Shown: piece by piece, positions 1 to 54,082 of the stretch
How positions within the stretch are numbered: the stretch's first letter is position 1
How the letters are laid out: every line of letters starts with the position of its first letter
Virus record (IMG/VR): IMGVR_UViG_3300021962_000143
Location: 1 to 54,082 of that record
Length of the DNA: 54,082 nucleotides
Origin: a virus
Taxonomy: Duplodnaviria > Caudoviricetes
Strand: one strand, 5' to 3'
Notes under the pieces: model-generated
The model's input: only the letters and a program-made list of their open reading frames with translations
Told to the model about the DNA's origin: nothing
The model's database searches: none
Position numbers and translations under genes: made by a program

Positions 1-1
1 G

Positions 2-316
2 GCTAATACCCACGCACATACAGCGCTTGATAAGAGCAGTCATGACACTGCAATGTATCTTTCTACACACCTTCGCAATGAAGCTAGCGCAGCTGGATGG
101 CCTGACCACATCGTAAAGCGTATGCGGGTTCACTATCATGATGGTGAGTTTAAAATTGCCGCTCACCCAAAGCACACCAAGCAAATTCACGACTTGGAAT
201 ATGGCACTACAGATACTCGCCCAACTGCAGCTATGCGCCGTTTTTCTAACAATCTTTCTGAAGCTGAAGAGTTCTTTGTTGGACGCATGATGCATCATTT
301 AGGGGGTGAGCTATGA
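2..316 (+). CDS. Virion morphogenesis (neck/tail-completion-like) protein, 5' partial or starting at 53
   Basis: Frame is open from nt 2 through ATG 53 to TGA 316; stop overlaps the next start; lies upstream of tail genes. Confidence 0.45.
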   Translation, partial: ANTHAHTALDKSSHDTAMYLSTHLRNEASAAGWPDHIVKRMRVHYHDGEFKIAAHPKHTKQIHDLEYGTTDTRPTAAMRRFSNNLSEAEEFFVGRMMHHLGGEL

Positions 317-1203
317 CCTTTCTTCTTTCTGAGGACGAGGCTTTACGCAACCTTCTTTTAGGTATGACCGTAGCTGACCAAAAAGCTACTGCTGATTCCC
401 TAAAGACAGTTACTAATAAGTCTTTAACCTCAAATGTAGCTACCTTAACTACCTCTGCAGCACATGGATTTGCAGTTGGTGACTCTATTACAGTAACGGG
501 TGTTGGAGCTCCATTCAATGGGTCTTTTATAGTGACTGCAGTTCCTACACCAACCACTGTGCGATACGCAAAAACAAACACGGATATTACAAGTACGGTT
601 GCTACAGGTACCGTTACAAACGGTGTGCTTCGTAAAGTCAGCGTTTACTTTGGTCAACCTGACCAAGAAATTCGTGAGCAGTCATACCCTTACATAACCA
701 TTGACATGATTGATATTTCAGAAGACCCAGCACGAGCACACCGTGGTTTAACAAAACCTTCCTATCTTCCAGACCCAGCAACTGATAAATCAGGCAACTC
801 GGTCTATGACGAACAAACCGATAGCTGGTATATACACTGGCCTATCCCAGTAAATATTGATTACCAAGTCACTACATACTCTCGTCAACCACGACATGAC
901 CGTCAAATACTAGGTCAAATGCTAAGCAATAAGATTCCAATGCGGTTTGCTGTATTGGAGCCAGATGACGGAACAGTTCGTCGTTTGGACCTTCTGGACG
1001 TTTCAAAGCGAGACGTTACAGAACAAGGAAAGCGTTTGTTTGTAAACGCTTTTACTGTGAGAGTCTCATCCGAGATTTCATCACAGACCTACACTCAAGT
1101 GTATAAAACGTTACAAGTTATCGGTACTGGCACGCCTGGAGAGTTTGTTCAAGGACAAACTTCTTATCCATTTACTGCCGTTGATTCGTGGACTAATCCG
1201 TAA
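313..1203 (+). CDS. Tail terminator/sheath-stabiliser-like protein with an inserted beta-barrel (FCCH-like) domain
   Basis: Directly upstream of sheath; core segments VYFGQPDQEIREQSYPYITID and NIDYQVTTYSR; Thr-rich insert TTSAAHGFAVGDSITVTG. Confidence 0.6.
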   Translation: MTFLLSEDEALRNLLLGMTVADQKATADSLKTVTNKSLTSNVATLTTSAAHGFAVGDSITVTGVGAPFNGSFIVTAVPTPTTVRYAKTNTDITSTVATGTVTNGVLRKVSVYFGQPDQEIREQSYPYITIDMIDISEDPARAHRGLTKPSYLPDPATDKSGNSVYDEQTDSWYIHWPIPVNIDYQVTTYSRQPRHDRQILGQMLSNKIPMRFAVLEPDDGTVRRLDLLDVSKRDVTEQGKRLFVNAFTVRVSSEISSQTYTQVYKTLQVIGTGTPGEFVQGQTSYPFTAVDSWTNP

Positions 1204-1241
1204 TAATCAGGAACCCCTACCCAACTAGTTAGGAGAAAACA

Positions 1242-2804
1242 ATGGCTTATAGCCGTCCAGGTGTTTACATTACAGAACGCCTACTACCAGCACCTATTGG
1301 AGCTGGAGCTTCCGCTAACGCTGCAGGAGCAATTGCTGCACCGTTTGCTCAAGGTCCAGAGTCCGTAACTCTTGTCACTTCTTGGTATGAATTTACTAAG
1401 TATTTTGGTGGCTACAACTCAACATACCCATCTACTTTTGGAGTTGCTCAATTCTTCAACAACGGTGGTCGTGAACTTTACGTGAAGCGTATCCTTTCAT
1501 CAAACGCATCTTACGCAGCAGTAACAGTTTCAACTGCTGGTTCTGTAGCGGTGTTTACTGCTACAGCAAAAAACCGTGGAGCAGATGGAACTAACCTTCG
1601 TGTACAAGTTACTGCAGGAACAGTTGCAGATACTTACACTCTAACGTTGTACAAGGAAACTGTTTCAGGAACAGCTCAGAATATTGCAAACGACTATCTT
1701 CTTGAGCGTTATGAAAACATTGTCTTTGACCCAACCTTCTCTTCATCGTCAGATTACGCTAACACAGTAATTAACACGATGTCTTCTTACATCACAATCA
1801 GCAACAACGCTGCGGGTGTACCTGCTACAGGTATCTACCCACTTACAGTTAGCGGTTCACCAGTAAACGGTGGAGACGGTTCAACTGTTGTTGCAGCTGA
1901 CTACACCTCTTACCAGGGTACTTCAGGACTGTCTGTTTGGGATTCATTCCTATCCGTAAACCGTCCTTTGGTTTTATTTACACCAAACATCTACTCAGTA
2001 ATTCCTACCTCAACTGCAACCGTTACTGCTGGAGCTTCTGCTTGGGCTGAAGCAAACAACGGATTCTACGTTGCAGAAACAGCTGCTGGACTAACTGTTG
2101 ATGCAGCTATTGCTGTAGCACAAGCCCTTAGCGGTAAGAGCTCAACAGCAATGTACTACCCACACGGTTACATTTCAGACCCAGTTGGTCGTGGCAATGG
2201 TGCACTTCGCCTTGTTGGACCGTCAGGAGCTATGGCTGGAAAGTACCTTTCAGTTGACGCAACTCAGGGAGTGTTTAAAGCTCCTGCAGGTTTGCGTACT
2301 CCAGTTGCTGGTTTTGTTGCATTAGAGCGTAGCTTTACAACAACAGAGCTAGACAACATGAACAAAGGTTTGCCATCAACAGGAACAGGTTCAGTGGCTC
2401 CACTAAACCCTCTTCGTCAGATTCCTGGCGCAGGTATTGTTCCTATGGGTGCTCGCACTCTTCTACAAGATGGAACTGCAAATCGTTATGTAAACATGCG
2501 TCGTTCTTTGATTTACATCAAGGCACGTCTAAAGGCAATGACAGAGTTTGCTATCTTTGAAAACAACGATGAAAAGTTGTGGGGAAATATCAACTCTGTA
2601 ATTGATTCTTTCCTAAACGAGTATCGCAACCAGGGAGGACTTCGTGGAACAACTCCAGCAGAGTCCTACTTCATCAAGTGCGATGCTGAAAACAACCCTG
2701 CAAACTTAATTGCGCAGGGCGAAGTACACATCCAAGTTGGCGTGGCTTTGCAGTATCCTGCAGAGTTCATCGTCATTGACCTCAGCCAAAAGTCGCTGAA
2801 CTAA
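1242..2804 (+). CDS. Contractile tail sheath protein
   Basis: N-terminal YSRPGVYITE, FFNNGG, GVFKAPAG, GARTL, RYVNMRR, FENNDEKLW, YFIKCDAENN, PAEFI; SD AGGAG. Confidence 0.97.
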   Translation: MAYSRPGVYITERLLPAPIGAGASANAAGAIAAPFAQGPESVTLVTSWYEFTKYFGGYNSTYPSTFGVAQFFNNGGRELYVKRILSSNASYAAVTVSTAGSVAVFTATAKNRGADGTNLRVQVTAGTVADTYTLTLYKETVSGTAQNIANDYLLERYENIVFDPTFSSSSDYANTVINTMSSYITISNNAAGVPATGIYPLTVSGSPVNGGDGSTVVAADYTSYQGTSGLSVWDSFLSVNRPLVLFTPNIYSVIPTSTATVTAGASAWAEANNGFYVAETAAGLTVDAAIAVAQALSGKSSTAMYYPHGYISDPVGRGNGALRLVGPSGAMAGKYLSVDATQGVFKAPAGLRTPVAGFVALERSFTTTELDNMNKGLPSTGTGSVAPLNPLRQIPGAGIVPMGARTLLQDGTANRYVNMRRSLIYIKARLKAMTEFAIFENNDEKLWGNINSVIDSFLNEYRNQGGLRGTTPAESYFIKCDAENNPANLIAQGEVHIQVGVALQYPAEFIVIDLSQKSLN

Positions 2805-2823
2805 CCAAAGGAGATAACTAACT

Positions 2824-3462
2824 ATGGCTATAGTTAACAATCGCTCAAACCTGAAGACAGACCCATTACGTAACTTTAGGTTCTTGGTTACGTTCAAGTC
2901 TCTTTCAGGAACAGACATAACCTCTAGTACAGCAACAGCAAACCTTGCTTCTGCAACTATGGGCTTTACATCAGTGTCAGGAATGGCTGTTACAACAGAC
3001 TCTATTCCTTACCGTGAAGGTGGTTACAACACTACTGTTCACCAGATTCCAGGGCAAACAACATTTGCTCCTATTACACTACAACGTGGCGTAATGCTAG
3101 GCTCTAGCGAAAACTGGGCTTGGATGCGTAACTTGTTTGCTACTGTTCAAGGTGGAGGAACAAACCGCAGTGTTGCTGAAAACTTCCGTATGGATTTAGA
3201 ACTTAAGGTTCTTTCTCACCCAATTCCTGGCGTTGGAGGAGAATCTACAGGAGTTTCAACAACCACCAAAGACCACGTAGCTATGCGTTTTAACGTGTAC
3301 AACTGCTGGCCTACTTCGGTCGCATACTCTGACCTCAACGCAGGCGACAATGCTCTATTCGTAGAGCAAATGACGCTTGTTCACGAAGGGTTTGATGTCA
3401 ACTGGGCAGCAGACCTTTCAACAGATGCATCTGCAGTTTATGGCGTAGCAGCAACAAAGTAA
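2824..3462 (+). CDS. Tail tube protein (T4 gp19-like)
   Basis: DPLRNFRF, GFTSVSG, YREGG, PGQTTFAPITLQRG, NCWP, DLNA, LVHEG; follows sheath. Confidence 0.95.
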   Translation: MAIVNNRSNLKTDPLRNFRFLVTFKSLSGTDITSSTATANLASATMGFTSVSGMAVTTDSIPYREGGYNTTVHQIPGQTTFAPITLQRGVMLGSSENWAWMRNLFATVQGGGTNRSVAENFRMDLELKVLSHPIPGVGGESTGVSTTTKDHVAMRFNVYNCWPTSVAYSDLNAGDNALFVEQMTLVHEGFDVNWAADLSTDASAVYGVAATK

Positions 3463-3479
3463 TCTAACAAAGGAAAAAA

Positions 3480-4292
3480 ATGACGAATACAATTAATGCA
3501 GCGGCTAATCCCGCAATGGCTAACAACATTCTAAATCAAGTCATGAACGAACGACCTGAAAACGATTTCAATCCTGAAATCAAATCTCCTTTGGAAAATA
3601 CGGTAGACCTTCCTGGCGGGTACATCACACCCGCTGGGGAGGTGCTCCGTTTAGCAGAGGTAAGAGAACTAAACGGAAGAGACGAAGAAGCAATCTCCAA
3701 AGCATCTAGTATTGGAAAAGCTCTTCTAACCATCCTTCAACGTGGAACAGTAAAGGTAGGAGAAATTCCAGCTAGCGAAGATGTCTTTAACGGACTTTTA
3801 GCAGGAGACTTGGATGCTCTTCTTCTAGGAATTATCAAAGCAACGTTTGGTAATGAAATTGATATTCCATCTTACTGCTTAAAGTGCGAAGACTACAAAA
3901 CTGTAACAGTAGACTTAACTGAAGATATTAAGTTTAAAGTTTTAGCAGACCCTATTAATGACCGTGTGTTTACAGTTAAAGGAAGAAAGAATGAATACAC
4001 AGTTCGGCTTCCCTCTGGTATAACACAGAAAGCTTTAATCAACAGCGTTGATAAGACTGAAGCAGAACAGACAACTGTACTTCTTGAAAACACCGTCATT
4101 AAGATTAACAACGACCCAGTCTACAGCGTTGTTCAAGTTCAAAACTTAGGCCTAGTAGACAGAAAAAAGATTGTAGAACAGATTAGCGCAAGAGTACCTG
4201 GACCTCAGTTTACTGACATTACAGTTACTTGCCCTGATTGCGAAGGCGAGGTAACGGTCTCCATTAATTTGGGAACCTTGTTTCGCTTGTAG
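3480..4292 (+). CDS. Tail assembly chaperone / baseplate hub assembly protein (gp26-like), two CxxC pairs
   Basis: VRELNGRDEE, GDLDALLLGI..ATFG, CLKC, CPDC; lies between tube and tape measure. Confidence 0.8.
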   Translation: MTNTINAAANPAMANNILNQVMNERPENDFNPEIKSPLENTVDLPGGYITPAGEVLRLAEVRELNGRDEEAISKASSIGKALLTILQRGTVKVGEIPASEDVFNGLLAGDLDALLLGIIKATFGNEIDIPSYCLKCEDYKTVTVDLTEDIKFKVLADPINDRVFTVKGRKNEYTVRLPSGITQKALINSVDKTEAEQTTVLLENTVIKINNDPVYSVVQVQNLGLVDRKKIVEQISARVPGPQFTDITVTCPDCEGEVTVSINLGTLFRL

Positions 4293-4452
4293 TTACACCA
4301 CTTACCTGGAACTTTTTTCAGAGTGGGCAGCTATATCTGATATGCATAAAGGATGGACACTATCTGACATAAAGGACATGTCAGTAAGAGAAAGACGCAA
4401 TTGGCTAGAACTAGCCAAAGCAAAGTTAGAAAGGATGAGTAATGGCGTTTAA
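4282..4452 (+). CDS. Tail chaperone extension (gp51/'T'-like), probably expressed by frameshift; not in ORF track
   Basis: +1 frame open 4255-4452 reads FACSYTTYLELFSEWAAISDMHKGWTLSDIKDMSVRERRNWLELAKAKLERMSNGV. Confidence 0.7.
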   Translation, partial: FACSYTTYLELFSEWAAISDMHKGWTLSDIKDMSVRERRNWLELAKAKLERMSNGV

Positions 4453-7228
4453 CTTTATGGGAAACGTAAAAAGCCTTACCTCTAATGTTGCGTCCCTTAA
4501 AAAGGAACTCTCTGGTGTCTATGACATTTTAAAACAAATAAAGGGCATTGGACCAACCGCATTTGGTGATGTAAACGCAACAATTGCTAATGGCGGTCAA
4601 TTTGGGAATGGTGCTGGAACACCGCTATTTAGTAAAACACAAATTGCTAATCCAAAAGCTAATTTTGGAAATCAGCAAAACCGTGTTTCAGCATCTCTTC
4701 CTCAGTCTGCAGCTCAACAGACCAACTACTCCCGTACTTCATCAGCGATTGAGACGCAATACCTATCAATGGGAATGCGTTCAGCAAAGTTTGGGATTGC
4801 GCAAGGAGTTGCAGCAACGGCTGTAAACGCTATAGGCGGAGTAGCAAGTCTTCTACCTAACCTTGGAACAGTTTCTCAAAGAGCTGGAAGTTTCTATGGT
4901 TCTTCAGCTATGTTTGGCGGCACTAACCGAACACAGAACCAACTGAATACGATGGCTGCAATGAAGGGCGGCATCACAGGCCCTATGGGTACTGCTGAAG
5001 CTTTTGGAACTCTTGTTAATTACAGTTTTATGCCTGGCAGTGCAAATATGCAAATGGGTCTTGGGCAAGTTAGTGCTGCTGCAAAAGCTTTAAACATGGA
5101 TAACGCAACTGCAGCAAATGCTGTTGGAGCATTGTCTACTGGAAGTATGGGAGCTCAGCTCTTCCAGTACGGTATTCGTCAGTACGACGAAAACATGAAC
5201 TTGCGTACTCCTGGACAGATTTCAAAAGACATTTTGCAACGTGTGTTTTATCCAGGGCAAGATGTAACTAAAATTGGTGCCAAGCAATTTGCTAGCGACG
5301 CCATGGGAAAGAACCTTGACTATCAGCTATCCACAATGGGCATAACAGGTGAAACAGCAACCTTAGTTAAAGCTTCAATGGGAAGAGTTGTTACAGGTCA
5401 GAATCCTGACCTGACATCAGTAGACACCTCTAAGAACCCTATTAACTACGCATTAAAGATTGCTAGTTCTGAGGAAAGCTTAGCTCAAGCTTCTGAAAAA
5501 GGATTAATTGCTGGAGCAAACACTGCCGCTAGTGCAATTGAGAGTCTTAACAAAGCGCTGGAAGGTACACCTGAACTTATCCTTCAAATGAAGGGTGCGA
5601 TGCAAGGATTCAATGGCGGTAAGCCAGGTGTTGGCTCAGCTATTGGCGGAGTTGTAAGTAGCCTAGGTAACATTGCTCAAGGTGTTTTAACCTATAAAGC
5701 TTTATCTGCACTGGGTGGAGGTAAGGGACTTGCTGGAGCTACAAAACTTGGTGGTAAAGCTTTATCAACCGTAGCAAAAGGCGGTGTAGTTGGAACCGCT
5801 GCTGCGCTAGGTGGAGAAGCAATAAAGAGCGGAGCAGAAAAAGGAAGCTTTAGAAGCCGTGCAGGAAACGCTGCTAAGTGGGGTGGAGCTGCTTTTACTG
5901 CAACGGCTCTTTTTAACGCAATCCCTGTTGGCGGACAGATTGCATCTGGTACAACAACCGCAATTGCTGCAGGTTTAGGATTCTTACTTGGTGGACCAAA
6001 CGATGGATTTACATACTCTGTAGGAGGTCTATCACAAGGCGTTGTAAACCCATCGTCAATGAGCGGTGCAAGCTCTCAACCAATGACCATGCCAAACCCA
6101 GCACTTGCTATGTCAGCTACCTCAACTTCCGCCTTAACTGGAGCTGGTTATGGAGCAAAAGACACTGCAATGACAACCATGACTGGAGCAGTTAACTACC
6201 ACACAGGGCAAGACACCCCTATGGACCCTGGCACTCCAATACATGCTCGTTTTGCTGGAAAAGTTGTAGACAAGAATTTAAGTCGTGATTTAGGTATCGC
6301 AGTTGAAATTGACCATGGAGACGGTTACTCCTCTATCTACGGTCACTTAAACGAAAAGTCTGTTCGTACTGGTCAGACCGTAAAGGTAGGAGACCTTATT
6401 GGAAAGTCTGGCGCTACTGGACGAGTTCGTGGGCCTCACCTTCACTTTGAACTTCGTAAAGGTAAGGTACCAGTTGACCCTAAGACCTATAATCCTTATA
6501 GCAGTAAAAACAAAGATAAGTCTTCTAGCTCTTCTAACTCTTCGGATTCAATTACTCCAGCAAATGTAAACGCAGGAGTAAAGGCAAACGCTAAAGAGCT
6601 TCATGCTTGGTTAGTATCCCAAGGACTTAGTTCTAACGGTGCCACTGGAGTTATCGCTAACTTAATCGCTGAATCTGGACTTAAGACATACAATCCAGGA
6701 GATGGTGGAACCTCTAATGGGATTGCACAATGGCACGACACTTCACCAGGTAAAGGTAGACTTACAAACTTAAAGAAATTTGCAAAGTCTAAAAACTTAG
6801 ACCCTTTTAGCCTTGAAGCTCAAAAAATGTTTTTGCTTAAAGAAATGAAAACCTATGGGTCAATGATGAAGCAGCTTCAAGACCCTAAAATAAAGGTGTT
6901 AGATGCTACTGCTTTATTTATGCGCAAGTTTGAAAGGCCAAAAGACCAAAGCGATGCAGCAGCACAGCGTAGAGCTAGCTTAGGCCTTGGAGCTATAGAG
7001 GGAGGACCTACGGATGGATTCAACACAAACGTAAGTGTTGCAAATCCTAGTTCTCCAGTTTCCGCTCAATTGCCACAACAATCTGTTGCAGCTAACGGCG
7101 GAACAAACAATGTATATGTAACGTTGCAAATTCAACAAGCAAACCAACAAGAAGCAGAAGCTTTTGCTAAAACAATAAAGAAGTATCTTGAACAAGGTAA
7201 CGATGTCTATCAGATGGGGAGAAAGTAA
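4442..7228 (+). CDS. Tape measure protein with M23 peptidase and phage tail lysozyme domains
   Basis: Ala/Gly-rich helical N-half; M23 motifs HTGQD, YGHL, GPHLHFE; lysozyme motifs GVIANLIAESGL, GIAQW, FERP. Confidence 0.9.
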   Translation: MAFNFMGNVKSLTSNVASLKKELSGVYDILKQIKGIGPTAFGDVNATIANGGQFGNGAGTPLFSKTQIANPKANFGNQQNRVSASLPQSAAQQTNYSRTSSAIETQYLSMGMRSAKFGIAQGVAATAVNAIGGVASLLPNLGTVSQRAGSFYGSSAMFGGTNRTQNQLNTMAAMKGGITGPMGTAEAFGTLVNYSFMPGSANMQMGLGQVSAAAKALNMDNATAANAVGALSTGSMGAQLFQYGIRQYDENMNLRTPGQISKDILQRVFYPGQDVTKIGAKQFASDAMGKNLDYQLSTMGITGETATLVKASMGRVVTGQNPDLTSVDTSKNPINYALKIASSEESLAQASEKGLIAGANTAASAIESLNKALEGTPELILQMKGAMQGFNGGKPGVGSAIGGVVSSLGNIAQGVLTYKALSALGGGKGLAGATKLGGKALSTVAKGGVVGTAAALGGEAIKSGAEKGSFRSRAGNAAKWGGAAFTATALFNAIPVGGQIASGTTTAIAAGLGFLLGGPNDGFTYSVGGLSQGVVNPSSMSGASSQPMTMPNPALAMSATSTSALTGAGYGAKDTAMTTMTGAVNYHTGQDTPMDPGTPIHARFAGKVVDKNLSRDLGIAVEIDHGDGYSSIYGHLNEKSVRTGQTVKVGDLIGKSGATGRVRGPHLHFELRKGKVPVDPKTYNPYSSKNKDKSSSSSNSSDSITPANVNAGVKANAKELHAWLVSQGLSSNGATGVIANLIAESGLKTYNPGDGGTSNGIAQWHDTSPGKGRLTNLKKFAKSKNLDPFSLEAQKMFLLKEMKTYGSMMKQLQDPKIKVLDATALFMRKFERPKDQSDAAAQRRASLGLGAIEGGPTDGFNTNVSVANPSSPVSAQLPQQSVAANGGTNNVYVTLQIQQANQQEAEAFAKTIKKYLEQGNDVYQMGRK

Positions 7229-8634
7229 TGGTTTATAAGCCGCCCGTTAGCCCAGCAGCAAACACACGCCCAGATGACAAGTTTTTAGCAGCGCAACAAG
7301 AAAAGCTTAATCTTGCTGCAGCTAAAGAAAAGTTTAAAACAGAAACAAACAAAAAAATTGCATCCAACAAAGAAAAGATTACAGAGTACACAGATACAAT
7401 TTCAAGGTATACGAAATCTGGCCTGCAAAGAGAAGCCGAATACATGGCCTATTACCAAAAACTTATTAACGAAAATCCAAATGCGTCAACTAAGGATAAA
7501 GCTGGTTGGGTTGCTGCGTACAAAACAGCGTCTGATAATTGGAAGTCTTGGAAATCAAAAATTGATTCACTGGTAACAAAGAAGTCATCTCTTGTAAAAG
7601 AAAACGAAAAACTAAGAAATAGCTTGAAAGCTGGTTACAAACCTCCTTCTGCTCCTCCTGCTCCACCAGCACCTCCTCCTGCTCCACCAGCTGAAACGCT
7701 TGTGTATAAGTACAACATACCAATGTTGCGTAGTGCATACCACAGTCCATTCGGCATACAAGCAAACTCAACTAGTGACTCAAAATCTGTAGCTGCTCCT
7801 GAGTTTACAAATGCTAGGGAAGCTTGGAAAGGCGTAACGCCTTCTAAGGGCACGATTCAGATGAGCAAAGTGTTTGCTGCAAATGCAATGAAACCTAAAT
7901 CAACAAAAGGATTAATAAGGTCTGAACAACCTTATGGGTTTAGGTTTATGTACAACCCTACAGACGTATCTATGGCGTGGGGAATTGTTGATGCTTTCTC
8001 ACCTGAATACGTACAAAGCGGTATGGATGGAATGTCAGGAATTGCAGTAGGTCTTATGAAAGGAACTATTTCTTTTTCTTTACTACTCAATCGCATTGGT
8101 GAGTCCAACGTATTAGATTCCGAAGGTTACTACCAAGGTGTTTTTGCAGATATTGGTATAGACAACTTAAATGATTCAACCGCTTACATTGCTGGTCGTT
8201 ACGGGATTAACAGCGGGCTATCTGCGCCTCAAAATTATGGTCAGGTAAGTAGCCCTTGGGGTATGGCTGGTGAACCAGATAGAGAAGAACGCAAAATGAT
8301 TTATGACCGTGGAACTATGTATGATTTAGAGTACCTATTTAGAGCAATGGGCGGGTACTACGCTGACTACAAATCAGGATTAAATGGAACAACAGCAGAT
8401 AGAGGTTGGCTACAGCCAATTCCTATGGAACTTCATCTAGGAGCTGGTTTACGGTACTTGGTTCGTGTGTCTTCTTTAGACGTAAAGCACCTTATGTTTA
8501 ACGAACGAATGGTTCCAACTCTTTCAACTGTTAACTTAGTTTGCACTAGATACTATGATTCTCCAGATGCGTTTGACACTACTTTCTATGAACCAGAAAG
8601 TAAACCTACTACAACACCAACAGCTATAAAGTAA
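7228..8634 (+). CDS. Baseplate/tube initiator-like protein with N-terminal coiled coil and Pro-rich linker
   Basis: Follows TMP; FRFMYNPTDVS, ISFSLLLNR, RGTMYDLEYL, FNERMVP. Confidence 0.65.
   Translation: MVYKPPVSPAANTRPDDKFLAAQQEKLNLAAAKEKFKTETNKKIASNKEKITEYTDTISRYTKSGLQREAEYMAYYQKLINENPNASTKDKAGWVAAYKTASDNWKSWKSKIDSLVTKKSSLVKENEKLRNSLKAGYKPPSAPPAPPAPPPAPPAETLVYKYNIPMLRSAYHSPFGIQANSTSDSKSVAAPEFTNAREAWKGVTPSKGTIQMSKVFAANAMKPKSTKGLIRSEQPYGFRFMYNPTDVSMAWGIVDAFSPEYVQSGMDGMSGIAVGLMKGTISFSLLLNRIGESNVLDSEGYYQGVFADIGIDNLNDSTAYIAGRYGINSGLSAPQNYGQVSSPWGMAGEPDREERKMIYDRGTMYDLEYLFRAMGGYYADYKSGLNGTTADRGWLQPIPMELHLGAGLRYLVRVSSLDVKHLMFNERMVPTLSTVNLVCTRYYDSPDAFDTTFYEPESKPTTTPTAIK
7641..7692 (+). repeat. 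In-frame Pro/Ala repeat (PPSAPPAPPAPPPAPPA)
   Basis: Repeated cctcctgct/ccaccagca units. Confidence 0.8.
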
Positions 8635-8644
8635 GGGGTAATAG

Positions 8645-8920
8645 ATGATATTTTTAGATAGCCGTTATGCAGACGCAAATATTTACAAAGCTTGGGATGC
8701 TAGAAAAAATCAGTACAACTTAACTGCAACTAGAACTTGGCCTACGTACCGAACAAAATACTTTATGTACGAATGGGTTGAGAACGATAGGTTAGATAAC
8801 CTTGCAAATAAGTTTTTATATAACCCAAACTTGTGGTATAAAATCTTAGACATAAACCCAGAAATTATTGACCCAACAATCATTGCTCCTGGAACACAGA
8901 TACGGATACCAAATGCGTGA
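8645..8920 (+). CDS. LysM-like/tail X baseplate protein
   Basis: DSRY, DRLDNLANKFL..PNLWYKILDINPEIIDP..I.PGTQIRIP. Confidence 0.85.
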   Translation: MIFLDSRYADANIYKAWDARKNQYNLTATRTWPTYRTKYFMYEWVENDRLDNLANKFLYNPNLWYKILDINPEIIDPTIIAPGTQIRIPNA

Positions 8921-10166
8921 CCCCGAAATCCAAAATAGGTATGGAAATACTTTTCAAGTAGTTTTTCCTGACTTTCCAGGGTTTGTACAGCCTCCATACT
9001 CTATAACACTTACACAGCATGTTGGGCATCACGACGTTGTTGAGTTGTTTTACAATATGTACAGCACTAACTATGTTAAAACTTTAGCTACAGGTGTTGC
9101 CGTACAAGTAAATTGGGCTAACGATAATGTGGCTGAAACTTTTATTGGGTATGTTTCAGACGTAAAGTACCCAACAACTTCTGCTATTCAAAAACATTTA
9201 AAAGTAGTGTTAATGGGTGCGTCATACCCGCTAAGAGAAAAAGTACACAAGATATGGAAAAACGTAACTGCAAGTGAGGCTGCAACTGAGATTGCTAAAG
9301 CCAATAACTTAAAGCCAGTAGTTACTCAATCAGACATCAGACTTCCACAAATTTCTTTTACAGGGCACTCTCAATGGCAAAAACTGCAAGAGCTTGCTAA
9401 ACGAGTTGGGTTTGCTTGTCAGGTACGAGGGGTAGAACTTCATTTTCACCCTATTGATGTAATGATAGACAAATCAATAACTGTTATGCCTGTCATGTCA
9501 TTCTTAGACCCTACTGTAAACCCAATGAACCAGTTTGCATCTCAGACCCTTGATGGGTTTGAAACAGTGCAGACTGACGCTGGAAGTTTTAATGGCAATG
9601 ATAGAGCTACAAAAGTAGTAGGTGGTGTTGACCCTATAACAGGAAAAATGTACAAGACAACCTCCTCACCAAAAACTGTAGGAAAAAACTTACGACAAAA
9701 AACAAAAGACCCTCTTTTCTTTGACATAGACACAAGCGTGGTGGTTACTGATGGATTAACTGCTCAAAGTTTGTCTAATGCAAAAGCAAACTTGTCAAGG
9801 CTATCTGTTCCTGGGTATGGGTTTGGACAAGGTGACCCAAGAATAGCTCCTTGGAGAACAGTTGAGATTCGTGGAACTGGTGAATCAAGTGATGGCTATT
9901 GGGTAGTCACTAAGGCAGTACACACAATGAATGCCGATGGCAAATACACCATGGAGTTTAACTGCGCAACGGACGGAAGTGGAGCCAATCTTACCTCAGC
10001 TGTGCGTCCCTCTAATGCTGGCTCAGTTCCTACAGTAGACTTAAACGATGCCATTACAACAGGTGCAAACCTAGTCACCCGTTATAAACTTAGTGACACA
10101 CAACCGATGATAAGCCAAAGTTCAACAGGATATAAAATTCTTCCAAGAAGGTGGGTAGCAGCATAA
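8913..10166 (+). CDS. Baseplate hub protein (gp27/late control D-like)
   Basis: FIGYV, IWKNVTASEAATEIA, QWQKLQELAKRVGF, GDPRI.P, GYWVV; ATG 8913 overlaps the previous gene. Confidence 0.85.
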   Translation: MRDPEIQNRYGNTFQVVFPDFPGFVQPPYSITLTQHVGHHDVVELFYNMYSTNYVKTLATGVAVQVNWANDNVAETFIGYVSDVKYPTTSAIQKHLKVVLMGASYPLREKVHKIWKNVTASEAATEIAKANNLKPVVTQSDIRLPQISFTGHSQWQKLQELAKRVGFACQVRGVELHFHPIDVMIDKSITVMPVMSFLDPTVNPMNQFASQTLDGFETVQTDAGSFNGNDRATKVVGGVDPITGKMYKTTSSPKTVGKNLRQKTKDPLFFDIDTSVVVTDGLTAQSLSNAKANLSRLSVPGYGFGQGDPRIAPWRTVEIRGTGESSDGYWVVTKAVHTMNADGKYTMEFNCATDGSGANLTSAVRPSNAGSVPTVDLNDAITTGANLVTRYKLSDTQPMISQSSTGYKILPRRWVAA

Positions 10167-10570
10167 TGGCTAAAGAAAAAGCTATCTCACTTCCTTTTAG
10201 CATAGACAGTTTTGGTGCTGTGGGAAGCACAACAGAACAACCTAAGATTTGGGCAGACAGAGTTCGCTCTGTGCTAGGAACTTCTCTACGAGAAAGAGTT
10301 ATGAAACCAACGTTTGGGACTCTAATACCCTTCTCGCTATTTAACTCTGTTGAGAACGCGGTGCATGAAATAAAAGACGAGGTTACAAAAGCTTTTAATA
10401 AGCAACTTCCGCTCTTAAAGTTGACTGCAGTTGATGTGTCTCAAGCACAGGTAACAAATGAACTTACAATATCGGTCACCTACGCTTTACCAAACCAAGA
10501 AGTAGCTAAAACAACAATTGGGTACGTATCTATCCAAGGCAATATCCCACTTTACGAGGAGTTATTATGA
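10166..10570 (+). CDS. Baseplate wedge protein (gp25-like)
   Basis: AISLPF, VLGTSLRERVMKPTFG; TAATG coupling. Confidence 0.9.
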   Translation: MAKEKAISLPFSIDSFGAVGSTTEQPKIWADRVRSVLGTSLRERVMKPTFGTLIPFSLFNSVENAVHEIKDEVTKAFNKQLPLLKLTAVDVSQAQVTNELTISVTYALPNQEVAKTTIGYVSIQGNIPLYEELL

Positions 10571-12585
10571 CAATTTCCCCAGTATCTAATATCCCAATAT
10601 CAGTTGATTACACTGGACGAGACTACTACTCTATTCGTGAGCAGTTGATTGCTCGTATCCAAGAACGAATTCCTGAGTGGAATGCTTCTGACCCATCAGA
10701 CTTTGGCGTTGCTTTGGTAGAAGCTTTTGCATACATGGGGGACTTGCTTGCCTACTACGTAGACCGAACAGCAAACGAGTTTTCGCTTGCTACTGCAACA
10801 CAGAGAAACAGCCTTTTAAATATCGCACAAACTTACGGCTACATTCCGTCTGGGTATAGAAGCGCTCTTGTTGATGTAACCTTTTTCAATAATAACAACA
10901 CCTCTTCTTCTGGGACGTTGACAGCAACTGGTAACGGAACAACAATCACATACGTTGGAAGTAACTCTTTTGTGTTAAACGGATTTGCTACTGTAACTGG
11001 ATTTACAACCTCAACATTTAATGTTACAAATGCTTTAATCACAGCTGCTTCATCAACTCAATTCACCGTATCAGTTACGGGCGTAAGTGGTACGGCAAGC
11101 GGTACAGGAACAGCGGTAATGGTTTACCCAGCCGTATCTCTTCCTGCTGGAACAGTTGTTTCTGGAGATGTTGTAACAGAAGACGTAGTCCAACCTGTTT
11201 ACTTTACAACTTTGAATGACGCTGAAATTGCTGCAAACAGTACGTATACAGTCACTGCAGAAGAAGGAAGAAGTATTGCTGTTGTTGACCCTTCTTCTGA
11301 TTATACCTATGGTCAACAAGTAGGTGTATCTACTCAAACTCCTAACATGTCTTTTGAACTATTAAACACACCAGTAGTTGATGACAGTATCTCCGTGTAC
11401 ATTCAATACGGAGACATCTATTCAAAGTGGTTACAGGTACAGCACTTGTTAGATTACGGCCCAACTGATTTGGTATACACAGTTAAATCAGATGAAAATG
11501 ATGTTGTAACAATTAACTTTGGAGACGGAGTTTCTGGTGCAATACCAGTAAACCAGTCTGTAATTAGAGCTATGTATCGTGTTGGTGGCGGTTCGTTTGG
11601 AAATATTTCTAGTGGAATTATTGACACGCTTTCTTACGTCCCAAATTTAACAAGCAATCAAGTTACTGCTTTGGCGTCAGCAATCACAGTCAACAATGGA
11701 ACTGCTGCTTTTGGTGGGTCTGACCCCGAAAGCAACGATGAAATACGAAGTAATGCTCCATTAGCTTTAAGAGCTTCAAACAGAGCAATCACCTTAGAGG
11801 ACTACAAAAACTTAGCACTTTCAGTTACAGGTGTGGGTAAAGCAAACGCTTATGGCTCTACTTGGACATCTGTGACTGTTTACATTGCTCCAACTAGAAA
11901 CTTAAATGACACTGATATAAACCCAGGACTAACAGACACTGGAGCTACTTCTTCTGAATACAACGAATTGGCAGTTGAAGTTGCGGACTATCTATCAGAC
12001 AAACTATTGATTGGTAGTTCAGTAACAATTCAACCACCTATTTACTCTGACCTAATTATTACAGTACAGTATGCAAAACTTCCACAGTACACACAAGCAG
12101 AAGTAGAAATAAGCATTAAAAAAGCATTGCTACTTGTGTACGGTTATATTGGAATGAACTTTCAAGACACAATTTACCCTCAAGACATTGAGTATATCCT
12201 TAACCAAACTGCAGGGGTTAAAACTGCAAAGCTAACAGGCCTCTATAAGAGTGGTTCAACAATCACTGGTAATGCAACAAACGTAAAGGTGGGGTACAAC
12301 TTAGACACCGTTGCTTCAGGTTACATTACCTACACCGTCAACCAAAAACATGCGTTCAAAGCTGGTGGAACAATAACTATCACTGGTTTATCTGCAGCTG
12401 GGTTTAACGTATCAAGTGCAGCAATTGTTGCTGTTGACGACACCAGAATTGTAGTTGCAAACGCAACTACTGGAACAGCTTCTGGAACTGGAATCATTAC
12501 AGGACTAACACCGTTAAACGGTGCTCCTAATGAGATATTTAGGTTTAAAGAAAGCAACATGAATATTGGAATTTACAGTGGATGA
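10567..12585 (+). CDS. Baseplate J / gp6-like wedge protein with two inserted beta-barrel modules
   Basis: VDYTGRDY, DFGVALVE, FGDGVSGAIP, GGSDPES, RAITLEDY. Confidence 0.93.
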   Translation: MTISPVSNIPISVDYTGRDYYSIREQLIARIQERIPEWNASDPSDFGVALVEAFAYMGDLLAYYVDRTANEFSLATATQRNSLLNIAQTYGYIPSGYRSALVDVTFFNNNNTSSSGTLTATGNGTTITYVGSNSFVLNGFATVTGFTTSTFNVTNALITAASSTQFTVSVTGVSGTASGTGTAVMVYPAVSLPAGTVVSGDVVTEDVVQPVYFTTLNDAEIAANSTYTVTAEEGRSIAVVDPSSDYTYGQQVGVSTQTPNMSFELLNTPVVDDSISVYIQYGDIYSKWLQVQHLLDYGPTDLVYTVKSDENDVVTINFGDGVSGAIPVNQSVIRAMYRVGGGSFGNISSGIIDTLSYVPNLTSNQVTALASAITVNNGTAAFGGSDPESNDEIRSNAPLALRASNRAITLEDYKNLALSVTGVGKANAYGSTWTSVTVYIAPTRNLNDTDINPGLTDTGATSSEYNELAVEVADYLSDKLLIGSSVTIQPPIYSDLIITVQYAKLPQYTQAEVEISIKKALLLVYGYIGMNFQDTIYPQDIEYILNQTAGVKTAKLTGLYKSGSTITGNATNVKVGYNLDTVASGYITYTVNQKHAFKAGGTITITGLSAAGFNVSSAAIVAVDDTRIVVANATTGTASGTGIITGLTPLNGAPNEIFRFKESNMNIGIYSG

Positions 12586-13045
12586 TATCCGTAAGAATGT
12601 TGGGTTCTATAGAGGTGTGGTTCAAAACAACAGAGACCCATTAAACCAACGCAGACTACAAGTTTCTGTACCTCAAACAACTGGGGTTGAAGTAACTGAT
12701 TGGGTTTGGCCTATAGAACCACATGGGATACACACAGCTCCTCCAAAAATTGGACAAGGAGTTTGGATTTCTTACGTGTCTGGAGACTCTGAGTACCCAG
12801 TGTGGGCAGGAGCGTTTGGCAAACATCAGGGAGACAACAAGCCCTATTTAATAACTCCGTTGTCTAACTCTGTTTCTTTGTCAGGATTAACTCCATACCT
12901 TAAAGTTGCAACAGAACCTGATGGAACGCAAGTCGTGGACTTAACACAAACCCTTTTAGCTATGGCAGCTACCCTAAAAGACCACGAAACTCGTATTGCT
13001 GTTCTAGAAGCTCAAATGCCTATTGCTCTTCAAAATGGACTTTAG
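12566..13045 (+). CDS. Gp5/VgrG-like OB-fold spike protein (short)
   Basis: YRGVVQNNRDPLNQRRLQVSVP, PKIGQGVWISY..GD.EYPVW; GTG 12578 is an alternative start. Confidence 0.85.
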   Translation: MEFTVDDIRKNVGFYRGVVQNNRDPLNQRRLQVSVPQTTGVEVTDWVWPIEPHGIHTAPPKIGQGVWISYVSGDSEYPVWAGAFGKHQGDNKPYLITPLSNSVSLSGLTPYLKVATEPDGTQVVDLTQTLLAMAATLKDHETRIAVLEAQMPIALQNGL

Positions 13046-13101
13046 CAACTAAACCCACAGTAAACCAGAGAAAATACAACATTACGATGGAAAGGTAACC
13101 C

Positions 13102-13785
13102 ATGGCAGTCTATTACCCAGGGAATATTAAGAACGACTTTAGCTCTAAGGTTGACTTTACAGACACAGTTATTGCGTCTCACATCAACGACCTTCAGGGT
13201 GAAGTAACGGCTATTGAGACTACCCTTGGAACTTACCCACTGACAAGTTCTGGATGGGGAACAACAGGGTTTGACACAACAACTACAACTTGGTCAACAG
13301 TAAAAGACCGTATTAACAACATTGAAGTTGGAATAGCAAACACCCGTGCACAGGTTGCGGCTATTTCAGCGGAAACACTTGCAGGAACAACTTTAAAAAG
13401 CACAATTACAGGCTCTTCTTTAACCTCTTTTGGTACATCCCCAGTACTAAACGACCCAAAGATGTATATGAGCATTAACGGTAAGACTGCTTCTTATACT
13501 GCAGTACTGTCTGATGCGGACAAGCTTGTGACAATGACTGTTGCTGGAGCTAACGTGTTCTCAATACCTACTAATGCAACTGTTCCGTTCCCTATAGGTA
13601 CAAAAATTCATGTTGCTCAATTTGGAGCTGGAACAACAACAATTTCTGCAGTAACTCCAGCTACAACAACTTTAGTTTCTGCTGGAGCAACTCCTGCCGC
13701 ACCTTACACACGTGTGCAATACTCATCAGCAACATGTATAAAGACTGGAACCGATACCTGGTTTATCCTTGGCGATATCCGATAG
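13102..13785 (+). CDS. Tail fibre/adaptor-like structural protein
   Basis: N-terminal ASHINDLQGEV..IE..LG; C-terminal YTAVLSDA..IPTNATVPFPIGT..W.I.GD beta domain. Confidence 0.6.
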   Translation: MAVYYPGNIKNDFSSKVDFTDTVIASHINDLQGEVTAIETTLGTYPLTSSGWGTTGFDTTTTTWSTVKDRINNIEVGIANTRAQVAAISAETLAGTTLKSTITGSSLTSFGTSPVLNDPKMYMSINGKTASYTAVLSDADKLVTMTVAGANVFSIPTNATVPFPIGTKIHVAQFGAGTTTISAVTPATTTLVSAGATPAAPYTRVQYSSATCIKTGTDTWFILGDIR

Positions 13786-13793
13786 GACTTTAA

Positions 13794-16043
13794 ATGGCTA
13801 ACTACGGTAATGCGGTTTATGGTATATCCAAGTATGGGCTTAGCCCTCTTTTGGCGTACTCAGTTGAGCCAATGTCTGTGTTGGTTACTGACTTTCATGA
13901 GTCGTACGTTTACTGGCAAACACCTACTGGTACATACTCCCGTGTAAGAATTGTGCGTAACCAAAGCAGTTACCCAGAAACAGCAGAAGATGGAATCATT
14001 GTTTACGAAGAAGCAACCTCTACTTTTACAAAAACCGTGTTTAATGACGGAGGTGGAGTAGAAGACTACGCTACAACACCTGCTTTGGTTCCAGGAAAAC
14101 CAGTTTACTACAGAGTGTTTTTGTTTACTTCATCTTTATCTTGGGTTGTTGCTGGTTCAGTTGCAGCTATCGTACCAACTGACCATCAATCATCTGAAAA
14201 ATTACTTAACTTTTTACCACGAGTTTTTACAAGTGCAGCTCAAAGCCCACTGTCTCCTGTAGACCCTACATCTGCTCTAGCATCTTTCATTGATGCTTTT
14301 GGGTTTGATTTAGAAGAGGTAATCACTTATTTAGATTTACTAATACCTGACCATACAAGAGTCTCAACAGTTGCTTCTATGATTCCATTGGAAGTAGCAA
14401 ACTATGGGCTACTACATGAGTCTGGTTTACCTGTCAAAAATCAAAAGCATTTAATCCGTGAAGCAGTTTATATGTACAACAACAAGGGAACTTTAAACGG
14501 ATTAGGCACCTATATTGAATCATTGACTGGGTATGCTCCAACTTTAACTATATCTAAAAACCTAATGTTAACACCGCAAGACTCAACGTTCTATAAATCA
14601 ACTGGTAGTTGGTCTGCAACAAACGCAACTTTAACTTCTACGACAGAACAAGTTCCACCAACAAACTCAAACAACATTGATTTAACTTACACATGTAAAA
14701 TCGTTGCAAGTGGTGCAGGCTCAATGACTTTAGGTGTTACTGACCCAATTAGAACTGGAATCCCTGTTTCTCCTGCAACTTACTACACTTTTTCTGCTCA
14801 AGTAAAGTCACCAACAAGTGCTGGAACTATAACTCCTGCAATTACTTTCTATGACGGTAAAGGCACACAGATTAACAGCACAGTTTCTGGGACAGCAACT
14901 AGCGCAACAAACACTTGGGCACAAACATCCGTTAGCTCTAGAACAACAAAGAATGTTTACTCAGCTATTCTTTCGGCAACTGGTGCTTCTGGAACAATAA
15001 CTTTTACCACTTCAGGAGACCACAATCTTATTGCTGGAGAAACAATTACCACATCTGGATTTACTGGTTCTGATACGGGGTTTAATTTAACTGGAGTTAC
15101 AATTGTTTCTGCTCCTACAACAACTACATTTACAGTAACCTCTGCAGTAACAGGCACTACTACTACAACAGGGTATGTCACTAACTCAAACACAGACGCT
15201 GTTTACGCAAGTCTTAAGCTATCTTGGTCAGCTGCAGGAACATACTATGTTGACATGGCCTGCGTTCAAACAGGTCAAACAGTTGTTTACGATGAAGCAA
15301 GAGCTTTAGACATATTTTTAAACCCAGATAAAACAAACTATATTAAAAACCCTACATTTGAAACGAATGTCACAAACAGCTGGACAAAAGTTGGTGCTGG
15401 ACTAACGGTCACACAAGATGTTAGCTATCCAACTGAGTCTTATTCGGGAACTCACAGTGCAAAATTAGTAAACACAACTGGAGCATGGTCATACACCTCT
15501 AACACATTCCCCGTAACAGAAGGTCAGTACTACTCGCTTTCCTTCTACAAAAAAGCAACTGCAAACTTTACGGTTAGTTTAGTAGGTAGAGACTCTTCTG
15601 GAACAGTAGTAACAACAGGAGCAGCAACACCTTATACAGTTACATCATCTGCAACATGGGTTCAAGACCAGTATGTAGACACAGTTAGAAGTGCTTCTGG
15701 TTCTTTAGGAGCGGCTCTTGTAGGTATCGGAACTGGAGTTGCAACACTAGAGGTTGTTTTTTCAGGAACTGGTGCTAACACAATCTACTTAGACTCTATA
15801 CAAGCAGAGCAGTCACCGACTGTAACAGACTACTTTGACGGTAGCCTGTCATCCATTAGCGGTAACCCATTTGGAGCTGTTTGGCAAGGTACAGTTGGAA
15901 ACTCTTACTCCTCAGTATACAATAGCAAACCACTCAAGGTTCCACGCCTTGGGTATACGCTAAAGGATTGGGTACCTCAAAACCTATTCTGGAGAATTAG
16001 AACCTACGAAGCCTTGGAGTACACAAATCTAACGGCGGTGTAG
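13794..16043 (+). CDS. Baseplate wedge/tail protein (gp7/tail I-like) with carbohydrate-binding-like domains
   Basis: LLNFLPRVF, YNNKGTLNGL..IESLTG; NYIKNPTFE..W, YLDSIQAEQ..TDYFDG. Confidence 0.75.
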   Translation: MANYGNAVYGISKYGLSPLLAYSVEPMSVLVTDFHESYVYWQTPTGTYSRVRIVRNQSSYPETAEDGIIVYEEATSTFTKTVFNDGGGVEDYATTPALVPGKPVYYRVFLFTSSLSWVVAGSVAAIVPTDHQSSEKLLNFLPRVFTSAAQSPLSPVDPTSALASFIDAFGFDLEEVITYLDLLIPDHTRVSTVASMIPLEVANYGLLHESGLPVKNQKHLIREAVYMYNNKGTLNGLGTYIESLTGYAPTLTISKNLMLTPQDSTFYKSTGSWSATNATLTSTTEQVPPTNSNNIDLTYTCKIVASGAGSMTLGVTDPIRTGIPVSPATYYTFSAQVKSPTSAGTITPAITFYDGKGTQINSTVSGTATSATNTWAQTSVSSRTTKNVYSAILSATGASGTITFTTSGDHNLIAGETITTSGFTGSDTGFNLTGVTIVSAPTTTTFTVTSAVTGTTTTTGYVTNSNTDAVYASLKLSWSAAGTYYVDMACVQTGQTVVYDEARALDIFLNPDKTNYIKNPTFETNVTNSWTKVGAGLTVTQDVSYPTESYSGTHSAKLVNTTGAWSYTSNTFPVTEGQYYSLSFYKKATANFTVSLVGRDSSGTVVTTGAATPYTVTSSATWVQDQYVDTVRSASGSLGAALVGIGTGVATLEVVFSGTGANTIYLDSIQAEQSPTVTDYFDGSLSSISGNPFGAVWQGTVGNSYSSVYNSKPLKVPRLGYTLKDWVPQNLFWRIRTYEALEYTNLTAV

Positions 16044-16046
16044 TAT
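16041..16046 (+). promoter_or_regulatory. -10 element TAGTAT of a probable leaderless transcript
   Basis: TANNNT followed by 6 nt then ATG 16053; no SD. Confidence 0.5.
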
Positions 16047-16052
16047 GCGCCC

Positions 16053-16328
16053 ATGGTTAATCTACTTATCTCAGTAATCCTTTCAGGTATAGCAGTAACT
16101 TTTGCCATTGAGTTTTTAGCTCTTGGTTTACAACTTATAATTGGCAAGGAAAAAATCTACTCAATTATGTCGTTGCCATTAAGTTTTGGCGCACTCACAT
16201 GCTTCTATGAAATCAATTTGCGATTCGTAGTTGCAGTACCAGCTATCTCTTTTATAGTGCTTTTCATAAACAAATACATAAATAAACCAATGGTTTTAAC
16301 TACACCACGCCGACTACCGCCACTATAG
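16053..16328 (+). CDS. Small membrane protein (holin-like)
   Basis: Three hydrophobic segments and a basic C-terminus; at the end of the tail module. Confidence 0.5.
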   Translation: MVNLLISVILSGIAVTFAIEFLALGLQLIIGKEKIYSIMSLPLSFGALTCFYEINLRFVVAVPAISFIVLFINKYINKPMVLTTPRRLPPL

Positions 16329-16335
16329 GAGCACA

Positions 16336-16929
16336 ATGAAAATCGCTGTTTTTTCAGAAGATGATTTAGATGTATCAGCAGGCATTGATGCACTTCTCAC
16401 GAAGTATTCTGAACAATCGCCCGAAGTACTTTTTCCAGTAAAGACAGATTACGAAGACTTCTCTCAAAGCATCATACGAAAGTGTTTAGAGAACCAGGTT
16501 AAAGTAACTGCTTTTTTAAGTGACGCCACAGATGTAGGTCACATTATCAAACAGGTTGATGGCTTTGTAGTTTGCGAAGACCCAGTTCAAGATGTGCTAA
16601 GACAACTCTTGCCAGGAGATGCCATAGGTATCGTTTGGACCGACAGCCTTACTGACCACCTCATCCTTCATACAGTTGAAGACTTGGCTTTAGACACGTG
16701 GGATATAACCGATGGAATGGACCCCATTGAAATGGATGATAACCCATTTGTAGGTATGGACCCAGAAGAACTGCACGACGGTATGCACAAGGCACTGGCA
16801 GTCTTTGTGGACATGATGAGCGCTTTCATAGCCAGCACGGTCATGGAGTCACTAGGCCAAGCAGTTGTTCAGCATCTAAACGAGCAGTTGGACAAAAAAG
16901 ACATATCACCATTTGAAGATGAGGAGTAG
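16336..16929 (+). CDS. Hypothetical acidic protein
   Basis: SD AGGAG; 197 aa ORF. Confidence 0.6.
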   Translation: MKIAVFSEDDLDVSAGIDALLTKYSEQSPEVLFPVKTDYEDFSQSIIRKCLENQVKVTAFLSDATDVGHIIKQVDGFVVCEDPVQDVLRQLLPGDAIGIVWTDSLTDHLILHTVEDLALDTWDITDGMDPIEMDDNPFVGMDPEELHDGMHKALAVFVDMMSAFIASTVMESLGQAVVQHLNEQLDKKDISPFEDEE

Positions 16930-16932
16930 GCT
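16927..16932 (+). promoter_or_regulatory. -10 element TAGGCT of a probable leaderless transcript
   Basis: TANNNT, 6 nt, GTG 16939. Confidence 0.45.
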
Positions 16933-16938
16933 CAGCCC

Positions 16939-17910
16939 GTGTACATCCCGTCAGAAGCCTATTCAGCCAAGATAACTGATTTTCAGTTCCGTCTCTTTGC
17001 CATACTGTGCCGTTTTGCGGGCCCTAGCGGGCTCGTAGAGACCACAGTAGCCCAGCTTTGTATAGAGACTGGCAAGACAAGCGACAAGACCATTCGTAGC
17101 GCCTTACAAGGACTTGAGACAGCAGGGCTTATTGAGACAGCCCAGACCAAGCGTGCTAACGGGTACCAGGGACGGAAAAAAATTACGGTAAAAAATTACC
17201 AACAAAATCCTGAGTTGGTAAAAAATTACCGCACCTCACATGACTATGTGGCTAGTAGTTATATTAACCATCCTAGCTATAAGCCATTAGTACCTAATAG
17301 CCAAGCTAGTTATAAATTAAAAGAATCTGAAACCGTAGGTTTCACAAAGGAGATTAAGGTTCCTATGAGAAAATGGGAAGATGATGGAGACAATCTGGCA
17401 GGCTTTGGACTCGTTGAGCCTAAAGACGCCCCACAGCCCAAGATACGAAAGAGCGACCCCAAAACCAGAGGTAGACGACCAGAGCACGAATGGACAGCGA
17501 TGGACGTGGCTGCTGAATTTAGTTACCAGGTTGGCAGAAAATACCCGCTACTTCCAGGAACTGTATCCGTCAAACAACTATCGGGCGCACTCCGCAAGTT
17601 CCGTTCACAGTACGGAACCACACCGCTCATAGAGCTAGAGTTGCTTCGCTTGTTCATGCAAGATGAGCGAAACTTCAAAGATATTGGGGATGAGGCTCCT
17701 CACCTTTACAAGAAGTACCTTGCCTCCTTCGGCACGAAGATGAACCAAGCAAGAGAGAACCTAGGACTTAACAAGGTTACTGCTAAGATTGAGACTACCC
17801 CAGCATCTGGTACTCTCATCTCCAGTGACGGTCGTGTGTTCCAGAACTCTTTGAGTGGACGTGCACAACTAGAGCGACATGAGAAACGATTGAAAGGCAA
17901 GGAGAACTAA
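16939..17910 (+). CDS. Replication initiator with N-terminal winged HTH
   Basis: FRLFAIL..TVAQLC.ETG..DKTIRSALQGLE.AGLI wHTH; internal iterons; upstream of a DnaC-like ATPase and DnaB. Confidence 0.75.
   Translation: MYIPSEAYSAKITDFQFRLFAILCRFAGPSGLVETTVAQLCIETGKTSDKTIRSALQGLETAGLIETAQTKRANGYQGRKKITVKNYQQNPELVKNYRTSHDYVASSYINHPSYKPLVPNSQASYKLKESETVGFTKEIKVPMRKWEDDGDNLAGFGLVEPKDAPQPKIRKSDPKTRGRRPEHEWTAMDVAAEFSYQVGRKYPLLPGTVSVKQLSGALRKFRSQYGTTPLIELELLRLFMQDERNFKDIGDEAPHLYKKYLASFGTKMNQARENLGLNKVTAKIETTPASGTLISSDGRVFQNSLSGRAQLERHEKRLKGKEN
17174..17330. other. Putative replication origin: three GGTAA-N4-TTACC-type iterons plus an AT-rich stretch
   Basis: GGAAAAAAATTACG 17174, GGTAAAAAATTACC 17187 and 17217, then AT-rich sequence, all inside the initiator gene. 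Confidence 0.6.
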
Positions 17911-17912
17911 AC

Positions 17913-18221
17913 GTGGCAAAAAAGATTACAAAAACTTTTACTGCAACACTTACACTAAACACCGAACAAGGTGGCGCATGGTTGGCTAACGTCAGCCTTC
18001 TTACTCCAGCAGTTGACGCAGGTAATCCAAACTCAATGCAACCAGCAGATGCTGTAAGTGCAGAAGCAGCTTGGAAAAATGCATCAGCAGGAAAGCGTTG
18101 GATTAAATCACAGGTTCTAGCAATGACACCTCGCAAGAGTGTTAAAATGGAACCAACAAAGTTTGATAAGACAACCGAAAAAGCAACTGCTTTTGTAGGG
18201 AAGTTGGAGTTTAAAGCCTAA
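17913..18221 (+). CDS. Hypothetical protein
   Basis: SD AAGGAG; GTG start. Confidence 0.65.
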   Translation: MAKKITKTFTATLTLNTEQGGAWLANVSLLTPAVDAGNPNSMQPADAVSAEAAWKNASAGKRWIKSQVLAMTPRKSVKMEPTKFDKTTEKATAFVGKLEFKA

Positions 18222-18379
18222 TGTATGCATTTAACGAGGCTTTACTAGGAAAGGAAACACCAATGCCTAATTTGACACAGGACCCAGACTTCTTGGAATA
18301 CCTAGAAGAACATTCAGTTCCTGAAAATGAACGCCCTATTGCGTTCGCTGCTTGGCTTAAGGAAAACGAAGACAAGTAA
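18221..18379 (+). CDS. Small hypothetical protein (not in track)
   Basis: TAATG-coupled ORF MYAFNEALLGKETPMPNLTQDPDFLEYLEEH...KENEDK; the second ATG has SD AAGGA. Confidence 0.55.
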   Translation: MYAFNEALLGKETPMPNLTQDPDFLEYLEEHSVPENERPIAFAAWLKENEDK

Positions 18380-18538
18380 TTGGACGAAGAACAACTAGAG
18401 CAAGCCCTAATGCATTTATTTGAATTGGGGCTTGTTTCAGTTGACTACGATGAAGATTTAAATCCTCGGTTTGCAATAACGGATGAAGGCCGAGCAAAAG
18501 TAGAAGAAGAATTGGGGGGTAACACAAACGATGTATGA
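18380..18538 (+). CDS. Small hypothetical protein, wHTH-wing-like (not in track)
   Basis: TTG-start ORF MDEEQLEQALMHLFELGLVSVDYDEDLNPRFAITDEGRAKV fills the gap and overlaps the next start. Confidence 0.55.
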   Translation: MDEEQLEQALMHLFELGLVSVDYDEDLNPRFAITDEGRAKVEEELGGNTNDV

Positions 18539-19253
18539 CATCAACACTTTGTCGCCATTGAAAAAACATTGGCTACTACGGACTTCAAACATCCCACGTA
18601 GATTTATAGGTTTAGAGCCAAGTGACATTACTGAGAAGGTAGGTTCATTCCCAGGAGAAGTATCCTCTTGGGTTGACGACGTTATCTCAGGTCAGGTTAT
18701 TAAAAGCATTGGGAACATTGGGGTAAACGGTGTTGGTCTTGTCTTTGACGGCGGTCCAGGTCTTGGTAAAACAACTCATGCAGTTGTTGCTGCTATGGAG
18801 ATTGTTCGTCACTTACCAGATGACGATGCTTTAGCCAGTAAACTACTAGGACTTAATTCAACTGAGTACGGGTTAAAGTTTCGCCCTGTTTATTACATGA
18901 CATACCCAGAGTTTCTATCTCGTAAGAAGTCAACCTTTGACATGGATGGCGAAGACAAGCGAGAGATGAGTTATGAGTTAGATGGCTTTCATGGTCGTTG
19001 CCGTTTTGACTGGCTAAACGTAAGGGTATTAATTCTTGACGATTTAGGTAAAGAATACGGCTCTAAGTATGACGACACTTCATTTGATGAGATTCTAAGA
19101 CTGCGCTACGACAAGGGATTGCCTACAATTGTTACTACAAATGTGCGTTTAGAAAACTGGGAAGCACAGTACAGTGAAGCAATGGCAAGCTTTGCTAACG
19201 AAGCGTTCATAAGAGTCCCTATACTAGGTTCAGACTTACGAGGCGCTCAATGA
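18531..19253 (+). CDS. dnaC: DnaC/IstB-like AAA+ helicase loader
   Basis: SNIPRRF, Walker A GGPGLGKT, Walker B LILDDLGKE, RYDKGLPTIVTTN. Confidence 0.88.
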   Translation: MYDINTLSPLKKHWLLRTSNIPRRFIGLEPSDITEKVGSFPGEVSSWVDDVISGQVIKSIGNIGVNGVGLVFDGGPGLGKTTHAVVAAMEIVRHLPDDDALASKLLGLNSTEYGLKFRPVYYMTYPEFLSRKKSTFDMDGEDKREMSYELDGFHGRCRFDWLNVRVLILDDLGKEYGSKYDDTSFDEILRLRYDKGLPTIVTTNVRLENWEAQYSEAMASFANEAFIRVPILGSDLRGAQ

Positions 19254-19555
19254 AAGGACCTAGCATGAGTACAGAGTGGATGACTGTTCAGCAGTTCATC
19301 TCTGCTCAAGGTGTTGGTGTTTTTGAGGTTGAGCTAGAGACAAAGACAAAGCAGACTCGTTGCAACTGTCCAGTGTGGATTAAGAAGCAGTCTTGTAAAC
19401 ACACCTCTTTTGTGAACACTAAGATTAAAAACACAGGGCATTACTCAATCAATGTCCCAAACTCCGTCCCAGAAGAATGGGCATACGAAGCAAGCGAAGA
19501 CCCTAAGAAGTTTCGTGAGTTCGTAGTCAACTACGCAACGATAGAAGTTATATGA
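19250..19555 (+). CDS. SWIM zinc-finger protein
   Basis: CNCP..KQSCKH. Confidence 0.75.
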   Translation: MKGPSMSTEWMTVQQFISAQGVGVFEVELETKTKQTRCNCPVWIKKQSCKHTSFVNTKIKNTGHYSINVPNSVPEEWAYEASEDPKKFREFVVNYATIEVI

Positions 19556-19968
19556 AAAACGGAGACATATCAAACGTCTCCTCTCCGCAAGTTGTTTGTG
19601 TTACGGACGTAACCGTTAATCTAAAAGAAAATGTTTCCAAACGTCTTTTGATAAAACAAACTTCTTTAGCGGTAGGAGACATTGACTTACTAGCTGCTAA
19701 CAAGCTGTGGAAGCTTGCTAACACTTACGCAGTTTCTTTAGAGCTTGCTGGCTTTGAGAGCGAAGGCTGGACAGAAGAGCTTCTTGACAAAGCTTTTGAG
19801 AAGCTAGAGCGACGAGTGGTTAACCCGTTTAACTACTGGCAGCTTTATGAGGACCCACATGAGCTGGTAGGACTTCTTCCATACCGTGCTAATCTTAAGG
19901 CAGTGATAGATGTGCCAGGCCGAGTTGCGATGTACGGCTCAGCAGGAGTACAACTAGACAATATTTAG
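19552..19968 (+). CDS. Hypothetical protein (possibly degenerate HAD-like fold)
   Basis: ATGA overlap with the previous gene; alpha/beta pattern. Confidence 0.55.
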   Translation: MKNGDISNVSSPQVVCVTDVTVNLKENVSKRLLIKQTSLAVGDIDLLAANKLWKLANTYAVSLELAGFESEGWTEELLDKAFEKLERRVVNPFNYWQLYEDPHELVGLLPYRANLKAVIDVPGRVAMYGSAGVQLDNI

Positions 19969-19986
19969 TCCTTGAGGGAGGGCGCT

Positions 19987-20103
19987 ATGTTCAGTGTTGC
20001 AAATGTTATTTGCCCAATGTGTCATGCAAATAAAGTTTCTAGAGTTTATGTAAATAGCAATTCTTATTTACAGTGCCAAGAGTGCGGGGAGCGGTGGAAG
20101 TAG
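19987..20103 (+). CDS. 38 aa zinc-ribbon microprotein (not in track)
   Basis: SD GAGGGAGG; MFSVANVICPMCHANKVSRVYVNSNSYLQCQECGERWK; abuts dnaB. Confidence 0.7.
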   Translation: MFSVANVICPMCHANKVSRVYVNSNSYLQCQECGERWK

Positions 20104-21357
20104 ATGGCAGCAGATAACGAGCACAGACTCGTCAGTAAGGTAATCAAAGAACGAGAGATTACCCCCGTACTTCAACGTGGCATAACAGACGTTTGGTTTT
20201 TAGACGACGACAATCGCAAGGTATGGTCGTTTGTTCGTAAGCACTACAGTGAGTACAGCGAAGTTCCTACCGCAACAACTGTTCTTGACCACTACCCAAA
20301 TTACAAAGTCCTTAATGTTGAAGACAGCATGGATTACTTGCTTGACACGATGGTGGATTTCCGCCGTCGTTTGCTAACACGTCAAGGTTTAGAGAAGGCT
20401 GTTGAACAGCTACAGGACAATAACCACGATGCTGCAATCCTTGCTATGGAACAAACCGTTTCCAAAGTCAATGAGCAAGGTGTTCTTGGAACGCATGAGA
20501 TTGACTTAACTAAAAATACTGAAGAGCGGTACAAGGAGTACCAATCAATTCAAAATCAAGAGTTCCTAGGTATACCTACGGGATTCAAAGACATTGACGA
20601 AGCAACTGCAGGTTTACAAGGTGGTCAGTTGGTAACGATTATTGCGCCACCTAAGACTGGTAAGTCTCAAGTTGCATTGCAGGTTGCGATTAACGTTCAC
20701 AAACTTGGCAAGACTCCTATGTTCCAATCCTTTGAGATGAACAACCACGAACAGCAGCAACGCCACGATGCTATGCGTTCGCACATTGACCATGGACGTC
20801 TACGTCGTGGAAAGCTTTTACCGAAAGAAGAAAGCCGTTACATTGACATGCTTAATGCTATGGAGAACGAGCATCCGTTTCACTTAGTAGATGCAGTAAA
20901 CGGAATCACAGTTTCTGCTTTGTCTGCAAAAATTGAGCAGTTAAAGCCAGACATTGTTTTTGTAGACGGTGTGTATCTTATGCTTGACGACTTAACTGGT
21001 GAGATGAATACGCCACAAGCAATTACAAACATCACTCGTGCACTTAAGCGTCTAGCACAAAAGATTGATAAGCCAATTGTTATTACTACACAGACCTTGC
21101 TTTGGAAGATGCGTGCTGGAAAAGTTACAGCAGACTCTATTGGATATTCATCTTCTTTCTTCCAGGACTCTGACGTTATCTTGGGTCTAGAACCTGTAGA
21201 AGAAGACGATTCAATTCGTTTATTGAAGGTTGTTGCTTCCCGTAACTGCCCACCAAAAGAGACTTCTCTTACTTGGAAGTGGGAGACAGGTTGTTTCCAC
21301 GATGAGTCCAAGATGATGGACTGTGAGTTCTGTTCTAACTGGGACAGTAATGGTTGA
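20104..21357 (+). CDS. dnaB: DnaB-like replicative helicase
   Basis: GIPTGF..ID..T.G, Walker A APPKTGKS, SFEM, IVFVDGVYLM, QDSDVI. Confidence 0.95.
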   Translation: MAADNEHRLVSKVIKEREITPVLQRGITDVWFLDDDNRKVWSFVRKHYSEYSEVPTATTVLDHYPNYKVLNVEDSMDYLLDTMVDFRRRLLTRQGLEKAVEQLQDNNHDAAILAMEQTVSKVNEQGVLGTHEIDLTKNTEERYKEYQSIQNQEFLGIPTGFKDIDEATAGLQGGQLVTIIAPPKTGKSQVALQVAINVHKLGKTPMFQSFEMNNHEQQQRHDAMRSHIDHGRLRRGKLLPKEESRYIDMLNAMENEHPFHLVDAVNGITVSALSAKIEQLKPDIVFVDGVYLMLDDLTGEMNTPQAITNITRALKRLAQKIDKPIVITTQTLLWKMRAGKVTADSIGYSSSFFQDSDVILGLEPVEEDDSIRLLKVVASRNCPPKETSLTWKWETGCFHDESKMMDCEFCSNWDSNG

Positions 21358-22288
21358 TGTAGAAAAAGTTTTACTTTCATTGGACATACCTCTGATTGCT
21401 CAGAGAGGTGATGAAGTTCAGGGCTTATGTCCAATGCACAAAGCTCGCACTGGCAAAGAGGACCACAATCCGTCGTGGTGGATTAACTCCATAACTGGAG
21501 CACACATCTGCTTCTCCTGTGGTTACAAAGGCAACGTATATACGTTAGTTGCAGACATTAAAGGCATTGATTATTTTGACGCCAAAGATTATGTAACTTC
21601 CAGTGCAGAGCTTGATGTGGATGTACTGTTAAAGCGTATCCGTGAATTGCCACAGTATGTCACCATTGAAGAACCGATAGCGATGTCAGAGGCTCGTCTT
21701 GCTGTCTACACAGAGCCACCAGAGAAAGAACTACGGAAGAGGTTCATAAGTGCAGAAGCAGCAAGACATCACGGCGTCCTATGGGATGTTAATAACGAAG
21801 CCTGGATTGTTCCAATACGTGACCCTAACGATTACTCTTTGTGGGGATGGCAAGAAAAAGGTGCACGTGGTCGTTTCTTCCGTAACCAGCCACAGGGTGT
21901 TAAGAAATCAAGAACCGTCTTTGGTGTAGAAGTTATGTCTACAGAGACTCTTGTGGTTGTTGAGTCTCCTCTAGATGTTGCACGTCTTGCTTCCGCAGGC
22001 GTTGAAGGCGCGATATCAACTTATGGAGCAATGATTAGCGAAGAACAAGCAAAGATTATGCGAAGAGCCAAGAGGGTTATTGCAGCGTTTGATAAAGATG
22101 ATGCAGGCATACACGCAAACGAACTTATGCGTGGTTTTGCTCGCAAGTATGGTATTGAATTGTCCTACTTCAACTACACAGGTATTGATGTAAAGGACCC
22201 AGGCGACATGAGCGAACAAGAAATTCGTAAAGGGATTGATACTGCTCGTGACATGATTTATGGCAAGGCAGCTTACGTATGGCATTAG
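21350..22288 (+). CDS. dnaG: DNA primase (CHC2 zinc finger + TOPRIM)
   Basis: CPMH...CFSC, VVESPLD, AFDKDDAG, KDPGD. Confidence 0.93.
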   Translation: MVDVEKVLLSLDIPLIAQRGDEVQGLCPMHKARTGKEDHNPSWWINSITGAHICFSCGYKGNVYTLVADIKGIDYFDAKDYVTSSAELDVDVLLKRIRELPQYVTIEEPIAMSEARLAVYTEPPEKELRKRFISAEAARHHGVLWDVNNEAWIVPIRDPNDYSLWGWQEKGARGRFFRNQPQGVKKSRTVFGVEVMSTETLVVVESPLDVARLASAGVEGAISTYGAMISEEQAKIMRRAKRVIAAFDKDDAGIHANELMRGFARKYGIELSYFNYTGIDVKDPGDMSEQEIRKGIDTARDMIYGKAAYVWH

Positions 22289-22464
22289 ATGCTCGTGGGT
22301 TACCTACACACGCCTGCCCTAATTGTGGTCATTTAGTTTTTAAAATTAAAGCAATGTTTGAGGACTACGATATTGTTATGTGGTTTGTTGATGGAGAATG
22401 TGATGATTGCGGAACTTTGCTAACAGTTCCCTGCCCAGTGGATGACCCAGATGTTCAAAGGTGA
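22279..22464 (+). CDS. Small zinc-ribbon protein
   Basis: CPNCG...CDDCG..PCPVD. Confidence 0.7.
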   Translation: MALDARGLPTHACPNCGHLVFKIKAMFEDYDIVMWFVDGECDDCGTLLTVPCPVDDPDVQR

Positions 22465-24070
22465 ATTAAAACCATATCAAGTAGAAGCTGTTGACAGGAT
22501 GGCTTCTCGTCAAAAGATGTTGGTCGCTTATGAGATGGGTCTAGGAAAAACTTGCATGACTATTGCAGCACTAGAACAGCTCAAAGCAAACAATCAGCTA
22601 ACTAAACCAACGCTTGTAATTGCTTTGTCTAGCTTAAAGTACCAATGGCAAAAAGAAATTAATAAGTTCTCTGATGACTACGCATCCGTCATTGATGGTT
22701 CAAAAGGAACTCGTTACATTCGTTGGGAAAGGGATATGACGTGGGAAGAACACACTGGTTACATTATTGCTAACTATGAAACCATCGTTGCTGATTGGGA
22801 CATCATTAAAGACTATGAGTGGGGCGCAGTCGTGTGCGATGAAGCTACTGCTATAAAGGGTTTCCGTTCTCAACGGTCAAAAAGAGTAAAGGAACTTGCA
22901 CGTAAAGTCCCTATTCGGTTTGCCTTAACAGGTACACCAATTGAGAACGGTCGCCCAGAGGAACTCTACAGCATCATGCAGTTTGTTGACCCCACTGTTT
23001 TGGGACGGTTTGATTTATTTGACCAAACTTTCATTGTACGAAATCATTTTGGTGGAGTTCAGCGTTACCGAAACCTCCCTATTTTCCATGAGAAAATGAA
23101 ACAAGTATCTGTTCGCAAAACACAGAAGGACCCAGATGTTTCTCCTTATCTTCCAGAAACAATCCACTTAGAACCGTTCTTAATACCGTTAGACAAAGCT
23201 GGAGCAGAGTTATACCAAAAGATTTCTTCAGACTTAATACAGGAACTTATGGACGCCCAAGAGTTATTAGGTGGGTCTTTTTCTCTAGACGCTCATTATG
23301 GTCAAGGACACAAACCAGGCGGTCCTGCTGATAAACTACGTGGTTCCATAATGTCTAAGATAACTTCTTTAAGAATGTTATGTGATTCCCCACAGCTTTT
23401 AGTTGAAAGTTCAAACAAGTTTCATGATGGATGGCAGGAGATTGATGGTGAAAAAGTTAACCTTGAAGGCTCTAAGGGCGGCAGTGTTTACGTGGCTGGT
23501 CTTGAAGCTTCTGGAGCTTTGGCAAAGGCAACGAAATCTCCGAAGCTAGATGCTGTTATAAATTATGTGCAAGAACACATAGAGGCAAACGAAGACCACA
23601 AAGTTGTTATCTTTACTTGCTACCTGGGTATGCTTCCCCTTATCCAGGAAGCACTTGCTTCTAAAAAGATTGTTAGCACTCTCTACTCAGGACTGCTAAA
23701 CGCAAAAGAAAAAGAAGAATCTAAAACTTCTTTTCAAACCTCTAAAGAAGTTAGGGTACTGGTCTCCTCTGATGCAGGCGGGTACGGAGTAGACCTTCCA
23801 CAAGCAAACCTGCTAGTTAACTTTGACTTACCTTGGTCTTCTGGAACGGCAGTCCAACGCAACTCCCGTATACGCCGTGCGTCTAGTACTTGGTCCCATG
23901 TTGTTATCCAAGACTTTCTCGTGCTAGACTCTATTGAAGAACGGCAACACCAAATGTTGATGCAGAAAAACGCTGTAGCAGACGCTGTTATGGACGGAAC
24001 TGGCATTAACGTTAAGGGCGGTGTAGACTTAACCGTAGGAAGTCTCTTGAGTTTCTTAAAGGGGGAATAA
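22442..24070 (+). CDS. SNF2-family helicase
   Basis: LKPYQ, EMGLGKT, CDEAT, LTGTPIEN, GVDL, QRNSRIRR. Confidence 0.93.
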   Translation: MTQMFKGELKPYQVEAVDRMASRQKMLVAYEMGLGKTCMTIAALEQLKANNQLTKPTLVIALSSLKYQWQKEINKFSDDYASVIDGSKGTRYIRWERDMTWEEHTGYIIANYETIVADWDIIKDYEWGAVVCDEATAIKGFRSQRSKRVKELARKVPIRFALTGTPIENGRPEELYSIMQFVDPTVLGRFDLFDQTFIVRNHFGGVQRYRNLPIFHEKMKQVSVRKTQKDPDVSPYLPETIHLEPFLIPLDKAGAELYQKISSDLIQELMDAQELLGGSFSLDAHYGQGHKPGGPADKLRGSIMSKITSLRMLCDSPQLLVESSNKFHDGWQEIDGEKVNLEGSKGGSVYVAGLEASGALAKATKSPKLDAVINYVQEHIEANEDHKVVIFTCYLGMLPLIQEALASKKIVSTLYSGLLNAKEKEESKTSFQTSKEVRVLVSSDAGGYGVDLPQANLLVNFDLPWSSGTAVQRNSRIRRASSTWSHVVIQDFLVLDSIEERQHQMLMQKNAVADAVMDGTGINVKGGVDLTVGSLLSFLKGE

Positions 24071-24507
24071 TGGCAAGAGTAAAAAATGAAGAACCGCGTT
24101 TCTCAGATGAGAATGATTTAATCTCTCGTACTAAAAAGTACGCTTTCTTAAAATCACAACTAGAATTTCTTGAAAAAGAACAGAAAGCACTTCGTGCATT
24201 GTTGTTTGAGAACCTTGATGAAGTCGGTGAAGAAGATGATAAAGGAAACATCATCATTGAACTTCCAGAAGAGGTAGAAGGTTACTCCTCAGTAGTTAAA
24301 CAGCGTCGTGTATCTCGCAAGATTGATGAAGCAAGAGCAGAAGAAATCATTACTGAACATGGTCTTGAAGAAGAACTTTACAAAACAATTCGTGTAGTAG
24401 ATGAAGATGCACTCATGGCTGCTCTTTACGAAGATGTTCTTACAGAAGAAGAAGTAGATGAAATGTATCCACAGTCAATTACTTGGGCATTGGTGCTGAA
24501 GAAGTAA
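24070..24507 (+). CDS. Hypothetical coiled-coil protein (Gam/Gp157-like?)
   Basis: TAATG coupling; N-terminal coiled coil, VVDEDAL near the C-terminus. Confidence 0.5.
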   Translation: MARVKNEEPRFSDENDLISRTKKYAFLKSQLEFLEKEQKALRALLFENLDEVGEEDDKGNIIIELPEEVEGYSSVVKQRRVSRKIDEARAEEIITEHGLEEELYKTIRVVDEDALMAALYEDVLTEEEVDEMYPQSITWALVLKK

Positions 24508-24508
24508 G

Positions 24509-24985
24509 ATGGCTGGTTTACGAGGTCAGGATGAGATTGAAAAGGCATTTGCCGATTTAGAATACATCCCTGGCTCAAAGAAGAAACGCCGTGAGGCAGA
24601 CCCAAAGGTTTCTCGTCGTAAGGCGGGAGAAACAAATGGTTGGGATGCAAACCCAATCATTAAACGATTAGGCGGAGTAGACACAGAAGTTTTTACAATC
24701 GGTGCATTAGCACAAGCATTGGAAAAGCAGATTGTGACCATCCGTTTATGGGAGCGCAAAGGTTATATACCAAGAGCGCCATACAGACTTCGTTCTAAAA
24801 CCCTTAAGGGGCAGAAGACTGGTGGCAATCGGGTGTATACTAGAGCGCTGATTGAAGCCACTGTTGACGAGTTCGCCAAGAGAGGCTTGATAGGCACTGC
24901 TCGTGTAGAGTGGGGCCAGCACGAAGACCTTACAGAGGCACTAATTAGCCGCTGGAAGGACATCACATCCACCGAGAGCCGTTAG
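24509..24985 (+). CDS. MerR-type HTH DNA-binding protein
   Basis: FTIGALAQAL..TIRLWERKGYIP..R.YT. Confidence 0.8.
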   Translation: MAGLRGQDEIEKAFADLEYIPGSKKKRREADPKVSRRKAGETNGWDANPIIKRLGGVDTEVFTIGALAQALEKQIVTIRLWERKGYIPRAPYRLRSKTLKGQKTGGNRVYTRALIEATVDEFAKRGLIGTARVEWGQHEDLTEALISRWKDITSTESR

Positions 24986-25008
24986 GCCTCATTACCGAAA
25001 GAACCCAA

Positions 25009-25659
25009 ATGCCGATTGCAAAACCGTCAGTTGATGCTGACACATACCTCGCTGAAGACAGCGAAACAATCCAGCCAAAGGTTGGAACAACCGTACAAGA
25101 AGGTTGGGGAGCAGCAGAAGCGCTCCTTAACGTTGAGACAACTGAATTCCCAACAGACTTCCGTTTCTCAGATGAGCCACAGCTCATCAAGTTCCTCCAA
25201 GACCGTCCATTTGCTACTTACGAGCAGCACTGGATTGAACGTCCAAAGGGCAAGAAGTCCTTTGTATGTATCGGAGATACATGCCCACTCTGCGACGTTC
25301 TTGGCGACAAGCCTCGTGGCAAGTTTGCTTTTAATGTTCTCGTCCTAGTTGGAGAGACAACAGGAGTGCAGGTTCTTACTGCACCACCATCACTAGCTCG
25401 TCAGATTAAGAAAGCTCATGACGATGAGCGTAAAGGACCACTTGACCGTGAGTTCTGGGAAATTTCTCGCATGGGAACAGGCCCAACGACACAGTACACC
25501 CTCAACTATGTCCGTGGTCGTGACCTTGCTGAGGAGTGGAAGTTAGACCTTGAAACCGTTAATGAACAGATTGCATCTGCAGAACTATTTACTGCAGACG
25601 AAGTAGTCCGAGAGACCCCTCGCTCTGAACTTCTTGAAATCGCACGTTCAATAGCGTAA
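25009..25659 (+). CDS. Single-stranded DNA-binding protein (gp32-like, Zn)
   Basis: IKFL, QHW, FVC..CPLC, FAFNV, ISRMG.GP.TQY; directly upstream of polA. Confidence 0.75.
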   Translation: MPIAKPSVDADTYLAEDSETIQPKVGTTVQEGWGAAEALLNVETTEFPTDFRFSDEPQLIKFLQDRPFATYEQHWIERPKGKKSFVCIGDTCPLCDVLGDKPRGKFAFNVLVLVGETTGVQVLTAPPSLARQIKKAHDDERKGPLDREFWEISRMGTGPTTQYTLNYVRGRDLAEEWKLDLETVNEQIASAELFTADEVVRETPRSELLEIARSIA

Positions 25660-25668
25660 AACTTCCAC

Positions 25669-25712
25669 ACGTAGGGGGGGCTTGTCTTCCGTTTCCAAGC
25701 CTCCCCTACACT
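25669..25712 (+). promoter_or_regulatory. GC-rich stem-loop between ssb and polA (attenuator/terminator-like)
   Basis: gtagggggggcttg...caagcctcccctac; no long U-tract. Confidence 0.5.
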
Positions 25713-25732
25713 TAAACATTGAGGGGCATTAA

Positions 25733-27733
25733 ATGAATATCATTACAACTAAAAAACAACTTGAAGAACTTGTTGAGTATTACTCCAAGGTAGATGGTTT
25801 TGCTTTTGACGTAGAAACCATTGGCGAAAATAGAATTCAACCAGTAGTAAACGATGTGTTATGGCTATCGCTTGCTACTGATGGTCGCACAGATGTAATC
25901 CCTATGGGTCATCCAAACGGTGACTTTTTGCATTGGGATAAAGAACTTTTACTAAGTGGTCAAAAGAAACTTGCTGCAGGTAAAGAGCTAAAAGAAACTG
26001 ACTACTCAAAGAACCAAGCCAAATGGAAACCAGTATTTGATTCACCTCCAGAGCAGTTACTTCCAGGAGACGTCTTTAAAGCACTAAAGCCTCTCTTCTT
26101 TAGTGACCAGTTAAAGGTTGGTCATAACGTTAAGTTTGACCTTAAATCAATTGCTAAGTACTACAGGGGCGTTGTTCCAAAGAAACCTTTCTTTGACACA
26201 CTTATGGCAGCGTTCATCATTGACAACCGCAATCGTGGAAAACTAGGCCTGAAAGATTGTGCTGAAAAGTATTTAAAGATTAAAGTTGAAAAAGGAATTG
26301 GAGCAGAGGTTGAGGTTCATTCCTTCTCTGACGTTGCTCACTATTCAGGCTTTGACTCTGAGGTTACATGGAAGCTGTATAAAGAACTACAGCCAAAGTT
26401 AACTGGGAGTCTTGCACGTGTATGGGGTTTAGAGATGGATGTTGTCGGTGCACTCTGTGACATGGAGTTGGCTGGAGCAACTGTAGATGTTGAGGAATTA
26501 ACGAGTTTAAAAAAACGACTTGAGTTAGATATTGACGAGGCAGTAGCCCGTGCTTACCGACTTGCAGGTAAACCATTTCCTATGAACTCAGTCCAAGAAA
26601 AGCAGAAGCTATTGTTCTCTTCAAAAGAAGAGGGTGGTCGTGGGATTAAGCCAAACACCAAAGTTAAGATTGCTTTAACTACTAAAGGTCAAGACATGCT
26701 TGCTGCAGGGTTACCTTTAACAATTAACCAGTACTCAGTGTCTTCTGATGCTTTAGAGTTCTATCGTTCTAAAGACGAATTAGTAGATGCAATCCTTGAG
26801 TACCAAGACTTAAACAAGCTGATGACTACTTATGTGATGCCTTATTTGGGTGGAGACATTGTTCGTACTAACGCAGGTAAATCGCGCATTGTGGAAAAGA
26901 AGTCACTGTTAATTAACGGCAAAGTACATACAAGTTTTAAATCACACGGAGCAGAGACGGGTCGTTTCTCCAGCAGTGACCCAAACCTACAGAACATCCC
27001 TTCATCAGGTAAGTACGGTAAGTTAATTCGTAATCTGTTTATTGCACCACCAGGGCACAAGTTGGTAGTTGCTGACTACTCTCAGATTGAACCAAGAATT
27101 ATTGCTGCATTCTCAGGTGACCCAGTTATGGTTGATAACTATTTAACAGGCGGAGATATCTACACAGCAATTGGAAATGTAATGGGAGTAGACCGTAAGG
27201 CAGGAAAAGTTTTGGTTCTCGCAATCGCATACGGTGTAGGACCAGACAAGATTGCTCAACAAGTAGGTTGCACTGTTGATGAAGCACGTAAGTTGTTAAA
27301 CGACTTTGGCGATAAGTTCAACGATGTTTCTAAATACAAAGCAAAAGTAATTCGTCTGTCAGCACAGCGCGGTCCAGTACCTTATGTTGAAACAATCTTT
27401 GGTCGTCGTCGTTATATACCTGACCTAAAGTCAACAGATAAAGGGCTTCGTAGTAGGGCAGACCGACAAGCATTTAACACTGTTATCCAAGGTTCGGCTG
27501 CAGATTTGATGAAACTCGCCATTGTAAGAGCACATTCCTGCTTTGTTGATGAACCAGATGTTAATGTGGTGTTGACTGTGCACGATGAACTCGTTACAGT
27601 TGCTCGTGAAGATTTAGCAGAAGAAACAGCGGAGGCAATCAGAGTGTCAATGGAAGGTATTAAACTGCCAGAGATTACAGTTCCTTTAATTGCTGAAGTT
27701 AAGATTGTAGATAAATGGGGAGAGGCAAAATGA
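25733..27733 (+). CDS. polA: Family A DNA polymerase with 3'-5' exonuclease (Leu762-type)
   Basis: FDVET, GHNVKFD, TGRFSSSDPNLQNIP, ADYSQIE, K...L...YG, QGSAAD, VHDEL. Confidence 0.97.
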   Translation: MNIITTKKQLEELVEYYSKVDGFAFDVETIGENRIQPVVNDVLWLSLATDGRTDVIPMGHPNGDFLHWDKELLLSGQKKLAAGKELKETDYSKNQAKWKPVFDSPPEQLLPGDVFKALKPLFFSDQLKVGHNVKFDLKSIAKYYRGVVPKKPFFDTLMAAFIIDNRNRGKLGLKDCAEKYLKIKVEKGIGAEVEVHSFSDVAHYSGFDSEVTWKLYKELQPKLTGSLARVWGLEMDVVGALCDMELAGATVDVEELTSLKKRLELDIDEAVARAYRLAGKPFPMNSVQEKQKLLFSSKEEGGRGIKPNTKVKIALTTKGQDMLAAGLPLTINQYSVSSDALEFYRSKDELVDAILEYQDLNKLMTTYVMPYLGGDIVRTNAGKSRIVEKKSLLINGKVHTSFKSHGAETGRFSSSDPNLQNIPSSGKYGKLIRNLFIAPPGHKLVVADYSQIEPRIIAAFSGDPVMVDNYLTGGDIYTAIGNVMGVDRKAGKVLVLAIAYGVGPDKIAQQVGCTVDEARKLLNDFGDKFNDVSKYKAKVIRLSAQRGPVPYVETIFGRRRYIPDLKSTDKGLRSRADRQAFNTVIQGSAADLMKLAIVRAHSCFVDEPDVNVVLTVHDELVTVAREDLAEETAEAIRVSMEGIKLPEITVPLIAEVKIVDKWGEAK

Positions 27734-28104
27734 GTAATGCAGACTGGTGGGCTAAACAACTAGGTGCACAACCACCCGCAACACAGGCACGCCCAGTTAA
27801 TAACCCAATGCCACCTTCGCAACAGCCAATGGCACCTATGCCACAGCCCGTTTACACTCAACCTCTTTCTAAAGCACAAAGCGCAAGTCAAACCCAGTCA
27901 TGTCCTGAATGCGGTGGTAATAATTACATGGCAGTACAGAACGCAGCACCAAGATGCTACGACTGTGGGTACCCAATTACTCAAGCAGGTAGTCGTTATG
28001 GAGCTCTTACTGGAGCGCAAGTAGAGGGAAGCGCAAAGCAAGCGCAAGGAAATGATTTTCAAAGTAACTGGAATCCACAAGGAATTATCGGGAGAATAAA
28101 TTGA
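27730..28104 (+). CDS. Hypothetical zinc-ribbon protein with P/Q-rich N-terminus
   Basis: CPECG...CYDCGYP; ATGA overlap with polA stop. Confidence 0.7.
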   Translation: MSNADWWAKQLGAQPPATQARPVNNPMPPSQQPMAPMPQPVYTQPLSKAQSASQTQSCPECGGNNYMAVQNAAPRCYDCGYPITQAGSRYGALTGAQVEGSAKQAQGNDFQSNWNPQGIIGRIN

Positions 28105-29147
28105 TAAATGCAGAGGCCAGAAAAATTGTTGCACAACTTAACAAGAAGTTTAAAAGCGATGTGGTCGTTCTTGCATCTGATATTCGGAGCGACATTATTC
28201 CTCGTATTACTAGTGGTTCTACTACCTTGGACTTTGTTTTGGGCGGTGGTTTCCCTGGCAACCAATGGAACGAACTTATTGGGGAACCGTCGCACGGCAA
28301 GACAGCTCTCGCTCTTAAAACTATTGCAGCGAATCAAGCATTAAATCCTGACTACACCACTGTGTGGGTTGCTGCAGAGCAGTGGGTTCCAGAATACGCA
28401 GAGATGTGTGGCGTAGATACTGACCGTGTAATTGTTATTGAGACTTCCATCATGGAAGAGGCATACCAAGCAGTAATTGAATTTGCAGAATCAAAGTCTG
28501 TAGATGCAATTGTCATTGACTCACTACCAGCTTTATCGCCTATGCCAGAAATGGAAAAGGATATGAGTGAAGCAACGGTTGGTCGTGGAGCACTGCTCAC
28601 AAACAAATTTTTCCGTGTAGTTGGTACAGCGATGAAGCGTTCTTTAACAGAGGATGAGCGTCCTGTACTTGGGTTAATTATCAATCAGTACCGTATGAAG
28701 ATTGGCGTAATGCATGGTGACCCAAGAACCACACCAGGAGGCGAAGGAAAGAACTATGCGTTCTTTACTCGTTGTGAAGTACGTCGCAAGGAATGGATTG
28801 AAATTGGTTCAGGAACAAACAAAGTAAGAGTTGGTCAGCAGATTGTTGTCCGTACTCTAAAGAACAAAACTGCACCACCACAGCGTGTTGCATACTTTGA
28901 TTTCTACTTTGCAGACGGTGGAGCCTGTGCACCAGGAGAGTTTGATTTCGCTAAAGAAATTGCATCTCTTGGGGTAATTATGGGTGTCATTGAACGCAAG
29001 GGTGGTTGGTTCTATCACGGTGAGCGAAAGTGGCAGGGTATTGACTCTGTTATTGCAAGTATTCGTGAAGAAGTTGACCTTAAAGAAGAGATACAAAAAG
29101 CAGTACTCTCATCAGATGCAGCACCATTGGCAATTGATGAAGACTGA
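28101..29147 (+). CDS. recA: RecA/UvsX recombinase
   Basis: SGSTTLD..LGGGFP, GEPSHGKT, IDSL, INQYR.KIG..GDP.TTPGG, KNKTAPP. Confidence 0.97.
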   Translation: MINAEARKIVAQLNKKFKSDVVVLASDIRSDIIPRITSGSTTLDFVLGGGFPGNQWNELIGEPSHGKTALALKTIAANQALNPDYTTVWVAAEQWVPEYAEMCGVDTDRVIVIETSIMEEAYQAVIEFAESKSVDAIVIDSLPALSPMPEMEKDMSEATVGRGALLTNKFFRVVGTAMKRSLTEDERPVLGLIINQYRMKIGVMHGDPRTTPGGEGKNYAFFTRCEVRRKEWIEIGSGTNKVRVGQQIVVRTLKNKTAPPQRVAYFDFYFADGGACAPGEFDFAKEIASLGVIMGVIERKGGWFYHGERKWQGIDSVIASIREEVDLKEEIQKAVLSSDAAPLAIDED

Positions 29148-29454
29148 AGGCCAAAAGCAATCACAGAAGCATGAAAAGAGACTAGCCAAGAAAATTGGCG
29201 GTAAAACTATGGCTGCATCTGGAGCATTTTGGTCTCACAAGGGAGATGTTCGGTCAAGCGACCTCTTGATTGAGCACAAATTTACAGGAAAGAAATCTTT
29301 TTCTGTAAAGGCGGAGGTATTAAAGAAGATAACACGAGAGGCAATCCTTGATGGACGTATGCCAGTACTGGGCGTTCATCTAGATGGGGAGAATTATGTA
29401 ATTCTTCTTGAAGACGACTTTCTAGAGATGAGGGACCGTCTAAAGGATGCTTAA
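29137..29454 (+). CDS. Hjc-like PD-(D/E)XK Holliday junction resolvase
   Basis: HEKRLAK..GG....SGA....KGDV....LIEHK; ATG 29137 overlaps the recA end. Confidence 0.75.
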   Translation: MKTEGQKQSQKHEKRLAKKIGGKTMAASGAFWSHKGDVRSSDLLIEHKFTGKKSFSVKAEVLKKITREAILDGRMPVLGVHLDGENYVILLEDDFLEMRDRLKDA

Positions 29455-29457
29455 TAC

Positions 29458-29790
29458 ATGTATGAAAATGAAAGCCCATGGTGGTCTAAAGCACGTTGCT
29501 TTGGAGCTGCCCCTAAGAACCAAGAGGAAGAAGACATCTTTTATCCTCCACGAGATAAGGAACGATATAAATTAATTGCCGATAAAGCCAAGGTCTATTG
29601 CCTTGGTGAAAACGGTAAAAGTCCATGCCCCGTATTAAAAGATTGTTTGTGGGACGCCATCAGTCGTGACGAGCCACACGGAATCTGGGGAGGATTGAGT
29701 CACAGAGAAAGAAATGCTTTAATACGTAAGTGGAAAAAATCATTCGCTAAGAAGATGACCTTGAAAGAGTTTATTTTCAGTAAGGACTAA
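29458..29790 (+). CDS. whiB: WhiB-family Fe-S transcription factor
   Basis: W..KARC, AKVYC...CPV..DC, GIWGGLSHRER. Confidence 0.93.
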   Translation: MYENESPWWSKARCFGAAPKNQEEEDIFYPPRDKERYKLIADKAKVYCLGENGKSPCPVLKDCLWDAISRDEPHGIWGGLSHRERNALIRKWKKSFAKKMTLKEFIFSKD

Positions 29791-29791
29791 C

Positions 29792-30649
29792 ATGGCTACA
29801 GAACTTAAGAAGTTCTTAGATGCAAAGAAAACGACAACACGCTTATTGGGTGATGTTGAACGGCACCTTATGCGCCGTCCGTTAGACGACCGTCGTCAAG
29901 ACGTACTCCACCCGTCAGAGATAATCAAACCTGACTGGTGTCACCGTTATGCCTATCATTTGTTAACGGGTGGAGAAGCGAAAAGAGATAAGCCAAACCT
30001 TAGATTGCAAAACATCTTTGATGAAGGCCATTACATCCATGCTAAATGGCAAAAGAGATTTCAAGAAATGAACGTTCTTTACGGAAAGTTTGAGTGTTTA
30101 GCTTGTCAGGTAACGACCATAGGTATCTCACCTGCTTGTTCAGAGTGTGGTCGCAAAGATGTTATGGAGTACCGAGAAGTAACGCTGATTGATGATGCCC
30201 TTCGTATTGCTGGACATACCGATGGTTGGATTAAAGACATAGGTCCAGATTGTTTAATTGAAATTAAGTCTATTGGTGCTGGAACCCTACGGTTTGAGGC
30301 ACCAGAACTTCTAGCTGATGCAGACGGAGATATAGGAAAAGCGTTTAACAACATCCGTCGTCCTTTCCGCAGCCACTTACTTCAGGGTCAGATGTATCTA
30401 GAGTTAGCTCACCGTATGTACGGAGAAAAAGCTCCAAAAGAAATTGTGTTTCTTTACGAGAACAAAGCAGACCAAGCAACAAAAGAATTCACTGTAAAAG
30501 CAGACTATGAGATTGTAGAGCGCATTTTCTTTTCTGCAGAAAAGTTAATGAAAGCTGTTGCTGCAGGTAAGATGCCTGACTGTAATGTCAATCCTGATGG
30601 TTGCAAATCTTGCAACTCACTAGTTGATTTGGAGGCTTGGGGTGCTTAA
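29792..30649 (+). CDS. Cas4-like/PD-(D/E)XK exonuclease
   Basis: HPSE...WC.R, G..IH, GHTDG, IEIKS, Q.QMY, C-terminal C..GCKSC. Confidence 0.85.
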   Translation: MATELKKFLDAKKTTTRLLGDVERHLMRRPLDDRRQDVLHPSEIIKPDWCHRYAYHLLTGGEAKRDKPNLRLQNIFDEGHYIHAKWQKRFQEMNVLYGKFECLACQVTTIGISPACSECGRKDVMEYREVTLIDDALRIAGHTDGWIKDIGPDCLIEIKSIGAGTLRFEAPELLADADGDIGKAFNNIRRPFRSHLLQGQMYLELAHRMYGEKAPKEIVFLYENKADQATKEFTVKADYEIVERIFFSAEKLMKAVAAGKMPDCNVNPDGCKSCNSLVDLEAWGA

Positions 30650-31130
30650 TCTAGGACCGATGTCTGGACTCGCAGTAAAGAAGATGTCAGAGCAAAACAT
30701 AAATATGTGGCCTGACCAAATTGACCAGCCAAAAATGCCACGAGATATCTCTGTGTTAGATAGCGATGAGTTGAGCGCATTGTTTACCCAGCTTACAGCT
30801 TGGTCTAATTTTGTTGCAGGTCAGTTAGCTGCAGCTCAAGTTGATGAGCATGTACTGAACAAAAAGAAAGATTCTTTAGAGGCTCAGTTGTTTTTAGCTA
30901 AAGATAATTCAAAGGTTAAAGGTGAGAGAGTAACTCTTATCAAAGCACAAGTTGCTGCTGACCCAAAGATTATGGATTTAGAAAATCAACTTACTCACGC
31001 CTATGCATACCGCAAAATGGTTGAGGTTGTAGCAAACAACTTTGAACGAGATGTAGCGTTGGTATCTCGTGAAATTACTCGTCGTACAAATGACTTTCGT
31101 GCAACACGAAAGGATAAGTTCTCCGCATGA
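30642..31130 (+). CDS. UvsY-like recombination mediator (helical)
   Basis: Coiled-coil, KAQVAADP, VSREITRR; in the recA cluster; SD GGAGG before GTG 30642. Confidence 0.55.
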   Translation: MLNLGPMSGLAVKKMSEQNINMWPDQIDQPKMPRDISVLDSDELSALFTQLTAWSNFVAGQLAAAQVDEHVLNKKKDSLEAQLFLAKDNSKVKGERVTLIKAQVAADPKIMDLENQLTHAYAYRKMVEVVANNFERDVALVSREITRRTNDFRATRKDKFSA

Positions 31131-31666
31131 TTATTGGCCTAACAGGTTATGCACAGTCAGGTAAAGACAGCGTTGCAAAAACTCTTGTAGAGCATTATGG
31201 GTTTACCCGTCTTGCGTTTGCCGACAAAATACGAGACATGTTGTACGACTTAAACCCAATGGTAAAAGATGGATTTAGATTACAAGGAGTAGTTGATGCT
31301 TATGGTTGGGACCAAGCAAAGGTTTTGTTTCCAGAGGTAAGAAAAGATTTACAAGCATTAGGAGTTAGTGCAAGAACACATTTAGACCCAAGCGTTTGGG
31401 TAAATGCTGTATTACGACAGATGCGAGATGAAGATAACTATGTAATAACTGATGTTAGGTTTGAGAATGAAGCAATTGTTATTAAACAAGCACAAGGAGA
31501 ACTGTGGCGTGTAAAACGCCCAGGAGTAGGGGCAGTAAACTCTCACGTATCTGAGTCAGATTTAGATGGTTATCAAGTAGATAAGATTTTAAGCAACGGA
31601 GGAACGCTTGAGGAACTAGAGTTGCTAGTCCACACAAGAATGGACTCCTACAAACATGGCAACTAA
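31127..31666 (+). CDS. Deoxynucleoside monophosphate kinase
   Basis: IIGLTGYAQSGKD, AFAD, LQALG, ITDVRFENE, H.SE. Confidence 0.93.
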   Translation: MIIGLTGYAQSGKDSVAKTLVEHYGFTRLAFADKIRDMLYDLNPMVKDGFRLQGVVDAYGWDQAKVLFPEVRKDLQALGVSARTHLDPSVWVNAVLRQMRDEDNYVITDVRFENEAIVIKQAQGELWRVKRPGVGAVNSHVSESDLDGYQVDKILSNGGTLEELELLVHTRMDSYKHGN

Positions 31667-32243
31667 AGTAATTGATGGCGGATTAAACAGCGCAGGAAAT
31701 GTAACGGTTGGTATTGACCAATCACTAACAGGTTTTGCACTAACAGCTTTGTCATTAGACGACCCAAAGAAACACATTACTTGGGTATATAAATCTCCTT
31801 ACTTTGGTATTGAAAGACTCGTAGATATTCGCCAGTGGTTGACAGACCACTTAATGTACCTAGAAGAACATGACTTAGATGTAGTTGATTTAGCTATGGA
31901 AGGAACCGTGCTTGCCAGCCAAGCAGCGTTAGTTCTTGGAGAACTTTCAGCAACAGTACGTTTAGCTATTTACGATATGTATGGCGATGATGACCCACGC
32001 AGATTCCCTTTAAAAGTCCCACCAATGACGCTTAAGAAGTACGCCTCTGGCAAAGGTAATGCCAAGAAGCAAGAGATGTTGTTGCAAATCTATAAGAGAT
32101 GGGGCGTTGAGTTCAGTGACGACAATGCAGCAGATTCTTACGCATTAGCACGCCTTGTTGGAAAATTTTCAATTAATGATGTGGAAAAGGCAGTAGCTGA
32201 GCAAATGTCAGACCCTAAATACCGAGACCAAGCTAGGTTTTAG
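31656..32243 (+). CDS. ruvC: RuvC-like Holliday junction resolvase
   Basis: VGIDQSLTG, AMEG, P.TLKKY.SGKGNA.K, DDNAADS. Confidence 0.88.
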   Translation: MATKVIDGGLNSAGNVTVGIDQSLTGFALTALSLDDPKKHITWVYKSPYFGIERLVDIRQWLTDHLMYLEEHDLDVVDLAMEGTVLASQAALVLGELSATVRLAIYDMYGDDDPRRFPLKVPPMTLKKYASGKGNAKKQEMLLQIYKRWGVEFSDDNAADSYALARLVGKFSINDVEKAVAEQMSDPKYRDQARF

Positions 32244-32296
32244 GCTTATCCTTTGATTTGGGAGTGGCACACCAAACCGAACCAAAGGACTAACAA

Positions 32297-32587
32297 TTGA
32301 GTAACACACCAGAAGTATCAACAGAAGAGCCGTTTTTGCGAGTGAGCGCAAGCTCAAACCCTCAAAGCGTAGCCTCAGCCATTGCCCATGCTATTTACGA
32401 CAAGCGTGAAGTAAAACTTCGTGCTGTTGGCGCAGGAGCAGTAAACCAAGCAGTTAAAGCCATTGCCATTGCTCGTGGGTATGTAGCCCCTCGTGGCATG
32501 GATTTAACAGACAAGCCAGGGTTTACAACCATTGAGTCACGAGACGGTGAAATTTCTGCAATCGTTTTTCACATTACAGCGAGCTAA
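32297..32587 (+). CDS. spoVS: SpoVS (Alba-like) protein
   Basis: LRVS.SSNP.SVA.AIA, RAVGAGAVNQAVKAIAIARGYVAP.G.DL..PGF, ISAI. Confidence 0.92.
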   Translation: MSNTPEVSTEEPFLRVSASSNPQSVASAIAHAIYDKREVKLRAVGAGAVNQAVKAIAIARGYVAPRGMDLTDKPGFTTIESRDGEISAIVFHITAS

Positions 32588-32623
32588 AACCGCCGTATCC
32601 TTATACCAAAGCAAGGAGTCATA

Positions 32624-33076
32624 ATGGCACTATGGTCATCAATGGGTCACGCAATGCGTCGTCGCATGGGCGCCCCTTCATCACATCTAGAGGCAGCAGG
32701 TAAAAGCATGAGCAAAGATATTCCAACAACAGAAGAAATTTTAGCTTCTGCAGCACACGCAAGTTCTCCACGTCGTTATATGGGAATGGATGCTGCAAAG
32801 CTTGCACCATCTGCACCATCACGTGGTACAGCAGTTGCAAAGAAGAACACACAAGCTGGAGACCCAACATCTGGTGGAAAAGCAAATCGCTCAAATGTTT
32901 CTGCAGGTAATGCAGCACAGTCAGAGCGTATGGGTGCTCGCCACCGTATCTCAGTAAAGTTTCCTGTAGGACACGACCCAGCAGCATCAGCAACTATGGC
33001 AAACGGACGAGTAGTTTCTTCAGTTGCAGGTCGTCAAGCACCTAACTTCAACGACGGAAACAGTTCTTCATACTAA
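32624..33076 (+). CDS. Hypothetical low-complexity basic protein
   Basis: SD AAGGAG; A/S/G/R-rich. Confidence 0.65.
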   Translation: MALWSSMGHAMRRRMGAPSSHLEAAGKSMSKDIPTTEEILASAAHASSPRRYMGMDAAKLAPSAPSRGTAVAKKNTQAGDPTSGGKANRSNVSAGNAAQSERMGARHRISVKFPVGHDPAASATMANGRVVSSVAGRQAPNFNDGNSSSY

Positions 33077-33077
33077 G

Positions 33078-33335
33078 ATGTCAATTTTATCTTCTTCAGA
33101 ATTTGGTTCTGACAACTTAACAGGAAGACCTGTTCAGCACCACATTGAAACAGAAGCCCCATTGTCATACAGCAAAGGAACTAGCACCTCAGTCGGAAGA
33201 CACACAGCGTGGCGTAGTCCTTCAGGTTCTTCATTGTCTCGTCAAACAGCAGGAAGTACTTTGAACTTTGATAATGACAGTTCTTCTACACCAATGCCAA
33301 AGTCTGATTCTGGAGCAAACTTTTTAAAGGGTTAA
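33078..33335 (+). CDS. Hypothetical Ser-rich protein
   Basis: ATG follows the previous stop; starts MSILSSSEFG. Confidence 0.55.
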   Translation: MSILSSSEFGSDNLTGRPVQHHIETEAPLSYSKGTSTSVGRHTAWRSPSGSSLSRQTAGSTLNFDNDSSSTPMPKSDSGANFLKG

Positions 33336-33493
33336 TTCTCAGGAACAAGCCCATGGAGGGCGCAATGTTCTTCGTACATTCGGTCAACTAATTCATCGTT
33401 TTGAGTTGGTTCACCGATGTACGAAGTACATAGTTCACAAAAGACAGCCCAAATTGTTGGATTGAAATCTATGGCAACAACGTCTACTGACAT
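33332..33493 (-). CDS. 53 aa C2H2-type zinc-finger protein, opposite to its cluster (not in track)
   Basis: SD AAAGGAGA; MSVDVVAIDFNPTIWAVFCELCTSYIGEPTQNDELVDRMYEEHCALHGLVPEN. Confidence 0.7.
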   Translation of the reverse strand: MSVDVVAIDFNPTIWAVFCELCTSYIGEPTQNDELVDRMYEEHCALHGLVPEN

Positions 33494-33543
33494 TTGGTCT
33501 CCTTTATACAGACATTTAGCGCTCTAAGAAGGAAAATAGTAAC

Positions 33544-34113
33544 ATGACTACTAGACCTGGTGACATGCCTGACCACCTAAAAGACATTGCTAAAAAGCCT
33601 TTTGAGTACACAAAAGAAGAAACACGCTTATTAGCTAGTAACCCAAAGGGCGCTCAAGATTTTATTGACTCCACAAACAATTACGGTGGAGCGTCAATTA
33701 ACCTAACCAGCGGTAATGTAATCCAGCCTGGTGAAAAAGTTTATCTAGTAGGAAAAGAACCATCTAAGCTCAGTGGTCATTCAGTTCCAACAGAGTTTGA
33801 AAGTACTGGAACACAAACCCCAAAGTTAAACGCAAAACAATTTGCATCTCATTTTTTACGCTTACAGTCTCATGCAGCTGACTCTAAAGCAGTTATGGGT
33901 AGCTGGGTAGACACAAAGAATAAGAAAACCAAAGAAAAAGGCGTTCAGATTGATTTGTCTACAGGTCATAAATATAAAAAAGCTGCTGAACGTAAGATGA
34001 TTATGCGTAACGAAGATGCCGTATGGAACATGCACAATATGCGCAATATCCGCAACGAAGCAGCACGTAAGCGTCACGGAATTACTGAGCCACGTCCACC
34101 AAAGGTTAACTAA
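33544..34113 (+). CDS. Hypothetical protein
   Basis: 189 aa; GSWVD..VQIDLS..NEDAVW; coupled to the next gene. Confidence 0.65.
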   Translation: MTTRPGDMPDHLKDIAKKPFEYTKEETRLLASNPKGAQDFIDSTNNYGGASINLTSGNVIQPGEKVYLVGKEPSKLSGHSVPTEFESTGTQTPKLNAKQFASHFLRLQSHAADSKAVMGSWVDTKNKKTKEKGVQIDLSTGHKYKKAAERKMIMRNEDAVWNMHNMRNIRNEAARKRHGITEPRPPKVN

Positions 34114-34646
34114 TGCCAGGCGGAGTAAATAACTATTCACCATCACAGAACTGGCAGTCTCTTGGGGCTGGCGGCATGTATGGTTATAACAATCAAGGTG
34201 GTGCAGGAACTCCTGTAGCTCGTGATGCGATGGATGCGTCCCGCATTGGAGTAGGACGTGTACCATCTGCCGAGTATCCTGATGGATACCTTGGCACTAT
34301 CCGCTCACGTCGTGATGACCGTTTGTTGGATAGTATCAAGTCTCGTGTAAACCAAAAAGCCTATCAACGTGGTGTACATAAGGGTGAGCGTATTGAGCCA
34401 TCTATGTACTTCTGGCCTGACAGTCTAAACGATATGTCTGGAATTGAACGCCAGATGAAAGCTGCTTACACAAACGTAAATGGTGCAAACGTGTACCAAG
34501 TTATGCGTAACGCACCTCAAGTAAGTTTAGTTCCTGCTCCTCACCTAGTAAACGATGGAAAAGCAAACACCATTGCTACAACACCTGGTGAAATTAATGA
34601 ACGTCGTCAAGCAATGCTTGCATATTTGAAACCAGCGTGGCGATAA
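34113..34646 (+). CDS. Hypothetical protein
   Basis: TAATG coupling; PSAEYPDGYLGTIRSRRDDRL, RGVHKGERI. Confidence 0.7.
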   Translation: MPGGVNNYSPSQNWQSLGAGGMYGYNNQGGAGTPVARDAMDASRIGVGRVPSAEYPDGYLGTIRSRRDDRLLDSIKSRVNQKAYQRGVHKGERIEPSMYFWPDSLNDMSGIERQMKAAYTNVNGANVYQVMRNAPQVSLVPAPHLVNDGKANTIATTPGEINERRQAMLAYLKPAWR

Positions 34647-35008
34647 TGACGCAAAAATTTGACGGAAATTACGACTACACAAAACCATGGCGTGCACCAG
34701 TACAGCCTGACCAAGTGGCAAAGCGTTGGCAGTACAACGGACCATGGTCAACAAACATGGAACGCCTAACATCACAAGCGCTAATGGTTATGAATATTCC
34801 TGGAAAAGACATTCAAGCAATGGTTCGTCCACCACTTCCACAGATTCGTTTGTTTCCAGACCGTTACGGCTATGGTGACCGTCGTTCACCTGGCATTGAA
34901 GATGTCGTCACTATAGACAGAGTTTATTCAGAGCCACGTGTATCCTGGTTTTCAGGCGGGGTATCAGGTTTCCAAGCTTCTTCTCGCAATGATTTAGGTG
35001 GTATCTAA
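34646..35008 (+). CDS. Hypothetical protein
   Basis: TAATG coupling at both ends. Confidence 0.65.
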   Translation: MTQKFDGNYDYTKPWRAPVQPDQVAKRWQYNGPWSTNMERLTSQALMVMNIPGKDIQAMVRPPLPQIRLFPDRYGYGDRRSPGIEDVVTIDRVYSEPRVSWFSGGVSGFQASSRNDLGGI

Positions 35009-35202
35009 TGGGTAATAGCAACGCATCAAACTGGGCAAAGCGCTGGGCAAAAGGTCCTGCAGACCGTAGTGGTCGTGGTCCTTCAAGCGAGCCTTTGTAC
35101 ACAGCGTTTTCAACTGGACATGGAATTAGCCGCAGTACCCCTAAAGGTAAATTAGATTATCCACATGGTATGACATCTTGGCATAAGCCAGAGGAGAAGT
35201 AA
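35008..35202 (+). CDS. Hypothetical basic protein
   Basis: TAATG coupling; SD AGGTGG. Confidence 0.55.
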   Translation: MGNSNASNWAKRWAKGPADRSGRGPSSEPLYTAFSTGHGISRSTPKGKLDYPHGMTSWHKPEEK

Positions 35203-35205
35203 CCA

Positions 35206-35403
35206 ATGGATGATGGCGGCGGCTTCACTCTTGAGATTCAAGCAAGAGAAATAGCAGAAAATGCAACCCGTTATAAGGGTTCACACCCATGCCCAGCTTG
35301 CGGGATTATTATGAACCCAGTTGAAGTTTTGTACAGTAAAGGCATGTGCCCTTCTTGTTACTCACAGGCTAGAGCTGACCGTGTAAAACGGAAGATGGTG
35401 TAA
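35206..35403 (+). CDS. Small zinc-finger protein
   Basis: CPACG...CPSC; SD GAGGAG. Confidence 0.7.
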   Translation: MDDGGGFTLEIQAREIAENATRYKGSHPCPACGIIMNPVEVLYSKGMCPSCYSQARADRVKRKMV

Positions 35404-35405
35404 CC

Positions 35406-36314
35406 ATGCCTAGAGATGAAAAAGGCAAAGCAAGACCATTAAGTGAAGAAGAATCAAAACGCCTAAAAGGTTCCGCTGCTGAACTTGCAGCAGCTGAAAA
35501 AGCAAAAGCTAAAAAAGCTGAAGAAGACAAGTTAAAAAGTGGCGAAGATGTTAAAGCTAAAAAAGTACTTGCACGTGATAAAAAGAGCGGTCGTATAGGA
35601 CTAGGTGTAGACACGACTCGTGTTTCAGGTGAAGAAGACCAAGGACCATCTGCTGCTCCTAAAGTTCAATTACCAGGACCTGTAGTTAGTACTGGTAAAA
35701 AGTTAGCAAAAACTGGTGCACGAGCACCAAAGCGTGGAGAACTTGCTCGTGGAATAACTATTGTTGACCCAGGTCCAAAAAGAAAAAAGAAATCACGTGG
35801 AAAAACAGTTGTACGTGATACAACAACAGGTCGTGCAAGAGCTCGTACCCGTGAAGACTACAAGGTTACTGAACTAGATGCTGCACCAGCACCAGCACCT
35901 GAAAAACCACGCACACTTGCTCCAGGAGCAGGACCACTTCGTGAACAGGTCTATATTGATGAGTCAAGACCTGCTGGAGAAAAAGCAGTTCGTAAACTAA
36001 AAGGACTTGCTGTACCGCATAAGGTAATTGCTCCAGCAGTAAATCAAGCAATTCAGCATATTGATAACATGGCAGCCACAAAAGGTACTTCTGAGTACCA
36101 CGGTCACGTACAAGCGTTTAACACGCTTCACCCTACTATTTTGGACATGGATAAGACCATTCACCACGCATTGGGGGTTATGGCGCACCACACGATTTAC
36201 CCTAAGCCAAATTCTGCTAGCGTTATAACCCAACTTAAGGTAGGAATTGCCGATAGACTATCTGAGGGCAAAAAGATGGAAACCCAACGAGCTCAGAGAC
36301 AAGGAAGAAAGTAA
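35406..36314 (+). CDS. Lys/Arg-rich disordered protein with His-rich helical C-terminus
   Basis: Highly basic N-terminal two thirds; coupled to the next gene. Confidence 0.7.
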   Translation: MPRDEKGKARPLSEEESKRLKGSAAELAAAEKAKAKKAEEDKLKSGEDVKAKKVLARDKKSGRIGLGVDTTRVSGEEDQGPSAAPKVQLPGPVVSTGKKLAKTGARAPKRGELARGITIVDPGPKRKKKSRGKTVVRDTTTGRARARTREDYKVTELDAAPAPAPEKPRTLAPGAGPLREQVYIDESRPAGEKAVRKLKGLAVPHKVIAPAVNQAIQHIDNMAATKGTSEYHGHVQAFNTLHPTILDMDKTIHHALGVMAHHTIYPKPNSASVITQLKVGIADRLSEGKKMETQRAQRQGRK

Positions 36315-36613
36315 TGGCGAAGAGCATTAAAAATCCTGCAGTTGCAGCAGCAGCAAAAGCTGGCTCAATTAAAGCAATGCCAAAAAAGGAACCAAAAAAG
36401 TTAGTTCCAGTAGAAAACATTTCAAAGCCTGCAACTAGATTTTTTGGTGTTGCAACTTTGAAGGGACGAGGAAAACCAAAGATGGTTGAACCTGGCTCTA
36501 AAAAAGAGGCAAAACTTAAAGCTAAAGTTCAATGGGCTGAAGGTTACGAAAAAAAATCTTCCGCAAAGTCTCAAGCTAAAACTGCAGCATTGAAAGCAAA
36601 AGGTAAAATCTAA
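36314..36613 (+). CDS. Lys/Ala-rich histone-like small protein
   Basis: K/A-rich; TAATG coupling. Confidence 0.6.
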   Translation: MAKSIKNPAVAAAAKAGSIKAMPKKEPKKLVPVENISKPATRFFGVATLKGRGKPKMVEPGSKKEAKLKAKVQWAEGYEKKSSAKSQAKTAALKAKGKI

Positions 36614-36822
36614 TGCAGTGGAACGACCGCCGTAAGGCTAGAAAAGCTGCTAAAGCAGGTGCTAAATTAGTTGAGCAATACAAGCAAAATAAAGGTAGAG
36701 CACTCCATGAGACTGGCGCTTTTAGTGGCAGAACAAATGGACAAGATGGTGGAGCTCAATGGAACCGTCCTAAAGCGTCATCAAAAGCAGAAAGCCAAGC
36801 AGCAAACGAATTGAATTGGTAA
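36613..36822 (+). CDS. Hypothetical basic protein
   Basis: TAATG coupling. Confidence 0.55.
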   Translation: MQWNDRRKARKAAKAGAKLVEQYKQNKGRALHETGAFSGRTNGQDGGAQWNRPKASSKAESQAANELNW

Positions 36823-36832
36823 AGGAATTCAC

Positions 36833-37039
36833 ATGACAGTTAACTCATCACGTTCAATGAACGCATCATTAAACAACGGTGCTACAGATGGTAAGTATCG
36901 TAAGGCTCGTCCAGATACAGAAGTAATTCCTGGTCTTGGTGACGAAGCAACACTTGATAACCGTCAATCACTTCATCCTTTCTACGGTTATGGTTTTATT
37001 ACATCTGAGTTTCCAAACAAAGTAAACCCAGGCAAGTAA
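36833..37039 (+). CDS. Hypothetical protein
   Basis: SD AAAGGA; GATDGKYRKARP. Confidence 0.6.
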   Translation: MTVNSSRSMNASLNNGATDGKYRKARPDTEVIPGLGDEATLDNRQSLHPFYGYGFITSEFPNKVNPGK

Positions 37040-37041
37040 TT

Positions 37042-37419
37042 ATGGCTAAAAAAACTTCAAATCGTAATGCTGGCCCTCTAATTGCAGGTCGTGTACCATT
37101 TCAGGGTTCATCAATGCGTGGAGAAGAAGGTGGACCTCGTTCACTAGGTTGGTTGCATGGGACCCAGTTTGGCGAGCAAATTAAAGCATTGAAGAATCCT
37201 GATTACACAGTGATGTCTTATGGAACACCAATCGCTGTTCACCACGAAGAAGGTTGGCATTACCCAGATGTTTCTCACAGCCCAACAACTGGAAAGCATC
37301 AGTCAATTGTTCGTGGAGCATTAAACATTAAGAACGCACGTGAACAAAAGATGGAAGCACGTGCAGCAAAGCGCAAGGCAAAGCAGGAAGAAGCAGACCA
37401 GAAGTTGTGGAATCAATAG
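37042..37419 (+). CDS. Hypothetical phage protein (SYxTPIA...SxTTxKHQ motif family)
   Basis: YTVMSYGTPIAVH..W..SPTTGKHQ. Confidence 0.65.
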   Translation: MAKKTSNRNAGPLIAGRVPFQGSSMRGEEGGPRSLGWLHGTQFGEQIKALKNPDYTVMSYGTPIAVHHEEGWHYPDVSHSPTTGKHQSIVRGALNIKNAREQKMEARAAKRKAKQEEADQKLWNQ

Positions 37420-37429
37420 GTTATTTAAA

Positions 37430-37864
37430 ATGCCTATTTCTAATAGTCAGTTTGGAATGGTTAGGAACACTAAGACTAAAGTTACTGTTCCTTCTAATCC
37501 TGGTGGTTTTGGTGGTGCTCCTAAACCAAACATAAGTATGCCAACCCCTAGAGTTACGGCTATACCAACTCCCAGAATGACACCAACATCAACATCAACC
37601 CCTAGAGTTACGGCTACACCAACTCCACAAGTTACCTCTACCCCAAGTATCCCAAACAATCCTGAGTTTCGTGGAAGTTATCCACCAGCAACTAAACTCA
37701 ATACACCTTCAACATCAAGAGTTTCTACTCCAACTCCAGCGTCTACTCCAACTCCAATGAATACTCCAATGACTGTTCCGACTCCAATGTCTACTCCAAC
37801 AGCTAGCCCTACACCAAGTTCTGTAAAAACTCCTACAATCGCTATGTTTGGTGCAGGTAGATAG
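37430..37864 (+). CDS. Pro/Thr-rich (PT-repeat) protein
   Basis: MPISNSQFG start; duplicated acccctagagttacggcta; PTP repeats. Confidence 0.55.
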   Translation: MPISNSQFGMVRNTKTKVTVPSNPGGFGGAPKPNISMPTPRVTAIPTPRMTPTSTSTPRVTATPTPQVTSTPSIPNNPEFRGSYPPATKLNTPSTSRVSTPTPASTPTPMNTPMTVPTPMSTPTASPTPSSVKTPTIAMFGAGR

Positions 37865-37908
37865 CACTAATCATCTGCTAAGATAATCGGACTACTACAA
37901 GGAGCACA

Positions 37909-38457
37909 ATGAGTAACGTACCTATTCTGGGCGAAAAAAAGATGGACAATGAACCGATGTTTCGGTTGTTGTACTGTCTTGTCTGTCAGTCTTTAGACGA
38001 ACTACCTCCTTACGACGGTGAACCAGAGCAAGACCATTTGTTGGCTATTGCTTGTGAAGCACACGTTTTTCCATCAGGTGAGCCACACAAAGGCAAACTA
38101 TTTGTATTGCCATTACGTGCTTGGGCAAAGTCTGAGTCTAAAAAAGAAATCATTCGCCAGATTAAAGGCGGAGGTTCTAAAGGACTTGCAGAAGTTGATG
38201 ACACTTTTTATGACTCTCGCTCTATGTTCCTAGAAGATGCAATGAAGTGCTACCAACAGCACAACAAGCCAAAAGACGGTTGCAGCGACTGGCAGAACAA
38301 AGAGAAGTTACTTATTCCTAATACCGCAAAAGAACGTAAAGCAGAGGGCATGGGTCGTTACCAGGATGAAGCAGGTCCAAAAACATACCTATGTAACTTC
38401 TGTCCTGTATCCATCGCTGTAAACCAGCGCAAACAAAAATTGTTAGGACTAAACTGA
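37909..38457 (+). CDS. Cys/His-rich metal-binding protein
   Basis: SD AAGGAG; CLVC..H..H, C..H..C..CNFC. Confidence 0.75.
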   Translation: MSNVPILGEKKMDNEPMFRLLYCLVCQSLDELPPYDGEPEQDHLLAIACEAHVFPSGEPHKGKLFVLPLRAWAKSESKKEIIRQIKGGGSKGLAEVDDTFYDSRSMFLEDAMKCYQQHNKPKDGCSDWQNKEKLLIPNTAKERKAEGMGRYQDEAGPKTYLCNFCPVSIAVNQRKQKLLGLN

Positions 38458-38744
38458 TGAGCGAAGAGACCCCAAAGATTCAAGCAGCATACTCTGTAGT
38501 CATTAAAGCCGATGGCACACTTGAGACAATTCCCGTAACAGAGGGCGTAATGCGTACTGCTACTACCTACGACATTTACCAAACCAGTAAGCAATTAGTC
38601 TCTGAGATTGATGACTTCCTGCTAGCTGACCGTGTTGCTAAAGCCGTAGTTGATGCATTGCAGCCTGTAAGCCCAAGTGAACATCAACGTGCCAAAATTG
38701 CAGAAGCATTATCCGAACGTGGGATAGACCCAACAAAGGCTTAA
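38457..38744 (+). CDS. Hypothetical protein
   Basis: TGATG coupling. Confidence 0.65.
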   Translation: MSEETPKIQAAYSVVIKADGTLETIPVTEGVMRTATTYDIYQTSKQLVSEIDDFLLADRVAKAVVDALQPVSPSEHQRAKIAEALSERGIDPTKA

Positions 38745-38751
38745 TACGCCC

Positions 38752-38757
38752 TAAACT
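38752..38757 (+). promoter_or_regulatory. -10 element TAAACT of a probable leaderless transcript
   Basis: TANNNT, 6 nt, ATG 38764; no SD. Confidence 0.5.
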
Positions 38758-38763
38758 AGGGCT

Positions 38764-39696
38764 ATGTTTAGAAACTTAGGAAGTAACTCAAACCCTGTAC
38801 ACATCCAGGGCAGTGCTACTTCCTATTTTTCTGCACCTGAATCAGAGTTAGACCCTAAGTTATTTTCAGGAACAACTTTAAAAGGATGGGTTCGTAATGG
38901 AATCCTTCACCTTCTTTTTGGGTTCTTAAATGAGCAGTACCGTCACCCAAACTTATGGGCACACGTATGGATTGCAGGCTCAGGAGTCTCATACCAATGG
39001 TCAGCAGCACGTCAGCCTGGGGACTTAGATGTTCTTATTGGAGTTAACTACATCCAATTCCGTAAAGCACACCCAGAGTTTGCAGGACTTGGCGATGTAG
39101 AAATCAGCCGTATGTTAAACGAGGATTTTCGTAATCACCTGCAGCCAGAGACTGAAAACTGGAATGGGTACGAAGTTACCTTCTATGTAAACCCAGGAGC
39201 TACAGACATTCGTTCTATTAACCCGTATGCAGCTTACGACCTAACTCACAATGAATGGACAGTTCATCCAGCACAAACAACTGCACCAGAGAATCGTGTG
39301 TGGGATGAAGTTGCAAAGCGAGACCTGTCTGTAGCCACAGAGATTGTAACTCGCTATACAAAGGCGCTTACCGATGTACAGGGCGCACAAAACGACCCAG
39401 CACGTCGCAATGCTGAGGCAAGACTACACGCAGCCCTAATGCAAGGTTCAGCCATGTATGAGGACATTCACGGAGCAAGAAAGTTTGCGTTCCGTAAAGA
39501 AGGTCAGGGTTATGCAGATTTTTATAACTATAGATGGCAGGCTGGGAAGAAGTACGGAACAGTGCCTGCCCTACGAAAGATGTCTGAGTACTGGTCAGCA
39601 TACAAAGCACAACAGGCAGAAGAGACTTACGGTGTTGAACTGCCAGATACTCAGACCCTAATTAGAAGAGCGGCAACGTACAGAGCAAAGGGATAA
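38764..39696 (+). CDS. Pol-beta superfamily nucleotidyltransferase
   Basis: hGS motif WIAGSGVSYQW, DxD in GDLDVLI, third acid in YEVTFYV; helical C-domain. Confidence 0.8.
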   Translation: MFRNLGSNSNPVHIQGSATSYFSAPESELDPKLFSGTTLKGWVRNGILHLLFGFLNEQYRHPNLWAHVWIAGSGVSYQWSAARQPGDLDVLIGVNYIQFRKAHPEFAGLGDVEISRMLNEDFRNHLQPETENWNGYEVTFYVNPGATDIRSINPYAAYDLTHNEWTVHPAQTTAPENRVWDEVAKRDLSVATEIVTRYTKALTDVQGAQNDPARRNAEARLHAALMQGSAMYEDIHGARKFAFRKEGQGYADFYNYRWQAGKKYGTVPALRKMSEYWSAYKAQQAEETYGVELPDTQTLIRRAATYRAKG

Positions 39697-40185
39697 ATGA
39701 ACATACTCGTATCACTAGACGGCGTACTAAGTTCGGAATCAGGGGAACCAATCCGTGCAGGAGTGGCGCTTTACTACGCCCTAAATATCAATAACCGTGT
39801 TGCCATCATGACCAGTCGTGACGAAGCAGATGCAAAGCATTGGTTACAGTCGCACGGCATTATTAACTATGACGACCTAATTGATTCTTCTTTTGCACTT
39901 GAGGGTGAGGACCTAAAGAAGAGACAGTTCACTCTTTCACGTTCCAGGGCCCCGATTGAGATGTATGTAGATGCTGACCCAAGTATGTGTGCCTGGGTTT
40001 TTGAAGAGCAAAGAGTTCCAACAATCCTCTTTAGCCATCCAGGGTTTGCTTTAGTTGAGAACCGCCCAGATGCACCTAAAAAGGTACGACGCTGGTCTGA
40101 CATTGAGGAATCTATAAATAGAGTTAACATAGCTCGCTCAGAGCAAGCTCAAAAGCCAAAAGAAGCTGAACTCTGGTCTGATTGA
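39697..40185 (+). CDS. HAD-fold protein with degenerate motif I
   Basis: NILVSLDGVL (S at the nucleophile D position), IMTSR, WL..HGI..YD.L, YVDADP. Confidence 0.65.
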   Translation: MNILVSLDGVLSSESGEPIRAGVALYYALNINNRVAIMTSRDEADAKHWLQSHGIINYDDLIDSSFALEGEDLKKRQFTLSRSRAPIEMYVDADPSMCAWVFEEQRVPTILFSHPGFALVENRPDAPKKVRRWSDIEESINRVNIARSEQAQKPKEAELWSD

Positions 40186-41690
40186 TGCGTATCATCTTTA
40201 GCGGGGCTGAAGTAGGCTCAAACCGCAATCTTCTTTTTGACTCAAAAGTTGAGTCAATGGGACTCAACTTTTGGACTCTACGCAAGCGTGGATTGCCCAC
40301 AACCAAGCTCTGGTTAATTAGCGAGCACTTTGACCCAGAAATAAACGTCTTTATTGAATCAGGTGCAGCTCAAGCTGACAAAGCAGGATTGTCAAAAGAA
40401 GAATTACTTTCTTTAGCCGCTGACTACCAGGAGTTCCTGGTAAACAACAGCGAAAGAGCAACAGCCTTTATGGAGTTTGACTCTATGGTTCTGGGTAAAG
40501 AGTGGGTGGAAGCCCAGCGACCTTTCTATGAGCATGACCCAAAATTATGGGTAGTTTGGCATGAGGAATACGGTCTTCCATCCCTCAAACTTATGTCCCA
40601 GAAGTACAAGAACGTGGTCATACCCAGCGCTGAGATTGAGTCTGTAACAAGCCTTGCAGGGCTTGCCAGAGGCTACCAAAGGCAGTTTGGGACTTCCTAC
40701 CACGCCTTAGCCTGTGCCAAGCCAGACAACCTACGGCAGATACCATTTAGCACTGCAAGCACATTGTCGTGGTTATCCCCAATGCGTAGAGGCGAAACTA
40801 TCGTGTGGGACGGGTCGCAAATCAAGCGGTATCCAAAGCGCATGAAAGACCAAGCAAGACCCCGTTACAAGAGCATCGTACAGAAGGCAGGGCTAGACTA
40901 TTTGGGGTTTAGCCAAGATAACACCCTTGAAGCGACTAGAGTTGCAGTCTGGTCATATCTACAGTTGGAGTCATCCATGGACAAGAAAACACCTAATTTC
41001 CACATCATTGATGGGGGTAAAGAAGGTCAAGTATCTGATAACAGTGATACCCCACTCATGAGTGGTTTGATGGAATTAGGGGGGGTACTTTCTGATAACA
41101 GTGCCTCTGAGATGCGGAAAGTTGAGCGTCAAGAAGTAGTCCAAAGAGACCCTTCAGAGGTTCAAAACCTACCTGTTTTCGGGTACAAGATGAAGACTGT
41201 TGTTGAAACAGACGACAACGGCAAAGACATTTTGATGGACATCCCAGTCGTACAAACCCAGCAAACGTCTTTAAGGCAATGCGACACTTGCTTCGTTGCT
41301 GCCAACTGCCCAGCCTTCAAACCCCAGAACACCTGTGCTTTTAACCTGCCAATTGAGGTGAAGACTAAAGACCAACTGAAGGCATTGATGACCTCAATGA
41401 TTGAAATGCAGGGTCAAAGAGTCGCTTTTATGCGTTTTGCTGAGGAAATGAACGGTGGTTACGCAGACCCAAACGTTTCTCAAGAAGTTGACCGCCTAAT
41501 CAAAATGGTTAAAGAAGTTAATGACATGGCATCGGACAAAGAGTTCATCCAGATTACAGCTCAGCGTCAAGGCTCTGGTGGAGTCCTCTCAGCCATCTTT
41601 GGAGACAAAGCTCAAGCTCTGAGAGAGTTGCCTGAGACTCTAAAAGAAGATACCGTAACTAAAATTATCCAGTCTTCAATAGAAGACTAA
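40185..41690 (+). CDS. TGT/DpdA-like TIM-barrel protein (degenerate) fused to a Cys-cluster and helical domain
   Basis: VFIESGA, EFD, VVWH, YHALA..LRQIPFSTASTLSW resemble TGT-like DSGA / H.LG / S.DS.SW; CDTC..NC..TC in the C-terminal part. Confidence 0.5.
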   Translation: MRIIFSGAEVGSNRNLLFDSKVESMGLNFWTLRKRGLPTTKLWLISEHFDPEINVFIESGAAQADKAGLSKEELLSLAADYQEFLVNNSERATAFMEFDSMVLGKEWVEAQRPFYEHDPKLWVVWHEEYGLPSLKLMSQKYKNVVIPSAEIESVTSLAGLARGYQRQFGTSYHALACAKPDNLRQIPFSTASTLSWLSPMRRGETIVWDGSQIKRYPKRMKDQARPRYKSIVQKAGLDYLGFSQDNTLEATRVAVWSYLQLESSMDKKTPNFHIIDGGKEGQVSDNSDTPLMSGLMELGGVLSDNSASEMRKVERQEVVQRDPSEVQNLPVFGYKMKTVVETDDNGKDILMDIPVVQTQQTSLRQCDTCFVAANCPAFKPQNTCAFNLPIEVKTKDQLKALMTSMIEMQGQRVAFMRFAEEMNGGYADPNVSQEVDRLIKMVKEVNDMASDKEFIQITAQRQGSGGVLSAIFGDKAQALRELPETLKEDTVTKIIQSSIED

Positions 41691-41705
41691 CTATCTGATA
41701 ACAGT
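41034..41705 (+). repeat. Three copies of TCTGATAACAGT
   Basis: Exact 12-mers at 41034, 41091 and 41694. Confidence 0.8.
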
Positions 41706-41852
41706 ACTTTCTGTAACTTGAAACAGGGTTCACCCTGTGCAGATGTATTTTGAAGTAAACAAAGTTAACAAGTGCGTGGTAGGTTTCGCCACGGCACAAT
41801 AGGTCTCCCTGTTGAGGGGTATTTACATAAACACAGAAATGGTGGTAAGGAA

Positions 41853-43889
41853 TTGGGTCTGTTCTCTTTTGAATTAACAAATGATTTCGTCGCTTCGTAC
41901 AAGGACAAGAAGGCTCCTTTTGGGTACAGGGATGCCGCTGGAAACTCAGTTGGAGAGATTACTTTTCTCCGTACCTATTCACGCCTAAAGGCAGATGGTA
42001 CTAAGGAGACTTGGGTAGACGTGTGTGAGCGAGTCATCAACGGCATGTACTCCTTGCAGAAAGACCATGCCAAAAGTCAGAGACTACCTTGGTCTGATGC
42101 CAAGGCAGCAGCCTCTGCTAAAGAAGCATTTGACCGTCTCTTCAACTTGAAGTGGACTCCACCTGGACGTGGACTATGGGTAATGGGTACCCCCCTCGTT
42201 AATGAGCAACGCAACTCTGCTGCCTTGCAGAACTGCGCTTTCGTATCAACAGGGTCAATGGTCAAGACTGACCCAGCAAAACCATTTGCTTTTCTAATGG
42301 AAGCATCAATGCTTGGTGTTGGTGTGGGCTTTGACGACAAGGGTGCAGATAAGGACTTCACAATTTATGAACCAAAAGAAACTTACGAGTATAAAATCCC
42401 TGACACCAGAGAAGGATGGGTTGAATCAACAGCCGCCCTCATCAATGCCTACCTCAAGCCAGATACGAAGGCTCCAGTATTTGATTACGAAGAAATCCGC
42501 CCAGCAGGTGCGCCAATCAAAACCTTTGGTGGAACTGCAGCAGGACACGAACCTCTCTTAAGATTACATAACCACATCAATAAGATGTTTGCTGGTCGTG
42601 CAGGTCAGAAGTTAACTAAGACCGACATTGCAGACATCGGAAACATGATTGGTGTCTGTGTTGTATCAGGCAACGTTCGTCGCTCTGCAGAACTTCTTAT
42701 TGGTCAGATTGATGACGAGAACTTCTTAAACCTCAAGAACCCAGAGGTCTATCCAGAGCGCAACTCTTACGACCCTGCTAACCCAGGTTGGGCTTGGATG
42801 TCTAACAACTCTGTAGAAGCAAAGGTTGGCTCAGACTTCTCAAAGATTATTGACGGAATCGTTCGTAATGGTGAGCCTGGCGTTGTATGGATGGATGTAT
42901 CACGCAAGTATGGTCGTCTTATTGACCCACCTAACAACAAAGACTGGCGCATCGCTGGATACAACCCTTGCGCTGAACAATCTCTTGAGTCATACGAGTG
43001 TTGCACACTTGTAGAAACATATTTAAACCGCCATACAGACCTTGAAGACTTTAAGCGCACATTGAAGTTTGCTTATCTGTACGCAAAGACTGTGACGCTT
43101 CTCCCAACGCACTGGGAAGAGACAAACGCAATTATGCAACGCAACCGCCGTATTGGAACTTCTATTTCAGGAATCGCAAACTTTGCCGACAACAACGGAT
43201 GGACTGTATTGCGTGACTGGTTGAACAACGGATACGAAGTCATTAAGAAGTATGATGAATCTTATTCTGAGTGGCTTGGAATCCGTCAGTCAATCAAGAT
43301 GACTACAGTAAAGCCATCAGGAACTGTATCTATCCTTGCTGGTGAATCTCCTGGAGTGCACTGGGCATCAGGAGGAAAGTTCTTTAACAGAGCAATTCGT
43401 TTTGCTAATACTGACCCAATGCTTCCTTTGTTTAAGATGGCTAACTATAGAGTTGAACCTGCATCTGAATCTCCTGACACAACTAGCGTTGTCTTCTTCC
43501 CAATTGAAACTAACGCAAAGCGTGCAGAGAAAGAAGTTTCAGTTCACGAAAAGGTTGCACTTGCAGTTGTAGTTCAACGATACTGGTCAGATAACTCTGT
43601 CTCTGTAACTGTTACCTTTGACCCTGAGAAAGAAGCAGACTCTATTGCTTCCATCTTGCACATGCACGATGGTCAGCTAAAGACGATTAGTTTCTTGCCT
43701 ATGGGTAATGCAGTTTATCCTCAGATGCCTTACACACAGATTACTTCTGAAGAGTATGAAGAAGGTTGCATGAGTCTAATGCCTATTGACTTATCAGGTG
43801 TTTACGCAGGTATGGCAGCCGATGCTATCGGAGAGGCTTACTGCACAACAGATGCTTGTGAGGTTAAGTTAATCAAGGACAGTCAATGA
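41853..43889 (+). CDS. nrdJ: Class II (adenosylcobalamin-dependent) ribonucleotide reductase
   Basis: RTYSR, PPGRGLW, NCAF, GNVRRSA, NPCAEQ, VKPSGTVS, C-terminal YCTTDAC; TTG 41853 preferred over 41772 because of SD AAGG. Confidence 0.95.
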   Translation: MGLFSFELTNDFVASYKDKKAPFGYRDAAGNSVGEITFLRTYSRLKADGTKETWVDVCERVINGMYSLQKDHAKSQRLPWSDAKAAASAKEAFDRLFNLKWTPPGRGLWVMGTPLVNEQRNSAALQNCAFVSTGSMVKTDPAKPFAFLMEASMLGVGVGFDDKGADKDFTIYEPKETYEYKIPDTREGWVESTAALINAYLKPDTKAPVFDYEEIRPAGAPIKTFGGTAAGHEPLLRLHNHINKMFAGRAGQKLTKTDIADIGNMIGVCVVSGNVRRSAELLIGQIDDENFLNLKNPEVYPERNSYDPANPGWAWMSNNSVEAKVGSDFSKIIDGIVRNGEPGVVWMDVSRKYGRLIDPPNNKDWRIAGYNPCAEQSLESYECCTLVETYLNRHTDLEDFKRTLKFAYLYAKTVTLLPTHWEETNAIMQRNRRIGTSISGIANFADNNGWTVLRDWLNNGYEVIKKYDESYSEWLGIRQSIKMTTVKPSGTVSILAGESPGVHWASGGKFFNRAIRFANTDPMLPLFKMANYRVEPASESPDTTSVVFFPIETNAKRAEKEVSVHEKVALAVVVQRYWSDNSVSVTVTFDPEKEADSIASILHMHDGQLKTISFLPMGNAVYPQMPYTQITSEEYEEGCMSLMPIDLSGVYAGMAADAIGEAYCTTDACEVKLIKDSQ

Positions 43890-43975
43890 AAGTTAGATGT
43901 TTGAAGTGCTTTGAGGAGTTTGAAGAACTCCCAAAAGAATCTTCTGATGGCATCTGCTACTCGTGTAGAGATTAG
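43886..43975 (+). CDS. 29 aa zinc-finger microprotein (not in track)
   Basis: MKVRCLKCFEEFEELPKESSDGICYSCRD; overlaps the nrdJ stop; SD AAGGA. Confidence 0.55.
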   Translation: MKVRCLKCFEEFEELPKESSDGICYSCRD

Positions 43976-44015
43976 AAAAAGCCCCTATAGTAAATAAACT
44001 ATAGGGGCTTTTTTT
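43976..44015. terminator. Bidirectional intrinsic terminator at the convergence of the two arms
   Basis: aaaaagcccctatagt-aaataa-actataggggcttttttt. Confidence 0.9.
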
Positions 44016-44409
44016 ACTTCTTGTTTTTAGGTGGGTTTCTTTTATGCTTTTTCTCTAGTTGTGCTTTTCTGTTGCGAGCACTTCTTTGCTTAGACTCAAC
44101 CTGTGCTTGTGCTGCTGCTGCCTGTTGTTGTTGGCGTAGTTCAACATCTTTCATTGGACGGCTTGTGTCTCTGATTACTGTAATAATCTTTGTTGCTGGT
44201 CGGTCTGTAACAATCTTAATGTGATGGTCTAGATTGTTTGGGTCACGATGCTCGGTAATCATTACATTAGGGTCAGTCTTTGACGGCATACTCGTTCCAT
44301 GTTTAGCCACGTGCTTTACTGTTTCCCAATCTACATCTCTTTCCCAAGAACGGTCTCCTGCATGAAGACTTGCTTGTGGGTTTAAGATTAGGTGTTGGAT
44401 TGCTGACAT
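44014..44409 (-). CDS. DUF4258-like (RNase/toxin-like fold) protein with Q/K-rich tail
   Basis: HAGDRSWERDVDWETVKHV.KHG...IKIV....KIITVI. Confidence 0.6.
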   Translation of the reverse strand: MSAIQHLILNPQASLHAGDRSWERDVDWETVKHVAKHGTSMPSKTDPNVMITEHRDPNNLDHHIKIVTDRPATKIITVIRDTSRPMKDVELRQQQQAAAAQAQVESKQRSARNRKAQLEKKHKRNPPKNKK

Positions 44410-44425
44410 AGATACAAGGATAAAG

Positions 44426-44451
44426 AAAAAGCCCTGATTTCTCAGGGCTTA
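44426..44451 (-). terminator. Intrinsic terminator
   Basis: Minus strand agccctgagaaatcagggcttttt. Confidence 0.8.
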
Positions 44452-44454
44452 TCC

Positions 44455-44613
44455 TTACTTACTTAAAATCCGTTTGGCTTCATTAGCCTTAATGCTCATG
44501 TATCCAGTCTTTCTTGGATTCATGCTTCCAGGCTTTTTGTAACCTGTGCCTTTCGGCATGTTTGCAATGCGAGTTTGAAGTGCCGCCGCAACTTTGTCAT
44601 GGTGCTTTGCCAT
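44455..44613 (-). CDS. 52 aa basic protein (not in track)
   Basis: SD GGGGAG; MAKHHDKVAAALQTRIANMPKGTGYKKPGSMNPRKTG... Confidence 0.7.
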   Translation of the reverse strand: MAKHHDKVAAALQTRIANMPKGTGYKKPGSMNPRKTGYMSIKANEAKRILSK

Positions 44614-44645
44614 TGACTCCCCCTTTCCTTATCTAAGTGTAACAC

Positions 44646-44678
44646 AAAAAGAAAACCCCCTCATTTCTGAGGGGGCTT
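44646..44678 (-). terminator. Intrinsic terminator
   Basis: Minus strand gccccctcagaaatgagggggttttcttttt. Confidence 0.8.
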
Positions 44679-44716
44679 CCGTTATGCGCCTGCTTTTGCT
44701 ATGGCTTTTGCTTTGG

Positions 44717-45262
44717 CTACGACTTTTGCACCTTTGGAAACTTCTTTAACCAACGCTTTACAACGCTAGTCTCAGTTCCTTTCCATGCGCTCCAATCTTT
44801 ACCACCATTGCTCATGTGATAAGCAATTTTGGCATTAACCACAGGGTTGAACAGTTCAGCATTAGAAGCCAAATTGAACTTATCACGCCTTTCATCACCT
44901 AATGAACCAAGCATGTTTACTTGGAATAGACCATAGGAGTTGTCTCCTGTCTTACGATTACCGTTGTGTGATAGCGGATTACCATGTGATTCTTTCTTTG
45001 CAATAGCCCATGCTTCTTTTAGGTCTTGACCTTTGAAGCCTACGGCACTGAGAAGTTCTACTAACTGGTGGTCAGTAAGACTATCTGCATTGACATACTT
45101 GACTAATGCATCTACTTGCTTTTCTTGCTGGCTTGTTAGTGCTTCGGCTTTTGTTGGCGTAAAGGCTGGCGGTAACCCGACAACCATTTGAGCAAACATA
45201 AACATCGCTGTAAACAGCGACCCGAACACCATCTTGCCTCTTTTTGTTAGTTTCATAATCAC
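44717..45262 (-). CDS. Lytic transglycosylase (SLT/lysozyme-like) with N-terminal signal/anchor
   Basis: AWAIAKKES.GNP, SYGLFQVN, LFNP..NAKIAY, DWSAW; hydrophobic N-terminus ending in AEA. Confidence 0.85.
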   Translation of the reverse strand: MIMKLTKRGKMVFGSLFTAMFMFAQMVVGLPPAFTPTKAEALTSQQEKQVDALVKYVNADSLTDHQLVELLSAVGFKGQDLKEAWAIAKKESHGNPLSHNGNRKTGDNSYGLFQVNMLGSLGDERRDKFNLASNAELFNPVVNAKIAYHMSNGGKDWSAWKGTETSVVKRWLKKFPKVQKS

Positions 45263-46614
45263 TCCAAATAGTCATTCACAACCTCGGCTGCGTTTGACTG
45301 CTGGTGGCGGATACGATGCAGGTATCTCTCCGTAGTTACGATTGACTGGTGACCTAACCGCTCTTTGACCTCATGCACATCTACCCCGTTCTTTAACAAC
45401 TGGGTAGCGTTAGCGTGCCGTAGGTCGTGAGTAGTGGGATACCAACCAATCCCTGACTTGTTGATGGCTTCGTTCCAAATGGCTCGCCACTTGTCACGAG
45501 GTAGGTGTCTTTCGCTAAGGCTTTTGCTATGGCTTTTGCTAGGGCTTTCGCTTTTGCTAAGGCTTTTGCTAGTGCTTTTGCTAAGGCTTTCTACCTTGCC
45601 CTTTCCCTTGTCCTTTCTATAGTGATTGCGGTACTCCCTAACCGCTTCTTTACACGCCTCACACCTACAACCGCCGACATTGTATGAATACGCCGTTGCG
45701 TGTTGGAATCTCCTGCTTCCAATGGTGTAAGGCTTCCCAACCACGCTTGTGGTAGGGCTTTCTATTTTACCCTTCTTCTCAACCAGGTGCTTTGAGAAGA
45801 TAAGGTCTTCTTTTGCTAGGGCTTTTGCCTTTACAAACTTCTTTATCTCTGCTATTAGAGCTGAGCTCAGCACAACAGTTCTTTTATTTCCGTTCTTTGT
45901 AGCTGGCACAACGAGAAATCTTGTCCCCTCGGACTTTGTCCCTGCGGGCTGGTATGCGTAGCCAACATCTGAGACTGTGCGCCTGACATAGACCTCTTTA
46001 GATTGGAAGTTAAAGTCTTTGACTCTGAGTTCTGTGGCTTCTCCGTATCGGCAACCAGAGGCTATGAGAAACTGTGCTAAAAGACGGCTTCCGTCTGTGG
46101 GTAAGTTCTTTAAGATAGCCTGAAAGTCTTTAGGCTCTAGGGTGTAGGTAGGGTCAGGCTTGGGCGTGCTTAGTCTTATGCGGTGGGTGGGGTTTGTGGC
46201 TATCGCTTCGTCATCTACGGCGAGCCTGAACAGAGAACCTAAAGAAGTCTTTAGGTGTGAGATTGTGCTTGGGCTAATCCCTTGATTTGCGAGATTATCA
46301 AACAGGGTCTTTATGTCTTTCTTGGTGATTGCGGAGATGCGCTTAGACCCAAAAGAAGGTTGGGCATACTTCTTTAGCAGGGTAATGTAGTTCTTGCGGG
46401 TTATGACTCGTATGTCATTCGCCGCCGTAAGTTTGGCTAAGTAATCGTTGAATGTCTTTTGGTTTTCGGGCATTAGATTAAACTCGCCTTCTTCGGCAAG
46501 TAATCCAGCGTTAAGTGCTTTAGCCCTAGATGAGAAAGTGCCTACGGATTTGACTTTTCCGTCTTGGCGGTAATAGGCGGTAAATCGCCCTTTGCGTTTA
46601 ACTGCGTAAGCCAT
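45259..46614 (-). CDS. int: Tyrosine recombinase/integrase with zinc-finger and SKS-repeat insertion
   Basis: SGCRYGE, TKNG, HDLRH, LGH, TERY (complete R-K-H-R-H-Y); SAM-like core-binding region. Confidence 0.93.
   Translation of the reverse strand: MAYAVKRKGRFTAYYRQDGKVKSVGTFSSRAKALNAGLLAEEGEFNLMPENQKTFNDYLAKLTAANDIRVITRKNYITLLKKYAQPSFGSKRISAITKKDIKTLFDNLANQGISPSTISHLKTSLGSLFRLAVDDEAIATNPTHRIRLSTPKPDPTYTLEPKDFQAILKNLPTDGSRLLAQFLIASGCRYGEATELRVKDFNFQSKEVYVRRTVSDVGYAYQPAGTKSEGTRFLVVPATKNGNKRTVVLSSALIAEIKKFVKAKALAKEDLIFSKHLVEKKGKIESPTTSVVGKPYTIGSRRFQHATAYSYNVGGCRCEACKEAVREYRNHYRKDKGKGKVESLSKSTSKSLSKSESPSKSHSKSLSERHLPRDKWRAIWNEAINKSGIGWYPTTHDLRHANATQLLKNGVDVHEVKERLGHQSIVTTERYLHRIRHQQSNAAEVVNDYLE
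45509..45593. repeat. 12-bp tandem repeats with a GCTTTTGCTA core inside the recombinase
   Basis: Cores at 45520, 45532, 45550, 45562, 45574. Confidence 0.9.
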
Positions 46615-46620
46615 AAAGCC

Positions 46621-46626
46621 ACCCTA
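46621..46626 (-). promoter_or_regulatory. -10 element TAGGGT of a probable leaderless int transcript
   Basis: TANNNT, 6 nt, ATG 46614; no SD; directly downstream of a terminator. Confidence 0.5.
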
Positions 46627-46652
46627 CCAGCGAGTAACTTAGAAGGCAAAAC

Positions 46653-46693
46653 AAAAAAGGGGGTAGATTGCACTTGGCAACCTACCCCCTTTA
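46653..46693 (-). terminator. Intrinsic terminator upstream of int
   Basis: Inverted repeat aaagggggtag.ttgc / gcaa.ctacccccttt with a minus-strand U-tract. Confidence 0.8.
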
Positions 46694-46700
46694 ATGTAGT

Positions 46701-47342
46701 TTATTTAACCTTCTTTAAGGCTTTGTATTGCTTGGTGCTTTTAACCTTGCGCCTAGTGTCTTTATCTTCTAAAGACATTTGGAAACGCCAAGAGTTAATT
46801 TCTAAGTGTGTTTTTATTCTATGACAACTAGAACAACGAACAACACACTTCTTTATCTCTTTCTTTAGCGCGTCAATAGTCGCATTGTTATTTAATGCAG
46901 TACCTATGTCAAACTTCTTGCTATGAACATGGTCAAACTCTAGTGCTAAGACATTTGCTTCACCACAATCTATGCAAGGGTTCTTCTTTAGGTACTCAAA
47001 CACCAACTTTCTTGCAGATAGATTTCTAACTGCATGATTGTTCTTTTGGCGTTTAGATACACATGGCTTGCACTTACCTTCCCAACCTTCTTTACCATTG
47101 GCTTGCACCTTTGGTTGAAAAGCAGATAGGGGCTTGGCTTTACCGCAACCATTACAAGGTCTTTTGCCTTGTGTTAGTAACGCTTTGCGCTTTGCCGTTC
47201 GTGCAACAGACCCTTTACGCAAGATTGCTTGGCACTTCTTACACCTTGCTCTCTTGCCGTATTGACCCTGTGTGTGCTTGTTAAACTGCGATAGCGGTAG
47301 GTCGTAGAAACAACCGATACAGGTTTTACTTCGTTGTGCTAT
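46701..47342 (-). CDS. HNH endonuclease with two N-terminal zinc ribbons; probable ATA start (TTG 47222 in track)
   Basis: PCIDCGE..ALEFDH, CVVRCSSCH..KT; upstream in-frame KTCIGC..RCKKC and PCNGC..CKPC. Confidence 0.75.
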   Translation of the reverse strand: MAQRSKTCIGCFYDLPLSQFNKHTQGQYGKRARCKKCQAILRKGSVARTAKRKALLTQGKRPCNGCGKAKPLSAFQPKVQANGKEGWEGKCKPCVSKRQKNNHAVRNLSARKLVFEYLKKNPCIDCGEANVLALEFDHVHSKKFDIGTALNNNATIDALKKEIKKCVVRCSSCHRIKTHLEINSWRFQMSLEDKDTRRKVKSTKQYKALKKVK

Positions 47343-47517
47343 TTGTTTTGTCCCTTCGGGCTTGACTTGTTAAGTGCCACTTACCGCAGATTTCGCATTT
47401 GTAAGTAGCACAAGGTTTCTTTCTATTGTTATTTAGCCAATGATTTTTCCAAATTAAACTCATGGCTTTTTCTGCTTTGTACCTAGTTGGGTACGCAGTT
47501 TTTTCTTCGCACCTCAT
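47326..47517 (-). CDS. Small zinc-binding protein
   Basis: C..K.AY...YKCEICGKWHLTS; ATG 47517 coupled to the upstream stop. Confidence 0.75.
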   Translation of the reverse strand: MRCEEKTAYPTRYKAEKAMSLIWKNHWLNNNRKKPCATYKCEICGKWHLTSQARRDKTNSTTK

Positions 47518-47678
47518 CAGCCTATTTCTCTCTGCACACAGTTGTAACAGAACCACATTACAACTTCTTTATTACTTGTAATGTCTTTGCCATTTGCTCG
47601 GACACCTTGTTGATTGCAACTATCGCAGACCCATAGTTCATCTGCGCTAGTTAGTCGGCGTACTTCTACATACCCCAT
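47517..47678 (-). CDS. 53 aa zinc-finger protein (not in track)
   Basis: MGYVEVRRLTSADELWVCDSC...MWFCYNCVQREIG; coupled at both ends. Confidence 0.75.
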   Translation of the reverse strand: MGYVEVRRLTSADELWVCDSCNQQGVRANGKDITSNKEVVMWFCYNCVQREIG

Positions 47679-47863
47679 TAGTAACCCCCTAAACATTCTT
47701 CGCTTCGTGTGTGATACAACCTAATCTTTGCCATGAGGTCTAGCGTAGGAGAATTGAGTATGGTCTTACACGCACCACACTCTGTTACATACTCCTGCGC
47801 TTCTTCGTGCCATTGAATAGGACTTCTTTCAGGCTTCTTAAATCTTTTGACTTCTTTAGCCAT
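47678..47863 (-). CDS. Small zinc-finger protein
   Basis: CGAC...H....C; SD GGAG. Confidence 0.65.
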   Translation of the reverse strand: MAKEVKRFKKPERSPIQWHEEAQEYVTECGACKTILNSPTLDLMAKIRLYHTRSEECLGGY

Positions 47864-48014
47864 TCTTCTTTCTCCGTTCATCTCTTAGTGCTACTTGCAA
47901 GATACGGATTTTCTTTTGGAGATGAATGTTCTCTCTCCAAAATAATCCCATTACTGCAAGAGAACCTGCTAGTGCTATTACTATTCCAATTAGTGTTCCT
48001 GTGTCTAAATACAT
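47856..48014 (-). CDS. Small membrane protein with coiled-coil tail
   Basis: MYLDTGTLIGIVIALAGSLAVMGLFW; SD AAAGGGA. Confidence 0.7.
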   Translation of the reverse strand: MYLDTGTLIGIVIALAGSLAVMGLFWRENIHLQKKIRILQVALRDERRKKNG

Positions 48015-48018
48015 TTCT

Positions 48019-48207
48019 TTATTCCCTTTCTGTAACTTCGGATACAACCTTTAACACATAGTTCTTGTCGTTAAGGTCTAGGTCATTTATTTGGTCTTGC
48101 GCTTTACCAACAATGACTTCCCATAAGTTGTTAGCCGTATGTTCATCATTGTTAAGTGTTACTGCAATAGCAGTTGTTAGTTCTACTTTGTACGATTTAA
48201 TTGCCAT
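48019..48207 (-). CDS. Hypothetical protein
   Basis: Fits gene packing; SD GGAGGGG. Confidence 0.6.
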   Translation of the reverse strand: MAIKSYKVELTTAIAVTLNNDEHTANNLWEVIVGKAQDQINDLDLNDKNYVLKVVSEVTERE

Positions 48208-48213
48208 TCTTCT

Positions 48214-48456
48214 TTACCCCTCCCATAGTTCATCATCATCATAAAGAAAACCACTTTCAACTTCAATGCACCTTTCGCACCAAGCCTTAGTTTTGTATTT
48301 TCTTTTGTCTTTTGCTATCCAAGCAGAGCCACTTCGTATGAACCAACTCCATTCGTTCTTGTCTATCTTCTTTATCTGAAATAAATCATCTTTAGTTTGA
48401 TAGACACCGCTAGATACTTGATACATCTTCAAGGGTTTTGTTGGTTTCACTTGCAT
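48214..48456 (-). CDS. Hypothetical protein ending DDDELWEG
   Basis: SD AAGGAG before ATG 48456. Confidence 0.65.
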   Translation of the reverse strand: MQVKPTKPLKMYQVSSGVYQTKDDLFQIKKIDKNEWSWFIRSGSAWIAKDKRKYKTKAWCERCIEVESGFLYDDDELWEG

Positions 48457-49048
48457 TTGTTTCTCCTTCCCATAAAGAAAGTTCTTCTTCATCATCATTT
48501 GCTAGACATTCTTCGCAAAGGTTTGGTGTGTTATCTCCGTAGCACTCTAATAGGTCGTAACAATTACCGCAGTAATGGTGACCACCCATTAAGTATTCAA
48601 GTCTTTCACAACCTGCACTACTTACATCTCCACCCTCCTCGCTTGTTACTTCTCCCTTTCTGTATTCAATCTCGCCCCAGTAATCACTACCAGTTTCGTA
48701 AAAGGTATAAGTAAAAGAAAGTTTCTCAAACTCTTTTGCAAGAGCCTCAACAACAGGAACGATAGGTGACCAAGCACTCTCAAAGTAATAAGAAACTTCT
48801 TTAGCCTCTACATCACCTACAAAGCGCACATCATTTAAGTCCCACTTGCTACCCCAGTTTTCAACATTCCAGTTGTACCAATCATCTTCTTTATCAAGTG
48901 GTCTTGGTATAACTCTGTGACAAGAAAACAAAGACTCATAGTGAGTATCTGTTGCTTCTGATTTAGTAATCTGAACCTTTTTAATAAGTTTAGTAAGTTC
49001 TTTTGGATTACCTTTTATTGTTAGTTCATTACTGCACCAATTCGGCAT
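48410..49048 (-). CDS. DUF1281/YubB-like ferredoxin-fold protein
   Basis: MPNWCSN.L.I.G, DWYNWN.ENWGSKWD, FESAWSP. Confidence 0.8.
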   Translation of the reverse strand: MPNWCSNELTIKGNPKELTKLIKKVQITKSEATDTHYESLFSCHRVIPRPLDKEDDWYNWNVENWGSKWDLNDVRFVGDVEAKEVSYYFESAWSPIVPVVEALAKEFEKLSFTYTFYETGSDYWGEIEYRKGEVTSEEGGDVSSAGCERLEYLMGGHHYCGNCYDLLECYGDNTPNLCEECLANDDEEELSLWEGETNASETNKTLEDVSSI

Positions 49049-49703
49049 TTCCCTCTCCTGTCTTTCGGTGTGTTAGTTTTCTGTATGACCTTGATTTTCC
49101 ATTTGTTGTTGTGTATCCGTAACGCACTAGACGAAACGCCAGCGCACTATGAGTAACACCAAGTTCTTTTGCTATGCGATAACCCGATACGCCACTCTCC
49201 ATTAGTTCATAGATAAGTCGTGTATAAAGTTCTGCTTCTTCACGATTTTTCTTTGTCTTGCCACGAATACCCATAGCCTTTGGTTGAAGTTCTTTTAGTT
49301 GCGCCAAGATTTGTGGGTCAGGTACAACACGCTTGACTCTTTCAACAAAAACTTCTACAACAGGCACTTCAACAATAGGTAAGTGACTAATCTTTGCTAA
49401 CACTTCTCCGCTATGTTCAGCAAGTGTATAAAGACGAATGGACTCTCTTGTTATGTTTAGCGGTGTTGCTAGTGATTGAAGTGTCCAACCAGCATTACGC
49501 AACTGCGTTGCATACGCCTTGCGTTCGGCTAGTGGCAAGCCAATAAGAATGTCTGAAACTTCTTTTGGCAAAGTTAAATCTGATTTAGGTCGTCTAGTAC
49601 CCACCAAGATTTTTTCTTTATCTTGCTTTACTCCTTTAGTGCGCTTCACAGGTTTTGTCCCCTCGGCATTAAAGTTTGATTGGTGTGAATTGTTTGTTTC
49701 CAA
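49029..49703 (-). CDS. Tandem-HTH DNA-binding protein (candidate regulator)
   Basis: GWTLQSLATPLNITRESIRLY and GVSGYRIAKELGVTHSAL..RL; SD AAGGAG. Confidence 0.75.
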   Translation of the reverse strand: METNNSHQSNFNAEGTKPVKRTKGVKQDKEKILVGTRRPKSDLTLPKEVSDILIGLPLAERKAYATQLRNAGWTLQSLATPLNITRESIRLYTLAEHSGEVLAKISHLPIVEVPVVEVFVERVKRVVPDPQILAQLKELQPKAMGIRGKTKKNREEAELYTRLIYELMESGVSGYRIAKELGVTHSALAFRLVRYGYTTTNGKSRSYRKLTHRKTGEGNAELVQ

Positions 49704-50118
49704 TTTTTACTCCTTCGTTAATCATAGTTGTTAGTTCTTGTTGTAGTTCTACTACTTCTTTTGCAAACGCTTCTCTTGCGTAGTTGTGATAGTGGTCAGG
49801 GATTTGGTCAATTACTTTTTGGTCTAAGTTATAGACCATTTCTGTTCTGTATCGCAAACCTTTATCTTTTCTGAACCCACGCACCTCTAGTGAGTTAAGA
49901 CTTACTGTTGGTTCATTTGTGCGGTGAGATTGGTAAGTAAGTTCTTCTAGTCTTACTTTCTTAAATACACCTGTGCCTTGATAACTTCCATTTGTCCATT
50001 CGCGTTCTTCAATGTCAATAAGTATCTGCTCACTATCTTTGAGAGTTACTCTGCAATAGAAAGAAAGATTGCCATTTGCATTTACTTTTGTTTCTGTCTG
50101 TGTTGTTACTGTTGCCAC
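49669..50118 (-). CDS. Hypothetical protein
   Basis: SD TAAGGAG; GTG start. Confidence 0.65.
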   Translation of the reverse strand: MATVTTQTETKVNANGNLSFYCRVTLKDSEQILIDIEEREWTNGSYQGTGVFKKVRLEELTYQSHRTNEPTVSLNSLEVRGFRKDKGLRYRTEMVYNLDQKVIDQIPDHYHNYAREAFAKEVVELQQELTTMINEGVKIGNKQFTPIKL

Positions 50119-50123
50119 TTGTA

Positions 50124-50450
50124 TTACTCCTTATCCCATAGTTCTGTATCTTCTTTTGCTTCTTCTATCTTGTGGTGTAGTGCTTCCCACTTACTTCTTG
50201 TTTCATCTCGTAGTTCATCTGCGAACCTGTCCCATACATAGTCTGAGTTATCTACGCTTTTCATTACATCTTCAAGAAAGTCGTTGCTAATTTCTTTTGG
50301 CTTAATTTCAATTAGGTTTCCGTCTTCATCTTCGTACTCTGAGTCTGTAAGTATCTGTGCTAATTCTTCTTTATCAACCCAGATTGCCCAGATTTTATCG
50401 TCTTGATTAAGTGCAGAAAGAATGTCTATAACTTCTTTAACTGTTCTCAT
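50124..50450 (-). CDS. Acidic paralog 3 of tandem family (ends ELWDKE)
   Basis: TVKEVI..L...D.I..IW.DKE N-terminus shared with neighbours. Confidence 0.7.
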   Translation of the reverse strand: MRTVKEVIDILSALNQDDKIWAIWVDKEELAQILTDSEYEDEDGNLIEIKPKEISNDFLEDVMKSVDNSDYVWDRFADELRDETRSKWEALHHKIEEAKEDTELWDKE

Positions 50451-50453
50451 TTG

Positions 50454-50765
50454 TTACTCCTTATCCCATAGTTGATTGTCTGTGATACCTGCTTCGTAAT
50501 CTGCCATGAAGTCTGCAATAAACTTTTCTGTTTTTACATCTTCACTTTGCATTTTGTTTTCTAATACGCCACGAATACTTGCACCTAACATTTGGTCGTG
50601 CATTTGCACACTAAAGTTTTCGGCAACATAGTCCCATTCGCTTTGTGTTAGTAATCGTGCTTCTGTATCCAACGCCTTGAAACATTCTTTATCCCATAGC
50701 GCAACGATTACTTGGTCTGTATCTGAATACTTCTTTAGCATTTCTTTTAACTCTGATACTTTCAT
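50454..50765 (-). CDS. Acidic paralog 2 of tandem family (ends QLWDKE)
   Basis: KVSELK..L..Y...D.VIV..WDKE. Confidence 0.7.
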   Translation of the reverse strand: MKVSELKEMLKKYSDTDQVIVALWDKECFKALDTEARLLTQSEWDYVAENFSVQMHDQMLGASIRGVLENKMQSEDVKTEKFIADFMADYEAGITDNQLWDKE

Positions 50766-51094
50766 TTTGTTATCTCCTTATCCCATAGTTCTGTTTCATC
50801 ATTAAGTTCTTCTAAAGATAAGTCTTGTGAGTATGCCAACAAACTTTCCTTTAGTGAAGTGATTATTGCTTCACCAACATCAGGGGTTTCGTAAGTATCA
50901 TCAGTTACATACTCCCAAGCGTTATCAAACATCTTTTGAGTTTCTTCATCAGTTAAGTTGTGTAACTCTTGAAAGCCATTGAGTTCGTCTATGACCCACT
51001 CCTTGCATAGTTCTTTAGACCAATAGATAACCAGTAAGTGTTCTTTAAGGTCATACCCTGATAACTCTTTGATTATCTTTTCTACTGTTGCCAT
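50762..51094 (-). CDS. Acidic paralog 1 of tandem family (ends ELWDKEITK)
   Basis: TVEKII..L..Y....HLLVIYWSKE. Confidence 0.7.
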   Translation of the reverse strand: MATVEKIIKELSGYDLKEHLLVIYWSKELCKEWVIDELNGFQELHNLTDEETQKMFDNAWEYVTDDTYETPDVGEAIITSLKESLLAYSQDLSLEELNDETELWDKEITK

Positions 51095-51108
51095 TTGTTA
51101 TTCCTTTC

Positions 51109-51816
51109 TTAGTGATACTTCTTGGCACAGATAGCACCCATGCCACCTGCAACACTCTTTAGAAGTGTTAGCGTGCGACCACAATGCACACAGATACCAA
51201 CTTGTGCAGAATACTTAATTGCTAGTTCTAGTGTTAAGCGATTTGTTGTATCTAACTTATAGATAACATCAAACTCTTTATCGTTGCGTACATACTTCTT
51301 AGCAACATCTGAATAAGTCCAAACACTCCAACGCTTTGTTTCAGAGTTCTGTCGGATTGAATAGATAACTCCGTCTAAAAGATACGCACCAACTTCTGTA
51401 ATCTTGATTGGCGGTGTAATTTCTTTTGCAACCTTTAGTGTGTTGATAATTGCAGACACATCTTTGCGGTCTAGTTCTTCTAAAGAAGATACTTTGCGAT
51501 TGTGCAGATAGTGATTGAGAGTATCTAATCCACCCTCTTTCTTTTTGATTAGTGCATTAGCAAAAGAGATTTGCTTTTCGCTAGGTGCGATAACAACACC
51601 TGCTTTGTTAGGTAGTGCAAGTAACTTTGTGATTAGTTCTCCAGCACCTTGAACATTTAAGGTAGCGACATCAACATCAGTAAAAGAATGTTCTTTTGTT
51701 TCTAGTAATGTCTTTATGAATAGTTGTTGCTTGTCACTTGCATAGCGCACTTGGTACTCACCATAACCATTTGCACCTCTTGAACCACCTGTGCGGTGTG
51801 CAGATAGTGTTGTCAT
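51109..51816 (-). CDS. DUF6011-like zinc-ribbon protein with two ASxKQ repeats
   Basis: ASDKQ / PSEKQ helical repeats; CVHCGRTLT..SV..GMG.IC. Confidence 0.75.
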   Translation of the reverse strand: MTTLSAHRTGGSRGANGYGEYQVRYASDKQQLFIKTLLETKEHSFTDVDVATLNVQGAGELITKLLALPNKAGVVIAPSEKQISFANALIKKKEGGLDTLNHYLHNRKVSSLEELDRKDVSAIINTLKVAKEITPPIKITEVGAYLLDGVIYSIRQNSETKRWSVWTYSDVAKKYVRNDKEFDVIYKLDTTNRLTLELAIKYSAQVGICVHCGRTLTLLKSVAGGMGAICAKKYH

Positions 51817-52188
51817 TTAGTTGTTCTCCGTTTCTGTATTTGTCCCCTCGGACACTTGTTGTGCTTGTAACCAAGCGAGTTGTATTTGTTTCTTAATTAG
51901 TCTTGCTTCTTTAGCCGTTACTTGCTCACACTTAACTACTTCGTACAGTTCTCCGTTTCTATTCCATGTCTTGCAATACTTCTTCGCATTGTGTTCTGTT
52001 GCAGACCATGAGGAATAGATACTTCCCCATTGAGAATAATCTTTTGCAATTACACAATAAGAATAATCTTTATCTGCACTACCTCTTACTGCTTTGTATC
52101 CCTTGCTATTGGTAGCAACAAAATACTTTCGTGGATTTCGTGTGTAACCTTTTACACTTAATAGTTCTTGTCCCATGTCATTCTCCAT
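51817..52188 (-). CDS. Hypothetical protein
   Basis: ORF abuts the next gene; alternative start 52176. Confidence 0.6.
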   Translation of the reverse strand: MENDMGQELLSVKGYTRNPRKYFVATNSKGYKAVRGSADKDYSYCVIAKDYSQWGSIYSSWSATEHNAKKYCKTWNRNGELYEVVKCEQVTAKEARLIKKQIQLAWLQAQQVSEGTNTETENN

Positions 52189-52321
52189 TCTTTATTCGTG
52201 ATTGTAATTTGCTTACTTCATGTGCAGACTCTCGGTTACCTTTAGCGTTTAGATACTCTTTCTCCTTACCTAACGCTTCAAGTATTACTGCAACCTCTGT
52301 GTTAGTTAGTTCCAGTTTCAT
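52178..52321 (-). CDS. 47 aa hypothetical protein (not in track)
   Basis: TAATG-coupled MKLELTNTEVAVILEALGKEKEYL...KNGE. Confidence 0.6.
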   Translation of the reverse strand: MKLELTNTEVAVILEALGKEKEYLNAKGNRESAHEVSKLQSRIKNGE

Positions 52322-52905
52322 TAGTAGTTATCCTTTCCAGCAAACGCCATTTCAACTAGCAACTCAAACTCTCTGAGAGATAGATTGACACTTGCTTTGT
52401 AATCTAATCCGTAACCATTAGAAGTTACTTCAACAGTTGTTTGTTCGCCTAATAGTTCTTTAGAAGTAGCAATAACAGAATTGCGTGAGCGTTCTACTTC
52501 TTCTTCAACTTTCTTGCGTAGTTCTCGTTCTTTGCGTTGCGCTTCTTCTCTCGCTAGTCGCTCTGCTTCTTCTTTAGACTTCAATGAGTTCCACTTAGGT
52601 TCAAGAACAGACCACTCTGCAACAACATCTGCAAGTCGTGAAGTCCAGTAAAACTCTGCGCCACTATTGTCTATTGCTTTAACCAAGATACCGACAGAAC
52701 GATTACCTGCTTCTGCTTTTCTAAAAGAAGTTGGATTGTCTTTACGATTGCTTGGCTCGTATTCATACTTTTCAAGAGAGATAACTGTTGCTTTAACAAC
52801 ATCATTCTCACGCACCTTGTCAATTTCACGACTTGATTTTGAGTTGTATGTCCATGACGGAACGATTGCGTACTCACCATTTAATTTGATTTCAGATAGT
52901 TTCAT
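52321..52905 (-). CDS. Hypothetical protein with coiled coil
   Basis: SD GGAG; 194 aa. Confidence 0.7.
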   Translation of the reverse strand: MKLSEIKLNGEYAIVPSWTYNSKSSREIDKVRENDVVKATVISLEKYEYEPSNRKDNPTSFRKAEAGNRSVGILVKAIDNSGAEFYWTSRLADVVAEWSVLEPKWNSLKSKEEAERLAREEAQRKERELRKKVEEEVERSRNSVIATSKELLGEQTTVEVTSNGYGLDYKASVNLSLREFELLVEMAFAGKDNY

Positions 52906-52935
52906 TTATGTATTACTCCGTTTCGTGTTTTGTTA

Positions 52936-52964
52936 TTGGGGGCAACCGATTTGATTGCCCCCAT
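52936..52964 (-). terminator. Stem-loop after the vWA gene
   Basis: tgggggcaa.c...g.ttgccccca; weak U-tract. Confidence 0.5.
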
Positions 52965-52968
52965 GTCA

Positions 52969-54081
52969 TTACGCATTAACTAGATTGCGTGTGATTGCAA
53001 GTCGCACTAAGTCTTTTCCTAGTGTGAGAATGTCTTTTGCAGATTGCATTGAAGTCATTAACTCAAACCCATGTCGGTAATTGTTAAGTTCTTCTTCGGT
53101 GTGTGAATAGCCTGTGATAAGTGCTTGGCAAGTAAGAACACCTGCGTTCTTCATTTCAACAACTGCTTTTTCTCCGTCAGTTGTATTCCATGCGCCGTCA
53201 GTAATCATAAACAGAACCTTGATTGCTTTATCACTCTCTGCAAGAACACGCTTTGCATAAAGTAATCCGCTTTCAGGATTAGTTCCGCCGTCTGCACCTG
53301 AGTCACGAATTGTTGTACCTGCTTTTTCATCTGCACCATAAAGAAGATTGGTGCGAGTATCAAAAGTAACAACAGTTGTTCGCGCTTCTACACGCTCTAG
53401 TGCTTTTTTGATTGCCCACATTGACTTGTATGCGTTGTCTGCATTACGACCACTCATTGACCCACTTCGGTCTAAAAGAATAACCGCTTCAATACTTACA
53501 ACATCATCACGACCCTCAGACCATTCATCAAACACAGTATCTAATTCGTCACCGCGTAAGTAACGACCTGCATTTAATTTTCCTGAACGCTCACCAACTA
53601 ACCAAGCAGGGTCAAACTCTGCTTGTAAGCGTTCTAGTTCAAGTCCAAACTTCTTTGCAAGTAAAGAAAGTTCTTCGGGGATACGCACTTCGTTGTAGTT
53701 AGCCTTGATAGGTGTTTCTGCATTTCCGCCGTCAAGGTATGACTCAATACCTAGTTGCTTTGCTATGTCGTTAATGTCTTTGCTAACTTCTTTAACAACA
53801 TCAGAAAGAATGTCATGCAATAAATCAGTTACCTGTTGATTGTTACCAGTTGTACCTGCTTGATTACCTGCACTCTTACTTTGTGACGGATTGCTTGGTG
53901 ACTCAACATCATCATTGAAATCGTAATCATCAAACTCAAAATCAAAATCATCTTCATCAAAAGAATTATCTTTTGCATTTGATTGTGATTGTGATTGTGA
54001 TTGTGATTGTGATTGTGATTGTGATTGTGATTGTGATTGTGATTGTGATTGTGATTGTGAGTTGCTATCAGAGTTTGTCCC
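52969..54081 (-). CDS. vWA (CobT-like) domain protein, 5' partial, with acidic and (SQ)n linker
   Basis: MIDAS LLDRSGSM, GGTNP, MITDG; RSGKLN; frame open to the window end. Confidence 0.88.
   Translation of the reverse strand, partial: GTNSDSNSQSQSQSQSQSQSQSQSQSQSQSQSQSNAKDNSFDEDDFDFEFDDYDFNDDVESPSNPSQSKSAGNQAGTTGNNQQVTDLLHDILSDVVKEVSKDINDIAKQLGIESYLDGGNAETPIKANYNEVRIPEELSLLAKKFGLELERLQAEFDPAWLVGERSGKLNAGRYLRGDELDTVFDEWSEGRDDVVSIEAVILLDRSGSMSGRNADNAYKSMWAIKKALERVEARTTVVTFDTRTNLLYGADEKAGTTIRDSGADGGTNPESGLLYAKRVLAESDKAIKVLFMITDGAWNTTDGEKAVVEMKNAGVLTCQALITGYSHTEEELNNYRHGFELMTSMQSAKDILTLGKDLVRLAITRNLVNA
53980..54060 (-). repeat. Microsatellite (TCACAA)13.5 encoding (SQ)n
   Basis: Perfect hexamer tandem repeat. 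Confidence 0.97.
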
Positions 54082-54082
54082 C

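Follow-up and report, generated by a model that had tools for sequence, protein, structure and literature searches.

A DpdA-like barrel without the nucleophile Asp in a conserved gene block of freshwater and Streptomyces phages

The DNA analysed here (the window) is a stretch of 54,082 nucleotides from a virus of the Caudoviricetes (IMG/VR record IMGVR_UViG_3300021962_000143). Profile comparisons showed that a 501-aa protein encoded by it is descended from phage DpdA, and residue alignments revealed that the nucleophile Asp of this enzyme has been replaced by Ser. The gene is the last of a conserved block on the + strand with the order Cys/His-rich protein, p95 (in some lineages), Pol-beta-type nucleotidyltransferase (NTase), HAD-like protein and barrel protein. 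It seems that an old DNA-modification enzyme has been turned to new use. We found no description of such a degenerate DpdA-like block in print.

The barrel and its catalytic positions

The open reading frame of the 501-aa protein ends at 41690 and begins at 40182 or 40185 (502 or 501 aa), and its first 268 residues (40185 to 40988, + strand) make up a DpdA/TGT-type (beta/alpha)8 barrel domain. Alignment of the barrel with the DpdA1 profile of phage 9g gave an hhalign probability of 99.1% in global mode (E 6.8e-18, 258 columns) and 98.4% in local mode, compared with 0.2% for controls, and the 501-aa protein matched PHROG 887 with an E value of 2.3e-60. The barrel was modelled with a pLDDT of 94-98 over residues 1-260, and the highest VIA Z scores were obtained with ArcTGT (1iq8; Z 18.0, 257 residues aligned, rmsd 3.4) and DpdA (7ui4; Z 17.3, 260 aligned), followed by Cap10 (9ntn_B; 16.8), TGT (3unt; 16.1) and QTRT2 (6fv5; 15.0), whereas unrelated barrels scored 13.4 or less. 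The best 50 Foldseek matches of the barrel model were all TGT (best E 2e-6). A homologue in Bacillus phage BCD7 bridges the family to characterised DpdA1 phages such as Iggy (tblastn E 1e-4 to 3e-6). By its predicted fold, the 501-aa protein is a TGT-superfamily barrel; a preliminary description of the window, which had called it TGT-like with reservation and would have dropped the proposal for any other kind of barrel, was right on this point, and the assignment can be sharpened to a relative of DpdA1.

The barrel is fused, as had been noted, to a C-terminal domain (41172 to 41690, + strand) consisting of a Cys4 cluster, C-x2-C-x5-C-x8-C (41280-41336), and a helical tail. The cluster Cys residues are present in 122-123 of 124 family members, and in the model the cluster comes after a low-confidence linker, with tail helices at residues 395-450 and 488-500. 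In Bacteroides phage BS162P1 the domain has a gene to itself, and in BCD7 it lies about 240 aa from the barrel. The structural zinc site of TGT has the form CxCxxC...H, and the spacing of the Cys4 cluster, a putative metal site, is unlike it. The 501-aa gene is present in a single copy per genome.

DpdA swaps guanine in DNA for a 7-deazaguanine, and its Asp nucleophile forms a covalent enzyme-DNA intermediate. This nucleophile, which is Asp256 of Salmonella DpdA and Asp280 of Z. mobilis TGT, follows strand 8; Asp95 of Salmonella DpdA is the general acid/base of the DSG loop and Asp130 recognises the base. The ESGA and STASTLSW stretches recorded earlier are indeed present in the window barrel, and the D-to-E and D-to-S changes that they carry fall on the general-acid and nucleophile positions. 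The 9g sequence LDSGA aligns with IESGA, and SCDSSSW with ASTLSW, which puts Glu58 (40356-40358) in place of the general-acid Asp and Ser192 (40758-40760) in place of the nucleophile Asp (numbering from the ATG at 40185). The base-recognition Asp is D99 (position 100 in the alignment numbering), the Asp of an E-F-D sequence that aligns with V-L-D-G of 9g. Conservation of the two substitutions, which the preliminary description had proposed to check, was evident among close relatives: E58 was found in 81/81, and the nucleophile position was Ser in 78 and Thr in the other 3. E9, S59, G60, E97, D99, W125 and H126 are likewise invariant in all 81.

In the wider family, the nucleophile position of 132 aligned members was occupied by S (59), A (18), T (16), G (14) and D (3), and the replacements also include M, Y, L and I; the branch without the nucleophile comprises 818 clusters at 50% identity, with the Asp kept in only 1 of 123 sampled representatives. 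The general-acid position of 124 representatives was D in 76, E in 16, Y in 15 and H in 6, and Y, H, N or T together account for about one quarter. The base-recognising Asp was kept in 99 of the 124. Acidic residues at strand ends occur throughout the family at position 10 (E in 116 and D in 5 of 132), as E98 and as E/D205. The pocket is not universally kept, since a distant locus (L109) has Asn at the base-recognition position and has lost the W-H pair.

The three members with an Asp nucleophile are those of BCD7 and BS162P1, the two with a known genome, and a representative, P0255. BCD7 gp021 and BS162P1 genes 87 and 88 belong to PHROG 887, have the two-domain build of the window protein (family HMM E 1e-59 for BCD7, 1e-25 and 4e-26 for the two BS162P1 genes) and share with it the G-x-E after strand 1, the E-x-D, an invariant Trp and the Cys4 domain. 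Unlike the window protein, they retain D59 and a D-S-x-T-W nucleophile motif, and their barrel genes adjoin QueC, FolE, QueD and QueE genes, whereas that of the window does not; both genomes encode QueC and FolE. The Asp-keeping members of BCD7 and BS162P1 are probably working DpdA enzymes. A homologue of the NTase or of the HAD-like protein was not detected in either phage. A phage system for 7-deazaguanine in DNA combines DpdA with the preQ0 synthesis genes FolE, QueD, QueE and QueC or with a supply from the host. The earlier remark that the window lacks que and folE genes was borne out: PF01702 had no match in the window, QueC, FolE and QueD were found in none of five close relatives (four of them complete genomes), and QueC and FolE in none of eight degenerate-barrel genomes (G001-G007 and GiJojo).

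The nucleophile Asp has been lost and QueC and FolE are missing from the genomes examined, yet the barrel gene is single-copy, intact and strongly conserved. We tentatively prefer the explanation that this DpdA has been exapted: it would no longer exchange bases and would be retained as a subunit that binds nucleic acid or a base. Against this, P0255 retains the Asp motif, and the fixation of E58, E97, D99, W125 and H126 fits a pocket that still does chemistry equally well. The barrel could then act as a glycosylase, releasing guanine or a modified purine from DNA by hydrolysis, or it could exchange bases by drawing on a host-supplied base together with a different nucleophile or a dissociative mechanism, with the HAD-like protein and the NTase processing its product or substrate. 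This reading is favoured by the invariant active-site face, by the family-wide acidic residues and by the very high confidence of the barrel model. However, the D95A and D256A mutants of DpdA lost guanine exchange in a study that calls all three Asp residues invariant across TGT and DpdA (PMC10164549). The residue that replaces the nucleophile varies and so cannot be a catalytic residue in its own right; E10, E98 and E205 occur in the Asp-keeping BCD7 protein too and hence are not compensating changes; and the general-acid position is far from constant among the representatives. We regard a barrel with other chemistry as unlikely.

Layout and conservation of the gene block

The block begins with the gene for the Cys/His-rich protein (182 aa; 37909 to 38457), the stop of which overlaps the start of the p95 gene (95 aa; 38457 to 38744). 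The genes for the NTase (310 aa; 38764 to 39696) and the HAD-like protein (162 aa; 39697 to 40185) abut, and the latter overlaps the barrel gene by 4 nt. A class II (B12-dependent) ribonucleotide reductase gene (RNR; 41772 to 43889), identified by Pfam and PHROG matches, follows as a neighbour outside the deep core, and a terminator-like hairpin with a 19-bp stem and a T run (43973 to 44016) ends this + strand gene string. The window had been described as holding three coupled genes behind one leaderless promoter. The packing is tight and the order conserved, but the unit is larger, with the Cys/His gene and p95 in the same string, and the promoter was not established. A sigma-70 scan found none before 38764 and did not call the conserved TAAACT hexamer that lies 6 nt before the NTase ATG (38752 to 38757, + strand), and the gap between the upstream gene and the NTase is just 19 nt. 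Among the 17 distinct upstream sequences from relatives, 14 contain TAAACTA and 2 others TAGACT, amid flanks that vary; within the window, the motif recurs no more often than expected by chance. Its conservation and position make the hexamer a possible candidate for the -10 element of a leaderless mRNA.

The block is retained in 80 close loci, in L085-L088 and L109, and in Streptomyces phage GiJojo. Its range extends from freshwater phages to Streptomyces phages, and the carriers are a widespread group with genomes of about 100 kb. In all 58 close loci that have the four genes, the genes are intact and in identical order; the features seen in the window go beyond chance. The gene order that the preliminary description had wanted compared, that of the NTase, HAD-like and barrel genes, is shared by these loci, by L085-L088 and L109, and by GiJojo. 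The suggestion that the gene at 37909 may belong with them holds as well, given that it is present in 42/42 close loci with enough upstream DNA, in L084-L088 and L109, and in GiJojo. The p95 gene was seen in close relatives and in L085-L087 and was undetected at the GiJojo locus; its PHROG match, to a transcriptional regulator, is weak (E 0.0019). The fixed E58, the near-fixed S192 and the retention of all NTase catalytic residues are signs of purifying selection.

The genes might nevertheless be neighbours by descent only, core genes that an old phage lineage has kept for separate, unrelated tasks in replication or nucleotide metabolism, with no functional system between them. The compared phages have a collinear overall layout, and their DNA polymerases are 42-68% identical and encoded at a similar distance from the block; because overall gene order is shared, part of the synteny is inherited and is not proof of common function. 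The block genes diverge at about the pace of the polymerase (window versus GiJojo: NTase 40%, barrel 34%, HAD-like 24% identity), and the block admits insertions, the gap between the NTase and HAD-like genes exceeding 200 nt in 20 of 73 close loci and the GiJojo block carrying an inserted gene 180 and an endolysin gene. In a complete 100-kb relative (G006), the barrel, HAD-like and Cys/His genes are present and the NTase is nowhere in the genome. Mere co-inheritance does not fit well with the spacing of the HAD-like and barrel genes, which is at most 200 nt in 75 of 79 close loci, with start and stop abutting or overlapping in nearly all, or with an inner order that stays the same while the flanks change by lineage. 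Among these flanks, RNR adjoins the block in 74/74 close loci, had no match in GiJojo or G007, and gave a weak partial match, far off, in G006; the endolysin also changes. In addition, the HAD-like family is confined to genomes with a degenerate barrel (3/3, versus 0/2 Asp-type genomes) and thus co-occurs with loss of the barrel Asp. We consider it quite improbable that descent alone explains the block.

The NTase, HAD-like and Cys/His proteins

The NTase consists of a minimal core (about residues 45-160) and a C-terminal helical bundle. Its GS and DxD signatures had been reported as intact, and they are: the motif AGS-x13-GDLDVL agrees with the hG[GS] ... [DE]h[DE]h signature of the Pol-beta superfamily, which also has a third carboxylate. 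G72, S73, D87, D89 and E137 do not vary among the 65-66 close relatives that are ungapped, and from the place of E137 on the next strand of the model we infer that it is the third metal ligand. An invariant N-terminal motif, TSYFS...LDPxLF, precedes the core. The protein is 40% identical to GiJojo gp178. The AF2 model (pLDDT 87.4) aligned with minimal NTases at middling scores (1ylq, Z 6.8, 89 residues aligned, rmsd 3.2; HI0073, 5.7; MNT antitoxins, 5.0-5.2). A Foldseek search of the PDB returned no match at E 0.001 or below, and the weak matches include CD-NTases (E 0.027-0.15).

The HAD-like protein begins MNILVSLDGVL, with Ser where the nucleophile Asp of motif I belongs. This degenerate S-L-D-G-V-L motif, on which the preliminary description had based a HAD assignment, is present in the sequence as claimed, but the HAD fold rests on weak matches. 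The nucleophile position was S, A, T, N, E or V in 26 of 27 aligned members, with Asp in L086 only, and S (67), N (6), T (2) or A (1) in close relatives; the second Asp of motif I is nearly invariant among the 27, and L084 has both positions altered (T-L-E). Atlas feature scores were 0.92 for NIF-type HAD and 0.90 for IIIB HAD. Pfam HAD matched 2 of the 27 members weakly (best E 0.029), the PHROG for polynucleotide kinase matched 3, and phrog_1238 matched 5; alignment with a single E. coli GmhB sequence gave an hhalign probability of 0.2%. Candidates for motifs II-IV were picked out by eye (IMT-S, K/R-R-Q and V-D-x-D-P). A HAD fold for the 162-aa protein is weakly supported by these comparisons.

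The Cys/His-rich protein is probably zinc-binding, as judged from C23, C26, H52, C114, H118, C125, C162 and C165, which are invariant in 10/10 aligned homologues, including that of GiJojo. Comparison with Pfam, PHROGs, PADLOC and NCBIfam assigned it to no family.

Comparison with known systems and proposed role

Phage DpdA1 (Enterobacteria phage 9g, Pseudomonas phage Iggy), a DNA guanine transglycosylase that inserts preQ0/G+ precursors, has a homologous barrel over about 258 columns. It shares with the window barrel the DSG-type loop, the base-recognising Asp, an F/W-H motif and the ...S-W after strand 8, and both are encoded in the phage replication region. The window protein differs in its Ser and Glu substitutions, in an extra C-terminal Cys4/helical domain of about 170 aa, and in having HAD-like, Cys/His and NTase genes as its linked neighbours in place of FolE, QueC and QueD. 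QTRT2, the non-catalytic subunit of murine TGT (title of 6fv5), retains the TGT fold without catalytic function and is a precedent for a retained pseudo-transglycosylase binding subunit. However, QTRT2 pairs with a catalytic paralogue, whereas genomes of the window clade carry one copy and no PF01702 protein, and the sequence kin of the window barrel is DpdA1, not QTRT2. Bacterial DpdA keeps all three Asp residues and the TGT-type Zn site, two of these Asp being lost in the window barrel. It needs an NTP-using partner to act on DNA, and its exchange activity was assayed with DpdB and ATP (PMC10164549), but that partner is DpdB and not a Pol-beta NTase.

In Cap10-CdnD of type IV CBASS, a TGT-family barrel is encoded with a nucleotidyltransferase, as here, and Cap10 was solved in complex with it. 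A preprint (10.1101/2025.04.06.647259) describes a TGT-family protein that holds the modified N-terminus of a CD-NTase, which shows that the TGT fold can be redirected to a protein partner. By analogy, the window barrel might bind a protein, either the NTase or a different one, perhaps by way of a protein-linked nucleobase, and control or aim a signalling or AMPylating NTase, and the block might be a phage mimic or decoy of type IV CBASS parts. Cap10 is among the tied top fold matches, an invariant motif lies ahead of the NTase core, and CD-NTases appear among the weak Foldseek matches. Nevertheless, the barrel profile is DpdA1-like and not Cap10-like, the NTase is not clearly a CD-NTase and its core is nearer to minimal NTases, and G006 does without it. 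Cap10 belongs to a bacterial defence system, keeps the catalytic and base-reading Asp residues that the degenerate-barrel family does not, and needs the QueC-like Cap9, of which the eight genomes have no counterpart. We attach very little probability to a Cap10-like role.

Returning to the non-exchanging DpdA, the barrel would no longer exchange bases and would be kept as a nucleic-acid- or purine-binding subunit, with D99 and the Cys4/helical domain retained. It would be complexed with the HAD-like and Cys/His proteins in the replication phase of infection. Where present, as it is in most lineages, the NTase would be the only conventional catalytic centre of the block and might nucleotidylate a nucleic acid, protein or small molecule delivered by the barrel, the purpose being phage DNA marking or counter-defence without 7-deazaguanine. 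Since G006 keeps the barrel without the NTase, the role of the barrel cannot depend on the NTase everywhere; for the same reason, the preliminary proposal that two readers serve a single transferase cannot be taken as established, the HAD-like and Cys/His genes being kept there as well. Nothing in this analysis points to tRNA repair, which had also been suggested. A bolder version, to which we give little credence, is that DpdA and a HAD phosphatase became a matched pseudoenzyme pair that works with the zinc protein and the NTase as a new nucleic-acid marking or counter-defence machine: the disabled DpdA would flip a guanine or modified purine out of the DNA and hold it, and nucleotidylation of the site or of a bound partner would fall to the NTase. 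Such chemistry does not figure among the phage DNA modifications covered in the literature that we consulted.

The presence of a DpdA gene is taken as a signature of 7-deazaguanine in phage DNA (PMC10516641), and GenBank and PHROGs already list homologues of the 501-aa protein as 'queuine tRNA-ribosyltransferase' or 'dpdA-like'. Because a very large branch of the family lacks the nucleophile and the eight genomes examined lack QueC and FolE, both labels would mispredict DNA modification for many abundant phages of freshwater and of Streptomyces. A direct test is feasible, since relatives are in culture (BRock-like Streptomyces phages). The block would be a clear case of a DNA-modifying enzyme that was kept after the loss of its chemistry and became tied to new partner genes.

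Gene content of the block and its conservation in relatives

The genes of the block, all on the + strand, are part of a region for replication and nucleotide metabolism in the window, an IMG/VR virus record with an estimated completeness of 54%. An open reading frame for the Cys/His-rich protein (182 aa; 37909-38457) is overlapped at its stop codon by the start of that for p95, a 95-aa protein (38457-38744). After a gap of 19 nt follows the NTase gene (310 aa; 38764-39696), which the HAD-like gene (162 aa; 39697-40185) abuts, and the gene for the barrel protein (501 aa) starts at an ATG (40185) or a TTG (40182), with a 4-nt overlap with the HAD-like gene, and ends at 41690. Next comes the gene of a class II ribonucleotide reductase (RNR), recognized by family match (41772-43889), and a strong terminator-like hairpin (43973-44016) ends the string. 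Upstream of the block are genes for a DnaB-like helicase, a second helicase, a DNA polymerase, a UvsX-like recombinase, a Cas4-type exonuclease, a dNMP kinase and a RuvC-like resolvase. The dNMP kinase gene (31127-31666; phrog_139, E 7.4e-44) shares the replication region with the block; such kinases occur with modified-nucleotide pathways in some phages, but are present without such pathways too. Just upstream, a 174-aa ORF (37340-37864, + strand) rich in Pro/Thr/Ser repeats (TPTP...) overlaps the preceding gene at the end of the latter; this ORF may consist of coding sequence of low complexity, or may be no gene at all. Just beyond the terminator is a gene for an integrase-like protein of 451 aa (45259-46614, − strand; phrog_1, E 1.1e-57). 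Such a gene is unexpected in a phage of this size (about 100 kb), the complete relatives of which carry direct terminal repeats. A blastn search of the block region against phage records gave no match, and comparison of the Cys/His protein with the Atlas gave nothing usable (best score 0.77).

The preliminary description placed the NTase, HAD-like and barrel genes behind one leaderless promoter. A TAAACT hexamer (38752-38757) lies 6 nt before the NTase ATG; of the 17 distinct sequences found upstream of this gene in relatives, 14 have TAAACTA, and the flanks of the hexamer vary. The gap leaves too little space for a ribosome-binding site, so that leaderless initiation at 38764 is plausible, with the hexamer as a possible −10 element, but transcription reading through from upstream genes is just as likely. 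A sigma-70 scan made no call before 38764 and fewer calls in total than expected from shuffled sequence, and the promoter is putative. We rejected TAAACT-N6-RTG as a recurring promoter word because it does not recur in the window, and also a hairpin in the 19-nt gap (38748-38762) as a structured element, which is neither conserved in relatives nor repeated above chance.

Conservation was examined in 80 IMG/VR loci with a barrel identity of 73-95%, each locus being counted where it had enough flanking DNA. The HAD-like gene was present in 74/74 loci, the NTase gene in 54/54, the Cys/His gene in 42/42 and the RNR gene in 74/74, and the gene order was the same in 58/58. In 20 of 73 loci, an insert of more than 200 nt lies between the NTase gene and the HAD-like gene (often about 500-1000 nt; L003-L082), and in 4 of 79 between the HAD-like gene and the barrel gene. 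Among more distant loci, the order Cys/His-(p95)-NTase-HAD-like-barrel is kept in loci L085-L088, and Cys/His-NTase-HAD-like-barrel in locus L109. In the Streptomyces phage GiJojo, the Cys/His protein is encoded by gene 175, the NTase by gene 178 (40% identity), the HAD-like protein by gene 179 (24%, E 4e-13) and the barrel by gene 181 (34%), with an endolysin gene and an extra gene, 180, interposed; the latter has no homologue in the window. Hence the synteny of the three genes extends to relatives, and the Cys/His gene at 37909, suggested as a possible addition, is a member of the block. The genome G006 (locus L084) has the Cys/His, HAD-like and barrel genes, and no NTase gene was found anywhere in this complete genome. 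Neither the NTase nor the HAD-like family was found in Bacillus phage BCD7 or Bacteroides phage BS162P1.

Between the Cys/His and HAD-like genes of G006 is a 152-aa ORF (L084:7049-7507) that had no match in Pfam and carries the stretch S-G-H-H-R-A-A-A, which may resemble a ParB/Srx-type motif and is no more than a lead. Bacterial DpdA acts with the ParB-like DpdB.

The barrel protein descends from DpdA and has lost the nucleophile

The barrel, NTase and HAD-like proteins gave no matches in Pfam, PADLOC, NCBIfam or the sequences of PDB; nor did a PDB search with profile A1, or searches of Pfam and PDB with BCD7 gp021. The barrel protein does belong to phrog_887, annotated "queuine tRNA-ribosyltransferase" (PHROGs, E 2.3e-60). 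Its AlphaFold2 model, built with 128 sequences, has a pLDDT of 94-98 at residues 1-260, followed by a disordered linker and a C-terminal domain of moderate confidence. Among 48,161 solved chains, the best fold match was archaeosine TGT (Z 18.0, 257 aligned, rmsd 3.4), followed by DpdA (7ui4, Z 17.3), Cap10 in the Cap10-CdnD complex (16.8), bacterial TGT (16.1) and QTRT2 (15.0); these top five are all of the TGT superfamily, and unrelated barrels appear from Z 13.4 down. The top 50 Foldseek matches of the model were likewise all TGT (best E 2e-6). A DpdA1 profile, made from the DpdA of phage 9g together with eight relatives in IMG/VR, was aligned by hhalign with the barrel N-terminal domain at a probability of 99.1% (E 6.8e-18, 258 columns, global mode), and with the barrel family at 98.4% in local mode, compared with 0.2% for two cross-controls. 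The BCD7 family member also matches the characterized DpdA1 phages Iggy, Vid5 and Queuovirinae directly (tblastn, E 1e-3 to 3e-6). The barrel-family profile did not align significantly with a single E. coli Tgt sequence, although the DSG loops were aligned, and tblastn of E. coli Tgt against phages found bacterial-type tgt genes only. We conclude that the barrel protein, tentatively called TGT-like at first, is a TGT-type barrel that descends from DpdA.

In Salmonella DpdA, as described in PMC10164549, Asp95 acts as general acid/base and Asp256 as nucleophile, with Asp130 serving to recognize the base; the same account reports all three as invariant across TGT and DpdA, and guanine exchange as abolished by D95A and D256A. 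The hhalign alignment pairs F-L-D-S-G-A of 9g with F-I-E-S-G-A of the window, V-L-D-G with E-F-D, C-F-H with V-W-H and S-C-D-S-S-S-W with T-A-S-T-L-S-W, so that the general acid becomes Glu, the base-recognizing Asp is kept and the nucleophile becomes Ser. These substitutions, seen at first in the window, are maintained in the 80 close relatives: with the window included, the general-acid position is Glu in 81/81 sequences, and at the nucleophile position 78 have Ser and 3 have Thr. In the window and 123 full-length representatives (out of 150 listed), the general-acid position is D in 76, E in 16, Y in 15 and H in 6. With eight sequences added to these 124, the nucleophile position is S in 59, A in 18, T in 16, G in 14, M, Y, L and I in 4 each, D and V in 3 each, H in 2 and N in 1. 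Thus, the nucleophile has been lost in the degenerate clade.

The three of the 132 sequences that keep Asp are those of BCD7, BS162P1 and the family representative P0255. The BCD7 barrel gene directly follows the FolE, QueC, QueE and QueD genes, and in BS162P1 a QueC gene is immediately upstream of the barrel gene and a FolE gene is elsewhere in the genome. The barrel and the Cys4/helical C-terminal domain are encoded by two adjacent genes in BS162P1 (L107:3848-5480), and are joined in one protein in BCD7, with about 240 extra residues in between. QueC and FolE were found in none of eight genomes with the degenerate form (five close relatives, G006, the related genome G007 and GiJojo), nor was QueD or PF01702 found in any of the five close relatives, four of which are complete, of about 100 kb and with terminal repeats; the barrel family is single-copy in all five. 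The absence of que and folE genes, first observed in the window, therefore extends to these genomes for the genes searched, and within the small sample of the family for which genome context is known, the nucleophile Asp goes together with the pathway genes. An IMG/VR scan with P0255 returned distant relatives only, its own locus not among them, and scans with the distant representatives P0321, P0377 and P0277 returned no loci.

The NTase and HAD-like proteins

The NTase carries A-G-S-x13-G-D-L-D-V-L and, on the strand that follows, Glu137, which is invariant. Also invariant are an N-terminal motif, T-S-Y-F-S...L-D-P-x-L-F, and many basic residues of the C-terminal helices. Its model (pLDDT 87.4) combines a small alpha/beta core with a helical bundle, and the bundle dominates structure searches. 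The core matched the minimal NTases 1ylq (Z 6.8, 89 of 93 residues), HI0073 (Z 5.7) and MNT antitoxins (Z 5.0-5.2); Foldseek against PDB gave weak matches to CD-NTases, ANT(6) and CCA-adding enzymes (E 0.016-0.3), and the model matched uncharacterized relatives from uncultured phages in BFVD (E 1e-7 to 1e-9). These BFVD proteins are longer (346-884 aa), and one is labelled an amidoligase enzyme (E 1.2e-8). We accept the 310-aa protein as a Pol-beta-type NTase with a predicted intact active site, as first described. BCD7 gp015 (L002:11634-12491), 3.4 kb downstream of the DpdA-like gene, is annotated as a nucleotidyltransferase and matches RlaP below threshold (E 0.0025); it was rejected as a homologue of the window NTase (BLASTP E 0.38).

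The N-terminus of the HAD-like protein resembles HAD motif I, with the first Asp replaced by S, A, T, N, E or V. Among 27 aligned members, this position is Asp in one, and the second Asp is nearly invariant; in the L084 protein both positions are changed. The Atlas feature scores with HAD clusters were 0.92 and 0.90, a Pfam HAD match was obtained for 2/27 members (E 0.029 or worse), PHROG polynucleotide kinase for 3/27 and phrog_1238 for 5/27, and GiJojo gp179 is annotated "hydrolase". The profile gave nothing against one E. coli GmhB sequence, a single-sequence comparison of little power. These matches hint at a HAD fold for the 162-aa protein; of the pseudo-HAD designation, the altered motif is borne out and the fold itself is weakly indicated. 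The HAD-like gene with its degenerate motif I is tightly linked to the strongly conserved barrel gene.

Proposed role of the block

In the literature found on DpdA, phage 7-deazaguanine and Streptomyces phages, we met with no description of the block or of a nucleophile-less DpdA clade, though the supplementary phage tables of the two surveys cited here may include members. Singleton DpdAs were reported to form clusters of their own, with a possible divergence of function (Hutinet et al. 2019, PMC6884629). DpdA1-4 were later defined, and DpdA was taken as the signature of DNA with 7-deazaguanine (Hutinet et al. 2023, PMC10516641). The main text of these two papers mentions neither BCD7 nor Streptomyces.

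We propose that the barrel would be unable to run covalent double-displacement base exchange, and that it may survive as a module that binds DNA or a purine. Two of its fold matches are precedents for the retention of a TGT fold in a binding role, namely QTRT2, titled a non-catalytic subunit, and Cap10, reported as solved holding the modified N-terminus of an NTase. A rival explanation is that the barrel is an enzyme still active by a different chemistry. Another is that the barrel has a Cap10-like, protein-directed role. The predicted complex of NTase, HAD-like and barrel proteins scored 0.00 in a run without controls and counts neither way. The block genes could also be merely adjacent by inheritance: the compared phages are related overall, with DNA polymerase identities to the window of 68% (G007), 45% (G006) and 42% (GiJojo), and the polymerase gene lies at a comparable distance from the block. 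The RNR gene is not conserved as a neighbour at this depth. A role in tRNA repair, suggested in the preliminary description, is rejected because the relatives of the barrel are DNA enzymes, the block is without kinase or ligase and motif I of the HAD-like protein is degenerate. As a binding module, the barrel would work together with the HAD-like and Cys/His proteins, and the NTase, where present, would be the catalytic partner.
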